From: an uncultured delta proteobacterium
GTDB lineage: Bacteria; Desulfobacterota; Desulfobacteria; Desulfobacterales; JAFDCJ01
DNA length: 64,000 bases
Reading direction: 5' to 3'
NCBI GenBank assembly: GCA_963769935.1
Contig: CAVYNY010000010.1
Span: forward strand, 320,001 to 384,000
A program made the position numbers and the translations under genes. Each line of letters opens with the position of its first letter. The first letter of the stretch is position 1. Below are positions 1-64,000 of this stretch, one piece after another. The notes beneath the pieces were generated by a model that searched no databases, was not told the origin of the DNA, and was given only the letters and a program-made list of their open reading frames with translations.

Positions 1-1
1 G

Positions 2-634
2 GCCATTGCCGGTGACTTCGTTTTTATCAATGTTCTGCCCCATGTCGTGGAAGACGTGGTAAAAGAGTTCCGCCGGGAGGGGTTTCCACCGGACAAAGTT
101 ATTGTCACTGTGGCGGCCGGAATTCCCATGAAAACTTATGAGGTGCTGGGGGATCAGATAGCGGTGGTCCGGGCCCTGCCGAACCCGCCGAGCCGCATCG
201 GGAAGGGCATCGCGGCGCTGGCCTTCAACCCGCATGTCCCGGAAGACCGGGCCCAGGATATCTTTGAGTTGTTTTCCTGTCTGGGAGAGTATGTCGTCGT
301 CAGAGAAGCGCACGTCAATACAGTCATGGCGTTGAGCAGCCCGGCCATCACTTATCTGCTATTCCAATCTTTGATCGATGCCGGCGTCCGCGCGGGACTG
401 GATCGCGGAAGGTCGACCAAAGTCGTTTATCAAACGATCACCGGCGCCATGGAAGTCTGGAAGACCCGCCAGGCGCCGCCCTATGAATTAGTCGGCGAAG
501 CCAGCACGCCGGGCGGAATCTCGATTGAAAGCCTGTTTACCCTGGAAACATATGCCTTTAAAGCCGCCGTCATGGAAGCCATCGACAGTGCCATCCGACG
601 AGCTGAAGAACTGAGCCAGGGAGTAGGTGTTTAA
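2..634 (+). CDS. proC: Pyrroline-5-carboxylate reductase family protein (5' end outside window)
   Basis: Frame is open from position 2. Motifs VTVAAGI, VVRALPNPP and STPGGIS match the ProC SxAAG, RxMPN and SPGGTT motifs. Confidence 0.8.
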   Translation, partial: AIAGDFVFINVLPHVVEDVVKEFRREGFPPDKVIVTVAAGIPMKTYEVLGDQIAVVRALPNPPSRIGKGIAALAFNPHVPEDRAQDIFELFSCLGEYVVVREAHVNTVMALSSPAITYLLFQSLIDAGVRAGLDRGRSTKVVYQTITGAMEVWKTRQAPPYELVGEASTPGGISIESLFTLETYAFKAAVMEAIDSAIRRAEELSQGVGV

Positions 635-645
635 AAACGTTCCCG

Positions 646-996
646 TTAAACCACATGCCCTTCTTCCGGCACGATACATATAAACCGGAACATTCCTTCT
701 CCCACATTTCTGTACTGGTGCCGGCTGCCGGCAGGAACATAGGCATACGAGCCTGTCTCGACGGGTGTGTCCTTGCCGTCAATGTGCAAGGTGCCCCGGC
801 CTTCAAGAATATAATTGATGTGAGGCCATTCATGGGTGTGCCGTGGGCTGTATCCGCCTTCGGCCAATTCGACCACCCGCATGACATATCCTTCCCAGCC
901 CTCCTTCGGTGAAATCAACGCCTTCATGGCGGCGTTTTTTACTTCCGGGCTCTGCATGACCATTGAGGGAACATCTTTTTCATTGGCTACGATCAT
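646..996 (-). CDS. Cupin domain protein
   Basis: 116 aa with PRHTHEWPH and VPAGSRHQYRN cupin motifs. Confidence 0.85.
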   Translation of the reverse strand: MIVANEKDVPSMVMQSPEVKNAAMKALISPKEGWEGYVMRVVELAEGGYSPRHTHEWPHINYILEGRGTLHIDGKDTPVETGSYAYVPAGSRHQYRNVGEGMFRFICIVPEEGHVV

Positions 997-1055
997 AATA
1001 TTCGCTCCTTTTTTAATTAATTTCCGTCTGAATTTAGTCTTTAAATATCATTTAA

Positions 1056-1154
1056 CCACGAATTGACACGAATAATCACGAATTATGGCAACAGCCCAAG
1101 TCAGGAACACTTTAATAAAAAAATTAATTCGTGAAAATTCGTGTTCATTCGTGG
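1056..1154. repeat. Intergenic inverted repeat made of 10-bp-period CACGAA units
   Basis: ccacgaattgacacgaataatcacgaatt (1056-1084) faces aattcgtgaaaattcgtgttcattcgtgg (1126-1154). Confidence 0.8.
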
Positions 1155-1243
1155 CTTGTTTCAGTTTTCTGAAGTGATACGAATTGCCTAATAAAATGTG
1201 ATTTCATACTTGATTGTCAACATCCGGCCATCCACTATAGGTG

Positions 1244-3007
1244 CTAAGCTATTTTGATTAATGGACATCGAACATCGAACGTCCAACGTTGAACATCGAA
1301 TAATTGTGTCCCTCCGCTCCGCATTTTAATTTCTTTTGTTTTTAAAGCTCCGATATCAAAAAATGAATTTCTCCTCCTAATTCTTAATCTTTTCCCATTC
1401 AACATTCGATGTTGAAAGTTAGATGTTCGATGTTCATTTTTTTCCACTGGAATAAGCAAGCTTAAGATCAGGCATACCAGGGAGGCAAAGAACGCTATCC
1501 AGAACACCATCGAAACACCGCGGGCAACCGCCTCCTGCAGTGTTTTTTGAATATCAGGGTCAAGCAGGGCCTGGACTTCCGGTCGGAAAATGTTTTCAAT
1601 ACTCTGCTTCAGCTGGACATGCAATGACGGCGGCAAATTTTTCAAACCGGTATTCATCAAAGATTCCATAACATTTGACAATGTCAGGGTTACAAAACTT
1701 CCCGATATGCCGACGCCGATGGTCCCGCCCAGGGTTCTGAAAAATTGTTGCGAGGCGGTCGCAATCCCCAGATCCGACATATCCAGGCTGTCCTGCACCA
1801 CCAGCAGGGTCGCCATCGAAACAAACCCCATACCGATTCCGGCAAATCCCAAAACAACGGAGCAGGCCGCCAGGGAAGTGGCGGTCGTAAACGTGAGCAG
1901 AATTCCACCACTCGCGGCCAGGCACAGGGAGCCGAAGACCGTCGACGGTTTCTTGCCCAATCGATGCACAATCTGTCCGCATCCCAGGGCACCGGCCGAC
2001 CATCCCAGGCTCAAAGACAGCATCGCCACACTCATCTGCAACGGTGTTTTGCCCAAGGCACCCTGTATAAAAAGCGGACTGTAGGCAAACAGGGAAAAAA
2101 TCGCAAAACTGGCCAGAAACGCCGCCCCATTGCCGATACTGAAACCGCGCCTTCCAAAAAAACCCAGGGAAAGAATCGGTTCCCGCGCTCTTCTTTCGGC
2201 ATAAAAAAAGGCCACACCCGCCGCGATGGTAATTATTGACAGGCCGACGATTTGAGGGGATACCCAGTCGTAGGAGCGTCCTGCCAGCAGAAAAACGGTC
2301 AACAATCCCAGGATGGCCGTTGATAGGGTCAACGCTCCCCAATAATCGATGTCAGCCTCTTTCTTTTTGTCACGGACCTCGACCAGATACAGGACGACAC
2401 CCAGCAGGGACAATGCACCCAGGGGCACATTGACAAAAAAAATCCAGCGCCAGGATAAATAGGTCACAACCAAACCGCCGAACGTCGGGCCCAGAACGCT
2501 GGCCAACCCCCAGATAAAGCTTCCCAGGGACAGCGTCTTGCCGCGGTTCTCGGGTGAAGATATGTCCGCCAATACGATATAAACCAGGGCAAAGTTGCCG
2601 CCGGCGCCGATGCCCTGAAGCATGCGGGATAAAATCAGCTGCGTCATGCTTTGTGCCAGTCCCGCCAGAATCGAGCCCAACAAAAAAATACAGATCGAAA
2701 TAATGTAGAGCCGGCGGGATTTGAAAATATCGGCCAGCTTGCCGAAAATAGGCAAAGCGACTGCCCGCGCAAGCAGGTAGGCCGAATACACCCAGCTGTA
2801 AAGCTCAAGACCCCCTAAATCGGCGACGATGGTGGGCATGGCGGCCGACATCACCAGCGAATCCAGGGCACCCAGAAACAGCGCCAGCAGCGCGGCCATA
2901 ATTATATATTTTCTGCTGCGTTCGCTGATAACTGCCGCCGGCTGGCGTGCTTTCCCGCTTATGGAATGGGATTCAGCATCGATTTCTGCGCGTTGATCAC
3001 GAGACAA
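1244..3007 (-). CDS. MFS drug:H+ antiporter (DHA2, 14-TMS type) with a repeat-derived C-terminal tail
   Basis: ALFLGALD..AMPTIVADL, GKLADIFKSRR, RMLQGIGAGG and WRWIFFVNVP motifs; many TM segments. Start uncertain. Confidence 0.88.
   Translation of the reverse strand: MSRDQRAEIDAESHSISGKARQPAAVISERSRKYIIMAALLALFLGALDSLVMSAAMPTIVADLGGLELYSWVYSAYLLARAVALPIFGKLADIFKSRRLYIISICIFLLGSILAGLAQSMTQLILSRMLQGIGAGGNFALVYIVLADISSPENRGKTLSLGSFIWGLASVLGPTFGGLVVTYLSWRWIFFVNVPLGALSLLGVVLYLVEVRDKKKEADIDYWGALTLSTAILGLLTVFLLAGRSYDWVSPQIVGLSIITIAAGVAFFYAERRAREPILSLGFFGRRGFSIGNGAAFLASFAIFSLFAYSPLFIQGALGKTPLQMSVAMLSLSLGWSAGALGCGQIVHRLGKKPSTVFGSLCLAASGGILLTFTTATSLAACSVVLGFAGIGMGFVSMATLLVVQDSLDMSDLGIATASQQFFRTLGGTIGVGISGSFVTLTLSNVMESLMNTGLKNLPPSLHVQLKQSIENIFRPEVQALLDPDIQKTLQEAVARGVSMVFWIAFFASLVCLILSLLIPVEKNEHRTSNFQHRMLNGKRLRIRRRNSFFDIGALKTKEIKMRSGGTQLFDVQRWTFDVRCPLIKIA
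1263..1436. repeat. Inverted repeat made of 7-bp-period AACATCG units, inside the MFS 3' end
   Basis: gacatcgaacatcgaacgtccaacgttgaacatcgaa faces cattcaacattcgatgttgaaagttagatgttcgatgttca. Confidence 0.8.
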
Positions 3008-3409
3008 AATTTGTCGAACCGCCTCTCCGGAAGAAGTAATTTTGGGTTAGGTCCTTTACCATTGCGCTTTTTTCTGGTAATTTTTTAACCGTCTTGCAAC
3101 CTGACCGGTTCCAGGCCCAATCGGTTGAGGAATCACGGGTGGTTTTTCAACTGTTTTTATTCGCATCTGAATTTGGGTGCGATATTCAGGTGGTGAATAC
3201 GATAAAAAATGCATGCAGTAAAACACGGATTGCCCATTAAATCAATGGCGCGCATCGTCCTCCGTTTGGAATCTTTGAACCCTTTGCCGTCTGTGCTTCC
3301 GAGCCGCGGGCTCTAATTGTCGGAGGCCGAACGGGGCTGAGCCTTGAACCCTGCTTGTAGGACCGAAGGGCGGAGTCCTAAACCCTGAGCCCGTGTAAAG
3401 GAGAATATC

Positions 3410-4498
3410 ATGAAAATCTATCCCATCCCGATGGTGCCGGGACCGGTAAAAGTAGCACAGCAGGTTTTAGATGCCTATCAGTTCAATTACGGTTCGGCCG
3501 ATCTCGAGGCCGAATTTCTCGATTTATACAACCGCACCGAGGCCAACCTGAAAACCATTATGGCCACCCAAAACCAGGTCGTCATTCAATCCGGCGAAGG
3601 CATGCTCGCGCTGTGGGGAGCCTTGACAAGCTGCCTTGTTTCCGGCGATCGGGTGCTGTCCATTGCTACCGGCGTGTTCGGCGACGGCATCGGCGACATG
3701 GCTGCGTCTATCGGCGCCGAGGTGCGCAAAATCAGTCTGCCGTATGATCAAACCATCGCGGATATGGAGCAAATCAAAACCGAGATCTCGGCCTTCAAGC
3801 CGAAAATGATCACCGCGGTTCACTGTGAAACCCCCTCCGGCACGCTGAACCCCCTGGAAGCGCTCGGCCGCATTAAAAAAGACCTTGAAGTCCCGTTGCT
3901 CTATGTGGATGCCGTTTCAAGCATCGGCGGCGCGCCGGTTTTGACCGATGCATGGAATATCGACCTGTGTCTGGGGGGATCCCAGAAGTGCCTGTCTTCC
4001 CTGCCGGATATAGCGTTTCTGTCCGTCAGCGATGCCGCCTGGGAAATTATCGAGCAGGTGGACTACAACGGCTATGATGCCTTAAAACCTTTCCGAACGG
4101 CCCAGTCCAGACATTATTTTCCCTGCACCCCCAACTGGCACGGGATCGCCGGCCTCAACGCCGGCGCAGAACTTATTTTAAAGGAAGGACTTGCCGACAG
4201 CTTCAAACGCCACGCCGAAGTTGCCCGATTTTGCCGCACCCAAATAGTGGAGATGGGGCTGACGCTTTTCCCCTCGGCGAGCGCCGTTCCCGCCCCCACG
4301 GTCACGGCGGTCAACGTCCCCCAAGGTGCAACCTGGCGGGAATTTGATGCAAAACTGCGCCGCCAGGGACTGGTGGTGGCCGGAAGCTATGGACCGCTGG
4401 CAGATAAAGTTTTCCGGTTGGGCCACATGGGCACCCAGGCGGACCGGAATCTGGTTGCCCAGGCGATGGAAGTAATACGCAAGGCTTTACAATTTTAA
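3410..4498 (+). CDS. Class V PLP aminotransferase (alanine-glyoxylate / serine-pyruvate family)
   Basis: MVPGP, VHCETPSG, DAVSSIGG, GSQKCL (PLP Lys) and FRLGHMG; AAGGAG RBS. Confidence 0.88.
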   Translation: MKIYPIPMVPGPVKVAQQVLDAYQFNYGSADLEAEFLDLYNRTEANLKTIMATQNQVVIQSGEGMLALWGALTSCLVSGDRVLSIATGVFGDGIGDMAASIGAEVRKISLPYDQTIADMEQIKTEISAFKPKMITAVHCETPSGTLNPLEALGRIKKDLEVPLLYVDAVSSIGGAPVLTDAWNIDLCLGGSQKCLSSLPDIAFLSVSDAAWEIIEQVDYNGYDALKPFRTAQSRHYFPCTPNWHGIAGLNAGAELILKEGLADSFKRHAEVARFCRTQIVEMGLTLFPSASAVPAPTVTAVNVPQGATWREFDAKLRRQGLVVAGSYGPLADKVFRLGHMGTQADRNLVAQAMEVIRKALQF

Positions 4499-5252
4499 GA
4501 CTTGACGGCAAAGTGCACCGCTGTCTGCGACTCGGGCGTCAGCTTTCGCCCGAGACCGATGACACCGTTCCCCAGCCCTTGGATCTCTTCCCGTTTGAGG
4601 AGGACACCTCTTTTCCCCTGCCGGTTTCAACCACGGCCGAGTCAATTTTTGCCGGCTGAAATCTGAAGATACCATCGTCCCTGACCCAAAATACATGATT
4701 TACCCTATTTAACTAATAAGTTTCTTATGGTTATTTGGTGAAAAAATAAAACTCTTGCCCAAATAATAATTGTTCCAGCCCGCTCTAAGCTGTTTGGATT
4801 AAATGCTTTTTTTCAATGAAGTTTCTTTTTCAAAAGGACAATGCCGTTGGCCGAAGCCCAGGCGCTGACCATATGGATGGCGCTTCTGGCATTGCTTTTA
4901 TCGTGAGAGGGAATGCCGTGGGGCAGTTGCAGAAAGTCCTTGAACCAGTCAAATTTTCACTGATCTAATACTTCGATAGATTCCCACGAATTGGTGGGCG
5001 CCTTCATCTATTGTTGATGCTAATTCTAAATACGTTTGCCCTGTGCGTTTATCGACGAGGGGGGAATCGAAACAACGTTTTCCAAAAACGCCTGCGAAGG
5101 TATGCCATATCTGAAGCCTGACCTAGCGCCCTGGGAGACGCATAACGACATGCTGGAATTTCCTGTTATATAACCGGGCCTCCATCGCTGTCTGACGATT
5201 CTCCCATCAGAACAATATAATAACTTCCGTCACCCAAAAAGGAGGAAATTCG

Positions 5253-7325
5253 ATGCAAGTCCTTAAATCTCTCTGCATGGTCAGCCTGATGATGTTTTCA
5301 ATTTTGATCGTGCTCCCTGTCGGGGTCCAGGCCCAAGCGGTACAAACGAAACCGCAGTCGGACACATCCCCGCAAGGAACGGTGGAATCGACAGGGAAGC
5401 CGGATCAACTGGATCAGCATTTTCAAAAAGCACAAGCTGATTTGATCCGGAAAAACAATTCCGGCGCTGCCGCTGAACTTCAGAAAGCAGCCGCGCTTCT
5501 GGAAGATGAAGAGAAGCAATCCGGCAGTGATGCAAAACAACTGCTCGGCGATTCGGTTCGGGGGCTGAAACAACTGGGCCGGGAGTTGGAGGTTGGGACG
5601 GTCGTGCCGGAGGAAAAAATCCGGAAGATCTTTGCCCAAGCCCATCAAGCCCTGGCCCAAAATTACCAGCTGAAAGCCTCTGAATCCAGAACCCAAAAGA
5701 TGGCATCAAATCTTGGGCAGGATATTAATGGCGCAGCCGAACACCTCGAAAAAGCCTGGTATTGGTCCGGTCATCAGCTGGACGCCGCCGGCAAAGCCGT
5801 CATCGAACGTTCCAAGCAGATTGGGGAAAAAATCGAATCAGGGGTGAAATTGGCCGCCGCTGAAGCCGCAAAAAGCATCGATGATTTAGGAAATGAAATC
5901 GGAAAATTCGGGAAGCAGTTGACCTTGGAAAATTCGCCGAAAGTCATTTTCGCCGCAGCCAAACAAGAGGTTGGAACGAGCAAAGAGGCAAACAATTCCG
6001 GAATTGACCTCACCACTGCCATTATTCAAGTCGCCAAGGCGAAGATACCCACTGTCGTTCATATCACGGTAACCGAACGCCAGGAAGTTGCCAATCCCTT
6101 ATTGCCTTTCGAAAGCAATCCCTTCTTTCGCCGCTATTTCAATCTTCCCAAAAAAATGCCTAAAAAGTTCGAACGCGAATTAATTGGGGTCGGATCAGGA
6201 ATCATCATAGATTCCCAGGGACATATCGTCACCAACAACCATGTTGTTGGGGGTGCAACCAAGATCGAGGTAAAGCTTTCCGATGGCAGCATTTATTCCG
6301 CCAAGGTTCTGGGGACCGATCCCAAAACCGATCTCGGGGTGATTCAAATTTCAGCCGATGCCCCTCTTCCCTTCGCCACTTTTGCGGATTCCGATAAAGT
6401 TGAGGTGGGCCAATGGGTCGTGGCCATAGGCCAACCCGAGAGCCTGAGTGAGAGCGTATCGCAGGGAGTCATCAGCGCCAAGCATCGGACCGGAATTACT
6501 GACCCGAGCACCTATCAGGACTTTCTGCAAACCGATGCCGCAATTAATCCGGGAAACAGCGGCGGACCGCTGTTGGACCTTAATGGGAATGTCATCGGAA
6601 TCAATTCGGCGATCTTTTCCACAACGGGTGGATTTCAAGGGATCGGTTTTGCGATCCCCAGTAATATGGCTGCGCATGTGGCCGACGCTTTGATGAAGTA
6701 CGGGAAGGTTGAGCGCGGGTGGCTGGGGGTCACCCTTCAGGAACTGACGCCGAAGCTTGCCCAATCCTTTGGATTATCAACGCCCAGGGGCGCCCTGGTT
6801 ACCCAGGTGACAAAAGGCGGACCGGCGGCTAAAGCCGGTATTGAAGCCGGCGATGTGATAACGGCAATGCAGGGCAAACAAATTTCGGACGTCGCCCAGA
6901 TCCGCAACGCCATAGCCGATACGCCTATCGGGCAGGAAGTCGACCTGACCATCTTGCGCAACGGCAAAAGCCAGCAAATCGAGGTTAAAATCGGCAATCT
7001 GGAAGAAATGAATAAGCAATTGGCCGCTTCACTGAAAGAGCGGTTGGGAATTCTCGTTAAACCCATCCCGGATCTACAGGCATCGGCATACGGAATGCAA
7101 CCCAGCGGGGGCGTGATGATCCAATGGGTGGATCCGAAAGGTCCGATGGGCAAAATCGGATTTGAGGTGGACGACATGATCCTGGCAGTAAACGGCCAAC
7201 CCGCCGAAGATGTGGAAACGTTTACAACCCTGGTGGACAGTTTGCCGCACGGCCGGACGGTCGTGCTGATCGTCAGAGACCACCGGACCGGTCAAGAAGG
7301 GTCGGTCAAAGTACAGTTGGGCTAG
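5253..7325 (+). CDS. Do/DegQ-family periplasmic serine protease (S1C, two PDZ) with a long N-terminal helical extension
   Basis: Signal peptide; triad TNNHVV / DPKTDL / GNSGGP; two PDZ domains; AAGGAGG RBS. Confidence 0.92.
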   Translation: MQVLKSLCMVSLMMFSILIVLPVGVQAQAVQTKPQSDTSPQGTVESTGKPDQLDQHFQKAQADLIRKNNSGAAAELQKAAALLEDEEKQSGSDAKQLLGDSVRGLKQLGRELEVGTVVPEEKIRKIFAQAHQALAQNYQLKASESRTQKMASNLGQDINGAAEHLEKAWYWSGHQLDAAGKAVIERSKQIGEKIESGVKLAAAEAAKSIDDLGNEIGKFGKQLTLENSPKVIFAAAKQEVGTSKEANNSGIDLTTAIIQVAKAKIPTVVHITVTERQEVANPLLPFESNPFFRRYFNLPKKMPKKFERELIGVGSGIIIDSQGHIVTNNHVVGGATKIEVKLSDGSIYSAKVLGTDPKTDLGVIQISADAPLPFATFADSDKVEVGQWVVAIGQPESLSESVSQGVISAKHRTGITDPSTYQDFLQTDAAINPGNSGGPLLDLNGNVIGINSAIFSTTGGFQGIGFAIPSNMAAHVADALMKYGKVERGWLGVTLQELTPKLAQSFGLSTPRGALVTQVTKGGPAAKAGIEAGDVITAMQGKQISDVAQIRNAIADTPIGQEVDLTILRNGKSQQIEVKIGNLEEMNKQLAASLKERLGILVKPIPDLQASAYGMQPSGGVMIQWVDPKGPMGKIGFEVDDMILAVNGQPAEDVETFTTLVDSLPHGRTVVLIVRDHRTGQEGSVKVQLG

Positions 7326-7369
7326 GCAACCTATTTATCTCCCATCAAAACGGAACGGAAATTAATCTC

Positions 7370-10132
7370 ATGAAACCCAACCGCGTTGATAACGGAATAT
7401 ATAATCCGAATTCCACCATCCCGCAAATGAGCGGCAGGAAGCAGTCGATTCGCCGGGTTAGGCGCCTGCCGCTTTGGCTCATGCTGCTGTCGACCGCCAT
7501 ACTGATCGCAATGTCCAATGTTTGGGCCGCCGGAAGCGGTGCCGACCAGCAAAAAGATATACTGCGTGCGACTTTGGACAACGGTCTCCGGATAATCATT
7601 ATCCGCAACACGCTGTCTCCCGTGGTTGCCACAATGGTCAATTATCGGGTAGGATCAAACGAGGCCCCGGAGGGTTTTCCCGGCACCGCCCACGCCCAGG
7701 AACACATGATGTTCCGAGGCAGCCCGGGCCTCTCAGCCAACCAACTGGCGGACATAATCGCCGCCATGGGCGGTATGTTTGATGCGGACACGCAGCAGAT
7801 TGTGACCCAATACTTCTTTGTCGTACCGGCCGAAGATCTGGATCTTGCATTGCACATCGAGGCAATCCGCATGCGAGGTGTTCTGGACAGCGAGAAATTG
7901 TGGGCCCAGGAGCGCGGTGCGATCGAGCAGGAAGTAGCCCAGGATCTGTCCGACCCTGAATACGTCTTTTATACAAAACTTCTGGCGGCCATGTTCAAGG
8001 GTACGCCGTATGCCCACGACGCCCTCGGCACCCGCGCCTCATTTGACAAGACCACGGGCGCCATGCTCAAGAAGTTCCATGATACCTGGTATGCTCCCAA
8101 CAATGCCATCCTGGTGGTTGTGGGCAACGTGGACCCCCCTAAAGCGCTGGAAGAAGTCAAAAAACTCTTCCAGGACATCCCTGCCAGAAGTCTTCCCAAA
8201 CGGCCTGAAATCAAACTGCAACCCGTAACGGCTGAGACATTCAAGCTCAAGACGGACCAGCCGTATGCGATGAGCATGATCTCCTTTCGCATGCCCGGCT
8301 ACGATAGCCCGGACTATGCGGCATCCGAGGTACTCGCCGATGTGTTGAGCAACCAGCGAAGCAACCTGTATACGTTGGTGACCGAGGGCAAGGCCCTGTT
8401 CACCGGTTTTAGCTTGAGTACGCTGCCCCAGGCAGGGTTGGGATACGCGATCGGCATGCTCCCCAAGGGAGCAAACCTGGCGGCTCTGGTCGAAAAGATC
8501 CGCCAGGTCCTGGCGGCCTATATAAAGGACGGCTTTCCAGCCGACCTGGTGGAAGCTGCCAAGCGGATCAAATTGACGAAGGCCGAGCTGCGGAAAAATT
8601 CAGTGCTCGGGCTGGCCATGACCTGGTCTCAAGCGTTGGCGATCGAGGGTCGACACTCCCCCCACGACAATCTGCTTGCCATCCAGCAGGTTACGGTGGC
8701 GGACGTAAACCGCGTGGCCCGCAAATACCTTGATCTGGACCATGCCATTGTGGGCCTTCTCACGCCGGAAGCCTCGGGCAAGCCTACTTCTTCGCACGGG
8801 TTCGGCGGCAAAGAGTCCTTTGCACCCCAACAGTCCAAGCCGGTAAAGTTGCCCGAATGGGCTGCCGCGGCATTAAAACGACTCGCCATCCCCCCTTCCA
8901 CATTGCAGCCTGTCGTTTTCGATCTGCCCAACGGCCTTAAACTGATCGTCCAGCCCGAATCCGTCAGCAACACCGTAAATATTTACGGTCATGTGCTCGA
9001 CCGACCTGAGCTGCAGACACCCGAAGGCCGGGAGGGCGTGGATCAGGTGATGGATCAGCTTTTTTCCTACGGCACTGAGTCCCTGGATCGTTTGGCCTTC
9101 CAGAAAGCCCTGGACGATATCGGCGCCAAGGAGTCCGCCGGAGTTGATTTTTACCTCCAGGTGCTGACACCCTACTTTGATCGCGGCCTGCAGCTTCTGG
9201 CCGAAAACCAGCTTCATCCCGCCCTGCCTGAAAAAGCCTTTAAAGTGGTGCAGCAGCAAGTGGCGGCTACCGTCGCGGGACAACTCCAAAGCCCCGGGTA
9301 TTTAGCGAGCCGGGCCGTCGATTCAGGCATTTTGCCGAAAAACGACCCCATGCTGCGTCAGGCTACCCCGAAAACCGTATCGTCTTTGACACTCCAGGAT
9401 GTAAAGGACTACTATCAGAAGGTCTTACGGCCTGATATGACCACCATCGTGGTCATCGGCGCGGTGACACCCGAAAATGCCAGGGCGGTGATCGAAAAAT
9501 ACTTCGGCGCATGGAAGGCAACGGGTCCCAAGCCCAACACGCTTCTGCCGCCGGTACCACTCAACAAATCCTCCGCAACGGCCGTGCCGGACAGCAGCCG
9601 GATCCAGGACAAGGTAACGCTGGCCCAAAGCCTTGAACTGAATCGTTCCAACCCGGATTATTACGCCCTGGAGCTGGGCAATCACGTTCTTGGCGGCGCT
9701 TTTTATGCGACCCGTCTTTATCGGGACCTGCGCGAAAGAAACGGTCTTGTCTATTATGTCTCCTCTTCTTTTGACCTGGGTCGGACACGCGGCCGCTATG
9801 TTGTAGAATATGCCTGTAATCCGTCCAACGTCGACAAGGCCCGCGTCATCGTACAAGAAGACCTGCGGGAAATGCAGAACGAGCCGGTGAGTCCCGAGGA
9901 GCTCCGGCAGGCAGCAGCATTGCTGCTGCGGGAAATCCCTCTTTCCGAGTCGAGCATAGACGGCATCGCTGAGGGGCTGATCGATCGAACCGTTCTCAAC
10001 CTGCCGCTCAATGAACCGACCCTGGCTGCTCAACATTATGTAAGGCTCACTGCCGAGCAGGTCAGGACAGCCTTTGCCCGGTGGGTGCGCCCCACTGACC
10101 TGGTTCAGGTAACCCAGGGGCCGCAACCCTAA
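7370..10132 (+). CDS. M16 (pitrilysin-like) zinc peptidase, exported, both halves fused
   Basis: Inverted zincin HAQEH, WYAPNNA, RLYRDLRERNGLVYYV. True start may be a downstream Met. Confidence 0.9.
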   Translation: MKPNRVDNGIYNPNSTIPQMSGRKQSIRRVRRLPLWLMLLSTAILIAMSNVWAAGSGADQQKDILRATLDNGLRIIIIRNTLSPVVATMVNYRVGSNEAPEGFPGTAHAQEHMMFRGSPGLSANQLADIIAAMGGMFDADTQQIVTQYFFVVPAEDLDLALHIEAIRMRGVLDSEKLWAQERGAIEQEVAQDLSDPEYVFYTKLLAAMFKGTPYAHDALGTRASFDKTTGAMLKKFHDTWYAPNNAILVVVGNVDPPKALEEVKKLFQDIPARSLPKRPEIKLQPVTAETFKLKTDQPYAMSMISFRMPGYDSPDYAASEVLADVLSNQRSNLYTLVTEGKALFTGFSLSTLPQAGLGYAIGMLPKGANLAALVEKIRQVLAAYIKDGFPADLVEAAKRIKLTKAELRKNSVLGLAMTWSQALAIEGRHSPHDNLLAIQQVTVADVNRVARKYLDLDHAIVGLLTPEASGKPTSSHGFGGKESFAPQQSKPVKLPEWAAAALKRLAIPPSTLQPVVFDLPNGLKLIVQPESVSNTVNIYGHVLDRPELQTPEGREGVDQVMDQLFSYGTESLDRLAFQKALDDIGAKESAGVDFYLQVLTPYFDRGLQLLAENQLHPALPEKAFKVVQQQVAATVAGQLQSPGYLASRAVDSGILPKNDPMLRQATPKTVSSLTLQDVKDYYQKVLRPDMTTIVVIGAVTPENARAVIEKYFGAWKATGPKPNTLLPPVPLNKSSATAVPDSSRIQDKVTLAQSLELNRSNPDYYALELGNHVLGGAFYATRLYRDLRERNGLVYYVSSSFDLGRTRGRYVVEYACNPSNVDKARVIVQEDLREMQNEPVSPEELRQAAALLLREIPLSESSIDGIAEGLIDRTVLNLPLNEPTLAAQHYVRLTAEQVRTAFARWVRPTDLVQVTQGPQP

Positions 10133-10186
10133 CAGGAGGCCAATTTTCGTTTTTCTGAAAAATCTTACCTCATCGGCGGTGGTGGA

Positions 10187-11437
10187 ATGAATTCAAGCAA
10201 AAAAAAATTCCGGCTGGTTTTCATATTGGCATTAAGTACAGCGGCGGCACTCATCGGCGCCTGTTTTTTGAGTCTTGATGTTCTGAGCGTCTCTTTGCCC
10301 TCACACAAGATCCCCCAGGACGCGAAAGCCAATTTCGCTTTAATGGCGGAAGCCTGGAATGCAATCCATGACCACTATGTAGACCGGGCATCCATCAAAC
10401 CCGTCCCCCTGACTTACGGTGCCATCAGCGGGATGGTGGACGCTCTCGGCGACACGGGTCACAGCGCGTTTCTCTCCCCGGATATGATCAAAGAGGAAGA
10501 GGAGTTTACAGCCGGCACGTACGAAGGGATCGGTGCCGAGGTGAAGATGAAGGAAGACCACGTGGTCATCGTGACCCCCCTGGACGGTTCTCCGGCGCAG
10601 AAGGCGGGGCTTCAGCCGGGGCAGATTATCCTGGCCGTCAACGGGCAGGACATCATGGGTCTTAATCTCTTCCAGGTCGTGAAACGGATCTCCGGGCCCG
10701 CCGGCAGCCGGGTCAGCCTGCGAATATTCGATTCGAAAACCGGTTTGACGCGGGAAGTGTCCCTGGTGAGAGCCGCCATTGTCATGAACAACGTGACTTG
10801 GCGCCGACTGCCCGCTTCAAGGGTCGCCCATCTGCGGATTGCGGGCTTCAGCGAAGGGGTCACCAGGGACTTGAAGAAGGCTCTGGGTGCGATCATGGCG
10901 CAGGACCTCAAGGGGCTCATACTGGATCTGCGGAACAATCCGGGAGGCCTGCTCAGCGAAGCCGTTTCAACGGCGAGCCAGTTTATTTCAGGAGGCAATG
11001 TGCTCCTGGAAAAAAACGCCAAGGGCCAAATCACATCCATCGCGGTGGAAAAGGGTGGTGCAGCCCTGTCCATCCCCATGGTGGTCCTGGTGAACAACGG
11101 CACTGCCAGTGCCGCAGAGATCGTATCGGGCGCCCTTCAGGACCGGGGCCGGGCAAGGCTGGTGGGGGCTACCACCTTCGGTACCGGCACGGTTCTGCAG
11201 CAGTTTCCCCTCTCCGATGGCTCAGCCCTATTGTTGGCGGTTCAGGAGTGGTTGACGCCAAATGGAAACGAGATTTGGCACAAAGGAATCACCCCTAATT
11301 TTGTCGTTTCACTCCCGGAAGGCGCTTCGCCCGTGTTTCCGGAAGAGGAACAGGGCATGACGCTGGAGCAGCTGAAGGAAAACAGAGACACTCAGCTGCA
11401 GAAAGCCCTTACCCTGATTGCCGATCAGATAGGATAG
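10187..11437 (+). CDS. S41 C-terminal processing peptidase (CtpA-like, one PDZ)
   Basis: GIGAEV PDZ entry, LDLRNNPGG, TASAAEI, HKGITP; TFGTG in place of TFGKG. Confidence 0.9.
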   Translation: MNSSKKKFRLVFILALSTAAALIGACFLSLDVLSVSLPSHKIPQDAKANFALMAEAWNAIHDHYVDRASIKPVPLTYGAISGMVDALGDTGHSAFLSPDMIKEEEEFTAGTYEGIGAEVKMKEDHVVIVTPLDGSPAQKAGLQPGQIILAVNGQDIMGLNLFQVVKRISGPAGSRVSLRIFDSKTGLTREVSLVRAAIVMNNVTWRRLPASRVAHLRIAGFSEGVTRDLKKALGAIMAQDLKGLILDLRNNPGGLLSEAVSTASQFISGGNVLLEKNAKGQITSIAVEKGGAALSIPMVVLVNNGTASAAEIVSGALQDRGRARLVGATTFGTGTVLQQFPLSDGSALLLAVQEWLTPNGNEIWHKGITPNFVVSLPEGASPVFPEEEQGMTLEQLKENRDTQLQKALTLIADQIG

Positions 11438-11495
11438 CGGTCTTATCAATACCCTGCTGATTTTACACAGCAGTGGGTTGCCAGGGGTTTAAACG

Positions 11496-13037
11496 ATGTC
11501 GAAAAAAATTTGCCTCATCACTCTTTTTTTCTTTTTTCTGGTGAGCACGGCCGCACCCCAGACGCCGGTGAAGGACCCGGCTTCGGAGGCAAAGGAAGAA
11601 ACGGCGGCCGCCGAGAAGCTTTCCATAACGCATCACTCCCTGCTCATCAACGACCGGGCCTTTGATTATACAGCCACCGCAGGCAGGCTGCCGGTAGTCG
11701 ACAAATCGGGCAAGCATGAGGCCGACATTTTCTTCATCGCCTATACAAAGGAACAGGTGCAGGACTTCGCCCTGCGGCCCATCGCTTTCGCCTTTAACGG
11801 CGGACCGGGAGCCGCCTCGGTCTGGCTCAATCTGGGGGCCTTCGGGCCCAAGCGGGTTGAACTCCCGGAAGAACAGCAGCCGTCAGCCCCTCCCTATAAA
11901 ATCGTAGATAACTCCTACGGCCTGCTTGATCTCATGGACCTTGTCTTTATCGACCCGGTGGGCACAGGCTTCAGCCGTCCGGCTGCCGGAATAGAAGCCT
12001 CCGTCTTCTACGGCATAGACAAAGACGTCGGCTCCATCAGCGAATTTATCCGCGCTTACGTATCCCGTTTTGAGCGCTGGGAGTCTCCCAAGTTTCTTAT
12101 CGGTGAGAGTTACGGCGGGTTAAGGGCTGTTCTGCTGGCCGGCCGTCTGCATGACAATTACGGCATGGATTGCAATGGGCTGATTCTTTTATCCCCAGCG
12201 CTTCAATACCAGAACTTCGTGTTCGGCTCCGGAAATTTCCTGCCCTATGCACTTTTCCTGCCTGCTTACACGGCGGCCGCATTTCATCATAAAAAGCTTG
12301 CGCTGCCCTTGCTGTCGGACCTCAAACAGACGCTGGCCCAGGTCGAGGCCTGGAGCATGAGCGAGTACCTCCTGGCGCTGAGCAGAGGGGATGCCCTCAC
12401 TCCGGAGAGGCGCAAGGTGGTTGTGGATAAACTTTCGGCTTACACGGGCATTTCTGAAGATTACATCGAGCGCAAGAAACTGAGAATCACAAACCGGGAG
12501 TTCAGCCGGGAGTTGCTCCGCTCCCGGAGCCTGGTTGTCGGCATCCTGGACAGCCGTCTGACAGCCATGGCCGAATCGATGGGAAGCTTTCTTGATGAAC
12601 CGGACATGGTGCTGACCATCGGACCTTATGTGGGCGTCTTGAACAATCACCTCCGGCGGGACCTTAATTATAAGACCGACCTGCCCTACCGGTTTTTTTT
12701 TGCAAAGGCCAATTCCTCGTGGGATTACGGTTCTGCACAGCTTGGATACCCATCCGTGACGGATCCCCTGGCAGCCCTCATCTCCAAATTCAAATATTTC
12801 AAGGTTTTTATCGCCAGGGGGTATTACGACCTGGACATCGGCTATTTTGCCACTCCCTACGTAATCAACCACCTGGGACTGCCGCCGGAACTCAGAGCAA
12901 ATATCATCCTCCGCTTTTACGACGCCGGCCACCAAATCTATGTTCATCTGCCGTCTCTCAAACGGCTCAAGGAAGACGTGACGGATTTTATCAAAAAATC
13001 AAGGGATAGCGATGAGAGAAGCAACCCGGGGAAATAA
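11496..13037 (+). CDS. S10 serine carboxypeptidase, exported
   Basis: FNGGPGAAS, FIDPVGTGFS, GESYGG, GYYDL and YDAGH; signal peptide. Confidence 0.9.
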   Translation: MSKKICLITLFFFFLVSTAAPQTPVKDPASEAKEETAAAEKLSITHHSLLINDRAFDYTATAGRLPVVDKSGKHEADIFFIAYTKEQVQDFALRPIAFAFNGGPGAASVWLNLGAFGPKRVELPEEQQPSAPPYKIVDNSYGLLDLMDLVFIDPVGTGFSRPAAGIEASVFYGIDKDVGSISEFIRAYVSRFERWESPKFLIGESYGGLRAVLLAGRLHDNYGMDCNGLILLSPALQYQNFVFGSGNFLPYALFLPAYTAAAFHHKKLALPLLSDLKQTLAQVEAWSMSEYLLALSRGDALTPERRKVVVDKLSAYTGISEDYIERKKLRITNREFSRELLRSRSLVVGILDSRLTAMAESMGSFLDEPDMVLTIGPYVGVLNNHLRRDLNYKTDLPYRFFFAKANSSWDYGSAQLGYPSVTDPLAALISKFKYFKVFIARGYYDLDIGYFATPYVINHLGLPPELRANIILRFYDAGHQIYVHLPSLKRLKEDVTDFIKKSRDSDERSNPGK

Positions 13038-13093
13038 GTCTCATTATTTTCATATTGCCGATTTGAAATAAAAGCGGATTAATCAAGAATTAA

Positions 13094-13852
13094 GACGGGG
13101 AGGGGATGCGTAATTTTTTCAAACAGTTTTCGTTTCCCGGCGGCCTCGGCAGCCACTGCACCCCTGAGACGCCCGGCTCGATTCATAAAGGCGGCGAACT
13201 GGGCTACAGCCTCTCCCATGCTTTCGGAGCGGCCTTCGACCGTCCTGATCTGATCGTCGCGGTGATGGTGGGCGACGGCGAGGCCGAGACCGGCCCCCTG
13301 GCAACAGCCTGGCATGCCGTACTTTCGCAGCTATGCCGTGGAGGTGACTCAGCCCGGGACAACGGCTGGAAAAATGTCGGGAAATTCCCTGGCGGCGACC
13401 GCCCTTCTCCGGGAAAACTTTCCGGAACTCAAGATCCGTTTTGTCAATGTCGTCGACCTGTTCAAGCTCGAGCCGCAGACCGAACATCTGCACGGACTTT
13501 CAGACCCGGACTTCAACAGCCTGTTCACCGTGGACAAGCCGATCATTTTCAATTTTCACGGCTACGCCTGGCTGATCCACAAGCTGCCTACCGCCGCGCC
13601 AACCACCAAAATCTGCATGTGCGCGGTTACAAGGAATACGGCAACATCAATACACCGCTGGAGCTGGCCATCGGCAACCAGATCGATCGTTTCAACCTGG
13701 CGATCGATGTCATTGACCGGGTTCCCAAGCTCCGCGCTACCGGGGCCCATGTCAAAGAGTGGCTCAAGAATCAGATTATCGACAATACCAACCATGCCCC
13801 CGAGTTCGGGATCGACCGGCCCGAGTTCACCAACTGGAAGTGGCCGTATTAG
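13094..13852 (+). pseudogene. xfp: Phosphoketolase (Xfp) relic with large internal deletions and frameshifts
   Basis: [32 protein letters not shown] is joined to FRSYAVEV, then [16 protein letters not shown], then [16 protein letters not shown], across different frames. About 750 bp against roughly 2.4 kb for an intact gene. Confidence 0.88.
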
Positions 13853-13876
13853 ATCGGCAAAAAAAAGGAGCACCGT

Positions 13877-16399
13877 ATGACCATTTCAGCATATTTTCTC
13901 ATTCCTCCGCTGCCTGAAGGACTTAAAGGTTTGGCCGAGGTGGGGCTGGACCTGCGCTGGTCCTGGAGCCATGCAACCGATCCCCTCTGGGAACGAATCG
14001 ACCCCGAACTCTGGAACCTGACCCGCAATCCCTGGCTTATTCTTCAGTCGGTTTCTTCCGCCCGGCTCGAAGACCTGGCCCGGGATACAGATTTCAGAAC
14101 ACAGGTACACGAGCATGTAAAAACGCATCGCAAGAATCTGGAAGAACCCAGCTGGTTCTCGGAGACCCACGCCGCCGCATCATTGACCGTCGCGTACTTC
14201 AGCATGGAGTTCGGGCTGAGCGAGGCTTTGCCGATTTACTCCGGAGGACTCGGAATCCTGGCGGGCGACTATCTCAAAACCGCCAGTGATCTTGGTGTGC
14301 CCGTCGTGGGCATCGGTCTTCTCTATCAACAGGGATACTTTCGCCAGGTAATCGATGCCGGCGGTACTCAGGTGGAGTTTTACCCTTACAATGATCCCAG
14401 CCAGCTGCCGGTGCTGCCGGTGCGTGACGTGCAGGGAGAATGGCTGCGCATGGAGTTGGACTTTCCCGGTCGGCCGGTGCGCTTGCGGGTGTGGGAGGCC
14501 AAAGTCGGTCGCGTAACGCTCTACCTTCTTGACAGCAACGATCCTGCCAACAGTCCCGCCGACCAGTGTATTACCGCCGAACTATACGGCGGCGGGCCGG
14601 AGCTGCGTTTGCAACAGGAGATCGTGCTCGGTATCGGCGGATGGCAACTTTTGCGTCGACTGGGAATCGACGCGCATATCTGCCACCTCAACGAAGGCCA
14701 CGCCGCGCTGGCCGTCGCTGAAAGGGCGCGATCATTTATGGAGGAAAGCGGTCAATCCTTTGAAGTATCGCTGGCAGCCACCCGAGCCGGCAATATCTTC
14801 ACCACCCATACACCGGTGGAAGCCGGCTTTGACCGCTTTTACCCGCCGCTGGTGAACCAGTACCTGGGGGCCTATGCCGGGAAGCTGGGCATCGGACTCG
14901 ACGGGCTCCTTTCCCTCGGGCGCCGGGATCCGGGCAATGCAACCGAACCGCTCAACATGGCCTACCTTGCCGTCCGAGGTTCGGGCAGGGTCAATGGTGT
15001 CAGTCGGCTTCACGGGGAGGTCAGCCGGCGCATTTTTCAAGATCTCTTTCCGCGTTGGCCGCTGTCGGAGGTTCCGGTCACCCATGTTACCAACGGAATT
15101 CACGTGCCTTCCTGGGATTCAGCCGCTGCGGATGGGCTTTGGCATGAAGCCTGCGGCAAAAACCGCTGGCTGGGAACCATGAGCACCCTCGAAGCCGACC
15201 TCAAGCTGGTGCCGGATGCGGTGCTCTGGAACTTTCGCAACGAGGGCTGCCGGCAGCTCATTCAGTATGCGCGCAGCCGGCTTGCCCGGCAGCTGGAGGC
15301 GGCAGGCGCTGCCCGACAAGAGATTGCGGAGGCCGGCCAAGCATTGGATCCCGACGCTTTCACCATGGGGTTTGCGCGTCGGTTTGCCGCCTATAAGCGA
15401 CCCAATCTCCTGCTGCATGATCCGGATCGATTGACAGGCATGCTTCAAAAATCCGACCGACCGGTTCAGCTTATCATCGCCGGAAAAGCACACCCGAAAG
15501 ACGAGCCCGGAAAGGCACTGGTGCGGGCCTGGTCGGATTTTATCCGCCGCTCGCAGCTTCAATCGAGGATTATTTTTCTGGCGGATTACGATATGTCTTT
15601 GGCAGAACGCCTCGTGCAAGGTGTGGATCTTTGGATCAACACACCGCGGCGGCCATGGGAGGCCAGCGGTACCAGCGGCATGAAGGTTCTGGTCAACGGC
15701 GGACTGAACCTCTCGGAACTGGACGGCTGGTGGGCTGAAGCGTACCGTCCGGAGGTGGGCTGGGCACTCGGAGACGGTCGGGAGCATGGTGACGACCCGG
15801 CCTGGGATGCGCAAGAAGCCGAACAACTCTATCGGCTGCTGGAGGATGAAGTGATTCCCGCCTTCTATGATCGAGATTCCAAAGGCATTCCCACGACCTG
15901 GACCCACCGCATGCGGCTGAGCATGGCCGAACTCACGCCGCAGTTCAGCACCAACCGGATGGTGCGGGAATATGTCGAGAAGCTATATTTGCCGGCGGCT
16001 TTGGCCTACCGCGAGCGCAGCGCCGATGGGGCCCGCAGATCCGTGGCGCTTTGCCGGTGGCGCAAGTTGCTGGAAGCCCACTGGCAGCAGCTTTCCTTTG
16101 GGAGCCTCGAGTTTGGGGAGCAGGATGGGCACTATACCTTTAAATTGCCGGTCTATTACGAAGGTTTTGATCCGGAAGACATTCAGGTTCAGCTTTATGC
16201 CGAACCCCGCAACGGCAGCAACGTCGAAATTCATCCCATGGTTCGCGGCGAGCAAATCTTGATGCCGGAGCCAGGCGGCTTTTTCAGCGCCCGCATCCCG
16301 GCGCAACGGCCGGCCGGCGACTATACGCCGCGGGTTATTCCGGCCTTTGAGGGAGCCGATGTGCCGATTGAGAACGACCTGATACTGTGGTACCGATGA
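13877..16399 (+). CDS. glgP: Alpha-glucan (glycogen) phosphorylase
   Basis: [36 protein letters not shown]. Confidence 0.95.
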
Positions 16400-16416
16400 A
16401 AAGGCGAGGATAGACC

Positions 16417-16920
16417 ATGGAAAATAAAATGGGAACACTAATAAAACCAGTGATATGTAGGATCGTGTCATTTACGCTGTTTTTAGGCGCAATTGCCGTA
16501 TTTTCAGGTTGCAGCGGCATGTACGGCAGCTACAAGCGGAACGCTGAAATTTATCAGGCCTTTCAAGTCAACCAGGTGAATAGGAATTATACTTATTATT
16601 ACAACGGCGTCGGTAATCAGGTTTATGCCATCATCGGAATCGAACCCAAGTATCAGATTCACTCCAAATTTTGGCGCGAATCCAAGCCGGACACTGCTGA
16701 ATTCAAGAAACTAACGAACCGGATCTGGGAGGACTACGGGTATCGAACCTACGGGGCTGACCTCCTGGACCCGGCGGGAAAAAAAATAGGAATCGTGTAC
16801 ACCAGCATTTATGAGGTCGTCGTTAAATTTCTTGGGGATAATCAATTAGAGGTGATGCTGGGTACACCTTACCTCTGGGGTCCCGGAGATGGAGGCGGCG
16901 GTTTTCAAACAACTCATTAA
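16417..16920 (+). CDS. Hypothetical lipoprotein
   Basis: Hydrophobic signal ending in a FSG-C lipobox; Tyr-rich body; sits in the operon run. Confidence 0.7.
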   Translation: MENKMGTLIKPVICRIVSFTLFLGAIAVFSGCSGMYGSYKRNAEIYQAFQVNQVNRNYTYYYNGVGNQVYAIIGIEPKYQIHSKFWRESKPDTAEFKKLTNRIWEDYGYRTYGADLLDPAGKKIGIVYTSIYEVVVKFLGDNQLEVMLGTPYLWGPGDGGGGFQTTH

Positions 16921-16940
16921 AATCAAGTCGGTAAATCGAG

Positions 16941-19055
16941 ATGGCATCATTAAATTGGGCTGTTCTTTGGGCTGAATGGTTCTGGCCGATTTTGCTGTTC
17001 CTGGTTGGATTGGGGTTGGTCATTTTCGTTCACGAACTCGGTCATTTCACCGTTGCCAAAGCCGTCGGAATCCGGGTCGATCAATTCGCCCTCGGCTTCG
17101 GGCCACGGTTGTTCGGCTTCAAGCGGGGGGAGACCGACTATCGGGTCAACATCGTGCCAATGGGCGGATATGTCAAAATGGCCGGCCAGGAGGACTTCGG
17201 CCCTGCCCGGGAGCAGGATGAGCACGACCCACGAGCCTTCAGCAATAAACCGATCAGTGCGCGCTTAGCGGTTATCTCCGCCGGCGTGGTCATGAATGCC
17301 CTGCTGGCCGCGGCCCTCTTCGTTGTCGTCTGCCTGGCAGGCATTCGTTTTCCGGCGCCGATTGTCGGCGGAACGCTGCTCGGATCACCAGCGCAGGATG
17401 CAAGAATTCACTGGAGGGGCATGGATCATGAAGGTGCGAATTCCTCGGGTCCAGGACCTCGACAAATGGCCTCGCTCCAGGACATTTCAGTAGGGTTGAA
17501 GCCCGGCGACAGAATTCTCAGGGTGGACGGCAAGCGCATTACCCAATTTGCCCAGCTCGCAGCCATCTCCGTTCTGGCTGAGCCCAACCAGAACTTCAGA
17601 ATGATTATTGAGCGGGAGGGAGAGGAGGGCTTTCAAAGAGGCGACACGAAAATCGGCGTCATGCCCCTGGGAGGGCATCTGGGGTTCGGCCTTATGCCGG
17701 CGATGAGCACCACCTTCGGCTCTCTGGAGGACTACATCACGGATGATCCCTTTAAGGCCGGCGACCGGCTCCTGGCAGTCAATGGGCAGAGAATCCGTCA
17801 CCACTGGGATATCCTGTCGGTGGAGGCGGGTCTTAACGGACAGGCAGCGACAATCACGATTCTGCGGGAACAAAAAGAGATCAATCTCAGGCTTCAGCCG
17901 GCGTTTCGCATCAAAGACGGCGTGTTTTTCCTGAAAGAGGGTGCCCGGGTGTCCGGCCGGATCGTGGCTTACAAGGGTGCGGAGGGTGTGATCGTTGTGA
18001 GACTGCCGAGCGGTGAGGAAAAGCGCGTGCTTCTCAGCGATGCGGTTTGGCCTGCCAGGGATGAAATTCTGGATATACTGGGGCTTGTGCCTCGATTGAA
18101 GATTTCCGGAGTGATTAAAGGATCGCCTGCGTTTCAGGCCGGACTAAAACCCGGCGACATCATTGAAAAATATGCCGGCAGGCCCTTGCCCACCATGCGG
18201 GCGTTTCTCGATATCAACCGCAAGATCGCCGAGGGGGCTGCGACAATCGTCGTCGAGCGCAATGGCCGGCGTCTCGCGCCCATCGAGATTCACCCTATCA
18301 AACATCAGGGTCGCACCGTCGTTGGCATCGCTGTGGGCATCGACCAGATGAATCCCGTCGTGGCTAATGTGCGCACCGGTTCTCCCGCTGCAATGGCGGG
18401 AATGGCCGGCGGCGATATCTTCACCAGGGTGAACGGGGGGAAAGTCGGCAACTGGATTGAATTGTTCACCGCTTTGAAGGCCCTGCAAGGTCAGGATGTT
18501 TCCATTTCGTTCGAACACAACGGCCCGGCCGAGAAAAAAGGACGGATCGGCGGACTCACCCCTTCCGTTTTCGACCCGCAGGACTACCGCTTTGTTCTTT
18601 TTCCCGGACCCCGGGGATTCACCATTCTCATGGGCAGAGAAGTGAAAAAGAACCCCGTAGCGGCAGTCCTTTGGGGCTTCCGTGAAACATGGGACTTCAT
18701 TGCCATGACCTATGCCACGCTTGCGGGCAGCTTCAGAGGGACGGTATCTTACAAAGAGTTCAGCGGACCGGTGGGCATCGGAAGTATGGCCATTCAAGCG
18801 GGACGCGCAGGGGTAACCGATTTCATCTATTTCATGGCCATCGTCTCCGTATCCCTGGCGGTGTTAAATTTCTTGCCCCTGCCCGTGGTTGACGGGGGTT
18901 ACGTTGTATTCCTGCTCATCGAAAAGATCCGGGGCAAGCCGCTTCCCTTCAAAGTCCAAAACACCATCGTCATGGTGGGATGGGCGCTTTTGATCTCCTT
19001 TTTCGTTTTACTGACTTGGAACGATATCATGCGAATCTTAAGCGGCCTTTGGTGA
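16941..19055 (+). CDS. rseP: RseP / site-2 intramembrane metalloprotease (M50) with multiple PDZ domains
   Basis: HELGH, PMGGYVKM, AGVVMN, SGPVGI and NFLPLPVVDGG; four GD-x-hydrophobic PDZ-like cores. Confidence 0.9.
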   Translation: MASLNWAVLWAEWFWPILLFLVGLGLVIFVHELGHFTVAKAVGIRVDQFALGFGPRLFGFKRGETDYRVNIVPMGGYVKMAGQEDFGPAREQDEHDPRAFSNKPISARLAVISAGVVMNALLAAALFVVVCLAGIRFPAPIVGGTLLGSPAQDARIHWRGMDHEGANSSGPGPRQMASLQDISVGLKPGDRILRVDGKRITQFAQLAAISVLAEPNQNFRMIIEREGEEGFQRGDTKIGVMPLGGHLGFGLMPAMSTTFGSLEDYITDDPFKAGDRLLAVNGQRIRHHWDILSVEAGLNGQAATITILREQKEINLRLQPAFRIKDGVFFLKEGARVSGRIVAYKGAEGVIVVRLPSGEEKRVLLSDAVWPARDEILDILGLVPRLKISGVIKGSPAFQAGLKPGDIIEKYAGRPLPTMRAFLDINRKIAEGAATIVVERNGRRLAPIEIHPIKHQGRTVVGIAVGIDQMNPVVANVRTGSPAAMAGMAGGDIFTRVNGGKVGNWIELFTALKALQGQDVSISFEHNGPAEKKGRIGGLTPSVFDPQDYRFVLFPGPRGFTILMGREVKKNPVAAVLWGFRETWDFIAMTYATLAGSFRGTVSYKEFSGPVGIGSMAIQAGRAGVTDFIYFMAIVSVSLAVLNFLPLPVVDGGYVVFLLIEKIRGKPLPFKVQNTIVMVGWALLISFFVLLTWNDIMRILSGLW

Positions 19056-19225
19056 TATTTTTCAACATGGGGCAACCGGCAGCAGCGGAAGCGAAAAAAA
19101 AGATGACCGTCCATAGGGCGGTCTGGCTGGCCGGCCGCCGAAAGATCACCCTGGGTGAAGAGATATCCGGTGAGAAGCAGAAATGGAATCCTTCAAATCA
19201 TGACTTGAGATGTTTACTCAGGAAA

Positions 19226-19600
19226 TCAAAGGTTCTTTGCCAGGATCGACAGAACACCCCCCATGCAAAAGCCGATTACCCCCGTCTGGCGCGCTTTGGA
19301 TTTAAGGTGCCGGACCGCACCTCGTATGTCCTGGCTCGCCGCGTCCCTGAAGTCCAAATCGCCCATGAGGTGCTCTGCCTCGGCCGCCTCCAAAGTGACC
19401 TTGCCCCTGTAAAGGTCGGGCACCAGGATCCGGTAGCCGGCCTCAGTTAGGCGCCGCGCGACCCCCTTGATCTGTTCATTGAGCCCCCATCACTCCTGGA
19501 TAACGACCATACCCGGAGCGTCTTCTCCAGAGCTGGTCGCCGCATAGTAGCCGGTGCAATCTTGTCCATCCGGCCGCTTGAAAGTGACTGTTTTGCCCAT
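19226..19600 (-). pseudogene. Dienelactone hydrolase family relic (in-frame stop, C-terminal truncation)
   Basis: Manual translation from ATG 19600: MGKTVTFKRPDG..VVIQE*WGLNEQIKGVARRL..PDLYRG..GVIGFCMGG. TGA at 19490-19492 replaces the conserved Trp. Confidence 0.85.
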
Positions 19601-20000
19601 GGGTCTATTCCTTTTCTTTTTAATTGACAGGCAATGCGAAATACTTTAAATTCATGCTCAAAAAGACATTTCTTGTCCCACACATCATTCACATGAATTT
19701 ATTTTTGTTCAAAGCTGCATCGGGCGGGCCCTATTCCTTGAAATGTGCGAACAGTCCCATCGTAAATTCGTGAACTGCACACTCAAATTTCCTGCTGCAC
19801 CGTCGTAATTATTCCGCTCCGAAAAATATGCACAGCAATAAGTAATCGGTCCGCCGAACCTTTTATTTAAAAACTTTCCTCAGTTGTAAAAGGGCAAATT
19901 ACACCCCTGAACCAGCTAATTTCCAGGGCGAAATAATCAGGTGGCCTTTCATGTCAAAAAACACCGCCCCAACCAAGTCAGGCGATTGCAGGAGGATGTC

Positions 20001-21596
20001 ATGGATATGGATGAGGACAAGGCGTCTTTTCATAAACTGGCAGCAAATATACCCAATATAGTCTACCGCGTCCATCTCAAAGAAGAAAACCGGATGGAAT
20101 TTTTCAACGATATGCTCGAAACCATGACCGGCTACACGACCGGAGAGTTGACAAAAGGCGAGATCTGCTCGATCGAGCCGTTGATAGTGTCCGAGGATTG
20201 TTCTCATGTTTTGAAATCAGTGAAAAAAGCCATAAAGGAGAACAAGCCTTTCGAAGTGGAATATCGCCTGAGACACAAAAATGGGGGCATTCGGCATTTT
20301 TTGGAGCGTGGAAAGCCCGTTTATGGGCGTGATCGCAAACCGCTGTTTATCGATGGCGTAATACTGGATATCACCCACAGAAATGCAGCGGAGAAGGCGC
20401 TTCGGATCAGTGAGGAGAAGTTCCGGCAACTGGCCGAGAATATCCGCGAAGTTTTCTGGATCGTTTCACCCGACTGGAATGAGGTCATTTACATCAGCCC
20501 CGTCTATGAGGAACTGTGGGGTCGGTCATGTGAAAGCTTGTGCCGAAGCCCCCGTTCCTGGCTGGAGGCTGTGGTTGAAGAAGACCGTGAACGAGTCCTG
20601 AAGGATTTGGAAAGAAGATGCGCCGGAAATCTGTCTGACCCAGAGTTTTCCGAATACCGAATCGTCAGGCCCGACGGTTCGGCCCGCTGGGTGTTTGCAC
20701 GGGCCTTTCCCGTAGTAAACGAGCAGGGGGAAATCTACCGCATTGCCGGGATCGCGGAAGACATCACCGAACGAAAAAAGGCTGAGGCGGCCCTTCATAA
20801 AGCCCACAGTGAGCTGGAAATCCGGGTCCAAAAACGGACAGCCGAGCTGTCCTCCGCCAATACGAAGCTCAGAGAACGGACCGAGCAACTCCTGAGGGTG
20901 TCGGCTGAGCTGATACTCGCTGAGCAGCGTGAACGCTCCCGTCTGGCCGTGTTGATTCACGACCATCTCCAGCAGTTGCTGGTAGCGGCTAAAATGGGAC
21001 TGGAGCTCTTATCCGACCGTGTTGCAGAAGATATGCAACCGGACCTTACAAACATATTTGACATGCTCGTTAAGTCCATTCAAATTTCGCGCTCTCTGTC
21101 TGCTGAGCTCTCACCGCCGGTACTGCGCACGCACGGTTTGGCCGCCGCACTGGAATGGCTGGCCCGTTGGATGAAGAAAAATTATCAGCTGATGGTTGAA
21201 TTGCAGATAGATGGGCAGATCCATGTCCGCAATGACCATACCAAGGTGCTTTTGTTTCAGTCGGTTCGCGAACTGCTGTTCAACGTGGTCAAACATGCCC
21301 GTGTGAACTCTGCAATCCTCAAAATGACGAGGGGTGACAAGGATCAACTGCGAATTATTGTCAGCGATCGGGGGGTGGGCTTCGATCCTGCCACAATTGG
21401 AGAAGGCCGGGACCAAGCCGGCGGATTCGGACTTTTTACGGTTCGAGAGAGGGTGGCAATGTTGGGCGGGTATCTTGAGGTGATCAGCGCCCCGGGCGCG
21501 GGAACTGAGATCACCTTGATCGCTCCCCTTGAGGAACCGGGGTCGATGCCAAGGGATGCAACGATCCCTCATGTGGATGAGCCTGCAACAAATTAA
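20001..21596 (+). CDS. Cytoplasmic PAS-PAS sensor histidine kinase (HisKA_3 / NarX-type)
   Basis: Two PAS/PAC domains, ERSRLAVLIHDHLQQ H-box, ELLFNVVKHA, DRGVGFD, GFGL; GGAGG before ATG 20001. Confidence 0.88.
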   Translation: MDMDEDKASFHKLAANIPNIVYRVHLKEENRMEFFNDMLETMTGYTTGELTKGEICSIEPLIVSEDCSHVLKSVKKAIKENKPFEVEYRLRHKNGGIRHFLERGKPVYGRDRKPLFIDGVILDITHRNAAEKALRISEEKFRQLAENIREVFWIVSPDWNEVIYISPVYEELWGRSCESLCRSPRSWLEAVVEEDRERVLKDLERRCAGNLSDPEFSEYRIVRPDGSARWVFARAFPVVNEQGEIYRIAGIAEDITERKKAEAALHKAHSELEIRVQKRTAELSSANTKLRERTEQLLRVSAELILAEQRERSRLAVLIHDHLQQLLVAAKMGLELLSDRVAEDMQPDLTNIFDMLVKSIQISRSLSAELSPPVLRTHGLAAALEWLARWMKKNYQLMVELQIDGQIHVRNDHTKVLLFQSVRELLFNVVKHARVNSAILKMTRGDKDQLRIIVSDRGVGFDPATIGEGRDQAGGFGLFTVRERVAMLGGYLEVISAPGAGTEITLIAPLEEPGSMPRDATIPHVDEPATN

Positions 21597-21654
21597 ATGG
21601 CTGCAGCCAACGCCGGTGCTTCTTCTTTGGGAGGAAGCACGGGGTCCACTGCGC

Positions 21655-22896
21655 TCAAAACTGGAGAATCCACCTGAGGCCGGCTGTGAAGCCGTTCCTG
21701 TGATCTTCCTCGGGGTTGTCGTAATACTGAATATCGGGCTGGAGGCTCAACCAGGATGTCAGCCGGACAATGTAAAACACCTCGATATTGACCAAATGGG
21801 TTCTCGAATTTCCCGCCGGATCATTGCCGGCCAGCCAGGAATAATTCAGGCCGACATTGAGGGTATCGTCCTCTCGGCCCCCCAAAAGCCCCTTGTATGA
21901 AAAGCCGGCCCCCATATATCTCCAAATCGGGTTGCGGTCACTCGGCGCCCATCCGAACTGGAAAAATACGCCCAGCCCCTGGTCGTCGCTTTCGTTAAGC
22001 TGCTCCTTGAAGACAAGCTGCTCAAACATGAGATAGAAACCGTAGTTGTCGGAAAATTCCTTGGAGTTTGAGCCGTCTCCGGTTGCGGCAAAATCACCGC
22101 TGTGATACCAGAGCCCTAAGCGGTAGTTTCCGGCGTCCTGGTTTTGGAGGCCGAAGCCGGGCTTCCAGGCTGCCTCGGATATCGAAAAATAGCCGCCCTT
22201 GCCGTCGAAGGTGGTGTCGAAGCCGAGGCTTTCAACTTGCGGGTCTCCATCATAGATCCCCATCCCCAAAGACAGCCAACCGGCCGGCTCGACAAAGATC
22301 GAGGTTCCCAGGGCCGGCGCCGGAAAGGTAGGCATGGGCACGGTTGGGATCAGGGTATAAGCGGGAAAGACAAAATCACCCCCGAAATGATTCACATCGA
22401 AAATTGCGTTGACATCCTGCTTTCCCAGCCGGATCCGCGCTTTTTCACCCAGAAAACTTTGTTGGAAGCCGAATTGGCTGATCTGGGTGAAATCGCGTGC
22501 GTCTATGTTGCTGATGGGCAGGGCATCTCCGGCCGGATTGACGTCAAAGCCTTTACCATGGCCGTTTTGCCCGTATATAAAGAATTCACCGTTGGGCCAA
22601 AGGCCGCTTTGACCGGTATCCAGGGTGAGGTGCAAATCCACCAGGCCGCGGTAGCGGGTGGCGTTGTCCGGAATGAGGTTGAAACTGTGGAAGGCTTCAC
22701 CCGTGTAGGTGAGTTGCACCGTAAGGCCGTGGTCTTTGAGTTTGGACCGGTAACCATCCAGCTCTGAAATAATCCCCGCCGACCCCCGGTCAATGGCCGG
22801 GGATGATTCCTTGTCACTATCTTCTGAAGCTTGAACAGCCGCAGCGATGACCACAAGCATCACGGCCAGCATGATTTCCCATATCGCTTTAACCAC
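21655..22896 (-). CDS. OprB-family carbohydrate porin
   Basis: Signal peptide, RIRLGKQD, PTFPAPALG, SLQPDIQY, C-terminal Phe. Confidence 0.85.
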   Translation of the reverse strand: MVKAIWEIMLAVMLVVIAAAVQASEDSDKESSPAIDRGSAGIISELDGYRSKLKDHGLTVQLTYTGEAFHSFNLIPDNATRYRGLVDLHLTLDTGQSGLWPNGEFFIYGQNGHGKGFDVNPAGDALPISNIDARDFTQISQFGFQQSFLGEKARIRLGKQDVNAIFDVNHFGGDFVFPAYTLIPTVPMPTFPAPALGTSIFVEPAGWLSLGMGIYDGDPQVESLGFDTTFDGKGGYFSISEAAWKPGFGLQNQDAGNYRLGLWYHSGDFAATGDGSNSKEFSDNYGFYLMFEQLVFKEQLNESDDQGLGVFFQFGWAPSDRNPIWRYMGAGFSYKGLLGGREDDTLNVGLNYSWLAGNDPAGNSRTHLVNIEVFYIVRLTSWLSLQPDIQYYDNPEEDHRNGFTAGLRWILQF

Positions 22897-22908
22897 GAAG
22901 TCGATCTC

Positions 22909-23862
22909 CTAAGCGGAGAATACCATTTTGGTTCCCGACATGTTCAATAGGAACTTGTCCGGCATTTCCTTTTCCAGGTGCATCACGGCTTTGCGGCCGG
23001 TGCAGTGGGTGGGTATGATATAAGTTGGGTTCAATACTTTTAAAGCGGCGGCGGTCGGTTCGATGGCCCGTTCAAAATCAACTCCTGAAAGATGAAATCC
23101 TCCCATCACCACATAAATCTTGTCTACGCCGGTGATCTCCTGGGCATATTTTACCGTGTTGACGATTCCCGAATGGGCGCATCCGGATAGAATAATCAGG
23201 CCCTTGCCCTTAATGTGAGCCGCAACGGCCGTGTCGTCTTCAATGGGATCCCACTTTGATTGACCATCTTCGTCGTAAAACATGCGTGGAAAGCCTCTTT
23301 CAAAATCGGTCTTTTTGGGTATCTCTCCCAGAAAAAGAAGCCGGCTGTCCAATAGGGGTCTGGGCGTTTCCGACTCGATCAATACGACCCGCGCATCCGT
23401 GATTTTTTCTCTGGGCAAGGCCGGAAGGTCGACTTTAACCGTTTCGGAAACTTTAAGATAGCGCGGTCTGCGGAAGGCCTTCGGGTGCAGAATCAGCTCG
23501 ATTCCCTCCTTGCCCACTTTTTCAGCCAGAGCCAACAATCCGCCGAAATGATCCATATGGCCGTGAGAGAGGACCATGGCTTCGATATTGCTCAAATCCA
23601 GGCTTAGGGCGTCGGCATTGAAGGCGGCGCCTTGCGCGGAGAATCCGAAATCAAAAAGAATGCTGCGCGAGGCACCGCCGGCTGTAACGGTGACCACGGC
23701 CGAAAAACCATGCTCGGCCAGGATGCTGTTTTTAATCTGCCCATCTTTTAGCGGCATTGCCCTTTTCACAACATCCGAGCTGTCAAAAGCCGCCACATCG
23801 ATGTAGTTGTCCTGCAGGGTCAGTATTTCAACCCTGTCCACTTCACTGAGTGTGAATGCCAT
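22909..23862 (-). CDS. MBL-fold metallo-hydrolase (COG1237-like)
   Basis: AEHGFS, SHGHMDHFGG, SGCAHSG, GGFHL, PTHCTG. Confidence 0.88.
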   Translation of the reverse strand: MAFTLSEVDRVEILTLQDNYIDVAAFDSSDVVKRAMPLKDGQIKNSILAEHGFSAVVTVTAGGASRSILFDFGFSAQGAAFNADALSLDLSNIEAMVLSHGHMDHFGGLLALAEKVGKEGIELILHPKAFRRPRYLKVSETVKVDLPALPREKITDARVVLIESETPRPLLDSRLLFLGEIPKKTDFERGFPRMFYDEDGQSKWDPIEDDTAVAAHIKGKGLIILSGCAHSGIVNTVKYAQEITGVDKIYVVMGGFHLSGVDFERAIEPTAAALKVLNPTYIIPTHCTGRKAVMHLEKEMPDKFLLNMSGTKMVFSA

Positions 23863-24078
23863 TTTTTTCTCCTTTCATTTGATCTTTATTGCTTAATTTT
23901 CAGCTAGCAAAAAATTCCGCTGAAAGTCAAGCAAGATCAGAGCTGCTGTCGCCTGATTCGAGGATGTCAAAAACACCTGGCACCGATTCGTCCCGGATTA
24001 GAAATATTGTTTTCCTTTTTTCGAATTTTATGCTTAGAAGTGGTTTCAAAATTCAGAAAATATACGGAGATCGCCGCT

Positions 24079-25302
24079 ATGATTAAAATCAACGAAAATT
24101 ATCTCAAACTTCAATCCTCGTATCTGTTTGCCGACATTACCCGCCGGGTTGCTGCATTTCAGCAGGCCAATCCCGATCGGGAAATCATCAAGCTGGGCAT
24201 CGGCGATGTCACCCGGCCGCTGCCGGCAGCGTGCATTGCGGCCTTTCACCGGGCGGTGGACGAAATGGCCGACCTTGCGACCTTCAGGGGATATGGACCC
24301 GAGCAGGGATACGACTTTTTAAGGGAAAAGATCGCCCGGCAGGATTTTCAGGACCGCGGAATCGAGATATCCGCCGGGGAAGTATTTGTCAGCGACGGCG
24401 CGAAGTGCGACAACGGCAACATTCAGGAAATATTTTCAACCGAGATTACCGTGGCCATCCCCGACCCGGTATACCCGGTGTACCTGGACACCAACGTCAT
24501 GGCGGGACGCACCGGTGCTTATCGCGAGGGACGCTATGAGGGCATCGTGTATCTGGAGGGTACCCGCGAGAATGGGTTCATCCCGGCTCTGCCGCAGCAA
24601 AAAGTCGATTTGATTTACCTTTGTTATCCCAACAATCCCACCGGCGCGACCATTACAAAATCCGAGCTCGGAAAATGGGTGGATTATGCCCGGGATAACC
24701 AGGCCATCATCCTTTATGATGCGGCCTATGAATCATTTATCCAGGATGAAGCCCTGCCGAAGTCGATCTATGAGATCGAAGGTGCCCGGGAAGTCGCGAT
24801 TGAATTCCGAAGCTTTTCGAAAACCGCCGGCTTCACGGGGATCCGCTGCGCTTACACCGTTGTTCCCAAATCATGCGAAGCCTATACACGCAAAGGCGAC
24901 AAGCATTCCCTGCATGCACTCTGGAACCGGCGGCATGCCACCAAGTTCAACAGCGTATCCTATCCGGTGCAGCGTGCTGCGGAGGCCGTATTCAGTGACG
25001 ATGGAAAATCTCAGACAAAGGAATTAACGCAATATTACCTGAAAAATGCCGCCCTGATCCGCCGGGAAATGTCGGCGCTGGGATTTGATTGTATCGGCGG
25101 AGAAAATTCGCCGTATATCTGGGTGAACGGCAAGACGGATTCCTGGGAATTTTTCGACCGTCTGCTCGACCAGGCCGGCGTGGTTTGCACACCGGGGGCG
25201 GGTTTCGGAAAATGCGGTCAGGGCTATATTCGCCTCAGTGCGTTTAACAACTACGAAAACGTTCAAAAGGCCATGGCCAAAATCAAAGAGACGCTGAAAT
25301 AG
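24079..25302 (+). CDS. dapL: LL-diaminopimelate aminotransferase
   Basis: [45 protein letters not shown]. Confidence 0.95.
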
Positions 25303-25309
25303 GGCATCC

Positions 25310-25413
25310 GTTGACTGGTTGAATTGTTGACTCGTTGGATAGTTAAATTGTACTAAAATCTGAGATTTTTTCGAATTTGAGTTTTGTGATTTGGAATTTG
25401 AGATTTGGAATTT
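25310..25413. repeat. Two degenerate short tandem tracts (8-mer GTTGA.. and 7-mer ATTTGGA/ATTTGAG) downstream of dapL
   Basis: gttgactggttgaattgttgactcgttggatagttaaattg, and gaatttgagttttgtgatttggaatttgagatttggaattt. Confidence 0.65.
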
Positions 25414-25815
25414 ATACCAAATCTTTGAAAAGAAACTATTTTTAATTCTATCCGTGTTTTGTGAATTACTTATAGGACATAACACCACATGCAAATCTGG
25501 TTGAATTTTACACTCGGCAGTGATACAGGATATTAACAATGGATTCGAAGCGCAGCGATCACCCGCCTGAAATGACTTGACAAACATACCACATCGTGCC
25601 AATTGCTGAGAACCGTTGCGCTCCGACGGAACCAAAAAAAACCGGCGTCTTTGCATACCGAAAGCCGTGAATACTGCCTTAACTCCCAATTTTTCTGAAG
25701 GTTATTTAGTTGAATTTGCCGAAGCCGATCTTCAAAGCTACCCTCTGCCGCCTGTCAACAGCACGGTAGTTTTTGCAATGCTAATCTACTGAACATCAGC
25801 GGGAGATTCAATTCG

Positions 25816-26910
25816 ATGTCAGCAAACCACTTGTGGAAGGCTTTTTTTTGTTGTGCGGTCGTATTTATTTGCCTGGTGATAAGTTCAACGGTTGAGGCGC
25901 TGGACAAAGAAGACTGCCTGAAGTGTCATAAATACCGGTTTATCGGTCGAATCGACGAAAACGGCAAGCGACATAATTATAACGTCGATGAACACGTCTA
26001 TGGCAACAGCTTACACAAAAATGTGGCCTGCAACGACTGCCACACCGCTATTACCAAACTGCCCCATGACCCGGTGGCGGTAGATGTCAATTGCGCCACT
26101 GAATGCCACATCAGACCGCCGTTTACCCAGCAGAATTTTTCGCATCAAAAAATAATCAACATCTATAATGAGAGCGTCCACGGCATTAAACCGGATGATC
26201 CTCCCGAATTGAAGCAGGCCAAGCCCTACTGCAAGTTCTGCCATCTAAATCCTTTATATACAAGAGCGGAAGAAAGCCGAGTTGACTTTGACGTGACCCT
26301 GCAGCGCTGTCTGAACTGCCATCAGAAAAAAGGGGTTACCCAGGCGTACATTCATATCAACCATCGGTTGCGGAAAAAAACTTCCCGCTCCCCGCAGGAG
26401 ATCGTCAAGTTATGCAGTAAATGCCATGCCGACGTCGCCCTGATGGAAAAAATACATGCGCCCAAGGATAGTCTGGATGCCGTGGCAACCTATAACCGGT
26501 CGATCCATGGCGAATCCATTATGCTGGGTTCGCAAATGACGGCGGACTGCATCAGCTGTCACGCGTCAAATGCGCTGCATGACATTTATAAAAAGGAAAA
26601 TCCTAAGGCCACAATCAACAAAGACAATCTGCAGCAGACCTGCCGCCAATGCCATGCGCAAACCAACAGGTGGTTTGTTCAGGTTGCCGTTCATCCGCGT
26701 GGTGAAAAGGAAAAAAATCCGGTGGTATTTTTTGTCGGCATCACGTTTCGTATCATGCTGTATGGGGCCGTATTCGGCCTGATCGGTCTCATGCTGTTTG
26801 AAACATACGGCCGCCGCAGCCGCGGCATAAAATTTTTGTTAAGAAACGGAACATCGTGGCGCGGCAAATCGAAAATAAAGACCAAAAGGAAAAAGAACCA
26901 GGAGGATTGA
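25816..26910 (+). CDS. Membrane-anchored multiheme c-type cytochrome (7 CxxCH plus 1 CxxxCH)
   Basis: Signal peptide; CLKCH, CNDCH, CATECH, CKFCH, CLNCH, CSKCH, CISCH, CRQCH; C-terminal TM helix and basic tail. Confidence 0.92.
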   Translation: MSANHLWKAFFCCAVVFICLVISSTVEALDKEDCLKCHKYRFIGRIDENGKRHNYNVDEHVYGNSLHKNVACNDCHTAITKLPHDPVAVDVNCATECHIRPPFTQQNFSHQKIINIYNESVHGIKPDDPPELKQAKPYCKFCHLNPLYTRAEESRVDFDVTLQRCLNCHQKKGVTQAYIHINHRLRKKTSRSPQEIVKLCSKCHADVALMEKIHAPKDSLDAVATYNRSIHGESIMLGSQMTADCISCHASNALHDIYKKENPKATINKDNLQQTCRQCHAQTNRWFVQVAVHPRGEKEKNPVVFFVGITFRIMLYGAVFGLIGLMLFETYGRRSRGIKFLLRNGTSWRGKSKIKTKRKKNQED

Positions 26911-27878
26911 TGTCAAACATCTCGCAGGATGCTGCCGTCTCTGCCGGAGCTCCGGTCGCTGAAGAAGATTATTTTACATATGTCGAAGGCGTGGGAGATA
27001 TTCCCAGGGATATTTACAAATTTGTGGAATCCAATCCGATGGGGGATCTGCCCCGCTATTCCGTCCACATCGTGATCCAGCATTTGCTGGTTGTTGCCAC
27101 CTTCCTCGTCCTGGCGGCGACCGGCCTGCCGATTTATTTCAGCGATCAATTTTGGGCGCACTACGTCATAAACGTTTTCGGCGGCGCCGATACAGCTCGG
27201 ATTGTTCACAGGGTTGCCGCGTTCACCATGATTTTCGCCTGTGCCTATCATATAGTCACCATCATCGGCGGGACGCTGCGCACGATTATCAACAGAGAGT
27301 TCGATTACCGACGGACCATGATCCCAAGGCTCAAAGATCTGCTGGATTTGTACCAGGACATTAAGTACTTCCTGCGGTTATCACCCTACCGGCCCAAAAT
27401 GGAAAAATTCATGTACAAGCAAAAGATGCATTACTTTGCAATCATTTGGGGCAATACCGTTTTGATAACCGCCGGCACCGCTTTATTGTTTCCCGGGTTA
27501 ATGGCCCACGTGTTTCCGGAGACGCTGGGGAAAATGGTAACCCATACCATAGCAACCGGCGGATCGTTTCCGGCTCTTTTCCAGGACCTTGCGCGCTTGA
27601 TGCACGCTGATGAGGCGGTGATGGCGTTGATCGTGGTGGCATTATGGCACTGGTCGAATGTGCATCTGGTGCCGGGCAGATTTCCGCTTCAGTGGGCCTT
27701 TCTAACCGGCAAAATAACCCGCGAACATCAGATCGAAGAGCATTTCCTGGAATATGTGAACAATCTCAAAGAAATACCCGAAGAGCGGGAATATATAAAG
27801 AATCTTCTGGACCAAATGGATCCGCTGAAAATGAAGCAGGCGACGGTTTCGATATCGGATCTGCCGCGCGTGCATTGA
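26910..27878 (+). CDS. Membrane cytochrome b (FdnI/HyaC-like)
   Basis: IQHLL..ATGLP, IVHRVAA, KFMYKQKMHYF..WG, MHADEA and WHWSNVH; ATG overlaps the upstream TGA, after GGAGG. Confidence 0.85.
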   Translation: MSNISQDAAVSAGAPVAEEDYFTYVEGVGDIPRDIYKFVESNPMGDLPRYSVHIVIQHLLVVATFLVLAATGLPIYFSDQFWAHYVINVFGGADTARIVHRVAAFTMIFACAYHIVTIIGGTLRTIINREFDYRRTMIPRLKDLLDLYQDIKYFLRLSPYRPKMEKFMYKQKMHYFAIIWGNTVLITAGTALLFPGLMAHVFPETLGKMVTHTIATGGSFPALFQDLARLMHADEAVMALIVVALWHWSNVHLVPGRFPLQWAFLTGKITREHQIEEHFLEYVNNLKEIPEEREYIKNLLDQMDPLKMKQATVSISDLPRVH

Positions 27879-27969
27879 ATGCATAATTACTCCACCCTGA
27901 AAAAACCGATACACGGTGTGGATTAATTAAAATCGATTCAATTACCACAGGCAGGGAGGGCTTTTAAAA

Positions 27970-28803
27970 TTGCCAAAGGCAACCAAGCAACGGCGCAACC
28001 ATCCGATAATTTCTTATTTAATCGGATCTATTTTTATCATACTGTCGGTCATCGTATTTATCGGTATTGTACTTCACCTCACCATTTCCAGTCACGGGCC
28101 GCAACTATTGAAGCCATTACTGGGAATGTATCTGGCAAAAAATAAATCCGAAATTTTAGAAGAGGCCAAACGCCAGGAGGATTTAGAGCTTCACCAGCAT
28201 TTTCATCATTTGGTGGCATACCCTCAGCTTCCTGAAAATATGCGGCCGGTTTGCTACATTTGCCATTCTGATCTGCCCCACAGCAAAAACCAGAAAATTC
28301 GTTCGCTGTTAAACATGCACACCCAATTTTTTGTGTGTGAAACCTGTCATATCGAGGAGCGCAAGGATGCCGGTACTATTTACAAATGGTACAATCCTTT
28401 AAACCCGCATCCGACCGGACCGTTTTTCGGCACCCGCTATGAGCCGGCTACGGGAGATCTGGCACCCGTTGCGGATCGGATTTCCAAAATTGCCCCTTTC
28501 TTCAAAAAGGGTGATGCCCTGGAATCCGCCATCCAGATTCAGGATGCACCCCTGGCCCAAGATTATGTGAAAGTGAGAGACAAGCTGACACCCGAGCAAA
28601 GAGACAGTGTCAAAAGTAAATTCCATGAACATATCAAACCCAAAGGATTTCAATGCGAAGCCTGTCATACCGGCACGGGCATTCTCAATTTCAAAGAACT
28701 CGGATTCGGGGACAAGCGGGTTGAAGTTCTGCAGAATTTGCAAATCAAAAGCATACTCACCAATAACGAAGAGATTAATTTGACCACCCTGTTCAAGCAA
28801 TGA
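27970..28803 (+). CDS. N-terminally anchored triheme c-type cytochrome
   Basis: One TM helix, then CYICH, CETCH, CEACH. Confidence 0.88.
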   Translation: MPKATKQRRNHPIISYLIGSIFIILSVIVFIGIVLHLTISSHGPQLLKPLLGMYLAKNKSEILEEAKRQEDLELHQHFHHLVAYPQLPENMRPVCYICHSDLPHSKNQKIRSLLNMHTQFFVCETCHIEERKDAGTIYKWYNPLNPHPTGPFFGTRYEPATGDLAPVADRISKIAPFFKKGDALESAIQIQDAPLAQDYVKVRDKLTPEQRDSVKSKFHEHIKPKGFQCEACHTGTGILNFKELGFGDKRVEVLQNLQIKSILTNNEEINLTTLFKQ

Positions 28804-30755
28804 TAGCAAATCGATTTATAATCACATTGCTGTCGGCGGCAGGCGTATTCATTGTTTTATTGTTCGGTTCCCAGACCCAAGCGACGGATAAAGAAAATTG
28901 CCTTATGTGCCACCGGCATCGATTCATCGGCCGAATCGATGCCAACGGCAAACGCTGGAATTATAATGTTGATGAAATCCTTTACAACAAAAGTGTCCAC
29001 AGACTCGTCGAGTGCCGGGAGTGTCATACTTACATTACCAGGATTCCCCATGATCCGGTAACCCAGCTGGTCAATTGTGGGAACCAGTGCCATATCAAAC
29101 CGCCCTTTGCTCAGAAAAAATTTTCCCATCAAAAAATTATCGGACTATACAACCAAAGCGTCCACGGCATCAAACCCCAGGACCTGGACATATTAAAGCA
29201 TTCCAAGCCCTACTGCAAATACTGTCATCAGAACCCCCTGTACACCGGCATCCCCGAAAAGCTCGTGCCCTTCGAGCAAACCGTCAGCCGCTGCTATAAC
29301 TGCCATTCGCCGGTCGACGTCACCCAGGCCTTTCGGCATATCGCGCATCGACTTCGCAAGCGGACCTCCCGCTCACCGCAACAAATCGTGCAATTGTGTT
29401 CACAATGCCACGGGGACGCCAACTTAATGAAAAATCTGAAGGTTGCGCCAATGGTATTGAAGGCCGTAAAAACCTATAATCAATCCATTCACGGTGAGTT
29501 GGTGCGGTTGGGTTCCAGGCAGGCGGCCGACTGCCTGGCCTGTCATGCCTCCAGTGAGCTGCATGATATATTTAAGGAAGACAACCCTAAGGCCACCATT
29601 TATAAAGACAACCTCGCCAAAACCTGCAAGCAGTGCCACAAAAGCACCAATCCCTGGTTTATACGAATCGCGGTTCATCCGGGAATGCACCAGGAAGCAA
29701 ACCCGGTCGTTGCCGGAACGAGCATGGCATTCAGATTCATCTTGTACGGCGCTGTTTTAGGTATGCTGGGCCTTTTGCTGTTGGAGACGATCGGCCGGCA
29801 TAAAGACGGCATCAAACTGGTGCTGAAAAACGGCACGACCTGGCGCAGGAAAGCAAATCACAGCCCCGATGAGCAAATAAGCAAAACAGACCGGCCGGCA
29901 GGGTCCGCTATATTAAATCAGCCCTTGATATCCTACGCCATCGGATCCATTTTTATCGTGCTGTCACTTGCGGTCCTGGCAGGTATTATTTACCATCTTA
30001 CCATCTCCTCCCACGGCCCCGGCCTGTTGAAACCTTTTTGGGATGAATATGTGGCGCCACCCAAATCGGAAATTATTGATGAAGCCCGGCGTCAAGAAGA
30101 GATGGAAAAACACAGACATTTTCATATTATTGCCCCTGAATACCCGCGATGGCCCGAGAAATTACGTCCTGTTTGTTTTATATGCCATTCCGACTTTCCC
30201 CATAGTAAAAATAAACGGACCCGGAGTTTGATGAATCTTCATACCCAATTTTTAGTATGTGAAACCTGCCATATCAAGGAGAAGCCGGGAGCGGTCGTGG
30301 TTTACCGGTGGTATGACCCGCTTGAAAAAAATCCAAAAGGTCCTTTTTACGGTACCAGCTATGATCCGCAAACTGAAAGCCTTTCAAGGGGAAAAAATCT
30401 GATGGCCAGAATCGCGCCTTTTAGAAAAATGAACAATACCGGCAAGTTTAAGCCGGAGATCCTGCAGCAGGATGCACCGCTGGCCAGAGACTATATGAAA
30501 GTAAGGGATAAACTCAGCCCCGAAGAGCGGGGGGTCATCAAGAACAAATTTCATGAAAACGTCAAGCCCAAAGGATTCGATTGTAAAAAGTGTCACTCGG
30601 AAAATAGTATTCTTGATTTCAAGAAACTGGGCTTTGCCGACAACCGGGCTTCAAATTTGGAAAAGCTGAGTGTCGTGGGTATGCTGTCCGAATACAAAGA
30701 ATTTTACATACCGGAGTTTTTTTCCGAACCGGGAACCGAGGGTATCGAAAAGTAA
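28800..30755 (+). CDS. 11-heme cytochrome c, a fusion paralogue of 25816-26910 and 27970-28803
   Basis: CLMCH, CRECH, CGNQCH, CKYCH, CYNCH, CSQCH, CLACH, CKQCH, two TM helices, then CFICH, CETCH, CKKCH. Confidence 0.92.
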   Translation: MIANRFIITLLSAAGVFIVLLFGSQTQATDKENCLMCHRHRFIGRIDANGKRWNYNVDEILYNKSVHRLVECRECHTYITRIPHDPVTQLVNCGNQCHIKPPFAQKKFSHQKIIGLYNQSVHGIKPQDLDILKHSKPYCKYCHQNPLYTGIPEKLVPFEQTVSRCYNCHSPVDVTQAFRHIAHRLRKRTSRSPQQIVQLCSQCHGDANLMKNLKVAPMVLKAVKTYNQSIHGELVRLGSRQAADCLACHASSELHDIFKEDNPKATIYKDNLAKTCKQCHKSTNPWFIRIAVHPGMHQEANPVVAGTSMAFRFILYGAVLGMLGLLLLETIGRHKDGIKLVLKNGTTWRRKANHSPDEQISKTDRPAGSAILNQPLISYAIGSIFIVLSLAVLAGIIYHLTISSHGPGLLKPFWDEYVAPPKSEIIDEARRQEEMEKHRHFHIIAPEYPRWPEKLRPVCFICHSDFPHSKNKRTRSLMNLHTQFLVCETCHIKEKPGAVVVYRWYDPLEKNPKGPFYGTSYDPQTESLSRGKNLMARIAPFRKMNNTGKFKPEILQQDAPLARDYMKVRDKLSPEERGVIKNKFHENVKPKGFDCKKCHSENSILDFKKLGFADNRASNLEKLSVVGMLSEYKEFYIPEFFSEPGTEGIEK

Positions 30756-30858
30756 AGAATCCTGGCATAGAGGACCAGGTTTTCGATGATAGAATTAATG
30801 GAAACGGCGGAAAAATTGATGAATTTGTGCTTCACCAGCTTTCCGATAATGCCTTGGG

Positions 30859-31782
30859 CTACCGCAATCCCAGCCGTTGCGCGGCCATGGTCGCTGCACC
30901 GATCATGCCGGTATCGTTACCGAACCTGGCCAGCAGCACATGGGCATTGCGGTATAGCATCGGCCAGGTGAAAACCGGAAGATGACGGCGTACCGCTTCC
31001 AGTAAAGGGTTCCCGGCTTTCGAAATGCCGCCACCGATGATGCAGGCTTCCAGGTTCAACAGATTGATCATGATCCCGAAAGCCTGAGCGATGTATCGGG
31101 CAAGCCTGTCGACAGTTGCAGCAGCTGCCGGCTCCCCCTTCGCTGCCTGATAAAAAATATCCCGGGGCGAAATTCCCATCGACGGCCGTTTGTTTTCAGA
31201 GCCATAAATTTCGACGATTCCGGATGCGCTGGCCAGCCGCTCGAATGTGCCGGGAATGCCGCTGTAATTAACCGGTCCAGCCGGATCCAGACAAATGGCG
31301 CCGATTTCCGGCGGAAGACCATCACGGCCGGTGACCACCCGGCGGTCGACTACCACCCCACCGCCGATTCCGGTGCCGAGCGTAATCAGCACAAAATTGT
31401 CGAATCGGCGTCCGGCCCCAAACAGAAGCTCCCCGCTCGCCGCACAGGTGCCGTCATTGTCGATAAAGGCCGGCAGCCGGAGGCGGTCGCCAAGTGCGGC
31501 GGGAAGCGATCGGCCTTTTAACACCGGCAAATTATGCGTGCCGTCAATCAAAACACCACTGTCGGGCCGCGCGTAACCGGGCGTTGAGATACCCACCGCC
31601 GTCAGCTCGACCTGCGCAGAAGTTTGCAGGATCTGAACGGAGTCACAGACGCTGTCCAGGAGGTCTTCAAAAGGTTTCTTCGGATTGAAGGCCATTTCTG
31701 TTTTGGACATTACGGTTCCGCCTGCGCTAATCAAGCCGATTTTTACCGCCGTGCCTCCGAAATCCAGACCTGCAATGATCAT
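30859..31782 (-). CDS. ROK family sugar kinase
   Basis: GLDFGGT, IDNDG, TLGTGIGGG, IIGGGIS, GMIGAA. Confidence 0.88.
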   Translation of the reverse strand: MIIAGLDFGGTAVKIGLISAGGTVMSKTEMAFNPKKPFEDLLDSVCDSVQILQTSAQVELTAVGISTPGYARPDSGVLIDGTHNLPVLKGRSLPAALGDRLRLPAFIDNDGTCAASGELLFGAGRRFDNFVLITLGTGIGGGVVVDRRVVTGRDGLPPEIGAICLDPAGPVNYSGIPGTFERLASASGIVEIYGSENKRPSMGISPRDIFYQAAKGEPAAAATVDRLARYIAQAFGIMINLLNLEACIIGGGISKAGNPLLEAVRRHLPVFTWPMLYRNAHVLLARFGNDTGMIGAATMAAQRLGLR

Positions 31783-32816
31783 CAGTCAACCCCGCTGGTC
31801 TTGATCTGCAATTTTTTTGAAAGATTCGGGTATCTCATTTTTTCCGGCACTCTTCCCTTTTGTTTTGCCAGGTGCCACGCCAGCAGTTGAAAAGGCACAA
31901 TCGCAGGGATAAGATCCAATTCCGCCAAAGGATCGGTTCGCGGCCATGGCAATTGCAGATCGTGAATGGATAAAGGCTTGCCGGCGAGATTCAGAATCCG
32001 CACTGCAACACCCAGGTCTGACAGCACGTTGGCGCCGGTCAAAGCCAGGTCATACTGCCGTGAGGACGCGGCAACAAACAATGCCAGGCTTACGGGGCTG
32101 AGCCCGTGAAAACGTCCGTGAAATGATTCCTCGGTATCAAAGGCCGCCGCGGCCACACCGCTCATCTCCGAAATTTTCAAAGACCCTTCCAGCGCAGTGC
32201 CCAAGTGCCGCTCCTGCCCCAGCACCATGATGAAATCGGTCCGGGCGCAGGCTTCCGCCAGATCGCAGATCACGGGATCGCACTGCTCAATCAAATGCGC
32301 GAGTTCGCTCGGAAACTGCGGGGCCTGCAATTTGCGCCCGGCCATTGCCAGCACCAAAAGCAACAGGCACAAGACGCTGGCCGTATATCCCTTTGTTTTG
32401 GGGCCGACGTCTTCGGGGCCCACCGGCAGCAACAGTATATTATCGGATACCGCTGTAATTGGGCTGTCTTTTTCAGCGGTGAGGGTCAGAGTCCGCATGC
32501 CACACCTTCGGGCATGTTCAAGCGCCGCGATGGTCGTCTTGCTGGCACCGGACTGCGAGAGAATGACCGCCAGGCAATTCCCGTCGGGCTTTTCGACCGT
32601 CCCGCTCATAAAGGCAAGCGGCCCGTTGATCCGAATCCGTGCTGCCAGCAGCATTTGTATAAGGGGTTTCGCCGCGGTCAGCGCATTCAGCGAAGTACCC
32701 GACCCAACCAGATAGATGGTGTCGGCGGGTGCGATCTCAGGCAGGACCTCCGGTATCGTCTGCAAAACGGTGTCGACAACCTGCGGTTGCTCATAAATAA
32801 AGGTCTTGATGTTCAT
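31782..32816 (-). CDS. SIS-domain sugar-phosphate isomerase / deaminase / deglycase (GlmS-C / AgaS / FrlB-like)
   Basis: IYEQP, GSGTS, SQSG, TKGYT, EGSLKISE, EESFHG. Confidence 0.85.
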   Translation of the reverse strand: MNIKTFIYEQPQVVDTVLQTIPEVLPEIAPADTIYLVGSGTSLNALTAAKPLIQMLLAARIRINGPLAFMSGTVEKPDGNCLAVILSQSGASKTTIAALEHARRCGMRTLTLTAEKDSPITAVSDNILLLPVGPEDVGPKTKGYTASVLCLLLLVLAMAGRKLQAPQFPSELAHLIEQCDPVICDLAEACARTDFIMVLGQERHLGTALEGSLKISEMSGVAAAAFDTEESFHGRFHGLSPVSLALFVAASSRQYDLALTGANVLSDLGVAVRILNLAGKPLSIHDLQLPWPRTDPLAELDLIPAIVPFQLLAWHLAKQKGRVPEKMRYPNLSKKLQIKTSGVD

Positions 32817-32821
32817 CCCGC

Positions 32822-33676
32822 TTATCCTTTGATGCCGCCTTCACCCCGTCCCTGCCTGAAATACCTCTGCATAACGGCGAAGGGAACAATGATCGGCAGG
32901 CTCAGCAAAATTGCCGCCGCCATCAGGCGTCCGTAATCAATCTGGTGCTGACCCAGGAAGAAAAACAGAATCACCGGGGCGGTCTGGGCCGCCGGCGTCG
33001 TGGTGTACAACAGCGCAAAAATATATTCCTGCCAGGCAAGTACGAATGCGAAAAGTCCTGCGGTAATAATACCCGGAATTGACATCCGCAACACGACTTC
33101 AAATATTGTCCGGATGTCACCGCAGCCGTCCACTTTGGCGGCCTCCTCGAGTTCACGCGGGATATTGCGGAAGGTGGTGGAAATCATCCAGGTACAGATC
33201 GGCAGGGTTACCGACAGATAGGCAAAGACCAGGCCCGATATCGTATTCAAGAGCTTTAATTTTGACAGGATAATGTAGAAAGGAACGAAAAAAATCATCG
33301 GGGGGAAAAACTGGGAACTCAAAATACCGACCAGGATGCCTTTTCCCCCAGGGGCCCGCAAGCGTGTCAAGCCATAGGCCGCCGGGATCGAAAGCAACAG
33401 ACTGATAAATGTCACCAGGCCGGAAACCAGCAGGCTGTTTTCCAATGACGCCAGAAACCTGGGATCTTCCAAAACGCCCGCATACTGTTTCAGCGTCCAG
33501 TTGTGGGTGAACCACTTCAGCGGATACGTGAAAAACTCTTCGATGGGCTTAAAGCTGGTCAGGCCCATCCATAGATAAGGAAAAATAACGACCATCGCCG
33601 CACAGACAAGAAAAAAATAGGTCAGGCCCAATGTCAGGTTTTTTCTCTGGTGATGAGATGCAATCAGGCGCGCCAT
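32822..33676 (-). CDS. Carbohydrate ABC transporter permease (MalG-like)
   Basis: IPRELEEAAKVDG EAA loop, FVLAWQEY, DYGRLMAA. Confidence 0.9.
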   Translation of the reverse strand: MARLIASHHQRKNLTLGLTYFFLVCAAMVVIFPYLWMGLTSFKPIEEFFTYPLKWFTHNWTLKQYAGVLEDPRFLASLENSLLVSGLVTFISLLLSIPAAYGLTRLRAPGGKGILVGILSSQFFPPMIFFVPFYIILSKLKLLNTISGLVFAYLSVTLPICTWMISTTFRNIPRELEEAAKVDGCGDIRTIFEVVLRMSIPGIITAGLFAFVLAWQEYIFALLYTTTPAAQTAPVILFFFLGQHQIDYGRLMAAAILLSLPIIVPFAVMQRYFRQGRGEGGIKG

Positions 33677-33677
33677 C

Positions 33678-34549
33678 TCAATCTCTCTCCACAACGCGCA
33701 GATACAGGACGATGACCAGAAGTATCTGGGCAAATAAAATAAGCGACGCGGCTGCCGCGGCACCGAAATCAAATGCATCGAATGCCTGTTTGAATATAAA
33801 CAGTCCTAATATCTCGGTCGCCCGCAGCGGTCCGCCCCGGTCATGATAATGGGCAGGGTAAAGGAGTTGTAGGCCCAGATTGTCGACAGGAGCACCGCGG
33901 TCGACATGGCCGGCAATATGGTCGGAAAAACCACCATCTTGAAAATTTGCCGGCGGTTGGCGCCATCGACCCTGGCGGCCGCGACCAACTCGGTTGAGAC
34001 ATCCTGCAGGCCGGCAAACAGGGTAATCATCACGAGCGGAAAAAACTTCCACGTGTTGGCAAGAATCAAAGACATCTGGGCGAGTTTGGGAGACGCCGAC
34101 CAGGCAATGGGGTTCTCGATCAATCCCAGCCGCAGCAGGATGTCATTGAGCACACCCAGCTGGGGATGATAGATCCATAAAAACAGGATCGCCACAACCA
34201 CGAAGGAAGAAATCCAGGGAATCAGCAAAATTCCGGTAAACAAACCCCGGAAATGAATGATCGAATTGAGCGCCAGCGCAATTGCGAGTCCAATCACCAG
34301 CTGAAGGGAGACATTGCCGATGACCCAGAACAGCGTCACTTTAAGGGAGTTCCAGAAATAGGCCGATCCCAAAAGCTTGGCAAAATTTTGCAGCCCTACG
34401 AACTCCCAGGAGTTGCGCATAAAGTTATGTTTGAAAAAGGCGATCCCCAGGTTGTGGACCACCGGAAAAAGCACGGCCAGGGCCAGGACCACCAACAGGG
34501 GGGCGGCAAATAGATAACCCTTGATATACTTGGTACGACCCTTTAACAT
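33678..34549 (-). pseudogene. Carbohydrate ABC permease (MalF-like) split by a 1-nt frameshift (real or sequencing error)
   Basis: FVGLQNF..AARVDGA..IIMTG continues as GGPLRATEIL..FDFGAAAA in another frame. One G is missing in the run at about 33835-33838. Confidence 0.8.
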
Positions 34550-34622
34550 AAGTTACATACTGCCGCGACCATAGCCGAAGCCTTAGAAGTGATTGAAAAA
34601 TAGATTGTCGAAAGGCTCGATA

Positions 34623-34778
34623 ACTCCGAAACTCGAAGCACGAATTCTGAAACAAATAAGAATTCTTAATGACCGAATTTTCAAAACTGAAATAAGGGAT
34701 GGGATTCTTGATGTTTTGAGATTTTGAATTTTTGCCATTTGAGATTGTTTCGGATTTCGATATTCGGATTTCGAATTT
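34623..34778. repeat. Intergenic imperfect inverted repeat of 7-bp-period units
   Basis: actccgaaactcgaagcacgaattctgaaacaaat faces tttgagattgtttcggatttcgatattcggatttcgaattt. Confidence 0.75.
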
Positions 34779-34845
34779 GGTGTTGACCTTTAAAAAAACA
34801 ACGGTTCACCAGTCTCTCACCCTCGAAGGTAGATACCGTCTTTCA

Positions 34846-35880
34846 TCAATCAAGGCGTTCCCATTTTCCCGACCGACTCGACGCGTAAGCTTTGTCAATG
34901 ATGCGGTTGACCTCGAGGCCATCTTCAAAGGTCAGCATGGGAGTCGACTGATTGCGGATACAGTCCACAAAATGTTCGATTTCACCGAAATATCCATAAC
35001 GCCGATATTCCTCCACGGTCGGAAACAGCCATCCCTGATCGTGTTCGGCCTTCTCGGTAAAGTATTTATCGGTTTTTTGTTTTGAAAAAACCTTGATGGG
35101 TTGCGACAGACCGGAGCGATCGTAAGCGATCATGCCTTCGTCACCCCAAACCTCAAAATCGACCGCCATTCCGCCGCGCTGGGTCCAGCTGGCCTCAACC
35201 TGCCCCACCAGCCGGTCGCCGTATCGAATCAATGCCAGCGCGTTGTCGTCGCAGTCCGTGTCATGGTAAAGCGTGGGGGTGTGGGCAAAAACTGCTTCGG
35301 CTTTCTGTCGGCTGATATAGTTAAATGCGCCGATCAAGTGACACCCCATGTCCAGCAGAGCTCCCCCACCGGAATACTTGTGCTGATAAAACCAGGCAGA
35401 ATGGGGACCGAAGTGCCCTTCCCGCCCCCGCATCCAAAGCGGGGTGCCGATGATCCCCCGATCAATGACCGACAAGATTTCCTGCATGTCGATTGTGAAC
35501 AACAGGTTTTCACCATAACAGTGCGTGATATTGGCGGATTCGGCCGCAGCAAGCATGGCCCGGGCTTCATCGGCCGTGCGACCGAGGGGTTTCTCACAGA
35601 TGATATGTTTGCCAGCCTCGGCCGCCTGAATCGCCGATTCCAGGTGCAGATGATTGGGCAGACACAGGTCCACGGCTTCGAACTCTGCACCGCCCAGCAG
35701 CTCTTCGAAAGAGGTGGCAGCAAATCCGATGCGGTTGGCAGCGGCGAATTTCCGGGTTTTTTCCGAATCCCGCCCCAAAACCGCGACAACATCCGCCCCT
35801 TTTAACTGCGCATACACCTGGGTGCGAAATTCAGCGATAAATCCGGTACCTAACATTGCAATTTGAATGTTACGACTCAT
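34846..35880 (-). CDS. Gfo/Idh/MocA family oxidoreductase
   Basis: LGTGFIA, PNHLH, ICEKP, GGGALLDMGCH. Confidence 0.9.
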   Translation of the reverse strand: MSRNIQIAMLGTGFIAEFRTQVYAQLKGADVVAVLGRDSEKTRKFAAANRIGFAATSFEELLGGAEFEAVDLCLPNHLHLESAIQAAEAGKHIICEKPLGRTADEARAMLAAAESANITHCYGENLLFTIDMQEILSVIDRGIIGTPLWMRGREGHFGPHSAWFYQHKYSGGGALLDMGCHLIGAFNYISRQKAEAVFAHTPTLYHDTDCDDNALALIRYGDRLVGQVEASWTQRGGMAVDFEVWGDEGMIAYDRSGLSQPIKVFSKQKTDKYFTEKAEHDQGWLFPTVEEYRRYGYFGEIEHFVDCIRNQSTPMLTFEDGLEVNRIIDKAYASSRSGKWERLD

Positions 35881-36129
35881 TTGAAAACTCCGATGATTCA
35901 AACAGTCCCGGCTTTCGACCCCCTGCCTACTGCAGGCTGTCCGGGGTCGGTGGTCAGGTATTGAAAAATCGTGGTCGGAAATTTGGTTTGCAATAAATTA
36001 GACCTGTCAACGGACCACAGTCGACGGACAACTTTATTCCAACATTCCATTTTATTCCATTGGTTATTATGGAACAACCTCCACCCATCTGGAGTGCAAT
36101 CAAAGCCTGGCCCCCTATACCATGGTTCT

Positions 36130-37359
36130 TTACTTTAATAGCTTATTGATCTGCACGGCAGCGTCGTCGGCCGCTTCCTGGCCGCTTTTTTGCCGGGAAA
36201 GCACCTCTTGCACCGCAACCCCGACGATGTCCGCAATCTCACTGAATTTGTCGGTAATCGGCAGCGGTGCGCCGTATGGAGCGGCTGCCACCCAGGGCTT
36301 CCAACCCTCGGTCTGGAAACGCGGCATGGCGGCCGCCGACTTGCGCCCTGGTATCGTGACCACGCTGCGGGCCATGTTTTCGGGTTTCAAACAGAATTCA
36401 GCAAATTTTTGAGCCTCATCTTTGACTTTGCTGGGAGAAAAAATGACGTAGTACCAGGAGCTCATGACAAAACGCGGTTCTTTGCCCTCCACCTGCGGAA
36501 TCTGCCCGACCGACCAGTGCAAATTGGGGTTCATCTGGCTCAGGGTTCCCCGCGCCCAGGGACCGTCCATCATCATAGCCACCTGGTTGGTCAATAGCAG
36601 CTGCCGCACATCTTTATTGCTGTTTCCCATGGCGGAAGGCTGCGCCACTTTCCATTTGTTTAAAAGATCGCCATAAAACTGCAGGGCGGCAACACCGCCG
36701 GCTTGATTAATGGCGGCCTGCCAGCCATCGGACGTCAAAAAATCACCGTGGAATGCATACAGAATGTTGAGAAAACGGCCGATCAGGGTGGCGTCGTTGG
36801 CGCCAACCATACCAAAGCCGTACTGGCCGGGCTTGGTCAGTTTCTGGGTAGATTCCACGAGCTCTTTCATGGTCTTGGGAAACTCAGCAATGCCCGCCTG
36901 CTTGAACATGTCGACATTGTAGAAAAACATCCAGGGATCGACCCGGTCCGGAATGCCGTAAATTTTGTTGTCAACCGTTGCCGCTATCCAGGGTTTCGCA
37001 TAAAAGTCATTCTTGTCGAGGCTGGCGGCGAAATCCGTCAGATCCGCGAGAAATCCGGCCGCCTGCATTTCCTGCAGCCACCGTCCGCCGACATAGCCTA
37101 TATCCGGTGCATCGCCGGACCGCAGGGATACGATCAGCTTTTGCTTCATCACGGGAAACGGGATGCTGATGAGTTCAATTTTTACACTGGGATTCTGCTT
37201 TTCGTATTCGGCGAATATGCTGGTTACCTCTTTTTCCTGTTCCTTGCTGTCCCAGCCGGGATAGGCGATTTTGATGGTCGTCGCGCCGAAAGCCGCCGGT
37301 GCCGCAATCAAAGATACAAGTACGAAAACAAAGATCATTGCTTTGAATTTACCCCACAT
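36130..37359 (-). CDS. Sugar ABC transporter substrate-binding protein
   Basis: Signal peptide, GDAPDI, IYGIP, FYNVDMF, AMMMDGPW; GGAGG RBS. Confidence 0.9.
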   Translation of the reverse strand: MWGKFKAMIFVFVLVSLIAAPAAFGATTIKIAYPGWDSKEQEKEVTSIFAEYEKQNPSVKIELISIPFPVMKQKLIVSLRSGDAPDIGYVGGRWLQEMQAAGFLADLTDFAASLDKNDFYAKPWIAATVDNKIYGIPDRVDPWMFFYNVDMFKQAGIAEFPKTMKELVESTQKLTKPGQYGFGMVGANDATLIGRFLNILYAFHGDFLTSDGWQAAINQAGGVAALQFYGDLLNKWKVAQPSAMGNSNKDVRQLLLTNQVAMMMDGPWARGTLSQMNPNLHWSVGQIPQVEGKEPRFVMSSWYYVIFSPSKVKDEAQKFAEFCLKPENMARSVVTIPGRKSAAAMPRFQTEGWKPWVAAAPYGAPLPITDKFSEIADIVGVAVQEVLSRQKSGQEAADDAAVQINKLLK

Positions 37360-37438
37360 GGTACCACCTCCTTGTTTTGTCAAAGGGTTAAGATTATACA
37401 GCCGACCGCATCGTTGCGGCTTTTCAGATCACCTCCGG

Positions 37439-38686
37439 CTAAGGGTTGCGTGCAACCACCGGCACATAATTTTCCAGTTCAGCCTGGGGGAATTTGACAA
37501 CTTTTCCCTTTTCCGCTGAATAGTAAAGCGCCATCAGAAGTTCCACCACGGCCAAACCATCATCTAACGTCTCCATGGGGGTCTGCCCTTTGCGGAATGC
37601 ATTCACCATGTGCCGATTTTCGTTGGTATAACCGTAAATGCCCGGTTCATCTTCCAGCACCGGCATCAGACCCTGTTCGGCGTTTTGCTTTTCAACCAGG
37701 TCTTCCCCCTGTTCGCCCTTTACCTCGCGCGAAATAAAAATCTTAAGCCCGGTGTTCAGAGAACTAAACTCCATCGAGTATTCGGGGCCCAGAAGCTCGA
37801 GCTGAATGCGCAGTCCGGCGCCCACATATGCCCAGGATGTGGTTGTTTCAATCATCACCTGCTGGCCTTCGGGATCTTCCAGAACCAGTGTTCCGCGGGC
37901 AAAGTCCTCGGCCGGGCGCTTGCTGTAATCGACTTGCGGGCCCATCATAGCTTTGAGCTTTTCAACATAATGCGGACGGGTCCATTTTAAATTTCCGGTC
38001 GTGGCGTTCACATTGATCACCTTCAACGACGTGCGGGGTTGCCCGGGCTCGGTCAGCAAAAAACGCGCCACTTCAATGCTGTGACACATCATGTCGGAGA
38101 GCACACCGCCGCCCTGACGGCTGCCCATCCAAAACCACGGCTCGTGCGGACCGCTGTGTTCTTCCGCGGCCCGGGCCAGATAGGGGCGGCCGCTGTTCGG
38201 CACGGCCCGGCGCCAGATGATCTCCTTGCCGCGCTGAACGGCCGTTGAAAACAGCTGATTTTCCAGATAGCCGTGATTAAGATTGGCGTCTTTTACCAAC
38301 CGCAGGATTTCGCGCGCCTCCGCAATGGTTCGGGCCATTGGCTTTTCACAGGCCACCCCTAAAAGTGATGCCTTACCCCCGGTCACCAATTCGTGGATCC
38401 GGCGAAAGTGTTCAAGCCGCATATTGTTTGGCCCCGCCACCCAGATCGCATCGATTTCCGGGGACATCACCATGTCATCCAGCGAAGCGAACGCCGTACA
38501 CGGTCCGAGTTCGTTCTTGTCCGCCAGATCCGCGAAGGACTGTCGGTGCGACGCCGTCGGGCTGTATACGCCGGCTATCCGAGCATGCCGGACGCCATGC
38601 ATGGACTGCAAGTGGAATTTGGCAATAAAGCCGCTTCCAATAAAACCAACTCGAAGTGTATCAACCGGAAGGGATTTTGTTGTCAT
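37439..38686 (-). CDS. Gfo/Idh/MocA family oxidoreductase
   Basis: [32 protein letters not shown]. Confidence 0.9.
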
Positions 38687-39788
38687 GTTTTACCACCTTG
38701 TCTGTTTTTGGATCAATGAAATGCATCCGGTTCATGTCCATCATGAGCTGGATGGTTTCGCCGACATAACTGACGGCATGGGGGTTTACCCGAGAACAGA
38801 TCTGTTTTCCGGCGAACTCGTAATGAATCATGGTATCCATTCCCAGAGGCTCTATCACGTCGACTCTCACCGCAAGGTCGGCCATGCCGGAGGCTTCGCT
38901 GTGAGGGCGATATTCGACGCAGTGTTCGGGGCGAATTCCCAAGATCATTTCCCGTCCGACATAGGGGCGATAGGATTGCGTTCTTGCGGCCGGAACGGGC
39001 AGGGTCAGCCCGTCGCCGACCTGCACCGTCAGGCGATGGTTCGCATCGATCAGGCGGCAGGCAATAAAATTCATGGAAGGTGAACCGATAAAACCGGCGA
39101 CAAACCTGCTTTGCGGCCGCTCGTACATGTCCTGCGGTGAGCCGATTTGTTCGATTTTGCCGGCATTCATCACCACGATGCGTTTGGCCAGGGTCATGGC
39201 TTCCACCTGATCATGCGTCACATAGATGATCGTCGTACCGACTTTCTGATGGATCCTTTTGATCTCGGTTCGCATTTGAACACGCAGTTTGGCGTCCAGA
39301 TTACTGAGCGGTTCGTCAAACAAAAAAACCTTGGGGTCACGCACAATTGCCCGGCCGATGGCAACCCGCTGCCGCTGCCCGCCGGACAAATGTTTGGGAC
39401 GCCGGTCGAACAGCTCGCGAACACCCAAAATGTCGGCGGCCGCTTCGACCCGGCGCCGAATCTCGTCCTTCGGATATCTCCGGACGCGCAGCCCAAAGGC
39501 CATATTTTCGTAAACAGTGGCATAGGGATAAAGGGCGTAATTCTGAAAGACCATGGCAATGTCGCGATCCTTCGGCGCCATATCGTTGACCCGCCGGCTG
39601 CCGATATAGATCTCTCCGCTGTCAGCGTCTTCCAGCCCGGCGATCATTCGCAGGGTTGTACTTTTGCCGCAGCCGGATGGCCCCACCAGGACCAAAAACT
39701 CCTGATGCACGACATCCAGATCAATATCGCTGACGGCCACTGACTTGCCGAAGTTTTTGCGGACTTTTTTAAGCACGACATCGGCCAT
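38661..39788 (-). CDS. Sugar ABC transporter ATP-binding protein (MalK/UgpC-like)
   Basis: [29 protein letters not shown]-like tail. Confidence 0.93.
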
Positions 39789-39950
39789 TGCACGCACCGG
39801 TCCCTTCTGAGTTCATTCAGAGAGTTCACGAAGTAGAAGTAGAATTGCAACGCCTGTAGGTTTGTGACCAGGGATACTACTTAAAGCACATGGGTGTGTC
39901 AAGTTTCAAATCCGGCTGCAGCATTAATACGGATCGGGCTTTGATTATGA

Positions 39951-40817
39951 TCACGGATGCAAATTAACCCGGGCCGCCTCCCACCCCAATATGGCCTTCT
40001 TGCGCGCCGGTCCGCCGCCGTAGTTGCCGAACTCGGCTGTTTTGCGAATCACCCGGTGACAGGGAATGATATACGATATCGGATTATGGCCGACGGCCGT
40101 TCCAACCGCCCGGGTGGCTTTGGGAAGCCCGACTTGTATCGCGACATCTTCATAGGTGACTACAGTGCCGAATGGGATTCTGGTCAGCGCCTCCCAGACC
40201 TTAATCTGAAAGTTGGTGCCTTTAAGAATCAGATGCAGCGGTTCTTTTTTTTTCGCCGCGGCGGGATTGAATATCTGTGAGATAAGGGGAGCGGTCACCG
40301 CCGGATTTTCGCTCAGCGTGGCATTTTGCCAGTGCTGCTTGAATTCAGCTAAAACGTCTCTTGCATCTCCATTCTTGATGAAGTAAAAACCGCAAACGCC
40401 GCGCTCTGTATTGGCCAGCAGACACTCGCCAAAAGGACTGGGATGGAATCCGTAGGCGATATTAACGCCAGCGCCTTTGTTTTTGTACTCTCCGGGCGTC
40501 ACTGCTTCGCAGGTAACGAACAGATCATGCAATCGGCTGGGGCTTGTCAGACCGGCCCCATAGGTTACATCCAGAAGATTGGTGGAGTTCTCCAATAACT
40601 TTTTGGCATATTCCTTGGTTAAAAATTGCAGAAATCGCTTCGGGCTGATGCCGACCCACCGGCTGAAAATACGTTGAAAATGGTACTCGCTCAGACCGAT
40701 ATGAGCGGCGACCTCTTTTAGACCCGGTTGTGAGGGAAAGTTCGCTTCAAGAAATTTGATGGCCTTTTCAATGCGCGTGTAATCCTCGTTTGCCTGCAAC
40801 AAAGCGTCCGATTTCAT
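39951..40817 (-). CDS. AraC-HTH plus methylated-DNA--protein-cysteine methyltransferase (Ada/Ogt-like)
   Basis: SEYHFQRIF..GISPK HTH, GTNFQ..VW, IPCHRV active site; no N-terminal Ada zinc site. Confidence 0.9.
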   Translation of the reverse strand: MKSDALLQANEDYTRIEKAIKFLEANFPSQPGLKEVAAHIGLSEYHFQRIFSRWVGISPKRFLQFLTKEYAKKLLENSTNLLDVTYGAGLTSPSRLHDLFVTCEAVTPGEYKNKGAGVNIAYGFHPSPFGECLLANTERGVCGFYFIKNGDARDVLAEFKQHWQNATLSENPAVTAPLISQIFNPAAAKKKEPLHLILKGTNFQIKVWEALTRIPFGTVVTYEDVAIQVGLPKATRAVGTAVGHNPISYIIPCHRVIRKTAEFGNYGGGPARKKAILGWEAARVNLHP

Positions 40818-40919
40818 CGCATTTTACCTTTCTTTGAGTTTATTTTGAATATAGGCTATTTTATTTACCGGCGCCACCCGATTCTTGCTGTTTTTAGTGC
40901 TAAATATTATGGTAACTTC

Positions 40920-42347
40920 ATGCTGTCCAAAAAAAATAAACCGAGCGGCAGTTCCCGCATCGATCTCACCGAAGGTCCGATACTAAAAACCCTGATTAAA
41001 CTTGCCGTCCCGGTTACCATCGGCATGGTGATGTTTACCGTTTATCTGATTGTGGATCTGTTCTTTGTGGGACGCCTGGGACCGGAGGCCGTGGCGGCGC
41101 TTTCAATCTCAAGCAATGCCTTTTTCATCCATCTGGGATTCTCCACGGTTCTGGGCACGGGCGGTATGGTGTTAATTGCCCAGGCTTTCGGAAGAAGGGA
41201 TTATGATCAGGCGGCGAACGTTTTCAGGCAAAGCATCCTTTTGGCCCTGATTATCGGCGTTATGGAGGCTGCCGCCGGACTGCTGATTGCACCGGCCTAT
41301 ATTAAATTTTTTGGCGGCACCGGCAAATCGCTGCTGTGGGGCATCCAATACTTTCAAATTTTTGCCATTTCATTTTTTTTCATGATTATCCTGTATACGG
41401 TCGGCAACTGTTTCCGGGGCATGGGGAACACCAAAACGCCCATGATCATCATGTTGCAGGCCAATGTGCTGAACATTTTGCTGGATCCCCTTCTCATTTT
41501 CGGCCGGCTGGGCCTGCCGGCCATGGGCGTGCGCGGAGCCGCCCTGGCTTCTTTGATTTCTCAAATATATGCCCTGGGAGTCTACACTTATCTTATTTTT
41601 ATCAAAGGCTCTCACATTGATATAAAGGGAAAATGGCAGCTGAGAGCCGGCATCATTCGAAAGAGCCTCTCTATTGGAATACCGTCGGGTATGAATCATT
41701 TTATGCTGGCGGCCAATTTGCTCATCACCTATCGGGTCATCGGCAAATACGGCACGGCGGCAATCGCTTCGATCGGAATAGGGTTTCGCATACTGCAGGC
41801 CATTTACATACCGGTCATCGCGCTGGCATCGGCCATGGCCGCGATTGTCGGCCAGAATTACGGTGCCGGCAACTCTGAGCGAATCACCGACGCCTTCAAA
41901 CGGGCCTGGATAATTTCCATGGCGTTTATGATTTTATGTACATTTATTTGTCGACTGTTTCCCGAAGCCATAATCGGCACATTCAGCAGCGATTCCGAAG
42001 TTATCCGCTTCGGTATAATTTATTTAATGATATTTTCGCTGGGAAATGTCATGGTGGGTACAATCATGGTTGCCGGAGCGGCCTTTCAGGGTTTAGGCAA
42101 AACGTATCCCAGCCTGGCGGGCGCTGTGCTGGACAACGCCCTGTTCGCCGGCCTGGTGTTTACCTTGCCTGCCTATTTCAACTGGGGAATTCAATCGATC
42201 TGGTGGATTAAAGTTACAACCGCTGCCATTGAGTCGCTGGTGGTGGCGGTATGGCTGAAGGGACAGTTGCAGCGGATTCGTCCGCGCATGTCACTGAAAA
42301 AGAACGGCGCAGGGCTTAAGGCGCAAGGCGCAGGGCAAAAAATATAA
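40920..42347 (+). CDS. MATE family efflux transporter
   Basis: LIKLAVP, VDLFFVGRLG, RGMGNTKTP, NILLDPLLIFG, GQNYGA. Confidence 0.92.
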   Translation: MLSKKNKPSGSSRIDLTEGPILKTLIKLAVPVTIGMVMFTVYLIVDLFFVGRLGPEAVAALSISSNAFFIHLGFSTVLGTGGMVLIAQAFGRRDYDQAANVFRQSILLALIIGVMEAAAGLLIAPAYIKFFGGTGKSLLWGIQYFQIFAISFFFMIILYTVGNCFRGMGNTKTPMIIMLQANVLNILLDPLLIFGRLGLPAMGVRGAALASLISQIYALGVYTYLIFIKGSHIDIKGKWQLRAGIIRKSLSIGIPSGMNHFMLAANLLITYRVIGKYGTAAIASIGIGFRILQAIYIPVIALASAMAAIVGQNYGAGNSERITDAFKRAWIISMAFMILCTFICRLFPEAIIGTFSSDSEVIRFGIIYLMIFSLGNVMVGTIMVAGAAFQGLGKTYPSLAGAVLDNALFAGLVFTLPAYFNWGIQSIWWIKVTTAAIESLVVAVWLKGQLQRIRPRMSLKKNGAGLKAQGAGQKI

Positions 42348-42511
42348 TAGTCCTTTCTTTCCTCAAACCTCAAGCGCAGCACTCCTTGAGTGAAACGCTC
42401 CTCAAGCGCAGCGCTCATCGACCGGTAAGCGTGGAAAGATAGACCTACGAGAAGCGCAAAAATTTATTATTATTTAAAAAATGGCTGAAATACTGGCCGG
42501 GAGATCTTCTT

Positions 42512-43231
42512 ATGCATCTTAAAAAAGTAATCTTAAACCCTGAAAAATACCCGACCCGGCAACACTATCCATTTAATCTGGACCTGTTCCAAAAAGATCA
42601 GAGCATCACCTTCAACTCGCCGGTGACATTTTTTATCGGGGAGAACGGCTCCGGAAAATCAACCCTGCTGGAGGCCATTACCCGCAAATGCGGCATTTAC
42701 ATCTGGCAGGGTATGCTGCGGCCGCGCTTCAACGCCAGCCCCTACGAGAAAGATCTCTACAAAACCATCGGTATCGAATGGACCGACGGCCAAAAAGTAC
42801 CGGGGTCATTTTTCGGCTCTCAAATTTTCAGCAATTTTGCCAGAATTTTAGACGAATGGCTGACCATGGATCCCGGACTGCTCGAATATTTTGGCGGTAA
42901 ATCCTTAATGGCCCAATCCCACGGACAATCTTTGATGGCCTTTTTCAAATCGAGATTTAAATTAAAAGGCCTGTATTTGCTGGATGAACCGGAAACCGCG
43001 CTTTCACCGAGGAGCCAGCTGACGCTGCTGAACCTGCTGAAGGAGGGCTGCCGGTCAGGCAATGCCCAATTTATCATTGCGACCCACTCGCCGATCCTGC
43101 TGGCATGCCCGGAAGCCCACATCCTGACGTTTGATGAAATCCCCGTAAGACAAATAGCCTACGAAAACACCGATCACTATCGAATTTATAAGGACTTTAT
43201 GGCCGACCCCAAGAGCTTCGTCGTGTCGTGA
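42512..43231 (+). CDS. Predicted ABC/AAA ATPase (COG3910-like)
   Basis: GENGSGKSTLLE, QSHGQS, LLDEPETALSP, IATHSP. Confidence 0.85.
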   Translation: MHLKKVILNPEKYPTRQHYPFNLDLFQKDQSITFNSPVTFFIGENGSGKSTLLEAITRKCGIYIWQGMLRPRFNASPYEKDLYKTIGIEWTDGQKVPGSFFGSQIFSNFARILDEWLTMDPGLLEYFGGKSLMAQSHGQSLMAFFKSRFKLKGLYLLDEPETALSPRSQLTLLNLLKEGCRSGNAQFIIATHSPILLACPEAHILTFDEIPVRQIAYENTDHYRIYKDFMADPKSFVVS

Positions 43232-43323
43232 GCTGGTTGTTGTCGGTATAAACGACAGGCACGGTGATTGAACTCCTCCAGGTTCGATTTGGAATTTATC
43301 CTGCGGATTATCGGGAGCAACGG

Positions 43324-45054
43324 ATGCAAGTTCTAAAAAGACTGTTTCTGCTTTTGACGCCTTATTTGAAAACCATCATCATCAGCGCGCTTTTGCTCAT
43401 TGGGCGTGCTGGCCTGGAACTGGTGCCGCCGCTTTTCCAGAGAGAAATTATCGATGAGATCATTACGGCCCGCAATCTGACTTATCTTGGAGTCGTAATC
43501 GCGGCTTTAATCGGCACCTACGCGCTGAATCAGCTGGTTCAAATCGGCGACAATTACGTCCGCCATGCGCTGGGCGAAAAATTTATCTTCGATCTGCGGG
43601 TTCGCCTGTATGCCTACCTTCAAAAGATGTCCCTGTCTTTTTTTGAACGCACATCGACCGGCGAGCTGATGTCCCGCGTCACCAATGACCTCAGCGCTCT
43701 GGAAAACTTTGTCACCCACGGCTCGGCTTTGACGGCGGTCGACTTTTTGCGCCTGGTGGGCGGCTCCCTGATTCTCTTTGTGCTGGATTGGCGGCTGGCC
43801 GCCCTGGTTATGATCCCGGTGCCGATTCTGGCACTGGCATTTCGCCATTATAACACCAAAATACGGCCGGTTTATCGACGGGTGCGCGCGCGCCTGGGAG
43901 ACATCAATGCCAAACTGCAGGACAACCTGTCGGGTATTCGGGTCATTCAGGCCTTTGCCCGTGAAGACGTAGAGTATGAGCGCTTTTCCAAAGAAAGTGA
44001 ACGCTACTATCGGGCGCGGGTAAAAGGCATCCGGTATTGGTCCATATTTTTCCCCGCCATCCGGTTTTTTGCTGCAATGGGAACCGTCGTTGTACTGGGG
44101 GCTGGATCGGTGATGGTGGTAAAGGGTCAACTCACGCTGGGTACGCTGGTGGCTTTTATTGCGTATATCACTTCAATTTATGATCCCATCAATCGTCTGA
44201 CGGAAGTGGACAATATTTTTCAGGAAGCCATCGCCGCCGGTGAACGCATCTTCGAGCTGCTGGATGAAACCATGGAGGTCAAGGACGCATCGGATGCGAT
44301 CGAATTGCCCGTTATCCAGGGTGAGCTGATTTTCGACCAGGTACATTTTCGATACGGCAGCGGCAACCAGGTCCTGCATGCGATCAGCTTTAAAATGGCG
44401 CCGGGAGAAGTGGTGGCACTTGTGGGACCCAGCGGGGCCGGCAAAACCAGTATTGCCAATTTAATCTGCCGATTTTATGATCCCGTCAAAGGTCGTGTCA
44501 CTATCGACGGTTACGATCTTCGCAATATTAAGTTGAGTTCATTACGACGCCAGGTGGCGGTGGTGCTGCAGGACTCGTTCCTGTTTAACAATACCGTGGC
44601 CGAAAACCTGTATTACGGCAAACCGGATGCCACCGCAGATGAGTTGATGGCAGCCGCCCGGGCCGCCAATGCCCATGACTTCATCATGCAACTGCCGGAG
44701 GGGTATGAAACCGAAATCGGGGAGCGGGGCGTCAAATTAAGCGGCGGGCAAAAACAGCGCCTGGCCCTGGCCCGGGCGATTCTGGCCGATCCGCGCATCC
44801 TGATTTTAGACGAGGCCACCTCCTCCGTGGATGCCGAAGCCGAGTTCCTGATACAGCAGGCCCTGGAAAGAGTGCTCAAGGACCGTACCGCTCTGGTCAT
44901 CGCGCACCGCCTGAGCACGATTCGCAATGCGGATAAAATCATTGTCCTCGATCGCGGCCGGATCGCCGAAATCGGCAGTCACGAGGCATTGATGCAGCGC
45001 GGCGGACTCTACAGCCAGCTGTATCACCGGCAGATGGAGATGGCGACGGTTTAA
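43324..45054 (+). CDS. ABC exporter, fused permease and ATPase (MdlB-like)
   Basis: TM domain, GELMSRVTND, GPSGAGKT, LSGGQKQR, LDEATSS, IAHRL. Confidence 0.92.
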   Translation: MQVLKRLFLLLTPYLKTIIISALLLIGRAGLELVPPLFQREIIDEIITARNLTYLGVVIAALIGTYALNQLVQIGDNYVRHALGEKFIFDLRVRLYAYLQKMSLSFFERTSTGELMSRVTNDLSALENFVTHGSALTAVDFLRLVGGSLILFVLDWRLAALVMIPVPILALAFRHYNTKIRPVYRRVRARLGDINAKLQDNLSGIRVIQAFAREDVEYERFSKESERYYRARVKGIRYWSIFFPAIRFFAAMGTVVVLGAGSVMVVKGQLTLGTLVAFIAYITSIYDPINRLTEVDNIFQEAIAAGERIFELLDETMEVKDASDAIELPVIQGELIFDQVHFRYGSGNQVLHAISFKMAPGEVVALVGPSGAGKTSIANLICRFYDPVKGRVTIDGYDLRNIKLSSLRRQVAVVLQDSFLFNNTVAENLYYGKPDATADELMAAARAANAHDFIMQLPEGYETEIGERGVKLSGGQKQRLALARAILADPRILILDEATSSVDAEAEFLIQQALERVLKDRTALVIAHRLSTIRNADKIIVLDRGRIAEIGSHEALMQRGGLYSQLYHRQMEMATV

Positions 45055-45079
45055 TTAATCCCGTCAACTATTCGACCAA

Positions 45080-45877
45080 TCAACTCTGCATCGCCACCGG
45101 ATTTTTAAAACTGCAGGGTACGAGCGCCGCACACTTGCCGCAAACATGGGTGCTTTCCGGCAGATCGTAAAAGTAATCCAGCGTTTTCCGATTCTCCATC
45201 AGGCGATTCCAGCAGCTTCGCCGGTCAAAACCGTTTTCACTGAGGGCGTCCACCGGACAGGCCTGTATGCACTTACCGCATTTCTTGCCGGCTTTGAGCA
45301 GACAGGCTTCATCGGTTTGGATCAGCGGATGATCTCCCAGCTCAATTTCACTCACGAAACTTCCCAGCCTACCCGTGCAACCAACGGGGGTAATCAACAG
45401 ATGATTCACCCCAAACCGGCCCAGGTTCACCAGATGAGCTAAATGTTTATGGGACCAGCGCGCCATCAGCTTAACCTCATCAAAGTTGTGGGTGGCCGGA
45501 GTCAGCCCGGATTTGTAGCCTCGCTCTGCCAGAAAATCACTCAGGGCCTGGCTCAGTCGCCCGATCAGATCATTGGTCTGAACATAAGCGACGCCCCATT
45601 CGCGGCAGGGGCGGCCGCCTTTTTTGTTGGCTTTGACCAGCTCTTTTTTAAACGGCAGATAAAATACAATGACCGAGTTCGCCGTCGGCAGAAGATCCCG
45701 CGGCAGCAGATGATCACCCGCCGCAATCCGAGGCAATTGATCAAATCTTGCATCAACCGGCGCCGCCGCTAACAACGGCGTCTGCCACCAACCGTCCGTA
45801 CCCAAACGCTCGGATTCTTCCTGGACATATTTTTCGGCAAATTTTCTAAGATCGCCAACGGTAATCGTACTTTGCAT
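45080..45877 (-). CDS. Epoxyqueuosine reductase-like Fe-S protein
   Basis: WSHKHLA..LGRFG, CGKCIQACP, C..CGKC...PC. Confidence 0.72.
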   Translation of the reverse strand: MQSTITVGDLRKFAEKYVQEESERLGTDGWWQTPLLAAAPVDARFDQLPRIAAGDHLLPRDLLPTANSVIVFYLPFKKELVKANKKGGRPCREWGVAYVQTNDLIGRLSQALSDFLAERGYKSGLTPATHNFDEVKLMARWSHKHLAHLVNLGRFGVNHLLITPVGCTGRLGSFVSEIELGDHPLIQTDEACLLKAGKKCGKCIQACPVDALSENGFDRRSCWNRLMENRKTLDYFYDLPESTHVCGKCAALVPCSFKNPVAMQS

Positions 45878-46353
45878 AATTGAGTATTTCTCCCTTGTAG
45901 AATGATACTGACCAAGATGCTTATCTCATGAATGATTATATTTTTCAATTGTTGGAAATAAGAACCCCATATTCCATTATTTCACTTTTCCAGCATGGCG
46001 GTTTTATTTTGGTGCGAAAATCAAAGAAGATTCCATTTGTTGACTTTGGTCGATACGCTTCTTAAATTAAACTATTAATTGCAGCGATTTATCAAAGCAT
46101 ACCTGGCTGTGATCGAAGCTATCGAGGGCGGGCACGGTTTACAAATCAATCGCAATGCTCGCACATTCTGACTTTTATATGATTAGCCAAATTGCATTTA
46201 GGCCGAAATTTGCAATTCATTTCCTAAATCTTGCAGCGCCTCAGATCTGAAAAATTATTTCACGCGAATACCCACACCGGAAGCCAAGCCCCTATAAGGA
46301 TGATTTCCCATCTGCTCTTCTTGCTACATTTTTGAGGCCTAAAGGAAACTCCT

Positions 46354-48117
46354 ATGGAACCAATTATCACTGGAAGCGTTAAACGGAAACTTACTGCTAT
46401 CCTCAGTGCGGATGCTGTTGGCTACAGCCGTCTGATGAATGATGACGAAGAGGCGACACTCAAAACCCTGAATACCCACCGAGCTTTGATGACCAAACAT
46501 ATCGAGCAGCATAGAGGACGGGTTGTGGATACGACGGGTGACAATCTGTTGGCTGAGTTTACCAGTGCCGTGGATGCCGTGACCGGTGCCGTGGAGATTC
46601 AGCGGGAGCTTGCCGCGCATAATGCCGAATTGTCCGCCGAACGCAGAATGTTGTTTCGCATCGGAATTAATGTCGGCGATGTGATTGAGGAGAAGGATCG
46701 AATTTACGGTGATGGCGTCAACATTGCAGCTCGAGTAGAAGGGCTTGCAAAAGAAGGCGGCATCTGCATTTCGGGAAGGGTCTATGACCAAGTCGAAAAC
46801 AAATTGGATTTGGCGTATGAATTTTTGGGGGACCAAAAGGTCAAAAACATAACGAGACCGGTAAAAGTTTATCGGGTGCAGTTGGAAACCGAAACTGCCG
46901 TTTCGGATATGAGCGAAAGAATCGAGCTGCCCGACAAGCCCTCCGTCGCAGTTTTGCCCTTCAATAATATGAGCGGAGATCCGGAACAGAATTATTTCGC
47001 CGATGGCATCAGTGAAGACATCACCACCGAACTTTCGCGCTTTCATTCCATTTTTGTGATTTCGCGCAACTCAGCCTTCACCTATCGGGGTGAGGCGGTT
47101 GATGTACGACAGGCCGGACAAGAACTGGGAGTCGAGTATATTGTCGAGGGCAGCGTTCGCAAGGCCGGCAGGAAGATTCGCATAACGGCTCAACTCATTG
47201 CCGTCGCCACAGGCCATCATGTTTGGGCGGACCGTTACGACCGGGAAATGGAGGATCTATTTGCCGTCCAGGACGAAATAACGGAAACCATTGTCTCCAC
47301 CCTCGTGGGACGAATCGAAGCCGCCGACATTGACCGGGCCAAGCGCAAAACTACCGAAAATATGGTTGCGTATGACTATCTTCTGCGGGGTCTGGATTTT
47401 CACAAAAGCGGCCGAATTTCAATGGATGATTCGACTAAGGCGGTCGAGATGTTCACGAAGGCCGTTGAACTCGATCCCGGTTTTGCCCGCGCCCACGCCT
47501 GGCTGGCATGCGCCACTGCCAATCTTTGGCCGAAGAATCCCAGCCGGGAGCAATATGATGTGCTGTTGGATAACGCCATGACAGAAGTACAAAAAGCGCT
47601 TTCGCTCGATGAGAATGAATGTGAAGCCCATCGGATTATGGGTGCCATTTATCTGCAAAGAAGGCAATTCGACCGGGCGGAATATCACTACTCGAAGGCG
47701 GTTGCGCTCAACCCCAACTACGCCTATATTGCGGCCAAGGTTGCCGATTTCCTCAGCTACACCGGCCGGCCACAGGAGGCGGAGGCATCGGTGAAACGGG
47801 CGATGCGCCTCAATCCCCACCATCCGGACTGGTATTGGCAGGAGTTGGGCCTGGCGTATTATGTCGGTGGTCAATATGAGGAGGCCATACGCACTTTCAA
47901 CCGTATCACCAACCTGGTGGAATTTGATTATACTTATCTGGCGGCTTGCTGTGCCGAGCTGGGCGAAATCGAAAAAGCGAAATCTTATATAGAGGCCCTG
48001 CTCCGATTGATGCCCGGCGCATCCGTCAAATATTTTGAAGAAACACAGCCATTTAAAAACAATTCTGATCTGAAGCGCCTGCTCGATGCGCTGCGCAAGG
48101 CGGGACTGCCGGATTAA
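46354..48117 (+). CDS. Class III adenylate/guanylate cyclase with TolB-like and TPR domains
   Basis: ADAVGYS, TGD, FRIGINVGD, GDGVNIAAR, SVAVLPF, TPR repeats. Confidence 0.9.
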   Translation: MEPIITGSVKRKLTAILSADAVGYSRLMNDDEEATLKTLNTHRALMTKHIEQHRGRVVDTTGDNLLAEFTSAVDAVTGAVEIQRELAAHNAELSAERRMLFRIGINVGDVIEEKDRIYGDGVNIAARVEGLAKEGGICISGRVYDQVENKLDLAYEFLGDQKVKNITRPVKVYRVQLETETAVSDMSERIELPDKPSVAVLPFNNMSGDPEQNYFADGISEDITTELSRFHSIFVISRNSAFTYRGEAVDVRQAGQELGVEYIVEGSVRKAGRKIRITAQLIAVATGHHVWADRYDREMEDLFAVQDEITETIVSTLVGRIEAADIDRAKRKTTENMVAYDYLLRGLDFHKSGRISMDDSTKAVEMFTKAVELDPGFARAHAWLACATANLWPKNPSREQYDVLLDNAMTEVQKALSLDENECEAHRIMGAIYLQRRQFDRAEYHYSKAVALNPNYAYIAAKVADFLSYTGRPQEAEASVKRAMRLNPHHPDWYWQELGLAYYVGGQYEEAIRTFNRITNLVEFDYTYLAACCAELGEIEKAKSYIEALLRLMPGASVKYFEETQPFKNNSDLKRLLDALRKAGLPD

Positions 48118-48304
48118 GAGAGAATGATATTTGGCAGATTACGAATTGATCTTGCATCGCCTCTGTCTCACTTCTTAAGCATATCAAGTAAATGGTAGGT
48201 AGAGATAAAAAGTTTGCCTCGTAACCCGCTGCCAGCTCAGGTTTCAGTTGAAATGTCGCACCCGAATCTCATGGCTCGCCTCTTAGTCACTAAGGGATAG
48301 CCGT

Positions 48305-51300
48305 ATGAAATGCCCTCAATGCAGCCTCGATAATAAACTCAACAAGAAATTCTGTACGAATTGTGGGTCAAAACTAATCTTAAAATGTCCGAATTGTGAT
48401 ACGGAGATTGAGGCCGGAGATATTTTTTGCGGCGAGTGCGGCCATGACTTGCGGATGTCGAATGAAGCCTTGTCTATCGACCGCAGTCAACCTCACTCTT
48501 ATACGCCAAAATTTCTGGCAGATAAGATTCTCACCTCCCGCAATTCTCTGCAGGGCGAACGCAAGCAGATCACCGTCCTGCTCGCCGACATCAAGGACTC
48601 TACCGAGTTGATCAAAGACCTCGATCCGGAGGCTGCACAGCAGATTCTGGACCCCGCGATCCAAATCATGATGAACAGTGTCCACCGTTTCGAGGGCACG
48701 GTAAACCAGGTGCTGGGAGACGGTATTATGGCGCTGTTCGGGGCGCCCATCGCCCATGAAGATCATGCCCTGAGGGCCTGTTATGCCGCTCTGGCAATGC
48801 AAAAGGCGATGAATGAATATGCCAACGAGATGCGCCAGTCCCATGGAGCCGAGTTGCGTATCAGGGTGGGCCTGAATTCCGGCGAAGTCGTGGTTCGGAC
48901 CATTGGCAATGATTTGCATATGGACTACTCGGCCGTAGGCTCGACGACCCATCTGGCAGCCCGTATGGAACAAATTGCTATACCCGGCACGAGTCGAATG
49001 ACGGAGGAAACCCTCAGATTGGTGGAGGGCTTTGTCAAGGTTAATCCTTTAGGACCTGTACCTGTCAAAGGGATGACAGAACCGGCTGAAGTGTTTGAGC
49101 TGGTCGGCGCCAGTACGGTTCGCAGACGCCTGCAGGCCGCAGTCTCTCGAGGACTGACCCGGTTTGTGGGGCGGGACAAAGAGATCAATGAGCTGAACCG
49201 GAATCTGGAACTGGTAGAAGCGGGCCATGGCCAGGTTGTCGCGGCGGTGGGTGAGGCCGGTGTCGGCAAGTCCCGTCTGGTATACGAGTTTGTCCAGTCT
49301 CACCGCACACAGGGATGGCTGGTACTTGAAAGCGCTTCGGCCTCCTACGGCAAAGCGACGCCTTATTTTCCGGTGATCGATCTGCTCAAACATTATGTTC
49401 ATGTGGAGGACGGCGACGACGCCCGCTCTATTCGGGCCAAGGTTACCGGACAGATCCTTACCTTGGACGAGACGCTTCAGGAGACCATTCCGGCGCTGCT
49501 ATCACTCCTGGATACCCTGCCGGAAGACAGCCCCTTTCTGAGGCTCGACCCGATGCAAAGACGCCAGAACATTCTCGATGCTATCAAACGGATTCTGTTG
49601 CGCGAGAGCCGGGCGCAACCGCTTTTGGTTGTCTTCGAAGATTTACACTGGATTGACTCAGAAACCCAGGCCCTGCTCGACATCCTGATCGCAAGCCTGC
49701 CAACGGCCCGCCTGTTGCTTTTGGTAAACTATCGGCCGGAGTATCGGCATCACTGGGGAAGTAAAACCTATTATACCCAGGTAAGGCTTGACCCGCTTCC
49801 ACCCGCAAGTGCGGGGGTTTTTCTGCAGAACCTGCTCGGCAGGGACGCAAGCCTGCAACGCCTCAAACATCTCCTCGTTGAACGGACGGAGGGCAATCCT
49901 TTTTTCCTGGAAGAGTGTGTGCGGACGCTGGTCGAAACACAGGCACTGGCCGGCGAACCCGGCGCGTTTCGCCTGATCCAGGAACTCCCTGATATTCACG
50001 TGCCGGCCACAGTCCAGGTGCTGTTGGCCGCCCGCATGGATCGGCTGCCACAGGCAGAGAAGCGTCTATTGCAAACCGCGGCCGTGATCGGCAACGAGGT
50101 GCCCTCACCCTTGCTTCAAACCATTGCTGAAATGCCGCAGGAGGGACTGCAGCGCGGGCTTGCCTACCTCCAGACTGCCGAATTTCTCTATGAAACCAGC
50201 CTTTTCCCGGAGCGGATTTACAGCTTTAAACACGCCCTCACCCAGAACGTTGCCTACCAGTCGCTGCTGGTCAGCATGCGGCAAAAAATTCATCAGCGCA
50301 TTGGCCGGGTGCTGGAAAAGCAGTTTGCGGTGACTGCCGAAACGCAGCCTGAACTGCTGGCCCATCACTACGCCGAAGCCGGCTGCCATAGGGAAGCGGC
50401 CGTTTACTGGCGACGAGCAGGTGTGCGTGCCAGTGCCCGCTCTGCCTATGTGGAATCTATTGCACACCTCAACAAGGGGCTTGCGGAACTTCAAACGCTG
50501 CCTGAAACCACCGCACATGCCGAACTCGAACTGGCGCTGCAGTTTGATCTCGCCTCAGCACTGATCGTCTCCAAAGGTTGGATCGCTCCCGAGGTGGAAC
50601 AGGCCTACACCCGGGCATTGGATCTATGCCGGCAGGTGGGAGAGACACCTACGCTGATTCCCGTGCTGCAAGGGCTGCGCCGACTCTATGCGTTGCGAGG
50701 TGCTCCAGGTGACGCACAAAGGGCACAAGAACTGGGAGGGCAGATTCTCACTGAAGCTCAGCGTCAAAATGATACCGCGTTATTGCAGGAGGCCTATTGG
50801 GCTATTGGGCAAACTTACTGTGTTCTGGGAGAACTTGAGCCCGCACGCAGGCATATGGAGCAGAGCAGCGCAACATATACACCCAAACCTCTTAACTCCC
50901 AGGACGCCCGTGATGCAGCGGGCACCGAGATTGCCTGCCTGATGCACTATGCTTACGTCCTGTGGTCCCTCGGCTATCCGGATAAGGCACTCGAAACCGG
51001 CCAGCAGGGCTTAACCTTAGCCCACGAACTTTCGCACCCGTTTACCCTGGCATTTGCCTTTTCCGGCATGGCGCAGCTTAATCAATTCAGGCGGGACGTA
51101 CAAGCAACACTTAAGCAGGCAGATGCCATGATTGCCCTCTCCAACGAGCAGGGATTTTCACTATGGATGAACTTGGGAACGCTGTTTCGTGCTTGGTGCC
51201 TGGCCATGCAGGGGCAACCAGAGGATGGGATAGTCCAGATGGAGCGGTCTATGGCAAGCAATCTGGTCGGCTCATTTCATGCCTTACGACCCTGGCATGA

Positions 51301-51697
51301 TGCCTTATTGGTCGAAGCATACGGGGCAGCAGGACAGACCGCAGCGGGTTTAAACAAGGCAGCCAAGGCACTGGCTGTTGTGGAGAAAACCGGTTTTCGC
51401 TTCTATGAAGCGGAGTTGGGCCGGCTTTATGGGGAGCTGCTGTTGATGCGGCCGGTCCCCGATGTCTCTGAGGCCGAAGCCTGTATCCAGCGAGCCCTTG
51501 ACCTTGCTGACAGCCAGCAATCAAAATCACTGGAACTCCGAGCCGCTATCAGTCTGAGTCGGCTTTGGAATCAGCAGAACAAAAGACTAGAAGCCCGAAA
51601 ACTGCTGACGAAAATTTACGGCTGGTTCACCGAGGGATTTGGCACTGCCGACTTAAAGGAAGCCAAAGCGCTTATTGATGATCTGTCGGATAAATAG
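48305..51697 (+). CDS. Double zinc ribbon - class III cyclase - STAND ATPase - TPR protein
   Basis: CPQC/CTNC/CPNC/CGEC, ADIKDST, LGDG, LAARME, GEAGVGKS, FEDLHW, GNPFF, WFTEGF. Confidence 0.9.
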   Translation: MKCPQCSLDNKLNKKFCTNCGSKLILKCPNCDTEIEAGDIFCGECGHDLRMSNEALSIDRSQPHSYTPKFLADKILTSRNSLQGERKQITVLLADIKDSTELIKDLDPEAAQQILDPAIQIMMNSVHRFEGTVNQVLGDGIMALFGAPIAHEDHALRACYAALAMQKAMNEYANEMRQSHGAELRIRVGLNSGEVVVRTIGNDLHMDYSAVGSTTHLAARMEQIAIPGTSRMTEETLRLVEGFVKVNPLGPVPVKGMTEPAEVFELVGASTVRRRLQAAVSRGLTRFVGRDKEINELNRNLELVEAGHGQVVAAVGEAGVGKSRLVYEFVQSHRTQGWLVLESASASYGKATPYFPVIDLLKHYVHVEDGDDARSIRAKVTGQILTLDETLQETIPALLSLLDTLPEDSPFLRLDPMQRRQNILDAIKRILLRESRAQPLLVVFEDLHWIDSETQALLDILIASLPTARLLLLVNYRPEYRHHWGSKTYYTQVRLDPLPPASAGVFLQNLLGRDASLQRLKHLLVERTEGNPFFLEECVRTLVETQALAGEPGAFRLIQELPDIHVPATVQVLLAARMDRLPQAEKRLLQTAAVIGNEVPSPLLQTIAEMPQEGLQRGLAYLQTAEFLYETSLFPERIYSFKHALTQNVAYQSLLVSMRQKIHQRIGRVLEKQFAVTAETQPELLAHHYAEAGCHREAAVYWRRAGVRASARSAYVESIAHLNKGLAELQTLPETTAHAELELALQFDLASALIVSKGWIAPEVEQAYTRALDLCRQVGETPTLIPVLQGLRRLYALRGAPGDAQRAQELGGQILTEAQRQNDTALLQEAYWAIGQTYCVLGELEPARRHMEQSSATYTPKPLNSQDARDAAGTEIACLMHYAYVLWSLGYPDKALETGQQGLTLAHELSHPFTLAFAFSGMAQLNQFRRDVQATLKQADAMIALSNEQGFSLWMNLGTLFRAWCLAMQGQPEDGIVQMERSMASNLVGSFHALRPWHDALLVEAYGAAGQTAAGLNKAAKALAVVEKTGFRFYEAELGRLYGELLLMRPVPDVSEAEACIQRALDLADSQQSKSLELRAAISLSRLWNQQNKRLEARKLLTKIYGWFTEGFGTADLKEAKALIDDLSDK

Positions 51698-51955
51698 ATT
51701 TCAATTTAAAAATGATACTGATTTTCGCGTCGAGATCTGGGGACCGTTCCCTGGGCTGCCCGAGCCGGTGCGTCCGGGTAGATAATTTGCTGAATCTTGA
51801 CATCTTCTAATTCGACTCCCATTGTTCTTTTTGTGGTGCCCTATATCACAAGGTTTGCTATATTTCCCTATGCTTAACTTGCGCATCTGCAGCCATCCAC
51901 TGAGGCGCATTATAATTCGACGATCGATTAATTTAGGCACCAACAAGGTGAATAC

Positions 51956-52216
51956 ATGCCGCCACGCACCCGATATGCGAAAAGCGATGATGTCAATATC
52001 GCCTACCAGGTCACTGGGGAAGGGACCTTCGACCTTGTCCTGGTGCCGGGCTGGGTCTCGCATTTGGAAAATGCCTGGGAGGAACCCCCGATCGCGCGGT
52101 TTCTCAACCGAATAGCTTCATTTTGCCGTCTAATTCTAATCGACCGCCGAGGAACCGGACTCTCGGACCCCGTCACAACGCTTCCCACCATAGAGCAGCG
52201 CATGTTGTTCGAATAA
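51956..52216 (+). pseudogene. Truncated alpha/beta hydrolase N-terminus
   Basis: TRYAKSDDVNIAYQV.G.G..DLVLVPGWVSH..DRRGTGLSD; ends before the nucleophile motif, 1 bp from the convergent fpg stop. Confidence 0.8.
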
Positions 52217-52217
52217 C

Positions 52218-53123
52218 TCAGGAAAATTGCTGCTTCCTTGCTTCAAGCTCCTCAAGCGTGCGGGGCCAATCTTTTTTCAGCAAGCGGGATAAAGCCCGAT
52301 CCGCCAGCAACTTGCCTGCGGTTTGACACCTTGGACAGTAATTGGTTTCATTGGCGGCATAGCGAATCCGCTGAACCGGGGTTCCGCACTCCGGGCACGG
52401 TTCCCGGTAGCGTCCGTGCACCGCCATGCCGCTGCGAAATGCGGTGACCTTCTCTGGAAAACCATTGCCCACCTCTTCCCGTAGGCGCTGGGTCCATTCA
52501 TTCAATGTGGCGCGGGTTGCATGGAACAGCCGTTCAATCTGATCCTCCGCTAGTTTCTCAGTGAGCAAGATGGGGGACAACCGGGACCGGTGAAGAATTT
52601 CATCTGAATAGGTGTTGCCGATGCCACTGAATAGGCGGGGATCCGTCAAAGATCGCTTTAGGGTGTGATTCTCACTCAGAAGGGCATTTCGAAATTCTTC
52701 CAGGGAGGCTTCAAAAACTTCGAGACCGCCGGGATCAAGGCCGGCAAGTTCAGAGCGACCAGCTATGAAATGAAGCGAGGCACGCTTTTGGGTGCCCGCC
52801 TCCGTTATAAGCAGGGAACCGTTGGGGAAGTCAAAAACGGCCAGTCCGACTTTGCCGGGCGGTTTACATGCTTTTTTACGCCAATGTAATCGCCCCGCTA
52901 TCATCAGATGAATCACAAGAAACCGTTCCTTGTCAAATACAAATACAATCCGCTTGCCCATGCGCTCAACACCGCGAACCTTGGCACCGTGGACAGTTTT
53001 AATCGACGGTTCGGCAGTGCGCAGAAAAAACGAGCTGGCAAAACGTATTTGCTCGAGGGGTTGTCCGCGGACAAGAGCTTCGAGACGCTCGATGTAAATG
53101 GTTATGTCGGGATATTCCGGCAT
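52218..53123 (-). CDS. Fpg/Nei family DNA glycosylase
   Basis: N-terminal MPE, RMGK, HLMIAG, SGIGN, CPEC..CPRCQ zinc finger. Confidence 0.92.
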
Positions 53124-53213
53124 TCGGTTTTTTGTAACAATTTAGCTGTTTAAAAAAATGATTTCTTCGGTGGGATAGTTTAAAAGTTTGATTATAGGTC
53201 ATATATTTAAGTT

Positions 53214-53720
53214 ATGAAAAAATTATTTATCCTGAAACTTATTGTATGCATGGCCTGCGCAATTACGTTAGGCCCGTTTGACATAATCGGAACGAAAACA
53301 CATCTAATGGCGGCCAACGCCGATAATCCTGGAACCAAATGTCAACCGACGCCATCGGATTATCTGGGTCCTTTTTATAAGGCCGAAGCACCGGTCCGCT
53401 CAAGTGTCGGCAAGGGATACGAGTTGATGGGGCGGGTCATGTCTTCGGCGACCTGCGCTCCCGTCCCGCATGTCCGCCTCGAGCTTTGGCTGGCCAATCC
53501 GGACGGGTCATATGACGACGATCATCGTGCAACAATAATGACCGATGAAACAGGCGTGTACAAATTTGAAAGCAATTTTCCGCCCGGCTATTTCGGCCGG
53601 CCGCCTCATATCCACATTCGCATCAGCGCCGAAGGTTTCAAAACCCTGGTAACCCAACACTATCCCGCTCACGGCCAAACCACCGGAGATTTTGATATCG
53701 TTCTTGTCCCGGTCAAATAA
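53214..53720 (+). CDS. Exported intradiol ring-cleavage dioxygenase-like protein
   Basis: Signal peptide, GPFY, ELW.AN.DG.YD, PGY.GRPPHIH, LVTQ.Y. Confidence 0.8.
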   Translation: MKKLFILKLIVCMACAITLGPFDIIGTKTHLMAANADNPGTKCQPTPSDYLGPFYKAEAPVRSSVGKGYELMGRVMSSATCAPVPHVRLELWLANPDGSYDDDHRATIMTDETGVYKFESNFPPGYFGRPPHIHIRISAEGFKTLVTQHYPAHGQTTGDFDIVLVPVK

Positions 53721-53843
53721 AATTTCTTGGCACCTTCGACATCAGTCGTCATCAGTTCAGACCAGCTGAACGCGCCTTGTCGTTTAAATATGTCTTTCAT
53801 ATTATCCTCCAATGCCCAAATGTATGAAAGATTAGGAGGCAAA

Positions 53844-55094
53844 TTAATTTAGGGTTGTAAAGTTGCATTGGAATTGTCCAATCGGCTTTTGCATAAATTC
53901 TGCAATTTCCAATTCGGATTCCAACTCAACATGCGGATTTCCTTTTGCCAGGCCGGCGAGAATAGAAAATTCAAAACATTCTGCCTTTGGATTGGCAGCC
54001 CTGGCAGCATCCACGATTTCTTTTACTCCCTGCTTTTGGAAATCCCGGGCGAAATTTGCCAGTATCTGCTCGGCTTCCTCCATATTTGTTAAGGGGAGCA
54101 CGGTCTCAAATTGATTAATGCTGCGCCGGGCGGAAAATCCACCGACCGCACCGAAATGCTTGCTGATGTATCGGCCCATGGTTCTGATTCCTTCCTGCAG
54201 CGCCGTATGGCCTAATTTTTCGATAATGGACTCAGGATCTGCCAGTGTAAAAAGAAGGACGGTATAGCTCTCATTTATATTTTTATGCTTCAAGTCAGAC
54301 TGATACCGAACTTTGAACTGGCGTTTGGAATACAGGCCGGTTAGTTCATCCTCTAAGCGTTCAATACTGTTAATGATTTCCTCATAAAAGGCGAGGTTGC
54401 TACTCTCAAATTCCTGCGGGTTTCCCTGAAAAACAATCTGTTTGTCGGAAAGAACAAGGATACGGTTGGAGATGAAAAGAACATCCGGAATATCGTGGCT
54501 CACCAGAATTGCGGTGAATCCGTATTTCTTTTTGTACTCGGCGATCATTCCGAGGATGGCATTGCGCCTGACAGGGTCCTGGCCGGTGGTCAGCTCATCA
54601 AACAGGACAATTTTGGGATCGGTCACGAGGGCGCGTGCCAGTGCCACGCGCTTCTGCATGCCGCCGGAAAGCTCTGAGGGGTGCCTGTAGATCACATCCG
54701 CAAGCTCGGTTTGCTCTATTTTGGCCATCACCTTGTCTGTGATCGCCTGCTTGCTCAGCCGGGTATTTTCCTGCAGCGGCAAAGCAATATTTTCAAACAC
54801 CGTCAGAGAATCGAAAAGCGCGTTGCCTTGAAACATGTAGCTGATCCGGCCGAGGTATTCATTCCACTCGGACCTTTTCATCTTTTCAAGGGGTTGGCCG
54901 CAAAAAAGCACGCTGCCCATATCCGGTCGAAGCAAACCGATGATATGCTTGAGAACTACGCTTTTGCCGGCACCGCTCTTGCCGATAATGGTGGTGACTT
55001 CATCTTCAAATATTTGAAGATTAACCCGGTCGAGTATTATGCGGCCGCCAAAACTCTTGGTAACATTTTTAAATTCGACTATCGGCAAGGTCAT
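53844..55094 (-). CDS. MlaF/Mkl-like ABC ATPase fused to a degenerate GGDEF-like domain
   Basis: GKSGAGKS, FQGNALFDS, LSGGMQKR, VSHD; C-terminal DELTGLYSKRQF..ARRSINQF. Confidence 0.82.
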   Translation of the reverse strand: MTLPIVEFKNVTKSFGGRIILDRVNLQIFEDEVTTIIGKSGAGKSVVLKHIIGLLRPDMGSVLFCGQPLEKMKRSEWNEYLGRISYMFQGNALFDSLTVFENIALPLQENTRLSKQAITDKVMAKIEQTELADVIYRHPSELSGGMQKRVALARALVTDPKIVLFDELTTGQDPVRRNAILGMIAEYKKKYGFTAILVSHDIPDVLFISNRILVLSDKQIVFQGNPQEFESSNLAFYEEIINSIERLEDELTGLYSKRQFKVRYQSDLKHKNINESYTVLLFTLADPESIIEKLGHTALQEGIRTMGRYISKHFGAVGGFSARRSINQFETVLPLTNMEEAEQILANFARDFQKQGVKEIVDAARAANPKAECFEFSILAGLAKGNPHVELESELEIAEFMQKPIGQFQCNFTTLN

Positions 55095-55455
55095 TGCGGC
55101 ACCCCTCTTCCATGGCAAGGTTCAGGCGATCTAATCTCTCTCCGAAACCGCTGACACCGCTTCCAATGCCATCAACGGTTTGGCTTATGCAGGGCCGTTG
55201 ACCAAGAGGCTGGCCATCTACTTTCTCCAAACCAACCTGTTTTAAAATTAATCATCAAATTAGATCGATCAAGAGAGTTTGAGATGGCTGAAAGCAGCAT
55301 CCGCAAAGTAACGAGCACCTTTAGCTGACACATTTGAAATGAAGACGTTTAAATTTTTGATTGACATTGCGTTAAAATCTATCCGATATGATATTTAGTC
55401 TTCAGAACCCGGTGGTTGGCAAATTGGGAGATTTTAGGCTTAAACAACCAAAAAG

Positions 55456-55614
55456 CTGAATTTGTATATCGTTAAAAATATCGCACCCGATGTTCCCATG
55501 TCCCATGTCCTGCTGGGCGTCATCCCATTTGTGATTATAGATGGCATCGTCATTGTCTGCATCTGCATCTGGCCGGCACTGACGCTATGGCTTCCGAACA
55601 AGATGATCGGATAG
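55456..55614 (+). pseudogene. C-terminal relic of a TRAP large permease (DctM)
   Basis: Manual translation LNLYIVKNIAPDVPMSHVLLGVIPFVIIDGIVIVCICIWPALTLWLPNKMIG* matches the typical DctM C-terminus; no N-terminal part upstream. Confidence 0.75.
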
Positions 55615-55655
55615 TGCTGCGTTCCATAAATACATCAAAAAAGTCATTCTAACGG

Positions 55656-55744
55656 CTGGATACCCGCCTTCGCGGGTATGACGGCTGTTGTAATTAACCG
55701 ATATTAATATAATAATTGTCATTCTCGCGCAGGCGGGAATCCAG
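55656..55744. repeat. Pair of inverted REP-like palindromes
   Basis: ctggatacccgccttcgcgggtatgac and gtcattctcgcgcaggcgggaatccag are complementary at 23 of 27 positions, around an AT-rich spacer. Confidence 0.8.
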
Positions 55745-55813
55745 AAAACCCGGAAAACTCTACTTTTTACGATTTCATCAAATTTGGGATTTGAAAATTT
55801 TTGGGAGGGCAGT

Positions 55814-57335
55814 ATGAGGAAAATATCCCTTGGGGAATGTTTTACGGATACCTTTTTAGCCCGCGGTGATAAGCCGGCGATTTCTTTCCTGCGGGGCGGT
55901 AAACTCGAAACCCGGATTTCCTATAGCGAATTAGATCGGCACGCCAACCGCATGGCCTGTGTTTTCCAAAACCTGAGGGTGAATAAAGGCGACCGGGTCA
56001 TACTTTTTATCCCGAAATCCCTAATCTTTGTGGTGGCGCATCTGGCGTTGCAAAAAATTGGTGCCATTGCCGTGCCTTTAAATCCGGGTTTTAAGAAATC
56101 CGAAATGGCCTATTTGCTTCAGGATGCGGATGCAAAAGTAATCATTGCGGAATCTGCTGCTGAAACCCTCATCCAAGAAATAGATCCCGATCTGAACCGG
56201 CTGGTCATTGACACCCGCCAACCTTATCAGAATATCGACCTGGTGCAAAAGGCTTCCGAACATTTCACGCCGGTCGAAATACACGCTGATGATCCGGGTC
56301 TTATCATTTACACTTCGGGCACCACCGGTAAACCCAAAGGGGCGGTTCTGACCCAGATGAACCTGATCCATGACGCCCGCAATATCATTAAAATTTGGGA
56401 AATAAGCCAGGCGGATACCCTCTGCCATGCGCTGCCGCTTTTTCATGTCCACGGACTTTGTTTTGCCCTGCACACGTCGCTGTTGGCCGGCGGTCATGTG
56501 GTCATGCTCGATCAGTTTTCTCCCCCCGGTTATTGATACCTTGCGCCGACAGGATGGACCCCGGGTGTGTACGATCTTTATGGCGGTGCCTGCCATGTAC
56601 GGAAAATTGATGCAATATCTCGGTGATGAAAGACCTCATTTTGGACACATGCGCTTGTGGACTTCGGGGTCCGCTCCGCTTCTGCCGGCCGACTTTGAGC
56701 GCATCCACCAAATATTCGGCAAAGAACCGGTGGAAAGGGAGGGAATGTCTGAAACCGGAATGAATTTTTCAAATCCGCTGCACGGCAAAAGAAAGCCGGG
56801 ATCCATCGGCCTGCCTTTGCCGGAACTGGAAGTCAGGATCGTTGACCCGGTTGCCGGAGAGGATGTAATGCCCGGTCAAACCGGTGAATTCCGGTTGAAA
56901 GGGCCCGCGATAACTGCGGGGTACTGGCGCACACCGGAAGAAACCGAACATGCTTTCGAAGGCGACTGGTTTAAAAGCGGTGATCTGGGACACATTGATG
57001 ATGACGGCTATTACTATCTCACCGATCGGATTAAACATATTATCATCTCCGGCGGCGAAAATATTTCTCCCAAAGAAGTGGAGATCGTCATCAACCGGAT
57101 CGAGGGCGTGGCGGAATCATCGGTGGTGGGAATTGCCGATGAAAAGTGGGGCGAAAAGGTCGTGGCGGCCGTTGTAAAAATGCCCGGTGCCGATGTCGGC
57201 GAAAATGAAATTCAAGCGTATTGCAAACAACACCTGCACGACTGGAAGTGCCCCAAAGTAATTTTCTTTGTAAAAGAGCTGCCCCGCAACACCATGGGCA
57301 AAGTGTTAAAAGAAGAAGTGAAAAAACTGTTCTAA
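55814..57335 (+). pseudogene. Acyl-CoA synthetase (malonyl-CoA ligase MatB-like), frameshifted at a C6 run (real or sequencing error)
   Basis: YTSGTTGKPKG and LPLFHVHG in one frame; SGSAPL, EREGMSET, GDLG, ISGGEN and PRNTMGKV in another. The shift is at 56522-56527. Confidence 0.82.
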
Positions 57336-57375
57336 TCTGAATTGAAAATTTTTGGCTTTAATGATCCGGGGATTT

Positions 57376-57455
57376 CACCACGAAAACACGAAATTTAAAA
57401 AGCACGAAATTTTATTATTTCCTTTTCGTGTTTTCGTCCTTTCGTGGTTTCGTGA
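57376..57455. repeat. CACGAA-unit inverted repeat between convergent genes
   Basis: caccacgaaaacacgaaa..agcacgaaa faces tttcgtgttttcgtcctttcgtggtttcgtg. Confidence 0.78.
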
Positions 57456-57510
57456 TTAAATTATTCTATTTGGTTCCAGCTCGGCCGTACAAAAGTCCTA
57501 AAAATCAAAT

Positions 57511-58674
57511 TTAAGTAGAGCGCAGGCGCGGCGGCATGATAAAGACCCGCCGCAATCCCTCTTTGAGCGAAATGGCCTCCTCCGGGCAAAACCGGGAGCA
57601 AACACCGCATCCCAGACAAGCGTTCTCATCCCGCTGGGCCAGCCCCTCATCGTTGAGGGCAATGGCGTCGGTGGGACACCACGCCACGCAGGTGCCGCAG
57701 CCGCTGCACGCCTGCTGGTCGATCACCGATAGATAGTAAGTGGAATTGATCAGCGGCAGGGTGCCGCTGCGCCAGAGCCCCAGGGTATCACAACAATCCT
57801 TGCAGCAGTTGCAGATGCTCGTTTCCGGGCTGGTTTCCCGGGAGCCCGGGTGAAAGGCCTTGTGAATCAACCCGGCCTGGGCGGCCTCCCGCATGATTTT
57901 AAGGGCTTCTTCCTTGGTGACCTTTTGGGCAAACCCCTGGGCGGTCGTATGCCGGGCGGATTTGCCGAAGGTAAAACAGTTTAATACCGGCGCATCGGTG
58001 CTGCAGGGCTCGCCGAGCAGACTTCGGCGCTGGCGGCAAAAACAATGTCCGACGGCAATGTCGTCAAACTTGTTGATAATCTCCTCGACCGTCTGACTGG
58101 GAAGAATGAATTCATCGCCGATATCCAGGGTCTTATCCACCGGTATGATCTTGATCGACTTTCCGTCTTCGGCTATCCTGGCGGGCACGGTCCGGTCGAC
58201 CGCGGGGGCACTGCCGAACAAGGGTGCCAGCGCATCATAATTTTGCTGAGTCTGATCGCGGAGTTCTCCCAGCAGCTTTTCGAATAGGCTGGCAAGCTTT
58301 TTTTCCGCCTCGCTTCCGGTGGCTTTCACCATAAATTTGTATTCCATCAATCCCACCAACATGAGCGGCAGAAGCCTGTAAACCATGACGCCGGCCGAAT
58401 TGGGTTGATTGAACACAAGCCCTTTCTGTGCCAGACTTGCTGCCAGATGGTCGACTTTCTCGGCCGAGAACCCGCTCGATTCCACGAGCTGGTCCAATGT
58501 TTGAGACGGCTGCCGGCGGAAGGCATATATCAGGTCGAGTTCTTCTTCATTTTCCCCGACAGCTGCGACGACAATGGCGACGGCCGTATCGTTTACCGGA
58601 AATTGAACCATGCCCTGTTTGCAGATCACACCGGCTGCTTTTTTGAATTTTTCCTCTAAGGCAATTTGCGTCAT
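57511..58674 (-). CDS. 4Fe-4S dicluster protein with an N-terminal HTH-like region
   Basis: CFCR, ICNCCKDCC, CSGCGTCVAWCP, CLGCGVCSRFCP; GGAGG RBS. Confidence 0.85.
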   Translation of the reverse strand: MTQIALEEKFKKAAGVICKQGMVQFPVNDTAVAIVVAAVGENEEELDLIYAFRRQPSQTLDQLVESSGFSAEKVDHLAASLAQKGLVFNQPNSAGVMVYRLLPLMLVGLMEYKFMVKATGSEAEKKLASLFEKLLGELRDQTQQNYDALAPLFGSAPAVDRTVPARIAEDGKSIKIIPVDKTLDIGDEFILPSQTVEEIINKFDDIAVGHCFCRQRRSLLGEPCSTDAPVLNCFTFGKSARHTTAQGFAQKVTKEEALKIMREAAQAGLIHKAFHPGSRETSPETSICNCCKDCCDTLGLWRSGTLPLINSTYYLSVIDQQACSGCGTCVAWCPTDAIALNDEGLAQRDENACLGCGVCSRFCPEEAISLKEGLRRVFIMPPRLRST

Positions 58675-58897
58675 AAGTATTTTTTCCTCCCCAAATTGAG
58701 CGATTTGAATATGTGTATCAACAATGATCATACAGGTCAAGTATGCATAGGCCTGATCAGGCTTCCGTCATTTAAGGAGATAAATGACTAATTTTGCAAA
58801 AATTGCCCGCTTAACAAAAATCATGACGTTTATTATATTGTAAACTGGATTTTGCACCCAAGCATATAAAGGACAATATTTCCAGACGTGATGGGGC

Positions 58898-60208
58898 TTA
58901 AATCGTAACCACTTCCGGCAGGGGTTTTATAAAATTTTGGCGAAGACTGTAGGTATAGGCGCCCTGGTTTGGAATCATCAGAATATCACCGGGTTCAATA
59001 CCCGCCCCCCAATACGCATAGCCCCAGACATCATGCGGGGTGCACAGGGAGCCCAGGACATGGCAGGGCTTTTCATTCATGGCCGGCCGCGTCAGGTTCA
59101 GAATTGGAAAATAGTCGGTCTCGAAGCGTTCCCAGCCGACGGCATTGGTCCCGGCATCGGTTATCACCAGATCCGGGGCCTTTTTATCGACCACTGAAAA
59201 CAGCAGTTGGACGGCATCGTTGCAGACCCAGCGGCCGGGTTCCAGGCATATCCGGCAGGGTGCGACGGCCAACAGATGCCGGTGAATGGCGGTGCTGAGC
59301 CGCTCGGCGAATTCTTCAATGCCGGTCGCCGGCAGGCGATGGTGCGCCGCAACCGGTTCCGTCTGCTGCCCCAAAGCCTCCAGCAGTTTGCCCTCCGGAG
59401 TTCCGGCCGGCTGCAGCCATTCGCCCTGAGACGGCCAGTACCCGCCTCCGATATCGATAAACTCCAGCTGGGAAAGAAACGACGCGGGCATTTCAGCCAG
59501 CACCTTGCCAAGGATGCGGATAAATTCGATCTGGGGAGCGGGTGAAAGGTTCCAGCTGGTGTGAAACTGCAGTCCCAGCAGCCGGACATGCCGGCAGCGG
59601 CTCACCTCATCCCAGAAGGATGACAGCGCTTGGGGGACAATGCCGAATTTGCGCCAGAGGCCGTTCGGATTGACGGTTAAGCGCACCCCGCAGCGGACGC
59701 ACGTGTCGGATTTAGCCGCAAGCGCTTCCAACCGGTGCAGCTCGCCCGGACTGTCCATAAGGACAATGACCCGGTCGGTGTGCGCCAATGCCAGCTGCAG
59801 CTCGGCAGCCGTTTTCCCAGGGCCGCTGAAGACAATGTCCCGGGCACCGATGCCCAACGCCATCTCCAGCTCCAGTCCGCTGGAAACATCCAGCCCAAAG
59901 CCCGCCGCCAGCATTATGCGGGCCACTTCGGGGTGGTTGTTGCTTTTCACGGCATAATAGAATGCAGCCGCAGGCAACAAATTTTCAAAGGCTTTTTTCA
60001 GCTGAGCGGCCCTGCTTTTTAAAATTGCCGATTCCTGAAGATATAAGGGCGCCGGATGATCTTCAATAATATGTAGATAATGATCCCGGCGGTTGAAATG
60101 ATGCTGCACAAACGACCGCAGCTCATCCCAGGGGAACAGGGGGGTCGGATGTTCCGGCATCAGATTCAGCCTGCGAAGCAAATCATATTGATTTTCCGGC
60201 TTTGACAT
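58898..60208 (-). CDS. Fold-type III PLP-dependent decarboxylase (LysA/ODC superfamily, BtrK/SbnH-like)
   Basis: YAVKSN (PLP Lys), SGPGK, KFG, DIGGG, EPGR, GSLCTPHD, GAY. Confidence 0.88.
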   Translation of the reverse strand: MSKPENQYDLLRRLNLMPEHPTPLFPWDELRSFVQHHFNRRDHYLHIIEDHPAPLYLQESAILKSRAAQLKKAFENLLPAAAFYYAVKSNNHPEVARIMLAAGFGLDVSSGLELEMALGIGARDIVFSGPGKTAAELQLALAHTDRVIVLMDSPGELHRLEALAAKSDTCVRCGVRLTVNPNGLWRKFGIVPQALSSFWDEVSRCRHVRLLGLQFHTSWNLSPAPQIEFIRILGKVLAEMPASFLSQLEFIDIGGGYWPSQGEWLQPAGTPEGKLLEALGQQTEPVAAHHRLPATGIEEFAERLSTAIHRHLLAVAPCRICLEPGRWVCNDAVQLLFSVVDKKAPDLVITDAGTNAVGWERFETDYFPILNLTRPAMNEKPCHVLGSLCTPHDVWGYAYWGAGIEPGDILMIPNQGAYTYSLRQNFIKPLPEVVTI

Positions 60209-60212
60209 TAGT

Positions 60213-61478
60213 TCAATCGATCTCCAGGGCGAGCTTTTCGAGAAGCTCCCGGCATTGCGTAGCCGCCTCGCCGACCGCATCCGGCTCAAAGATAATGTGT
60301 CCCAACAGCCACGAATCGTAATCGTCGGGCGGTAGTTTAATTGAATGCCCCGCTTTGCGGATGAGATGGATTTCATGCACCCGGCCATCCTGCCGCAGTC
60401 GATGGGCATCGATTTTTTTTAAAATTCCGCCTTGGCGGGCATGCAGGCGCAAGCCTATAAAAGCATGCAAATCAGATGAATGATTCAAGCGCAGGGGTCG
60501 CCTCTGGGAAAAATCCAGAAAAAGCTTTAATATATCCAGGCCCCGCGACCGGCGTAATAGAAATGGAAGGCAGTCGCCGCCCGGCCGGGGTGCCAGCTCC
60601 AGCAAAACGATCCGGCCCTCGCAGACCATAAAGTCCAGCATGCACAAGGCCCGTTCGAGTCCCAGAGCAGCCGCACTCCGGGAAAGGGTTTGAAGCAAAT
60701 TACGTTCATCAATTTCAGCGGGCAGCGCCGCCGGTAGATAATAGCCCAACGCAGTACCGAACGGTTTCCAGGGAGCGAGGATTTTGCGGGTTAGCCGGAT
60801 AACCTCCACCCGACCGTCTTCTATAATAAAATCACAGCTGTATTCCGAGCCCCCAACACACTCCTCAGCCAGGATGGCAGCATGATCCGCTCGGCAGGAC
60901 TGGTAGAGGCGCTGGACCCGTCGCTGCTCCAAACCGCTTTGAATCTTAAAAAAGCTTTGCTCACATTCGTCAGCACTGTTGCAGCGGAAGATCAATTCAC
61001 TGCCGCTGCCGCTCAACGGTTTTAAAACACAGGCAACGCCCAGTTCCCGGAAATAATTCGCGGCCTCGTTCGCCGATCTGACAAGCCGATTCCTGGGGGT
61101 ATAAAGCCCCTGCTTCTGCCAAAGGGTTTTTGAAAGAAATTTATCCCGGCAGTTTTGGACGGCCCGGACGGATGGGTAGGGCAGCCCGTACTGCTGGGCC
61201 AGAACAGAGGCCAGCTCCATGGATTCACAATCGAAGCTGACGATGCCGCCCAATCGCATATTTTCTTTCAGCAGGTGCCGCTCCAGCAGCTGCCGCGCCC
61301 GGTCGTAGTCGGATAAATCGCACAGGATTTCTTCCGCCGGCATAGGACATGGTTCTTGAGCCTGCCGGCGGACCGCGGGTTCGGTGAGAAACAGGGCCCG
61401 TTCGGGACAACTGCGACGGATCCAGTCGATATAGTCCGGGGTTGTGCCGACAACCAGTACTTTGGTGTTAACCTGCAA
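60213..61478 (-). CDS. ATP-grasp domain protein (putative amide/peptide ligase)
   Basis: CRDKF, VLKPLSGSGS, AEECVGGSEYS, LLELAPRPGGD. Probable TTG start overlaps the upstream stop. Confidence 0.85.
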   Translation of the reverse strand: MQVNTKVLVVGTTPDYIDWIRRSCPERALFLTEPAVRRQAQEPCPMPAEEILCDLSDYDRARQLLERHLLKENMRLGGIVSFDCESMELASVLAQQYGLPYPSVRAVQNCRDKFLSKTLWQKQGLYTPRNRLVRSANEAANYFRELGVACVLKPLSGSGSELIFRCNSADECEQSFFKIQSGLEQRRVQRLYQSCRADHAAILAEECVGGSEYSCDFIIEDGRVEVIRLTRKILAPWKPFGTALGYYLPAALPAEIDERNLLQTLSRSAAALGLERALCMLDFMVCEGRIVLLELAPRPGGDCLPFLLRRSRGLDILKLFLDFSQRRPLRLNHSSDLHAFIGLRLHARQGGILKKIDAHRLRQDGRVHEIHLIRKAGHSIKLPPDDYDSWLLGHIIFEPDAVGEAATQCRELLEKLALEID

Positions 61479-62436
61479 CAGCCGCTCTCCGGTCGATGAC
61501 AACATCCTGCCAGATCTCCTGGGCCGGCAGGTTTCCAATCTTGTATAAAGGCCGCGGCGTTAGATGAAATCTCGTTTTCCAGTTAAAATCTCCGCAAAGG
61601 AAATCGACCTCTTCCAATCTTTGCTGGCAGGCCCATTCGAGATGATGAAAATTGATCAATTTGGCAATGCCGGGAAAATCGGGGTCCGTGCCGCCGGCCA
61701 AAACCGTATAGGTTGAGTTCCAGACGGCCCCGATATCCACGGCGGCCATCCGGCTGCCGATAAGCACCGTGGTGATCCGCAGCAGGTTGTTGGCCTGCAG
61801 CCATGCGGCAAGTTTTTCAAATGCTTTAAAAAAACGCCGATCATTGAAGTAGGAATACTCTTTGAAGCTATCCAGGTTCATGCGAAACATGTGTTCAATG
61901 TCCGCATAGCAATTATACCGATAGGAAAGGCCGCCGGCGGCAAGCCGATTAATTTCATGTTTAATTTTTTTAAGTGATTTGCCCGAAAAGGTCTTTAGGT
62001 ATTGCTGGAAGGAATAATCATATTGTTGCGGAAAAAAAAGATATCCAACTTCATCTAAATCCACCATGGAATCACGCTGAAAAAAAGGAGATCCGGTTAG
62101 ATATCTGATCTTGGCGGTGTCCGGAATGTGGTTTAATAATGCAGATGCCGTCGCAGCATCCTCCGCCAGGATTTTATTTTGTTCCAGCCATGTTTTGCCC
62201 TGCCAGACTTCACCGGGAAAATGACCGAAGCACTGCTCCTCATCAATCCAGCTCAGGGCCAGCATTCCGCAAAATCTGCCATTTTGCCGGGCTACCAGAA
62301 AATAGGGGCTATAATTAAATTGTGATTGAAAACAGGCTCTGACCGGCCAAAGATCAAAGAGGCGCTCTTTGGGCCAATGCCGCTGCCACAGGCTTTTGGC
62401 CTCTTCGAGGTCATTGCAGACACTAATTTTGAACAT
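61468..62436 (-). CDS. GNAT-fold protein (Acetyltransf_6 / CelD-BcsL / FemAB-like)
   Basis: YLKTFSGKSLKKIK..INRL, IAKLINFHHLEWAC, VDFLCGDFNWKTRF. Confidence 0.78.
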   Translation of the reverse strand: MFKISVCNDLEEAKSLWQRHWPKERLFDLWPVRACFQSQFNYSPYFLVARQNGRFCGMLALSWIDEEQCFGHFPGEVWQGKTWLEQNKILAEDAATASALLNHIPDTAKIRYLTGSPFFQRDSMVDLDEVGYLFFPQQYDYSFQQYLKTFSGKSLKKIKHEINRLAAGGLSYRYNCYADIEHMFRMNLDSFKEYSYFNDRRFFKAFEKLAAWLQANNLLRITTVLIGSRMAAVDIGAVWNSTYTVLAGGTDPDFPGIAKLINFHHLEWACQQRLEEVDFLCGDFNWKTRFHLTPRPLYKIGNLPAQEIWQDVVIDRRAAVAG

Positions 62437-62446
62437 AATATGCCTC

Positions 62447-62872
62447 CTACTGCCGCAATGTGACGTTCAAAACACTATGGCTTCCACCGAAATAAAGTTG
62501 GGAAAAACTTTTTGCGATTTCCGGATCGTACGGTTTGCAGCTGAAAACATCCAGGTAAACCGTGTTGGTCTGGTTTGCAAAATGGGCGGATATCAGGGAA
62601 GTTTCGATGAGCTGAACCATGGAGTAGCCGGCCACGCGTTCGTCTTCACCGAAATGCACCACCTGGGTATCGCCGAAACGCTTCATTTCAATTAAATCAC
62701 AAAGCTCAATAACGAACCGCCGAATGGTTTCAGCGCAACGGATTTTATCCGGGTCACAGTCATAGATATCGATGGCGGAGGCTATTCCCCAGACATTTTT
62801 GGCGATGGCTGCCTCCAATATTCCATGGCCAACTGCGCAGGGCGGATTTTCAACCTGTTGTGAAATTTGCAT
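62447..62872 (-). CDS. speD: S-adenosylmethionine decarboxylase-like pyruvoyl proenzyme
   Basis: DIYDCD, HFG, GYSMVQLIETSLISAHF, YLDVFSCK; AGGAG RBS. Confidence 0.82.
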   Translation of the reverse strand: MQISQQVENPPCAVGHGILEAAIAKNVWGIASAIDIYDCDPDKIRCAETIRRFVIELCDLIEMKRFGDTQVVHFGEDERVAGYSMVQLIETSLISAHFANQTNTVYLDVFSCKPYDPEIAKSFSQLYFGGSHSVLNVTLRQ

Positions 62873-62991
62873 TATTTATCATTCCTCCTATAATCGGTGT
62901 TGCTGCTTTTTCAGTCATCTGCTAGATTGTTTGAGAATAAGATGTATGGAACCGGGTGCTTTAATTTTTCCGGATAGACTTTGCACCCTGC

Positions 62992-63007
62992 AGCATATTT
63001 CATGCCA
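62992..63007 (-). promoter_or_regulatory. Sigma54 (-24/-12) promoter of the speD-like operon
   Basis: Minus strand reads TGGCATGAAATATGCT, with GG and GC at consensus spacing, about 120 bp upstream of the ATG; a divergent activator gene is adjacent. Confidence 0.75.
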
Positions 63008-63272
63008 TATTGTTGGTAGTTTCATAACCTCCTTATATATTGGATTATTTCCGGTTTGGGGAAATATATCCAGTTTGGAAGTTGCCACTATTTTAGTATT
63101 ATAATACCGTTTTTAGTTGAAATATGAAAAATAATACCATAAAAAGCGTTTGTGAATTTTTGGGGCTGGAGAACTTGCCCGCAATCCTGGTTGACAAATG
63201 CTTTTTTAAATTAATTATAAATGATTACTGTAAGTTATCATGACAGCCGGTTAATTTGCGAATCGTCGGTAA

Positions 63273-63292
63273 AACGGTATTTAATTACCGTT
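63273..63292. promoter_or_regulatory. Candidate regulator-binding palindrome AACGGTA-N6-TACCGTT
   Basis: Perfect 7-bp arms; an extra half-site TACCGTT at 63105-63111. Confidence 0.4.
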
Positions 63293-63362
63293 CTTAGTGC
63301 CCGCTCAAGTTGGCTTCAACGGCTGCCAAAGGGAATATTTTTCCGCTCCCAAGGAGGTTGTG

Positions 63363-64000
63363 ATGCTCATTCGTTTAGGTTTGGCAATTAAGGACAAGAG
63401 CCTGCGGCGGGAACTGTTGCACAAGTTGTCCGAATCCGATGTCCGGGTTGAAACCTTCGGCCCTTTGCGGTCGGTATGGCAACAAGTGGTGCGCAGCGGA
63501 TGCGATGTAATCGTTATCAGCGAATCGCTTATCATTCGGCCGATCGATACCGGTATTGAAATACTCAATGAATTGCCTGAAAACCCCACGATCGTCATTA
63601 TTCATGACAGTGATTCGTCCGAAGAACATGCCCTGCTGGCCGCCGCCGGCGCCGACGTCGTTCTTTATGCCGGCATTTCAAAAAAAAGCATGATCGAGGC
63701 CGTTGAAACAGCGTTGGAATCCCGCCGCCAATTTATTCAAAGGAGACGGTACGATCGCCGGGGGCAGACGGATCCTAAAATCTCCGATTTCGTTTCAGAA
63801 AGCCAGGCCATGCAGGTTTTCATGGAAGATGTCCATCAGGTGATTCGCAGCGACTCGCCCATACTGCTGGTGGGGGAAACCGGCGTTGGCAAGGAACATC
63901 TGGCCAAAGCCATTCATGCCGGGAGTCCGCGCTCAACCGGACCCTTTGTCTCGATCAATACGGCGGCCATGCCCGAACAACTGCTCGAAAGCGAGTTATT
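63363..64000 (+). CDS. Sigma54-dependent enhancer-binding protein with an atypical receiver domain (3' end outside window)
   Basis: Not in the ORF track. Manual translation MLIRLGLAIKD..CDVIVISE..ESQAM..ILLVGETGVGKEHLAKAIH..PFVSINTAAMPEQLLESEL; AGGAGG RBS. Confidence 0.92.
   Translation, partial: MLIRLGLAIKDKSLRRELLHKLSESDVRVETFGPLRSVWQQVVRSGCDVIVISESLIIRPIDTGIEILNELPENPTIVIIHDSDSSEEHALLAAAGADVVLYAGISKKSMIEAVETALESRRQFIQRRRYDRRGQTDPKISDFVSESQAMQVFMEDVHQVIRSDSPILLVGETGVGKEHLAKAIHAGSPRSTGPFVSINTAAMPEQLLESEL

Follow-up and report, generated by a model that had tools for sequence, protein, structure and literature searches.

Operon layout and genome context

The operon lies near the 3' end of the window, the whole 64,000-nt stretch analysed here (contig CAVYNY010000010.1, positions 320,001-384,000), whose numbering is used throughout (Table 1). 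It consists of four co-oriented ORFs with spacings of 10 bp, -11 bp (an 11-bp overlap), and 4 bp, confirming the compact arrangement with gaps of at most 10 bp and one overlap described in an earlier note on this DNA. The ATP-grasp ORF starts with TTG, and the resulting length agrees with that of its homologs. As also stated in that note, speE, carrier protein, and NRPS genes are absent from the operon. In the genome, which is 96.7% complete, we found no stand-alone speE-like ORF, no second SpeD-family gene, and no deoxyhypusine synthase/SpeY; a genuine lysA sits elsewhere. A ferredoxin-like gene at 57511-58740 was rejected as a member of the operon, as it gave a single distant match among 80 loci.

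Table 1 Features of the operon and its upstream region in the window
Feature	Position	Strand	Size and evidence
SpeDC-type pyruvoyl-dependent decarboxylase, predicted L-ornithine to putrescine	62447..62872	-	141 aa; AdoMet_dc PF02675, 76.5 bits
Tandem-GNAT, FemX-fold transferase, predicted aminoacyl-tRNA-dependent	61468..62436	-	322 aa; Acetyltransf_6 PF13480, 70.3 bits
ATP-grasp amide ligase, L-amino-acid-ligase-related	60213..61478	-	421 aa; ATP-grasp_4 PF13535, 58.9 bits
Fold-III PLP decarboxylase, predicted substrate a conjugated amino acid	58898..60208	-	436 aa; Orn_Arg_deC_N PF02784, 95.1 bits
Sigma54 -24/-12 promoter element	62992..63007	-	1-mismatch match; recurrence across related loci
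Candidate activator binding site, GGTA-N6-TACC imperfect palindrome	63095..63108	-	101 bp upstream of the -24 element
Second candidate activator binding site	63125..63138	-	131 bp upstream of the -24 element
Divergent sigma54 activator, 5' part, continuing past the window end	63363..64000	+	PF00158

Metatranscriptome contigs from four runs of one study, picked by matching the operon region, cover the four genes and are mostly 95-99% alike to them; in three runs the cover is nil or near-nil just upstream of about 62970. Such contigs reveal neither the start nor the level of transcription, and are compatible with transcription rather than proof of it.

Conservation, gene fusions, and distribution

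In the 69 GTDB loci that extend 3.3 kb or more upstream of the decarboxylase gene, the ATP-grasp gene is found in 65, the GNAT gene in 63, and the SpeDC gene in 39, in order. In loci with the same room from a distant clade (identity 45-57% to an outlier that is itself 38% identical), the corresponding counts are 34/34, 34/34, and 33/34, and all four genes stand in order in 33 of the 34 assessable loci, showing that they co-occur widely. At the genome level, GNAT is present in all 73 decarboxylase-positive genomes, and the ATP-grasp gene in none of 80 decarboxylase-negative ones. Natural fusions join ATP-grasp to the decarboxylase (P0121, P0125, P0126, and P0160) or GNAT to ATP-grasp (P0122-P0124 and P0127). 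The single sequence P0186 carries a second ATP-grasp ligase fused to ATP-grasp and decarboxylase, as if an extra amide-forming enzyme had replaced GNAT. Five genomes of one genus have the SpeDC/GNAT and ATP-grasp/decarboxylase modules on different contigs, probably the result of one event; the ORFs of the split modules that were fetched are full length, and GNAT lies beside SpeDC in the three that keep SpeDC.

The operon occurs in about a quarter of the sampled Desulfobacteria genomes (74/301) and also in Planctomycetota, Anaerolineales, and Ignavibacteriales records, with a three-enzyme version in the cultured Desulfosarcina alkanivorans PL12 (L039). Across the loci we saw no recurring transporter or tailoring gene. 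In 33 of 80 GTDB loci, the operon begins with a small, highly charged ORF, which matches no NCBIfam family, and in the ESM Atlas only unnamed clusters below 0.9. We considered it as an obligatory precursor or carrier and rejected this as a general role, because we did not find it in this genome and saw no homologue among 33 distant loci. The operon was likewise rejected as a replacement for spermidine synthesis, because speE is present in the same locus or genome in six cases (L048, L066, L078, L091, L097, and G008).

Promoter and sigma54 activator

The -24/-12 promoter reported earlier lies 120 bp before the first start codon. Matches with one mismatch are expected 2.7 times per window when such a site is taken alone, but this one goes beyond chance because a similar site is found in the same intergenic region of 39 of the 46 related loci with a cognate activator; shuffled sequences would give 0.33, and the opposite strand gives 1. 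This number comes from scanning the whole intergenic region; a scan restricted to 300 bp gave 14/46, an undercount because sites upstream of the small ORF were missed. Tandem palindromes of the GGTA-N6-TACC type, 29-33 bp apart, occur in 21 of 34 upstream regions (shuffles 0.4, maximum 3) and are candidate activator sites. An IHF-like site, searched with the IHF consensus, was seen in 28 of 34 regions; shuffles average 20 and reach 27, which leaves the excess too weak to claim.

The divergent activator of the earlier note is confirmed, its gene being complete in the genome (470 aa) with a GAFTGA motif, and an orthologue is found in 46 of 69 loci with enough room. The AAA+ domain with GAFTGA, the -24/-12 target, and the candidate sites upstream are those of a sigma54 enhancer-binding protein. 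Its N-terminal domain is atypical and only receiver-like (Response_reg 17.5 bits versus a cut-off of 30.2). At the phospho-Asp position, placed by the receiver consensus, 44 of 47 sequences have Ser, so that the phospho-acceptor of an NtrC-type phosphorylated regulator is absent. Synteny, fusions, and promoter recurrence support the earlier view of a compact, conserved, sigma54-controlled unit distinct from the spermidine pathway; the layout of the genes, their conservation and fusions, the recurrence of the promoter, and the protein family assignments are shown directly.

The first gene and putrescine supply

The first gene, previously called SpeD-like, does belong to the PF02675 family, but it is very probably a SpeDC-type pyruvoyl ornithine decarboxylase and not SpeD. 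Its cleavage Ser and catalytic His and Cys all align with the residues marked in Fig. S5 of PMC10407285, and it has the diagnostic Gln/Thr/Phe/Tyr set, at positions deduced from the text and Fig. S5 of that source; the same motif is present in 41 of 41 stand-alone SpeDC ORFs. By a by-eye count on that figure, 77 of 116 residues (66%) are the same as in the D. phosphitoxidans ODC domain that has been assayed. When the protein is compared with a SpeD-SpeDC fusion, the C-terminal half of the fusion is 65% identical to it, and the N-terminal half does not match significantly. A PDB sequence search gave no match. The AdoMetDC model TIGR03330 scores 28.5 bits against a cut-off of 75.65, and neither the His-x-Trp-Pro-Glu motif of AdoMetDC nor a stand-alone speE is present. 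Because the gene is of this ornithine-decarboxylating type, the predicted amine of the operon is putrescine.

Thirteen of the 73 decarboxylase-bearing genomes have no SpeD-family gene; a close ODC-like homologue is found in only 3 of them and speA in none. In 10 of the 73, then, decarboxylase and GNAT are kept though no putrescine-making enzyme was found, and AAT-fold and pyruvoyl-ADC families were not found in the two of these ten that were checked, so that free putrescine may be dispensable for the pathway. In SpeDC-less genomes, putrescine could come from another decarboxylase or from uptake. PotA is above cut-off in 7 of the 10 genomes with no putrescine source and in 0 of the 3 that carry an ODC-like gene themselves, a comparison on a small, related sample of genomes in which PotA-like ATPases are numerous and unspecific.

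The two putative amide-forming enzymes

The predicted structure of the GNAT protein (pLDDT 89) shows a double GNAT fold, and its best nine Foldseek matches are FemX, Sbb17, and Sba18, all tRNA-dependent (TM 0.55-0.61, E about 1e-11). A basic helix at 152-167 averages 5.8 Lys+Arg versus 2.0 Asp+Glu, and Trp286-Lys287 is invariant in 44 of 44 aligned sequences; Lys287 may be the equivalent of FemX Lys305, judged from position alone. A PDB sequence search with this protein gave no match. The model suggests a FemX/Sbb17-like transferase with aminoacyl-tRNA as the predicted donor.

Pfam, however, names the family acetyltransferase, and acetyl-CoA-using tandem GNATs also match the model (E about 1e-9 to 1e-7). 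An acyl-CoA-dependent GNAT would make an N-acyl, for instance acetylated, putrescine/amino-acid amide as a neutral compatible solute, in keeping with the MscS channels or proBA near some loci. We regard this as quite improbable, given that these osmotic neighbours occur in few, mostly related loci, that the nine best fold matches are all tRNA-dependent, and that the conserved basic helix and invariant aromatic-Lys pair fit the tRNA-dependent class as far as it is described in PMC12945691.

The ligase is above the cut-off for ATP-grasp_4 and below it for LAL_C2 (19.1 versus 29.4), with no ATPgrasp_N match. Its nearest solved relatives, 4dim and 3vot, are L-amino-acid ligases. Enzymes of this class activate alpha-carboxyls. 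A related ATP-grasp domain is found inside an NRPS (P0269).

The PLP decarboxylase

Lys88, Glu323, Arg326, and Cys389 are invariant in the PLP decarboxylase, and its Cys-Thr-Pro-His loop is invariant in 42 of 42 sequences. Thr390 follows Cys389, where ODC, ADC, and DAPDC have an acid, and Trp359 aligns with the specificity Arg of DAPDC, which is absent. The loop thus resembles that of decarboxylases acting on conjugates, which have no acid after the catalytic Cys, but the NIS synthetase or acyl carrier partner of such enzymes is not among the recurring neighbours. Cys-Thr-Pro is common to SbnH and BtrK, and the His at Cys+3 is as in FigC (H357). Among solved structures, the family profile ranks FigC first (136 bits), followed by DAPDC (120), SbnH (119), and BtrK (119); the FslC model reaches 67 against a cut-off of 500. 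The fold search is flat and leaves substrate classes unseparated, with DAPDC and D-Orn/D-Lys decarboxylase heading the list. With this ranking and this flat search, the BtrK/SbnH type proposed by the earlier note is not established. A search for relatives of the decarboxylase in viral contigs gave 38 pattern matches, 0 of them confirmed.

The source databases label these proteins diaminopimelate decarboxylase or alanine racemase, which would suit ordinary housekeeping enzymes (LysA and SpeD) clustered with no common product. This is close to refuted: the lysA model gives 148 bits, far under its cut-off of 298, the AdoMetDC score is also below its cut-off, the true lysA lies elsewhere, and co-occurrence is strict and accompanied by fusions. 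Without the specificity Arg, the post-Cys acid, or an adequate lysA score, the enzyme is, by its sequence, not LysA but part of a subfamily with no assayed member. Decarboxylation of a conjugated amino acid is its more probable role, ahead of providing a second free amine; of the two amine-supplying decarboxylases proposed earlier, only SpeDC, giving putrescine, would keep that role.

The head of the decarboxylase fold list and FemX as top GNAT fold match would also suit the decoration of a macromolecule, in which a peptidoglycan stem, lipid, or protein (or a precursor) receives putrescine and amino acids, for example by decarboxylation of stem diaminopimelate, FemX-type aminoacylation, and ATP-dependent amidation with putrescine. 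Diamine-amidated peptidoglycan is known in Negativicutes, and the small charged ORF could be the substrate where it is present. Nevertheless, cell-wall, lipid, and export genes are not among the recurring neighbours of the operon, the small-molecule enzymes Sbb17 and Sba18 are slightly above FemX in TM-score (0.59-0.61 versus 0.55-0.59), the DAPDC Arg is missing, the small ORF was not found here or in the distant loci, and the related ATP-grasp domain of P0269 resides in an NRPS. We consider such decoration unlikely.

Proposed pathway

The substrates and product of all four enzymes are predictions. The reading we prefer, at somewhat less than an even chance, is that the operon makes putrescine from ornithine and builds a small amide-linked amino-acid conjugate on it. 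SpeDC would self-cleave and convert L-ornithine into putrescine, a step strongly indicated by the identity to an assayed enzyme. The FemX-fold GNAT would then move an amino acid from aminoacyl-tRNA to an amine of putrescine, as its fold, basic helix, and invariant Lys suggest. The ATP-grasp enzyme might add a second amino acid whose alpha-amino-acid head stays free, the simplest case being Glu or Asp joined by its side-chain carboxyl, although a ligase whose solved relatives activate alpha-carboxyls fits such a side-chain ligation poorly. Finally, removal of the free carboxyl by the PLP enzyme would give a terminus of the 4-aminobutyryl or beta-alanyl type. The result, made on demand, would be an amide analogue of polyamines located in the cytoplasm. 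In favour of this pathway, neither of the residues by which free basic amino acids or DAP are recognised, the acid at Cys+1 and the Arg of DAPDC, is present in the decarboxylase.

The FigC profile match and the FigC-like His favour another order of steps, in which acylation comes first, on the side-chain amine of ornithine (or lysine) and by a ligase or the GNAT, and the PLP enzyme would then convert the N5-aminoacyl-ornithine into aminoacyl-putrescine; SpeDC would open a parallel entry or provide another diamine unit. Such a pathway would give a product of the same class from different substrates in a different order. This route suits an alpha-carboxyl-activating ligase, accounts for the 10 genomes that keep decarboxylase and GNAT with no putrescine-making enzyme, and has a precedent in rhizoferrin, built without free putrescine according to PMC7857480. 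It would, however, make SpeDC redundant, yet 33 of 34 distant loci retain it; FigC is not singled out by the fold search; and the predicted specificity helix is acidic (Glu360, Glu363, and Asp365), whereas the FigC counterparts are Thr/Thr/Tyr. We judge it a rather unlikely, though credible, alternative.

The earlier idea of a conjugate pathway is therefore retained in that an amine/amino-acid conjugate is likely, but the fourth gene is dispensable in the Desulfobacteria sample, where three-enzyme versions occur. All four folds are already known, and their combination is likely undescribed: as the earlier note held, we found no characterised match, and no description of the combination or its product, in the literature searched, most subscription papers lying outside it.

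More tentatively, and with doubt prevailing, several phyla of sediment anaerobes may make an undescribed amide-linked polyamine analogue, a polycation, under a ligand-sensing pseudo-receiver activator. It would be built from putrescine, aminoacyl-tRNA, and a second amino acid with no SAM, NAD(P)H, or carrier protein, and would add a new branch to polyamine metabolism, the first with a tRNA-dependent step. The operon would give SpeDC a role beyond spermidine/homospermidine synthesis and defines subfamilies of PLP decarboxylase, ATP-grasp ligase, and FemX-fold transferase with no assayed members. It is small and self-contained enough to be expressed whole, making the product directly testable.

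Comparison with known systems

Phevamine A and E-64 are reportedly NRPS-independent amides formed via ATP-grasp enzymes, with a polyamine or diamine unit in the product. These pathways are near to the present one, but their enzyme sets differ, and no pyruvoyl ODC or FemX-fold enzyme is seen in the parts of PMC6187163 and PMC12568646 consulted.

The systems FigA/FigC, SbnH, AcsE, MccE, and BtrK, described in PMC7857480, share the logic in which a ligation step precedes decarboxylation of the conjugated amino acid by a fold-III PLP enzyme, and FigC/SbnH-type enzymes share a Cys loop with no acidic residue. The identity to the operon enzyme is only about 20-24%, the ligases here are an ATP-grasp and a FemX-fold protein, and there is no NIS synthetase, citrate chemistry, exporter, or acyl carrier protein.

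With the FemX-fold natural-product transferases presented in PMC12945691 (Orf11/Sbb17/Sba18, DhpH-C, DhpK, PacB, and VlmA), the GNAT shares the double fold and, judging by position, probably the basic helix and the aromatic-Lys pair, at 11-15% identity. Its predicted acceptor is a diamine, and it belongs to anaerobic Gram-negatives, whereas those relatives come from antibiotic clusters.

The SpeDC enzymes of PMC10407285, in its text and Fig. S5, have the catalytic Ser/His/Cys and diagnostic residues in common with the first gene, at the 66% identity given above. The terms ATP-grasp, GNAT, and diaminopimelate are absent from the main text of that source. Its clusters pair speDC with speD/speE, casdh/casdc, or hss, whereas the partners in this operon are two amide-forming enzymes and a PLP decarboxylase.

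Operon layout and control

As claimed in the earlier note, the four genes are co-oriented, with gaps of at most 10 bp and one overlap (+10, -11 and +4 bp from gene 1 to gene 4), and a sigma54 activator gene is divergently oriented to them, its full length continuing past the window. None of the four proteins reached an NCBIfam cut-off, and the closest named relatives among the matches listed are Desulfobacterales records.

Table. Features of the operon, its surroundings and compared loci (L-numbers; all other coordinates are those of the window)
Feature	Coordinates	Strand	Remarks
Gene 1, SpeDC	62447-62872	-	AdoMet_dc (Pfam, above cut-off)
Gene 2, GNAT	61468-62436	-	Acetyltransf_6 (Pfam, above cut-off)
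Gene 3, ATP-grasp	60213-61478	-	ATP-grasp_4 (Pfam, above cut-off)
Gene 4, PLP decarboxylase	58898-60208	-	Orn_Arg_deC_N (Pfam, above cut-off)
Sigma54 activator	starts 63363	divergent to operon	complete beyond window
Activator, 5' part with receiver-like domain	63363-64000		
Candidate activator sites	63125-63138 and 63095-63108		GGTA-N6-TACC tandem pair
4Fe-4S protein	57511-58740	same as operon	409 aa
AMP-binding (acyl-CoA ligase-like)	55784-57335		split over two frames
Small ORF, example	L046:5973-6155		acidic block, then Lys/Arg-rich motif, terminal Trp
SpeDC frame	L116:10447-11085		long charged N-terminal extension
C39-like peptidase	L036:10294-11043		
Aminotransferase-like and methyltransferase	L001:8799-10631		just beyond window

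The proposed -24/-12 promoter is also borne out: of the 46 loci with an orthologous (cognate) activator, 39 have a match between the divergent genes, against 0.33 expected and one on the opposite strand. Of 34 upstream regions, 21 contain a tandem imperfect palindrome near -131 and -101 relative to the -24 element (0.4 in shuffles); the 34 regions are the window and 33 of the 39 promoter-bearing loci, six having been dropped by hand, mostly near kin of those kept. We infer that the activator binds these palindromes. At the position that we take, from the receiver consensus, to be that of the phospho-Asp, 44 of 47 activator sequences carry Ser, which makes it likely that the activator senses a ligand or a protein rather than a kinase signal. 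No conserved kinase gene was seen near the activator in the compared loci. We also observe that the surface of the receiver-like domain is strongly conserved between the window and 46 orthologues. Control of the operon is interchangeable, since a TetR gene replaces the activator in 11 loci and the sigma54 motif occurs in only 4 of 33 distant (metagenomic) loci. All four genes are covered by contigs from RNA runs in close relatives (one sediment study), compatible with transcription of the operon.

The gene 157 bp after the operon, whose product has C-terminal 4Fe-4S motifs, is not conserved beside it in the compared loci. The AMP-binding gene breaks at a C-run near 56520, where RNA contigs of relatives contain small insertions; the break is either a sequencing error or a true frameshift. 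The class I aminotransferase-like gene (VioD/GntC-like, below cut-offs) and the methyltransferase gene converge on the activator, and this pair was not seen as recurring neighbours.

Conservation of the gene set

In a set of 301 genomes from the class, 74, the source genome among them, have the decarboxylase. Pattern matching in GTDB gave 400 candidates. Of these, 384 were confirmed, and the best 80 were used as loci; 69 were assessable (at least 3.3 kb upstream of the decarboxylase), the other 11 being too short. Conserved synteny, the check proposed in the earlier note, was found: the 69 loci contain ATP-grasp in 65, GNAT in 63, SpeDC in 39 (adjacency rule) and the cognate activator in 46. 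A further 80 loci came from a search of metagenomes headed by a 38%-identical outlier, and the 34 with room to assess keep the gene order (ATP-grasp 34, GNAT 34, SpeDC 33). GNAT is present in all 73 decarboxylase-positive genomes (one copy a broken fragment) and ATP-grasp in none of 80 of the 227 negative genomes, screened without a positive control; because the genomes are kin, these counts are not independent trials.

Two kinds of natural fusion occur, GNAT with ATP-grasp and ATP-grasp with decarboxylase, the latter in one protein behind a second ATP-grasp; a related ATP-grasp domain lies inside an NRPS. Proteins P0186, P0253 and P0269 show that members of the ATP-grasp family can be paired in tandem with another ATP-grasp, form part of a triple fusion that includes the decarboxylase or, in a more distant case, close an NRPS. 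In one genus (genomes G119, G076, G226, G081 and G121; loci L198-L205) the operon is split into a module of activator, SpeDC and GNAT, with SpeDC lost in two genomes, and a module of ATP-grasp and decarboxylase, which adjoins a speD-speDC fusion and speE.

Four of the 69 loci (L080, L083, L086 and L093) have the decarboxylase but not its partners; in the first three it lies directly behind a 1,270-aa DUF3857/transglutaminase-like gene; two of these are labelled Lentisphaerota-related. Downstream of the decarboxylase, 15 of 80 loci have a C39-like peptidase gene (14 co-oriented), whose homologue in the source genome lies on a different contig. Beyond the genes of the operon, no enzyme or transporter recurs across lineages in the GTDB and distant neighbourhoods.

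A small ORF rich in Lys, Arg, Asp and Glu, mostly of 55-90 codons, comes first behind the promoter in 33 of 80 GTDB loci. Its profile, built on 30 ORFs, recovered 29 of these and four new ones, and did not find it in the source genome; it had no NCBIfam match and was not found in the distant loci. In the split genus it goes with the ATP-grasp/decarboxylase module (two of three modules fetched). The extension of the L116 SpeDC is possibly a small ORF read into SpeDC.

SpeDC and putrescine supply

One clade of SpeD homologues acts on ornithine alone as decarboxylase, with Gln, Thr, Phe and Tyr as diagnostic residues (PMC10407285, in part). The window SpeDC carries all four and shares 77 of 116 residues with the C-terminal domain assayed from the D. 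phosphitoxidans fusion (hand count, Fig. S5 of PMC10407285, in part). It is also identical at 76 of 117 positions to the C-terminal half of a related fusion, and gave no significant match to the AdoMetDC half. The earlier label of a SpeD-like decarboxylase holds for the family, the likely type being the ornithine-decarboxylating SpeDC, not an ordinary SpeD.

The source genome has one SpeD-family gene and only two fold-III decarboxylases, gene 4 and a true LysA. Arginine decarboxylases of the AAT-fold or pyruvoyl kind were sought in it and not found, so that SpeDC is the sole putrescine source found. A stand-alone speE was not found there (family matches fall in 525-1007 aa frames), in agreement with the earlier view that this is not the standard spermidine pathway; neither was SpeY, and hence, with both sought, no standard triamine pathway consuming putrescine.

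Of the 73 decarboxylase-positive genomes, 50 carry a stand-alone SpeDC, 10 have SpeDC solely as a fusion-type copy (degenerate in several) and 13 have none. This distribution, with the findings on the 13, is what speaks most against an absolute requirement for free putrescine. In three of the 13 there is an ODC-like gene (identity of 61-100% to one adjoining speE), and none has speA; PotA is above cut-off in seven of the remaining ten, which would allow putrescine uptake.

The GNAT, ATP-grasp and decarboxylase

The structure model of gene 2 (pLDDT 89) retrieves FemX, Sbb17 and Sba18 at Foldseek ranks 1-9; tandem GNATs that use acetyl-CoA and domains of aminoacyl-phosphatidylglycerol synthases rank next. 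The basic helix and invariant Trp-Lys pair in the family alignment agree with tRNA-dependent FemX-type members (PMC12945691, in part), the residue equivalence being putative. Among solved structures, gene 3 is closest to 4dim and to 3vot, an L-amino-acid ligase, with BacD next. It belongs to a distinct family, for which 322 of 1.84 billion representatives matched at E up to 1e-30, and its substrates cannot be read from the sequence.

The gene 4 family shows no variation at the PLP Lys, Glu, Arg and Cys. ODC, ADC and DAPDC have an acid beside the catalytic Cys, and DAPDC an Arg in the specificity helix, whereas FigC has neither and employs His357 (PMC7857480, in part). Like FigC, the gene 4 family lacks both, showing a Cys-Thr-Pro-His loop and a Trp where DAPDC has Arg, which makes free Orn, Lys, Arg or DAP an unlikely substrate and a conjugated amino acid a likely one; the acidic specificity helix suggests that this substrate bears a distal amine. 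The earlier BtrK/SbnH-type label is kept as a PLP decarboxylase, probably acting on a conjugate, but not as to type: FigC is the top solved match by profile, and the fold search was flat, with no solved class singled out.

Proposed pathway

The order of the genes, together with the fusions and the separation of SpeDC/GNAT from ATP-grasp/decarboxylase in one genus, suggests that putrescine would be formed first, then aminoacylated, then ligated by the ATP-grasp enzyme, with PLP decarboxylation last. Because PLP decarboxylases require a free alpha-amino-acid head, the ligase would either use the side chain of Glu or Asp, which we tentatively favour, or acylate the side-chain amine of ornithine, a FigC-like route through N5-aminoacyl-ornithine that we consider somewhat doubtful. 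Both would yield a putrescine-containing amide. A variant using acyl-CoA is very unlikely; taken together, these three routes make a small-molecule conjugate quite probable. Modification of a macromolecule by these enzymes is unlikely.

No published description was found for the gene combination, SpeDC after 2023, Desulfosarcina polyamines, diamine-modified peptidoglycan or aminoacyl-putrescines in the open-access papers searched; one paper that came up there deals with other operons. The operon encodes a real, old and self-contained, apparently uncharacterised pathway assembled from known folds, probably a variant of NRPS-independent amide-conjugate biosynthesis.
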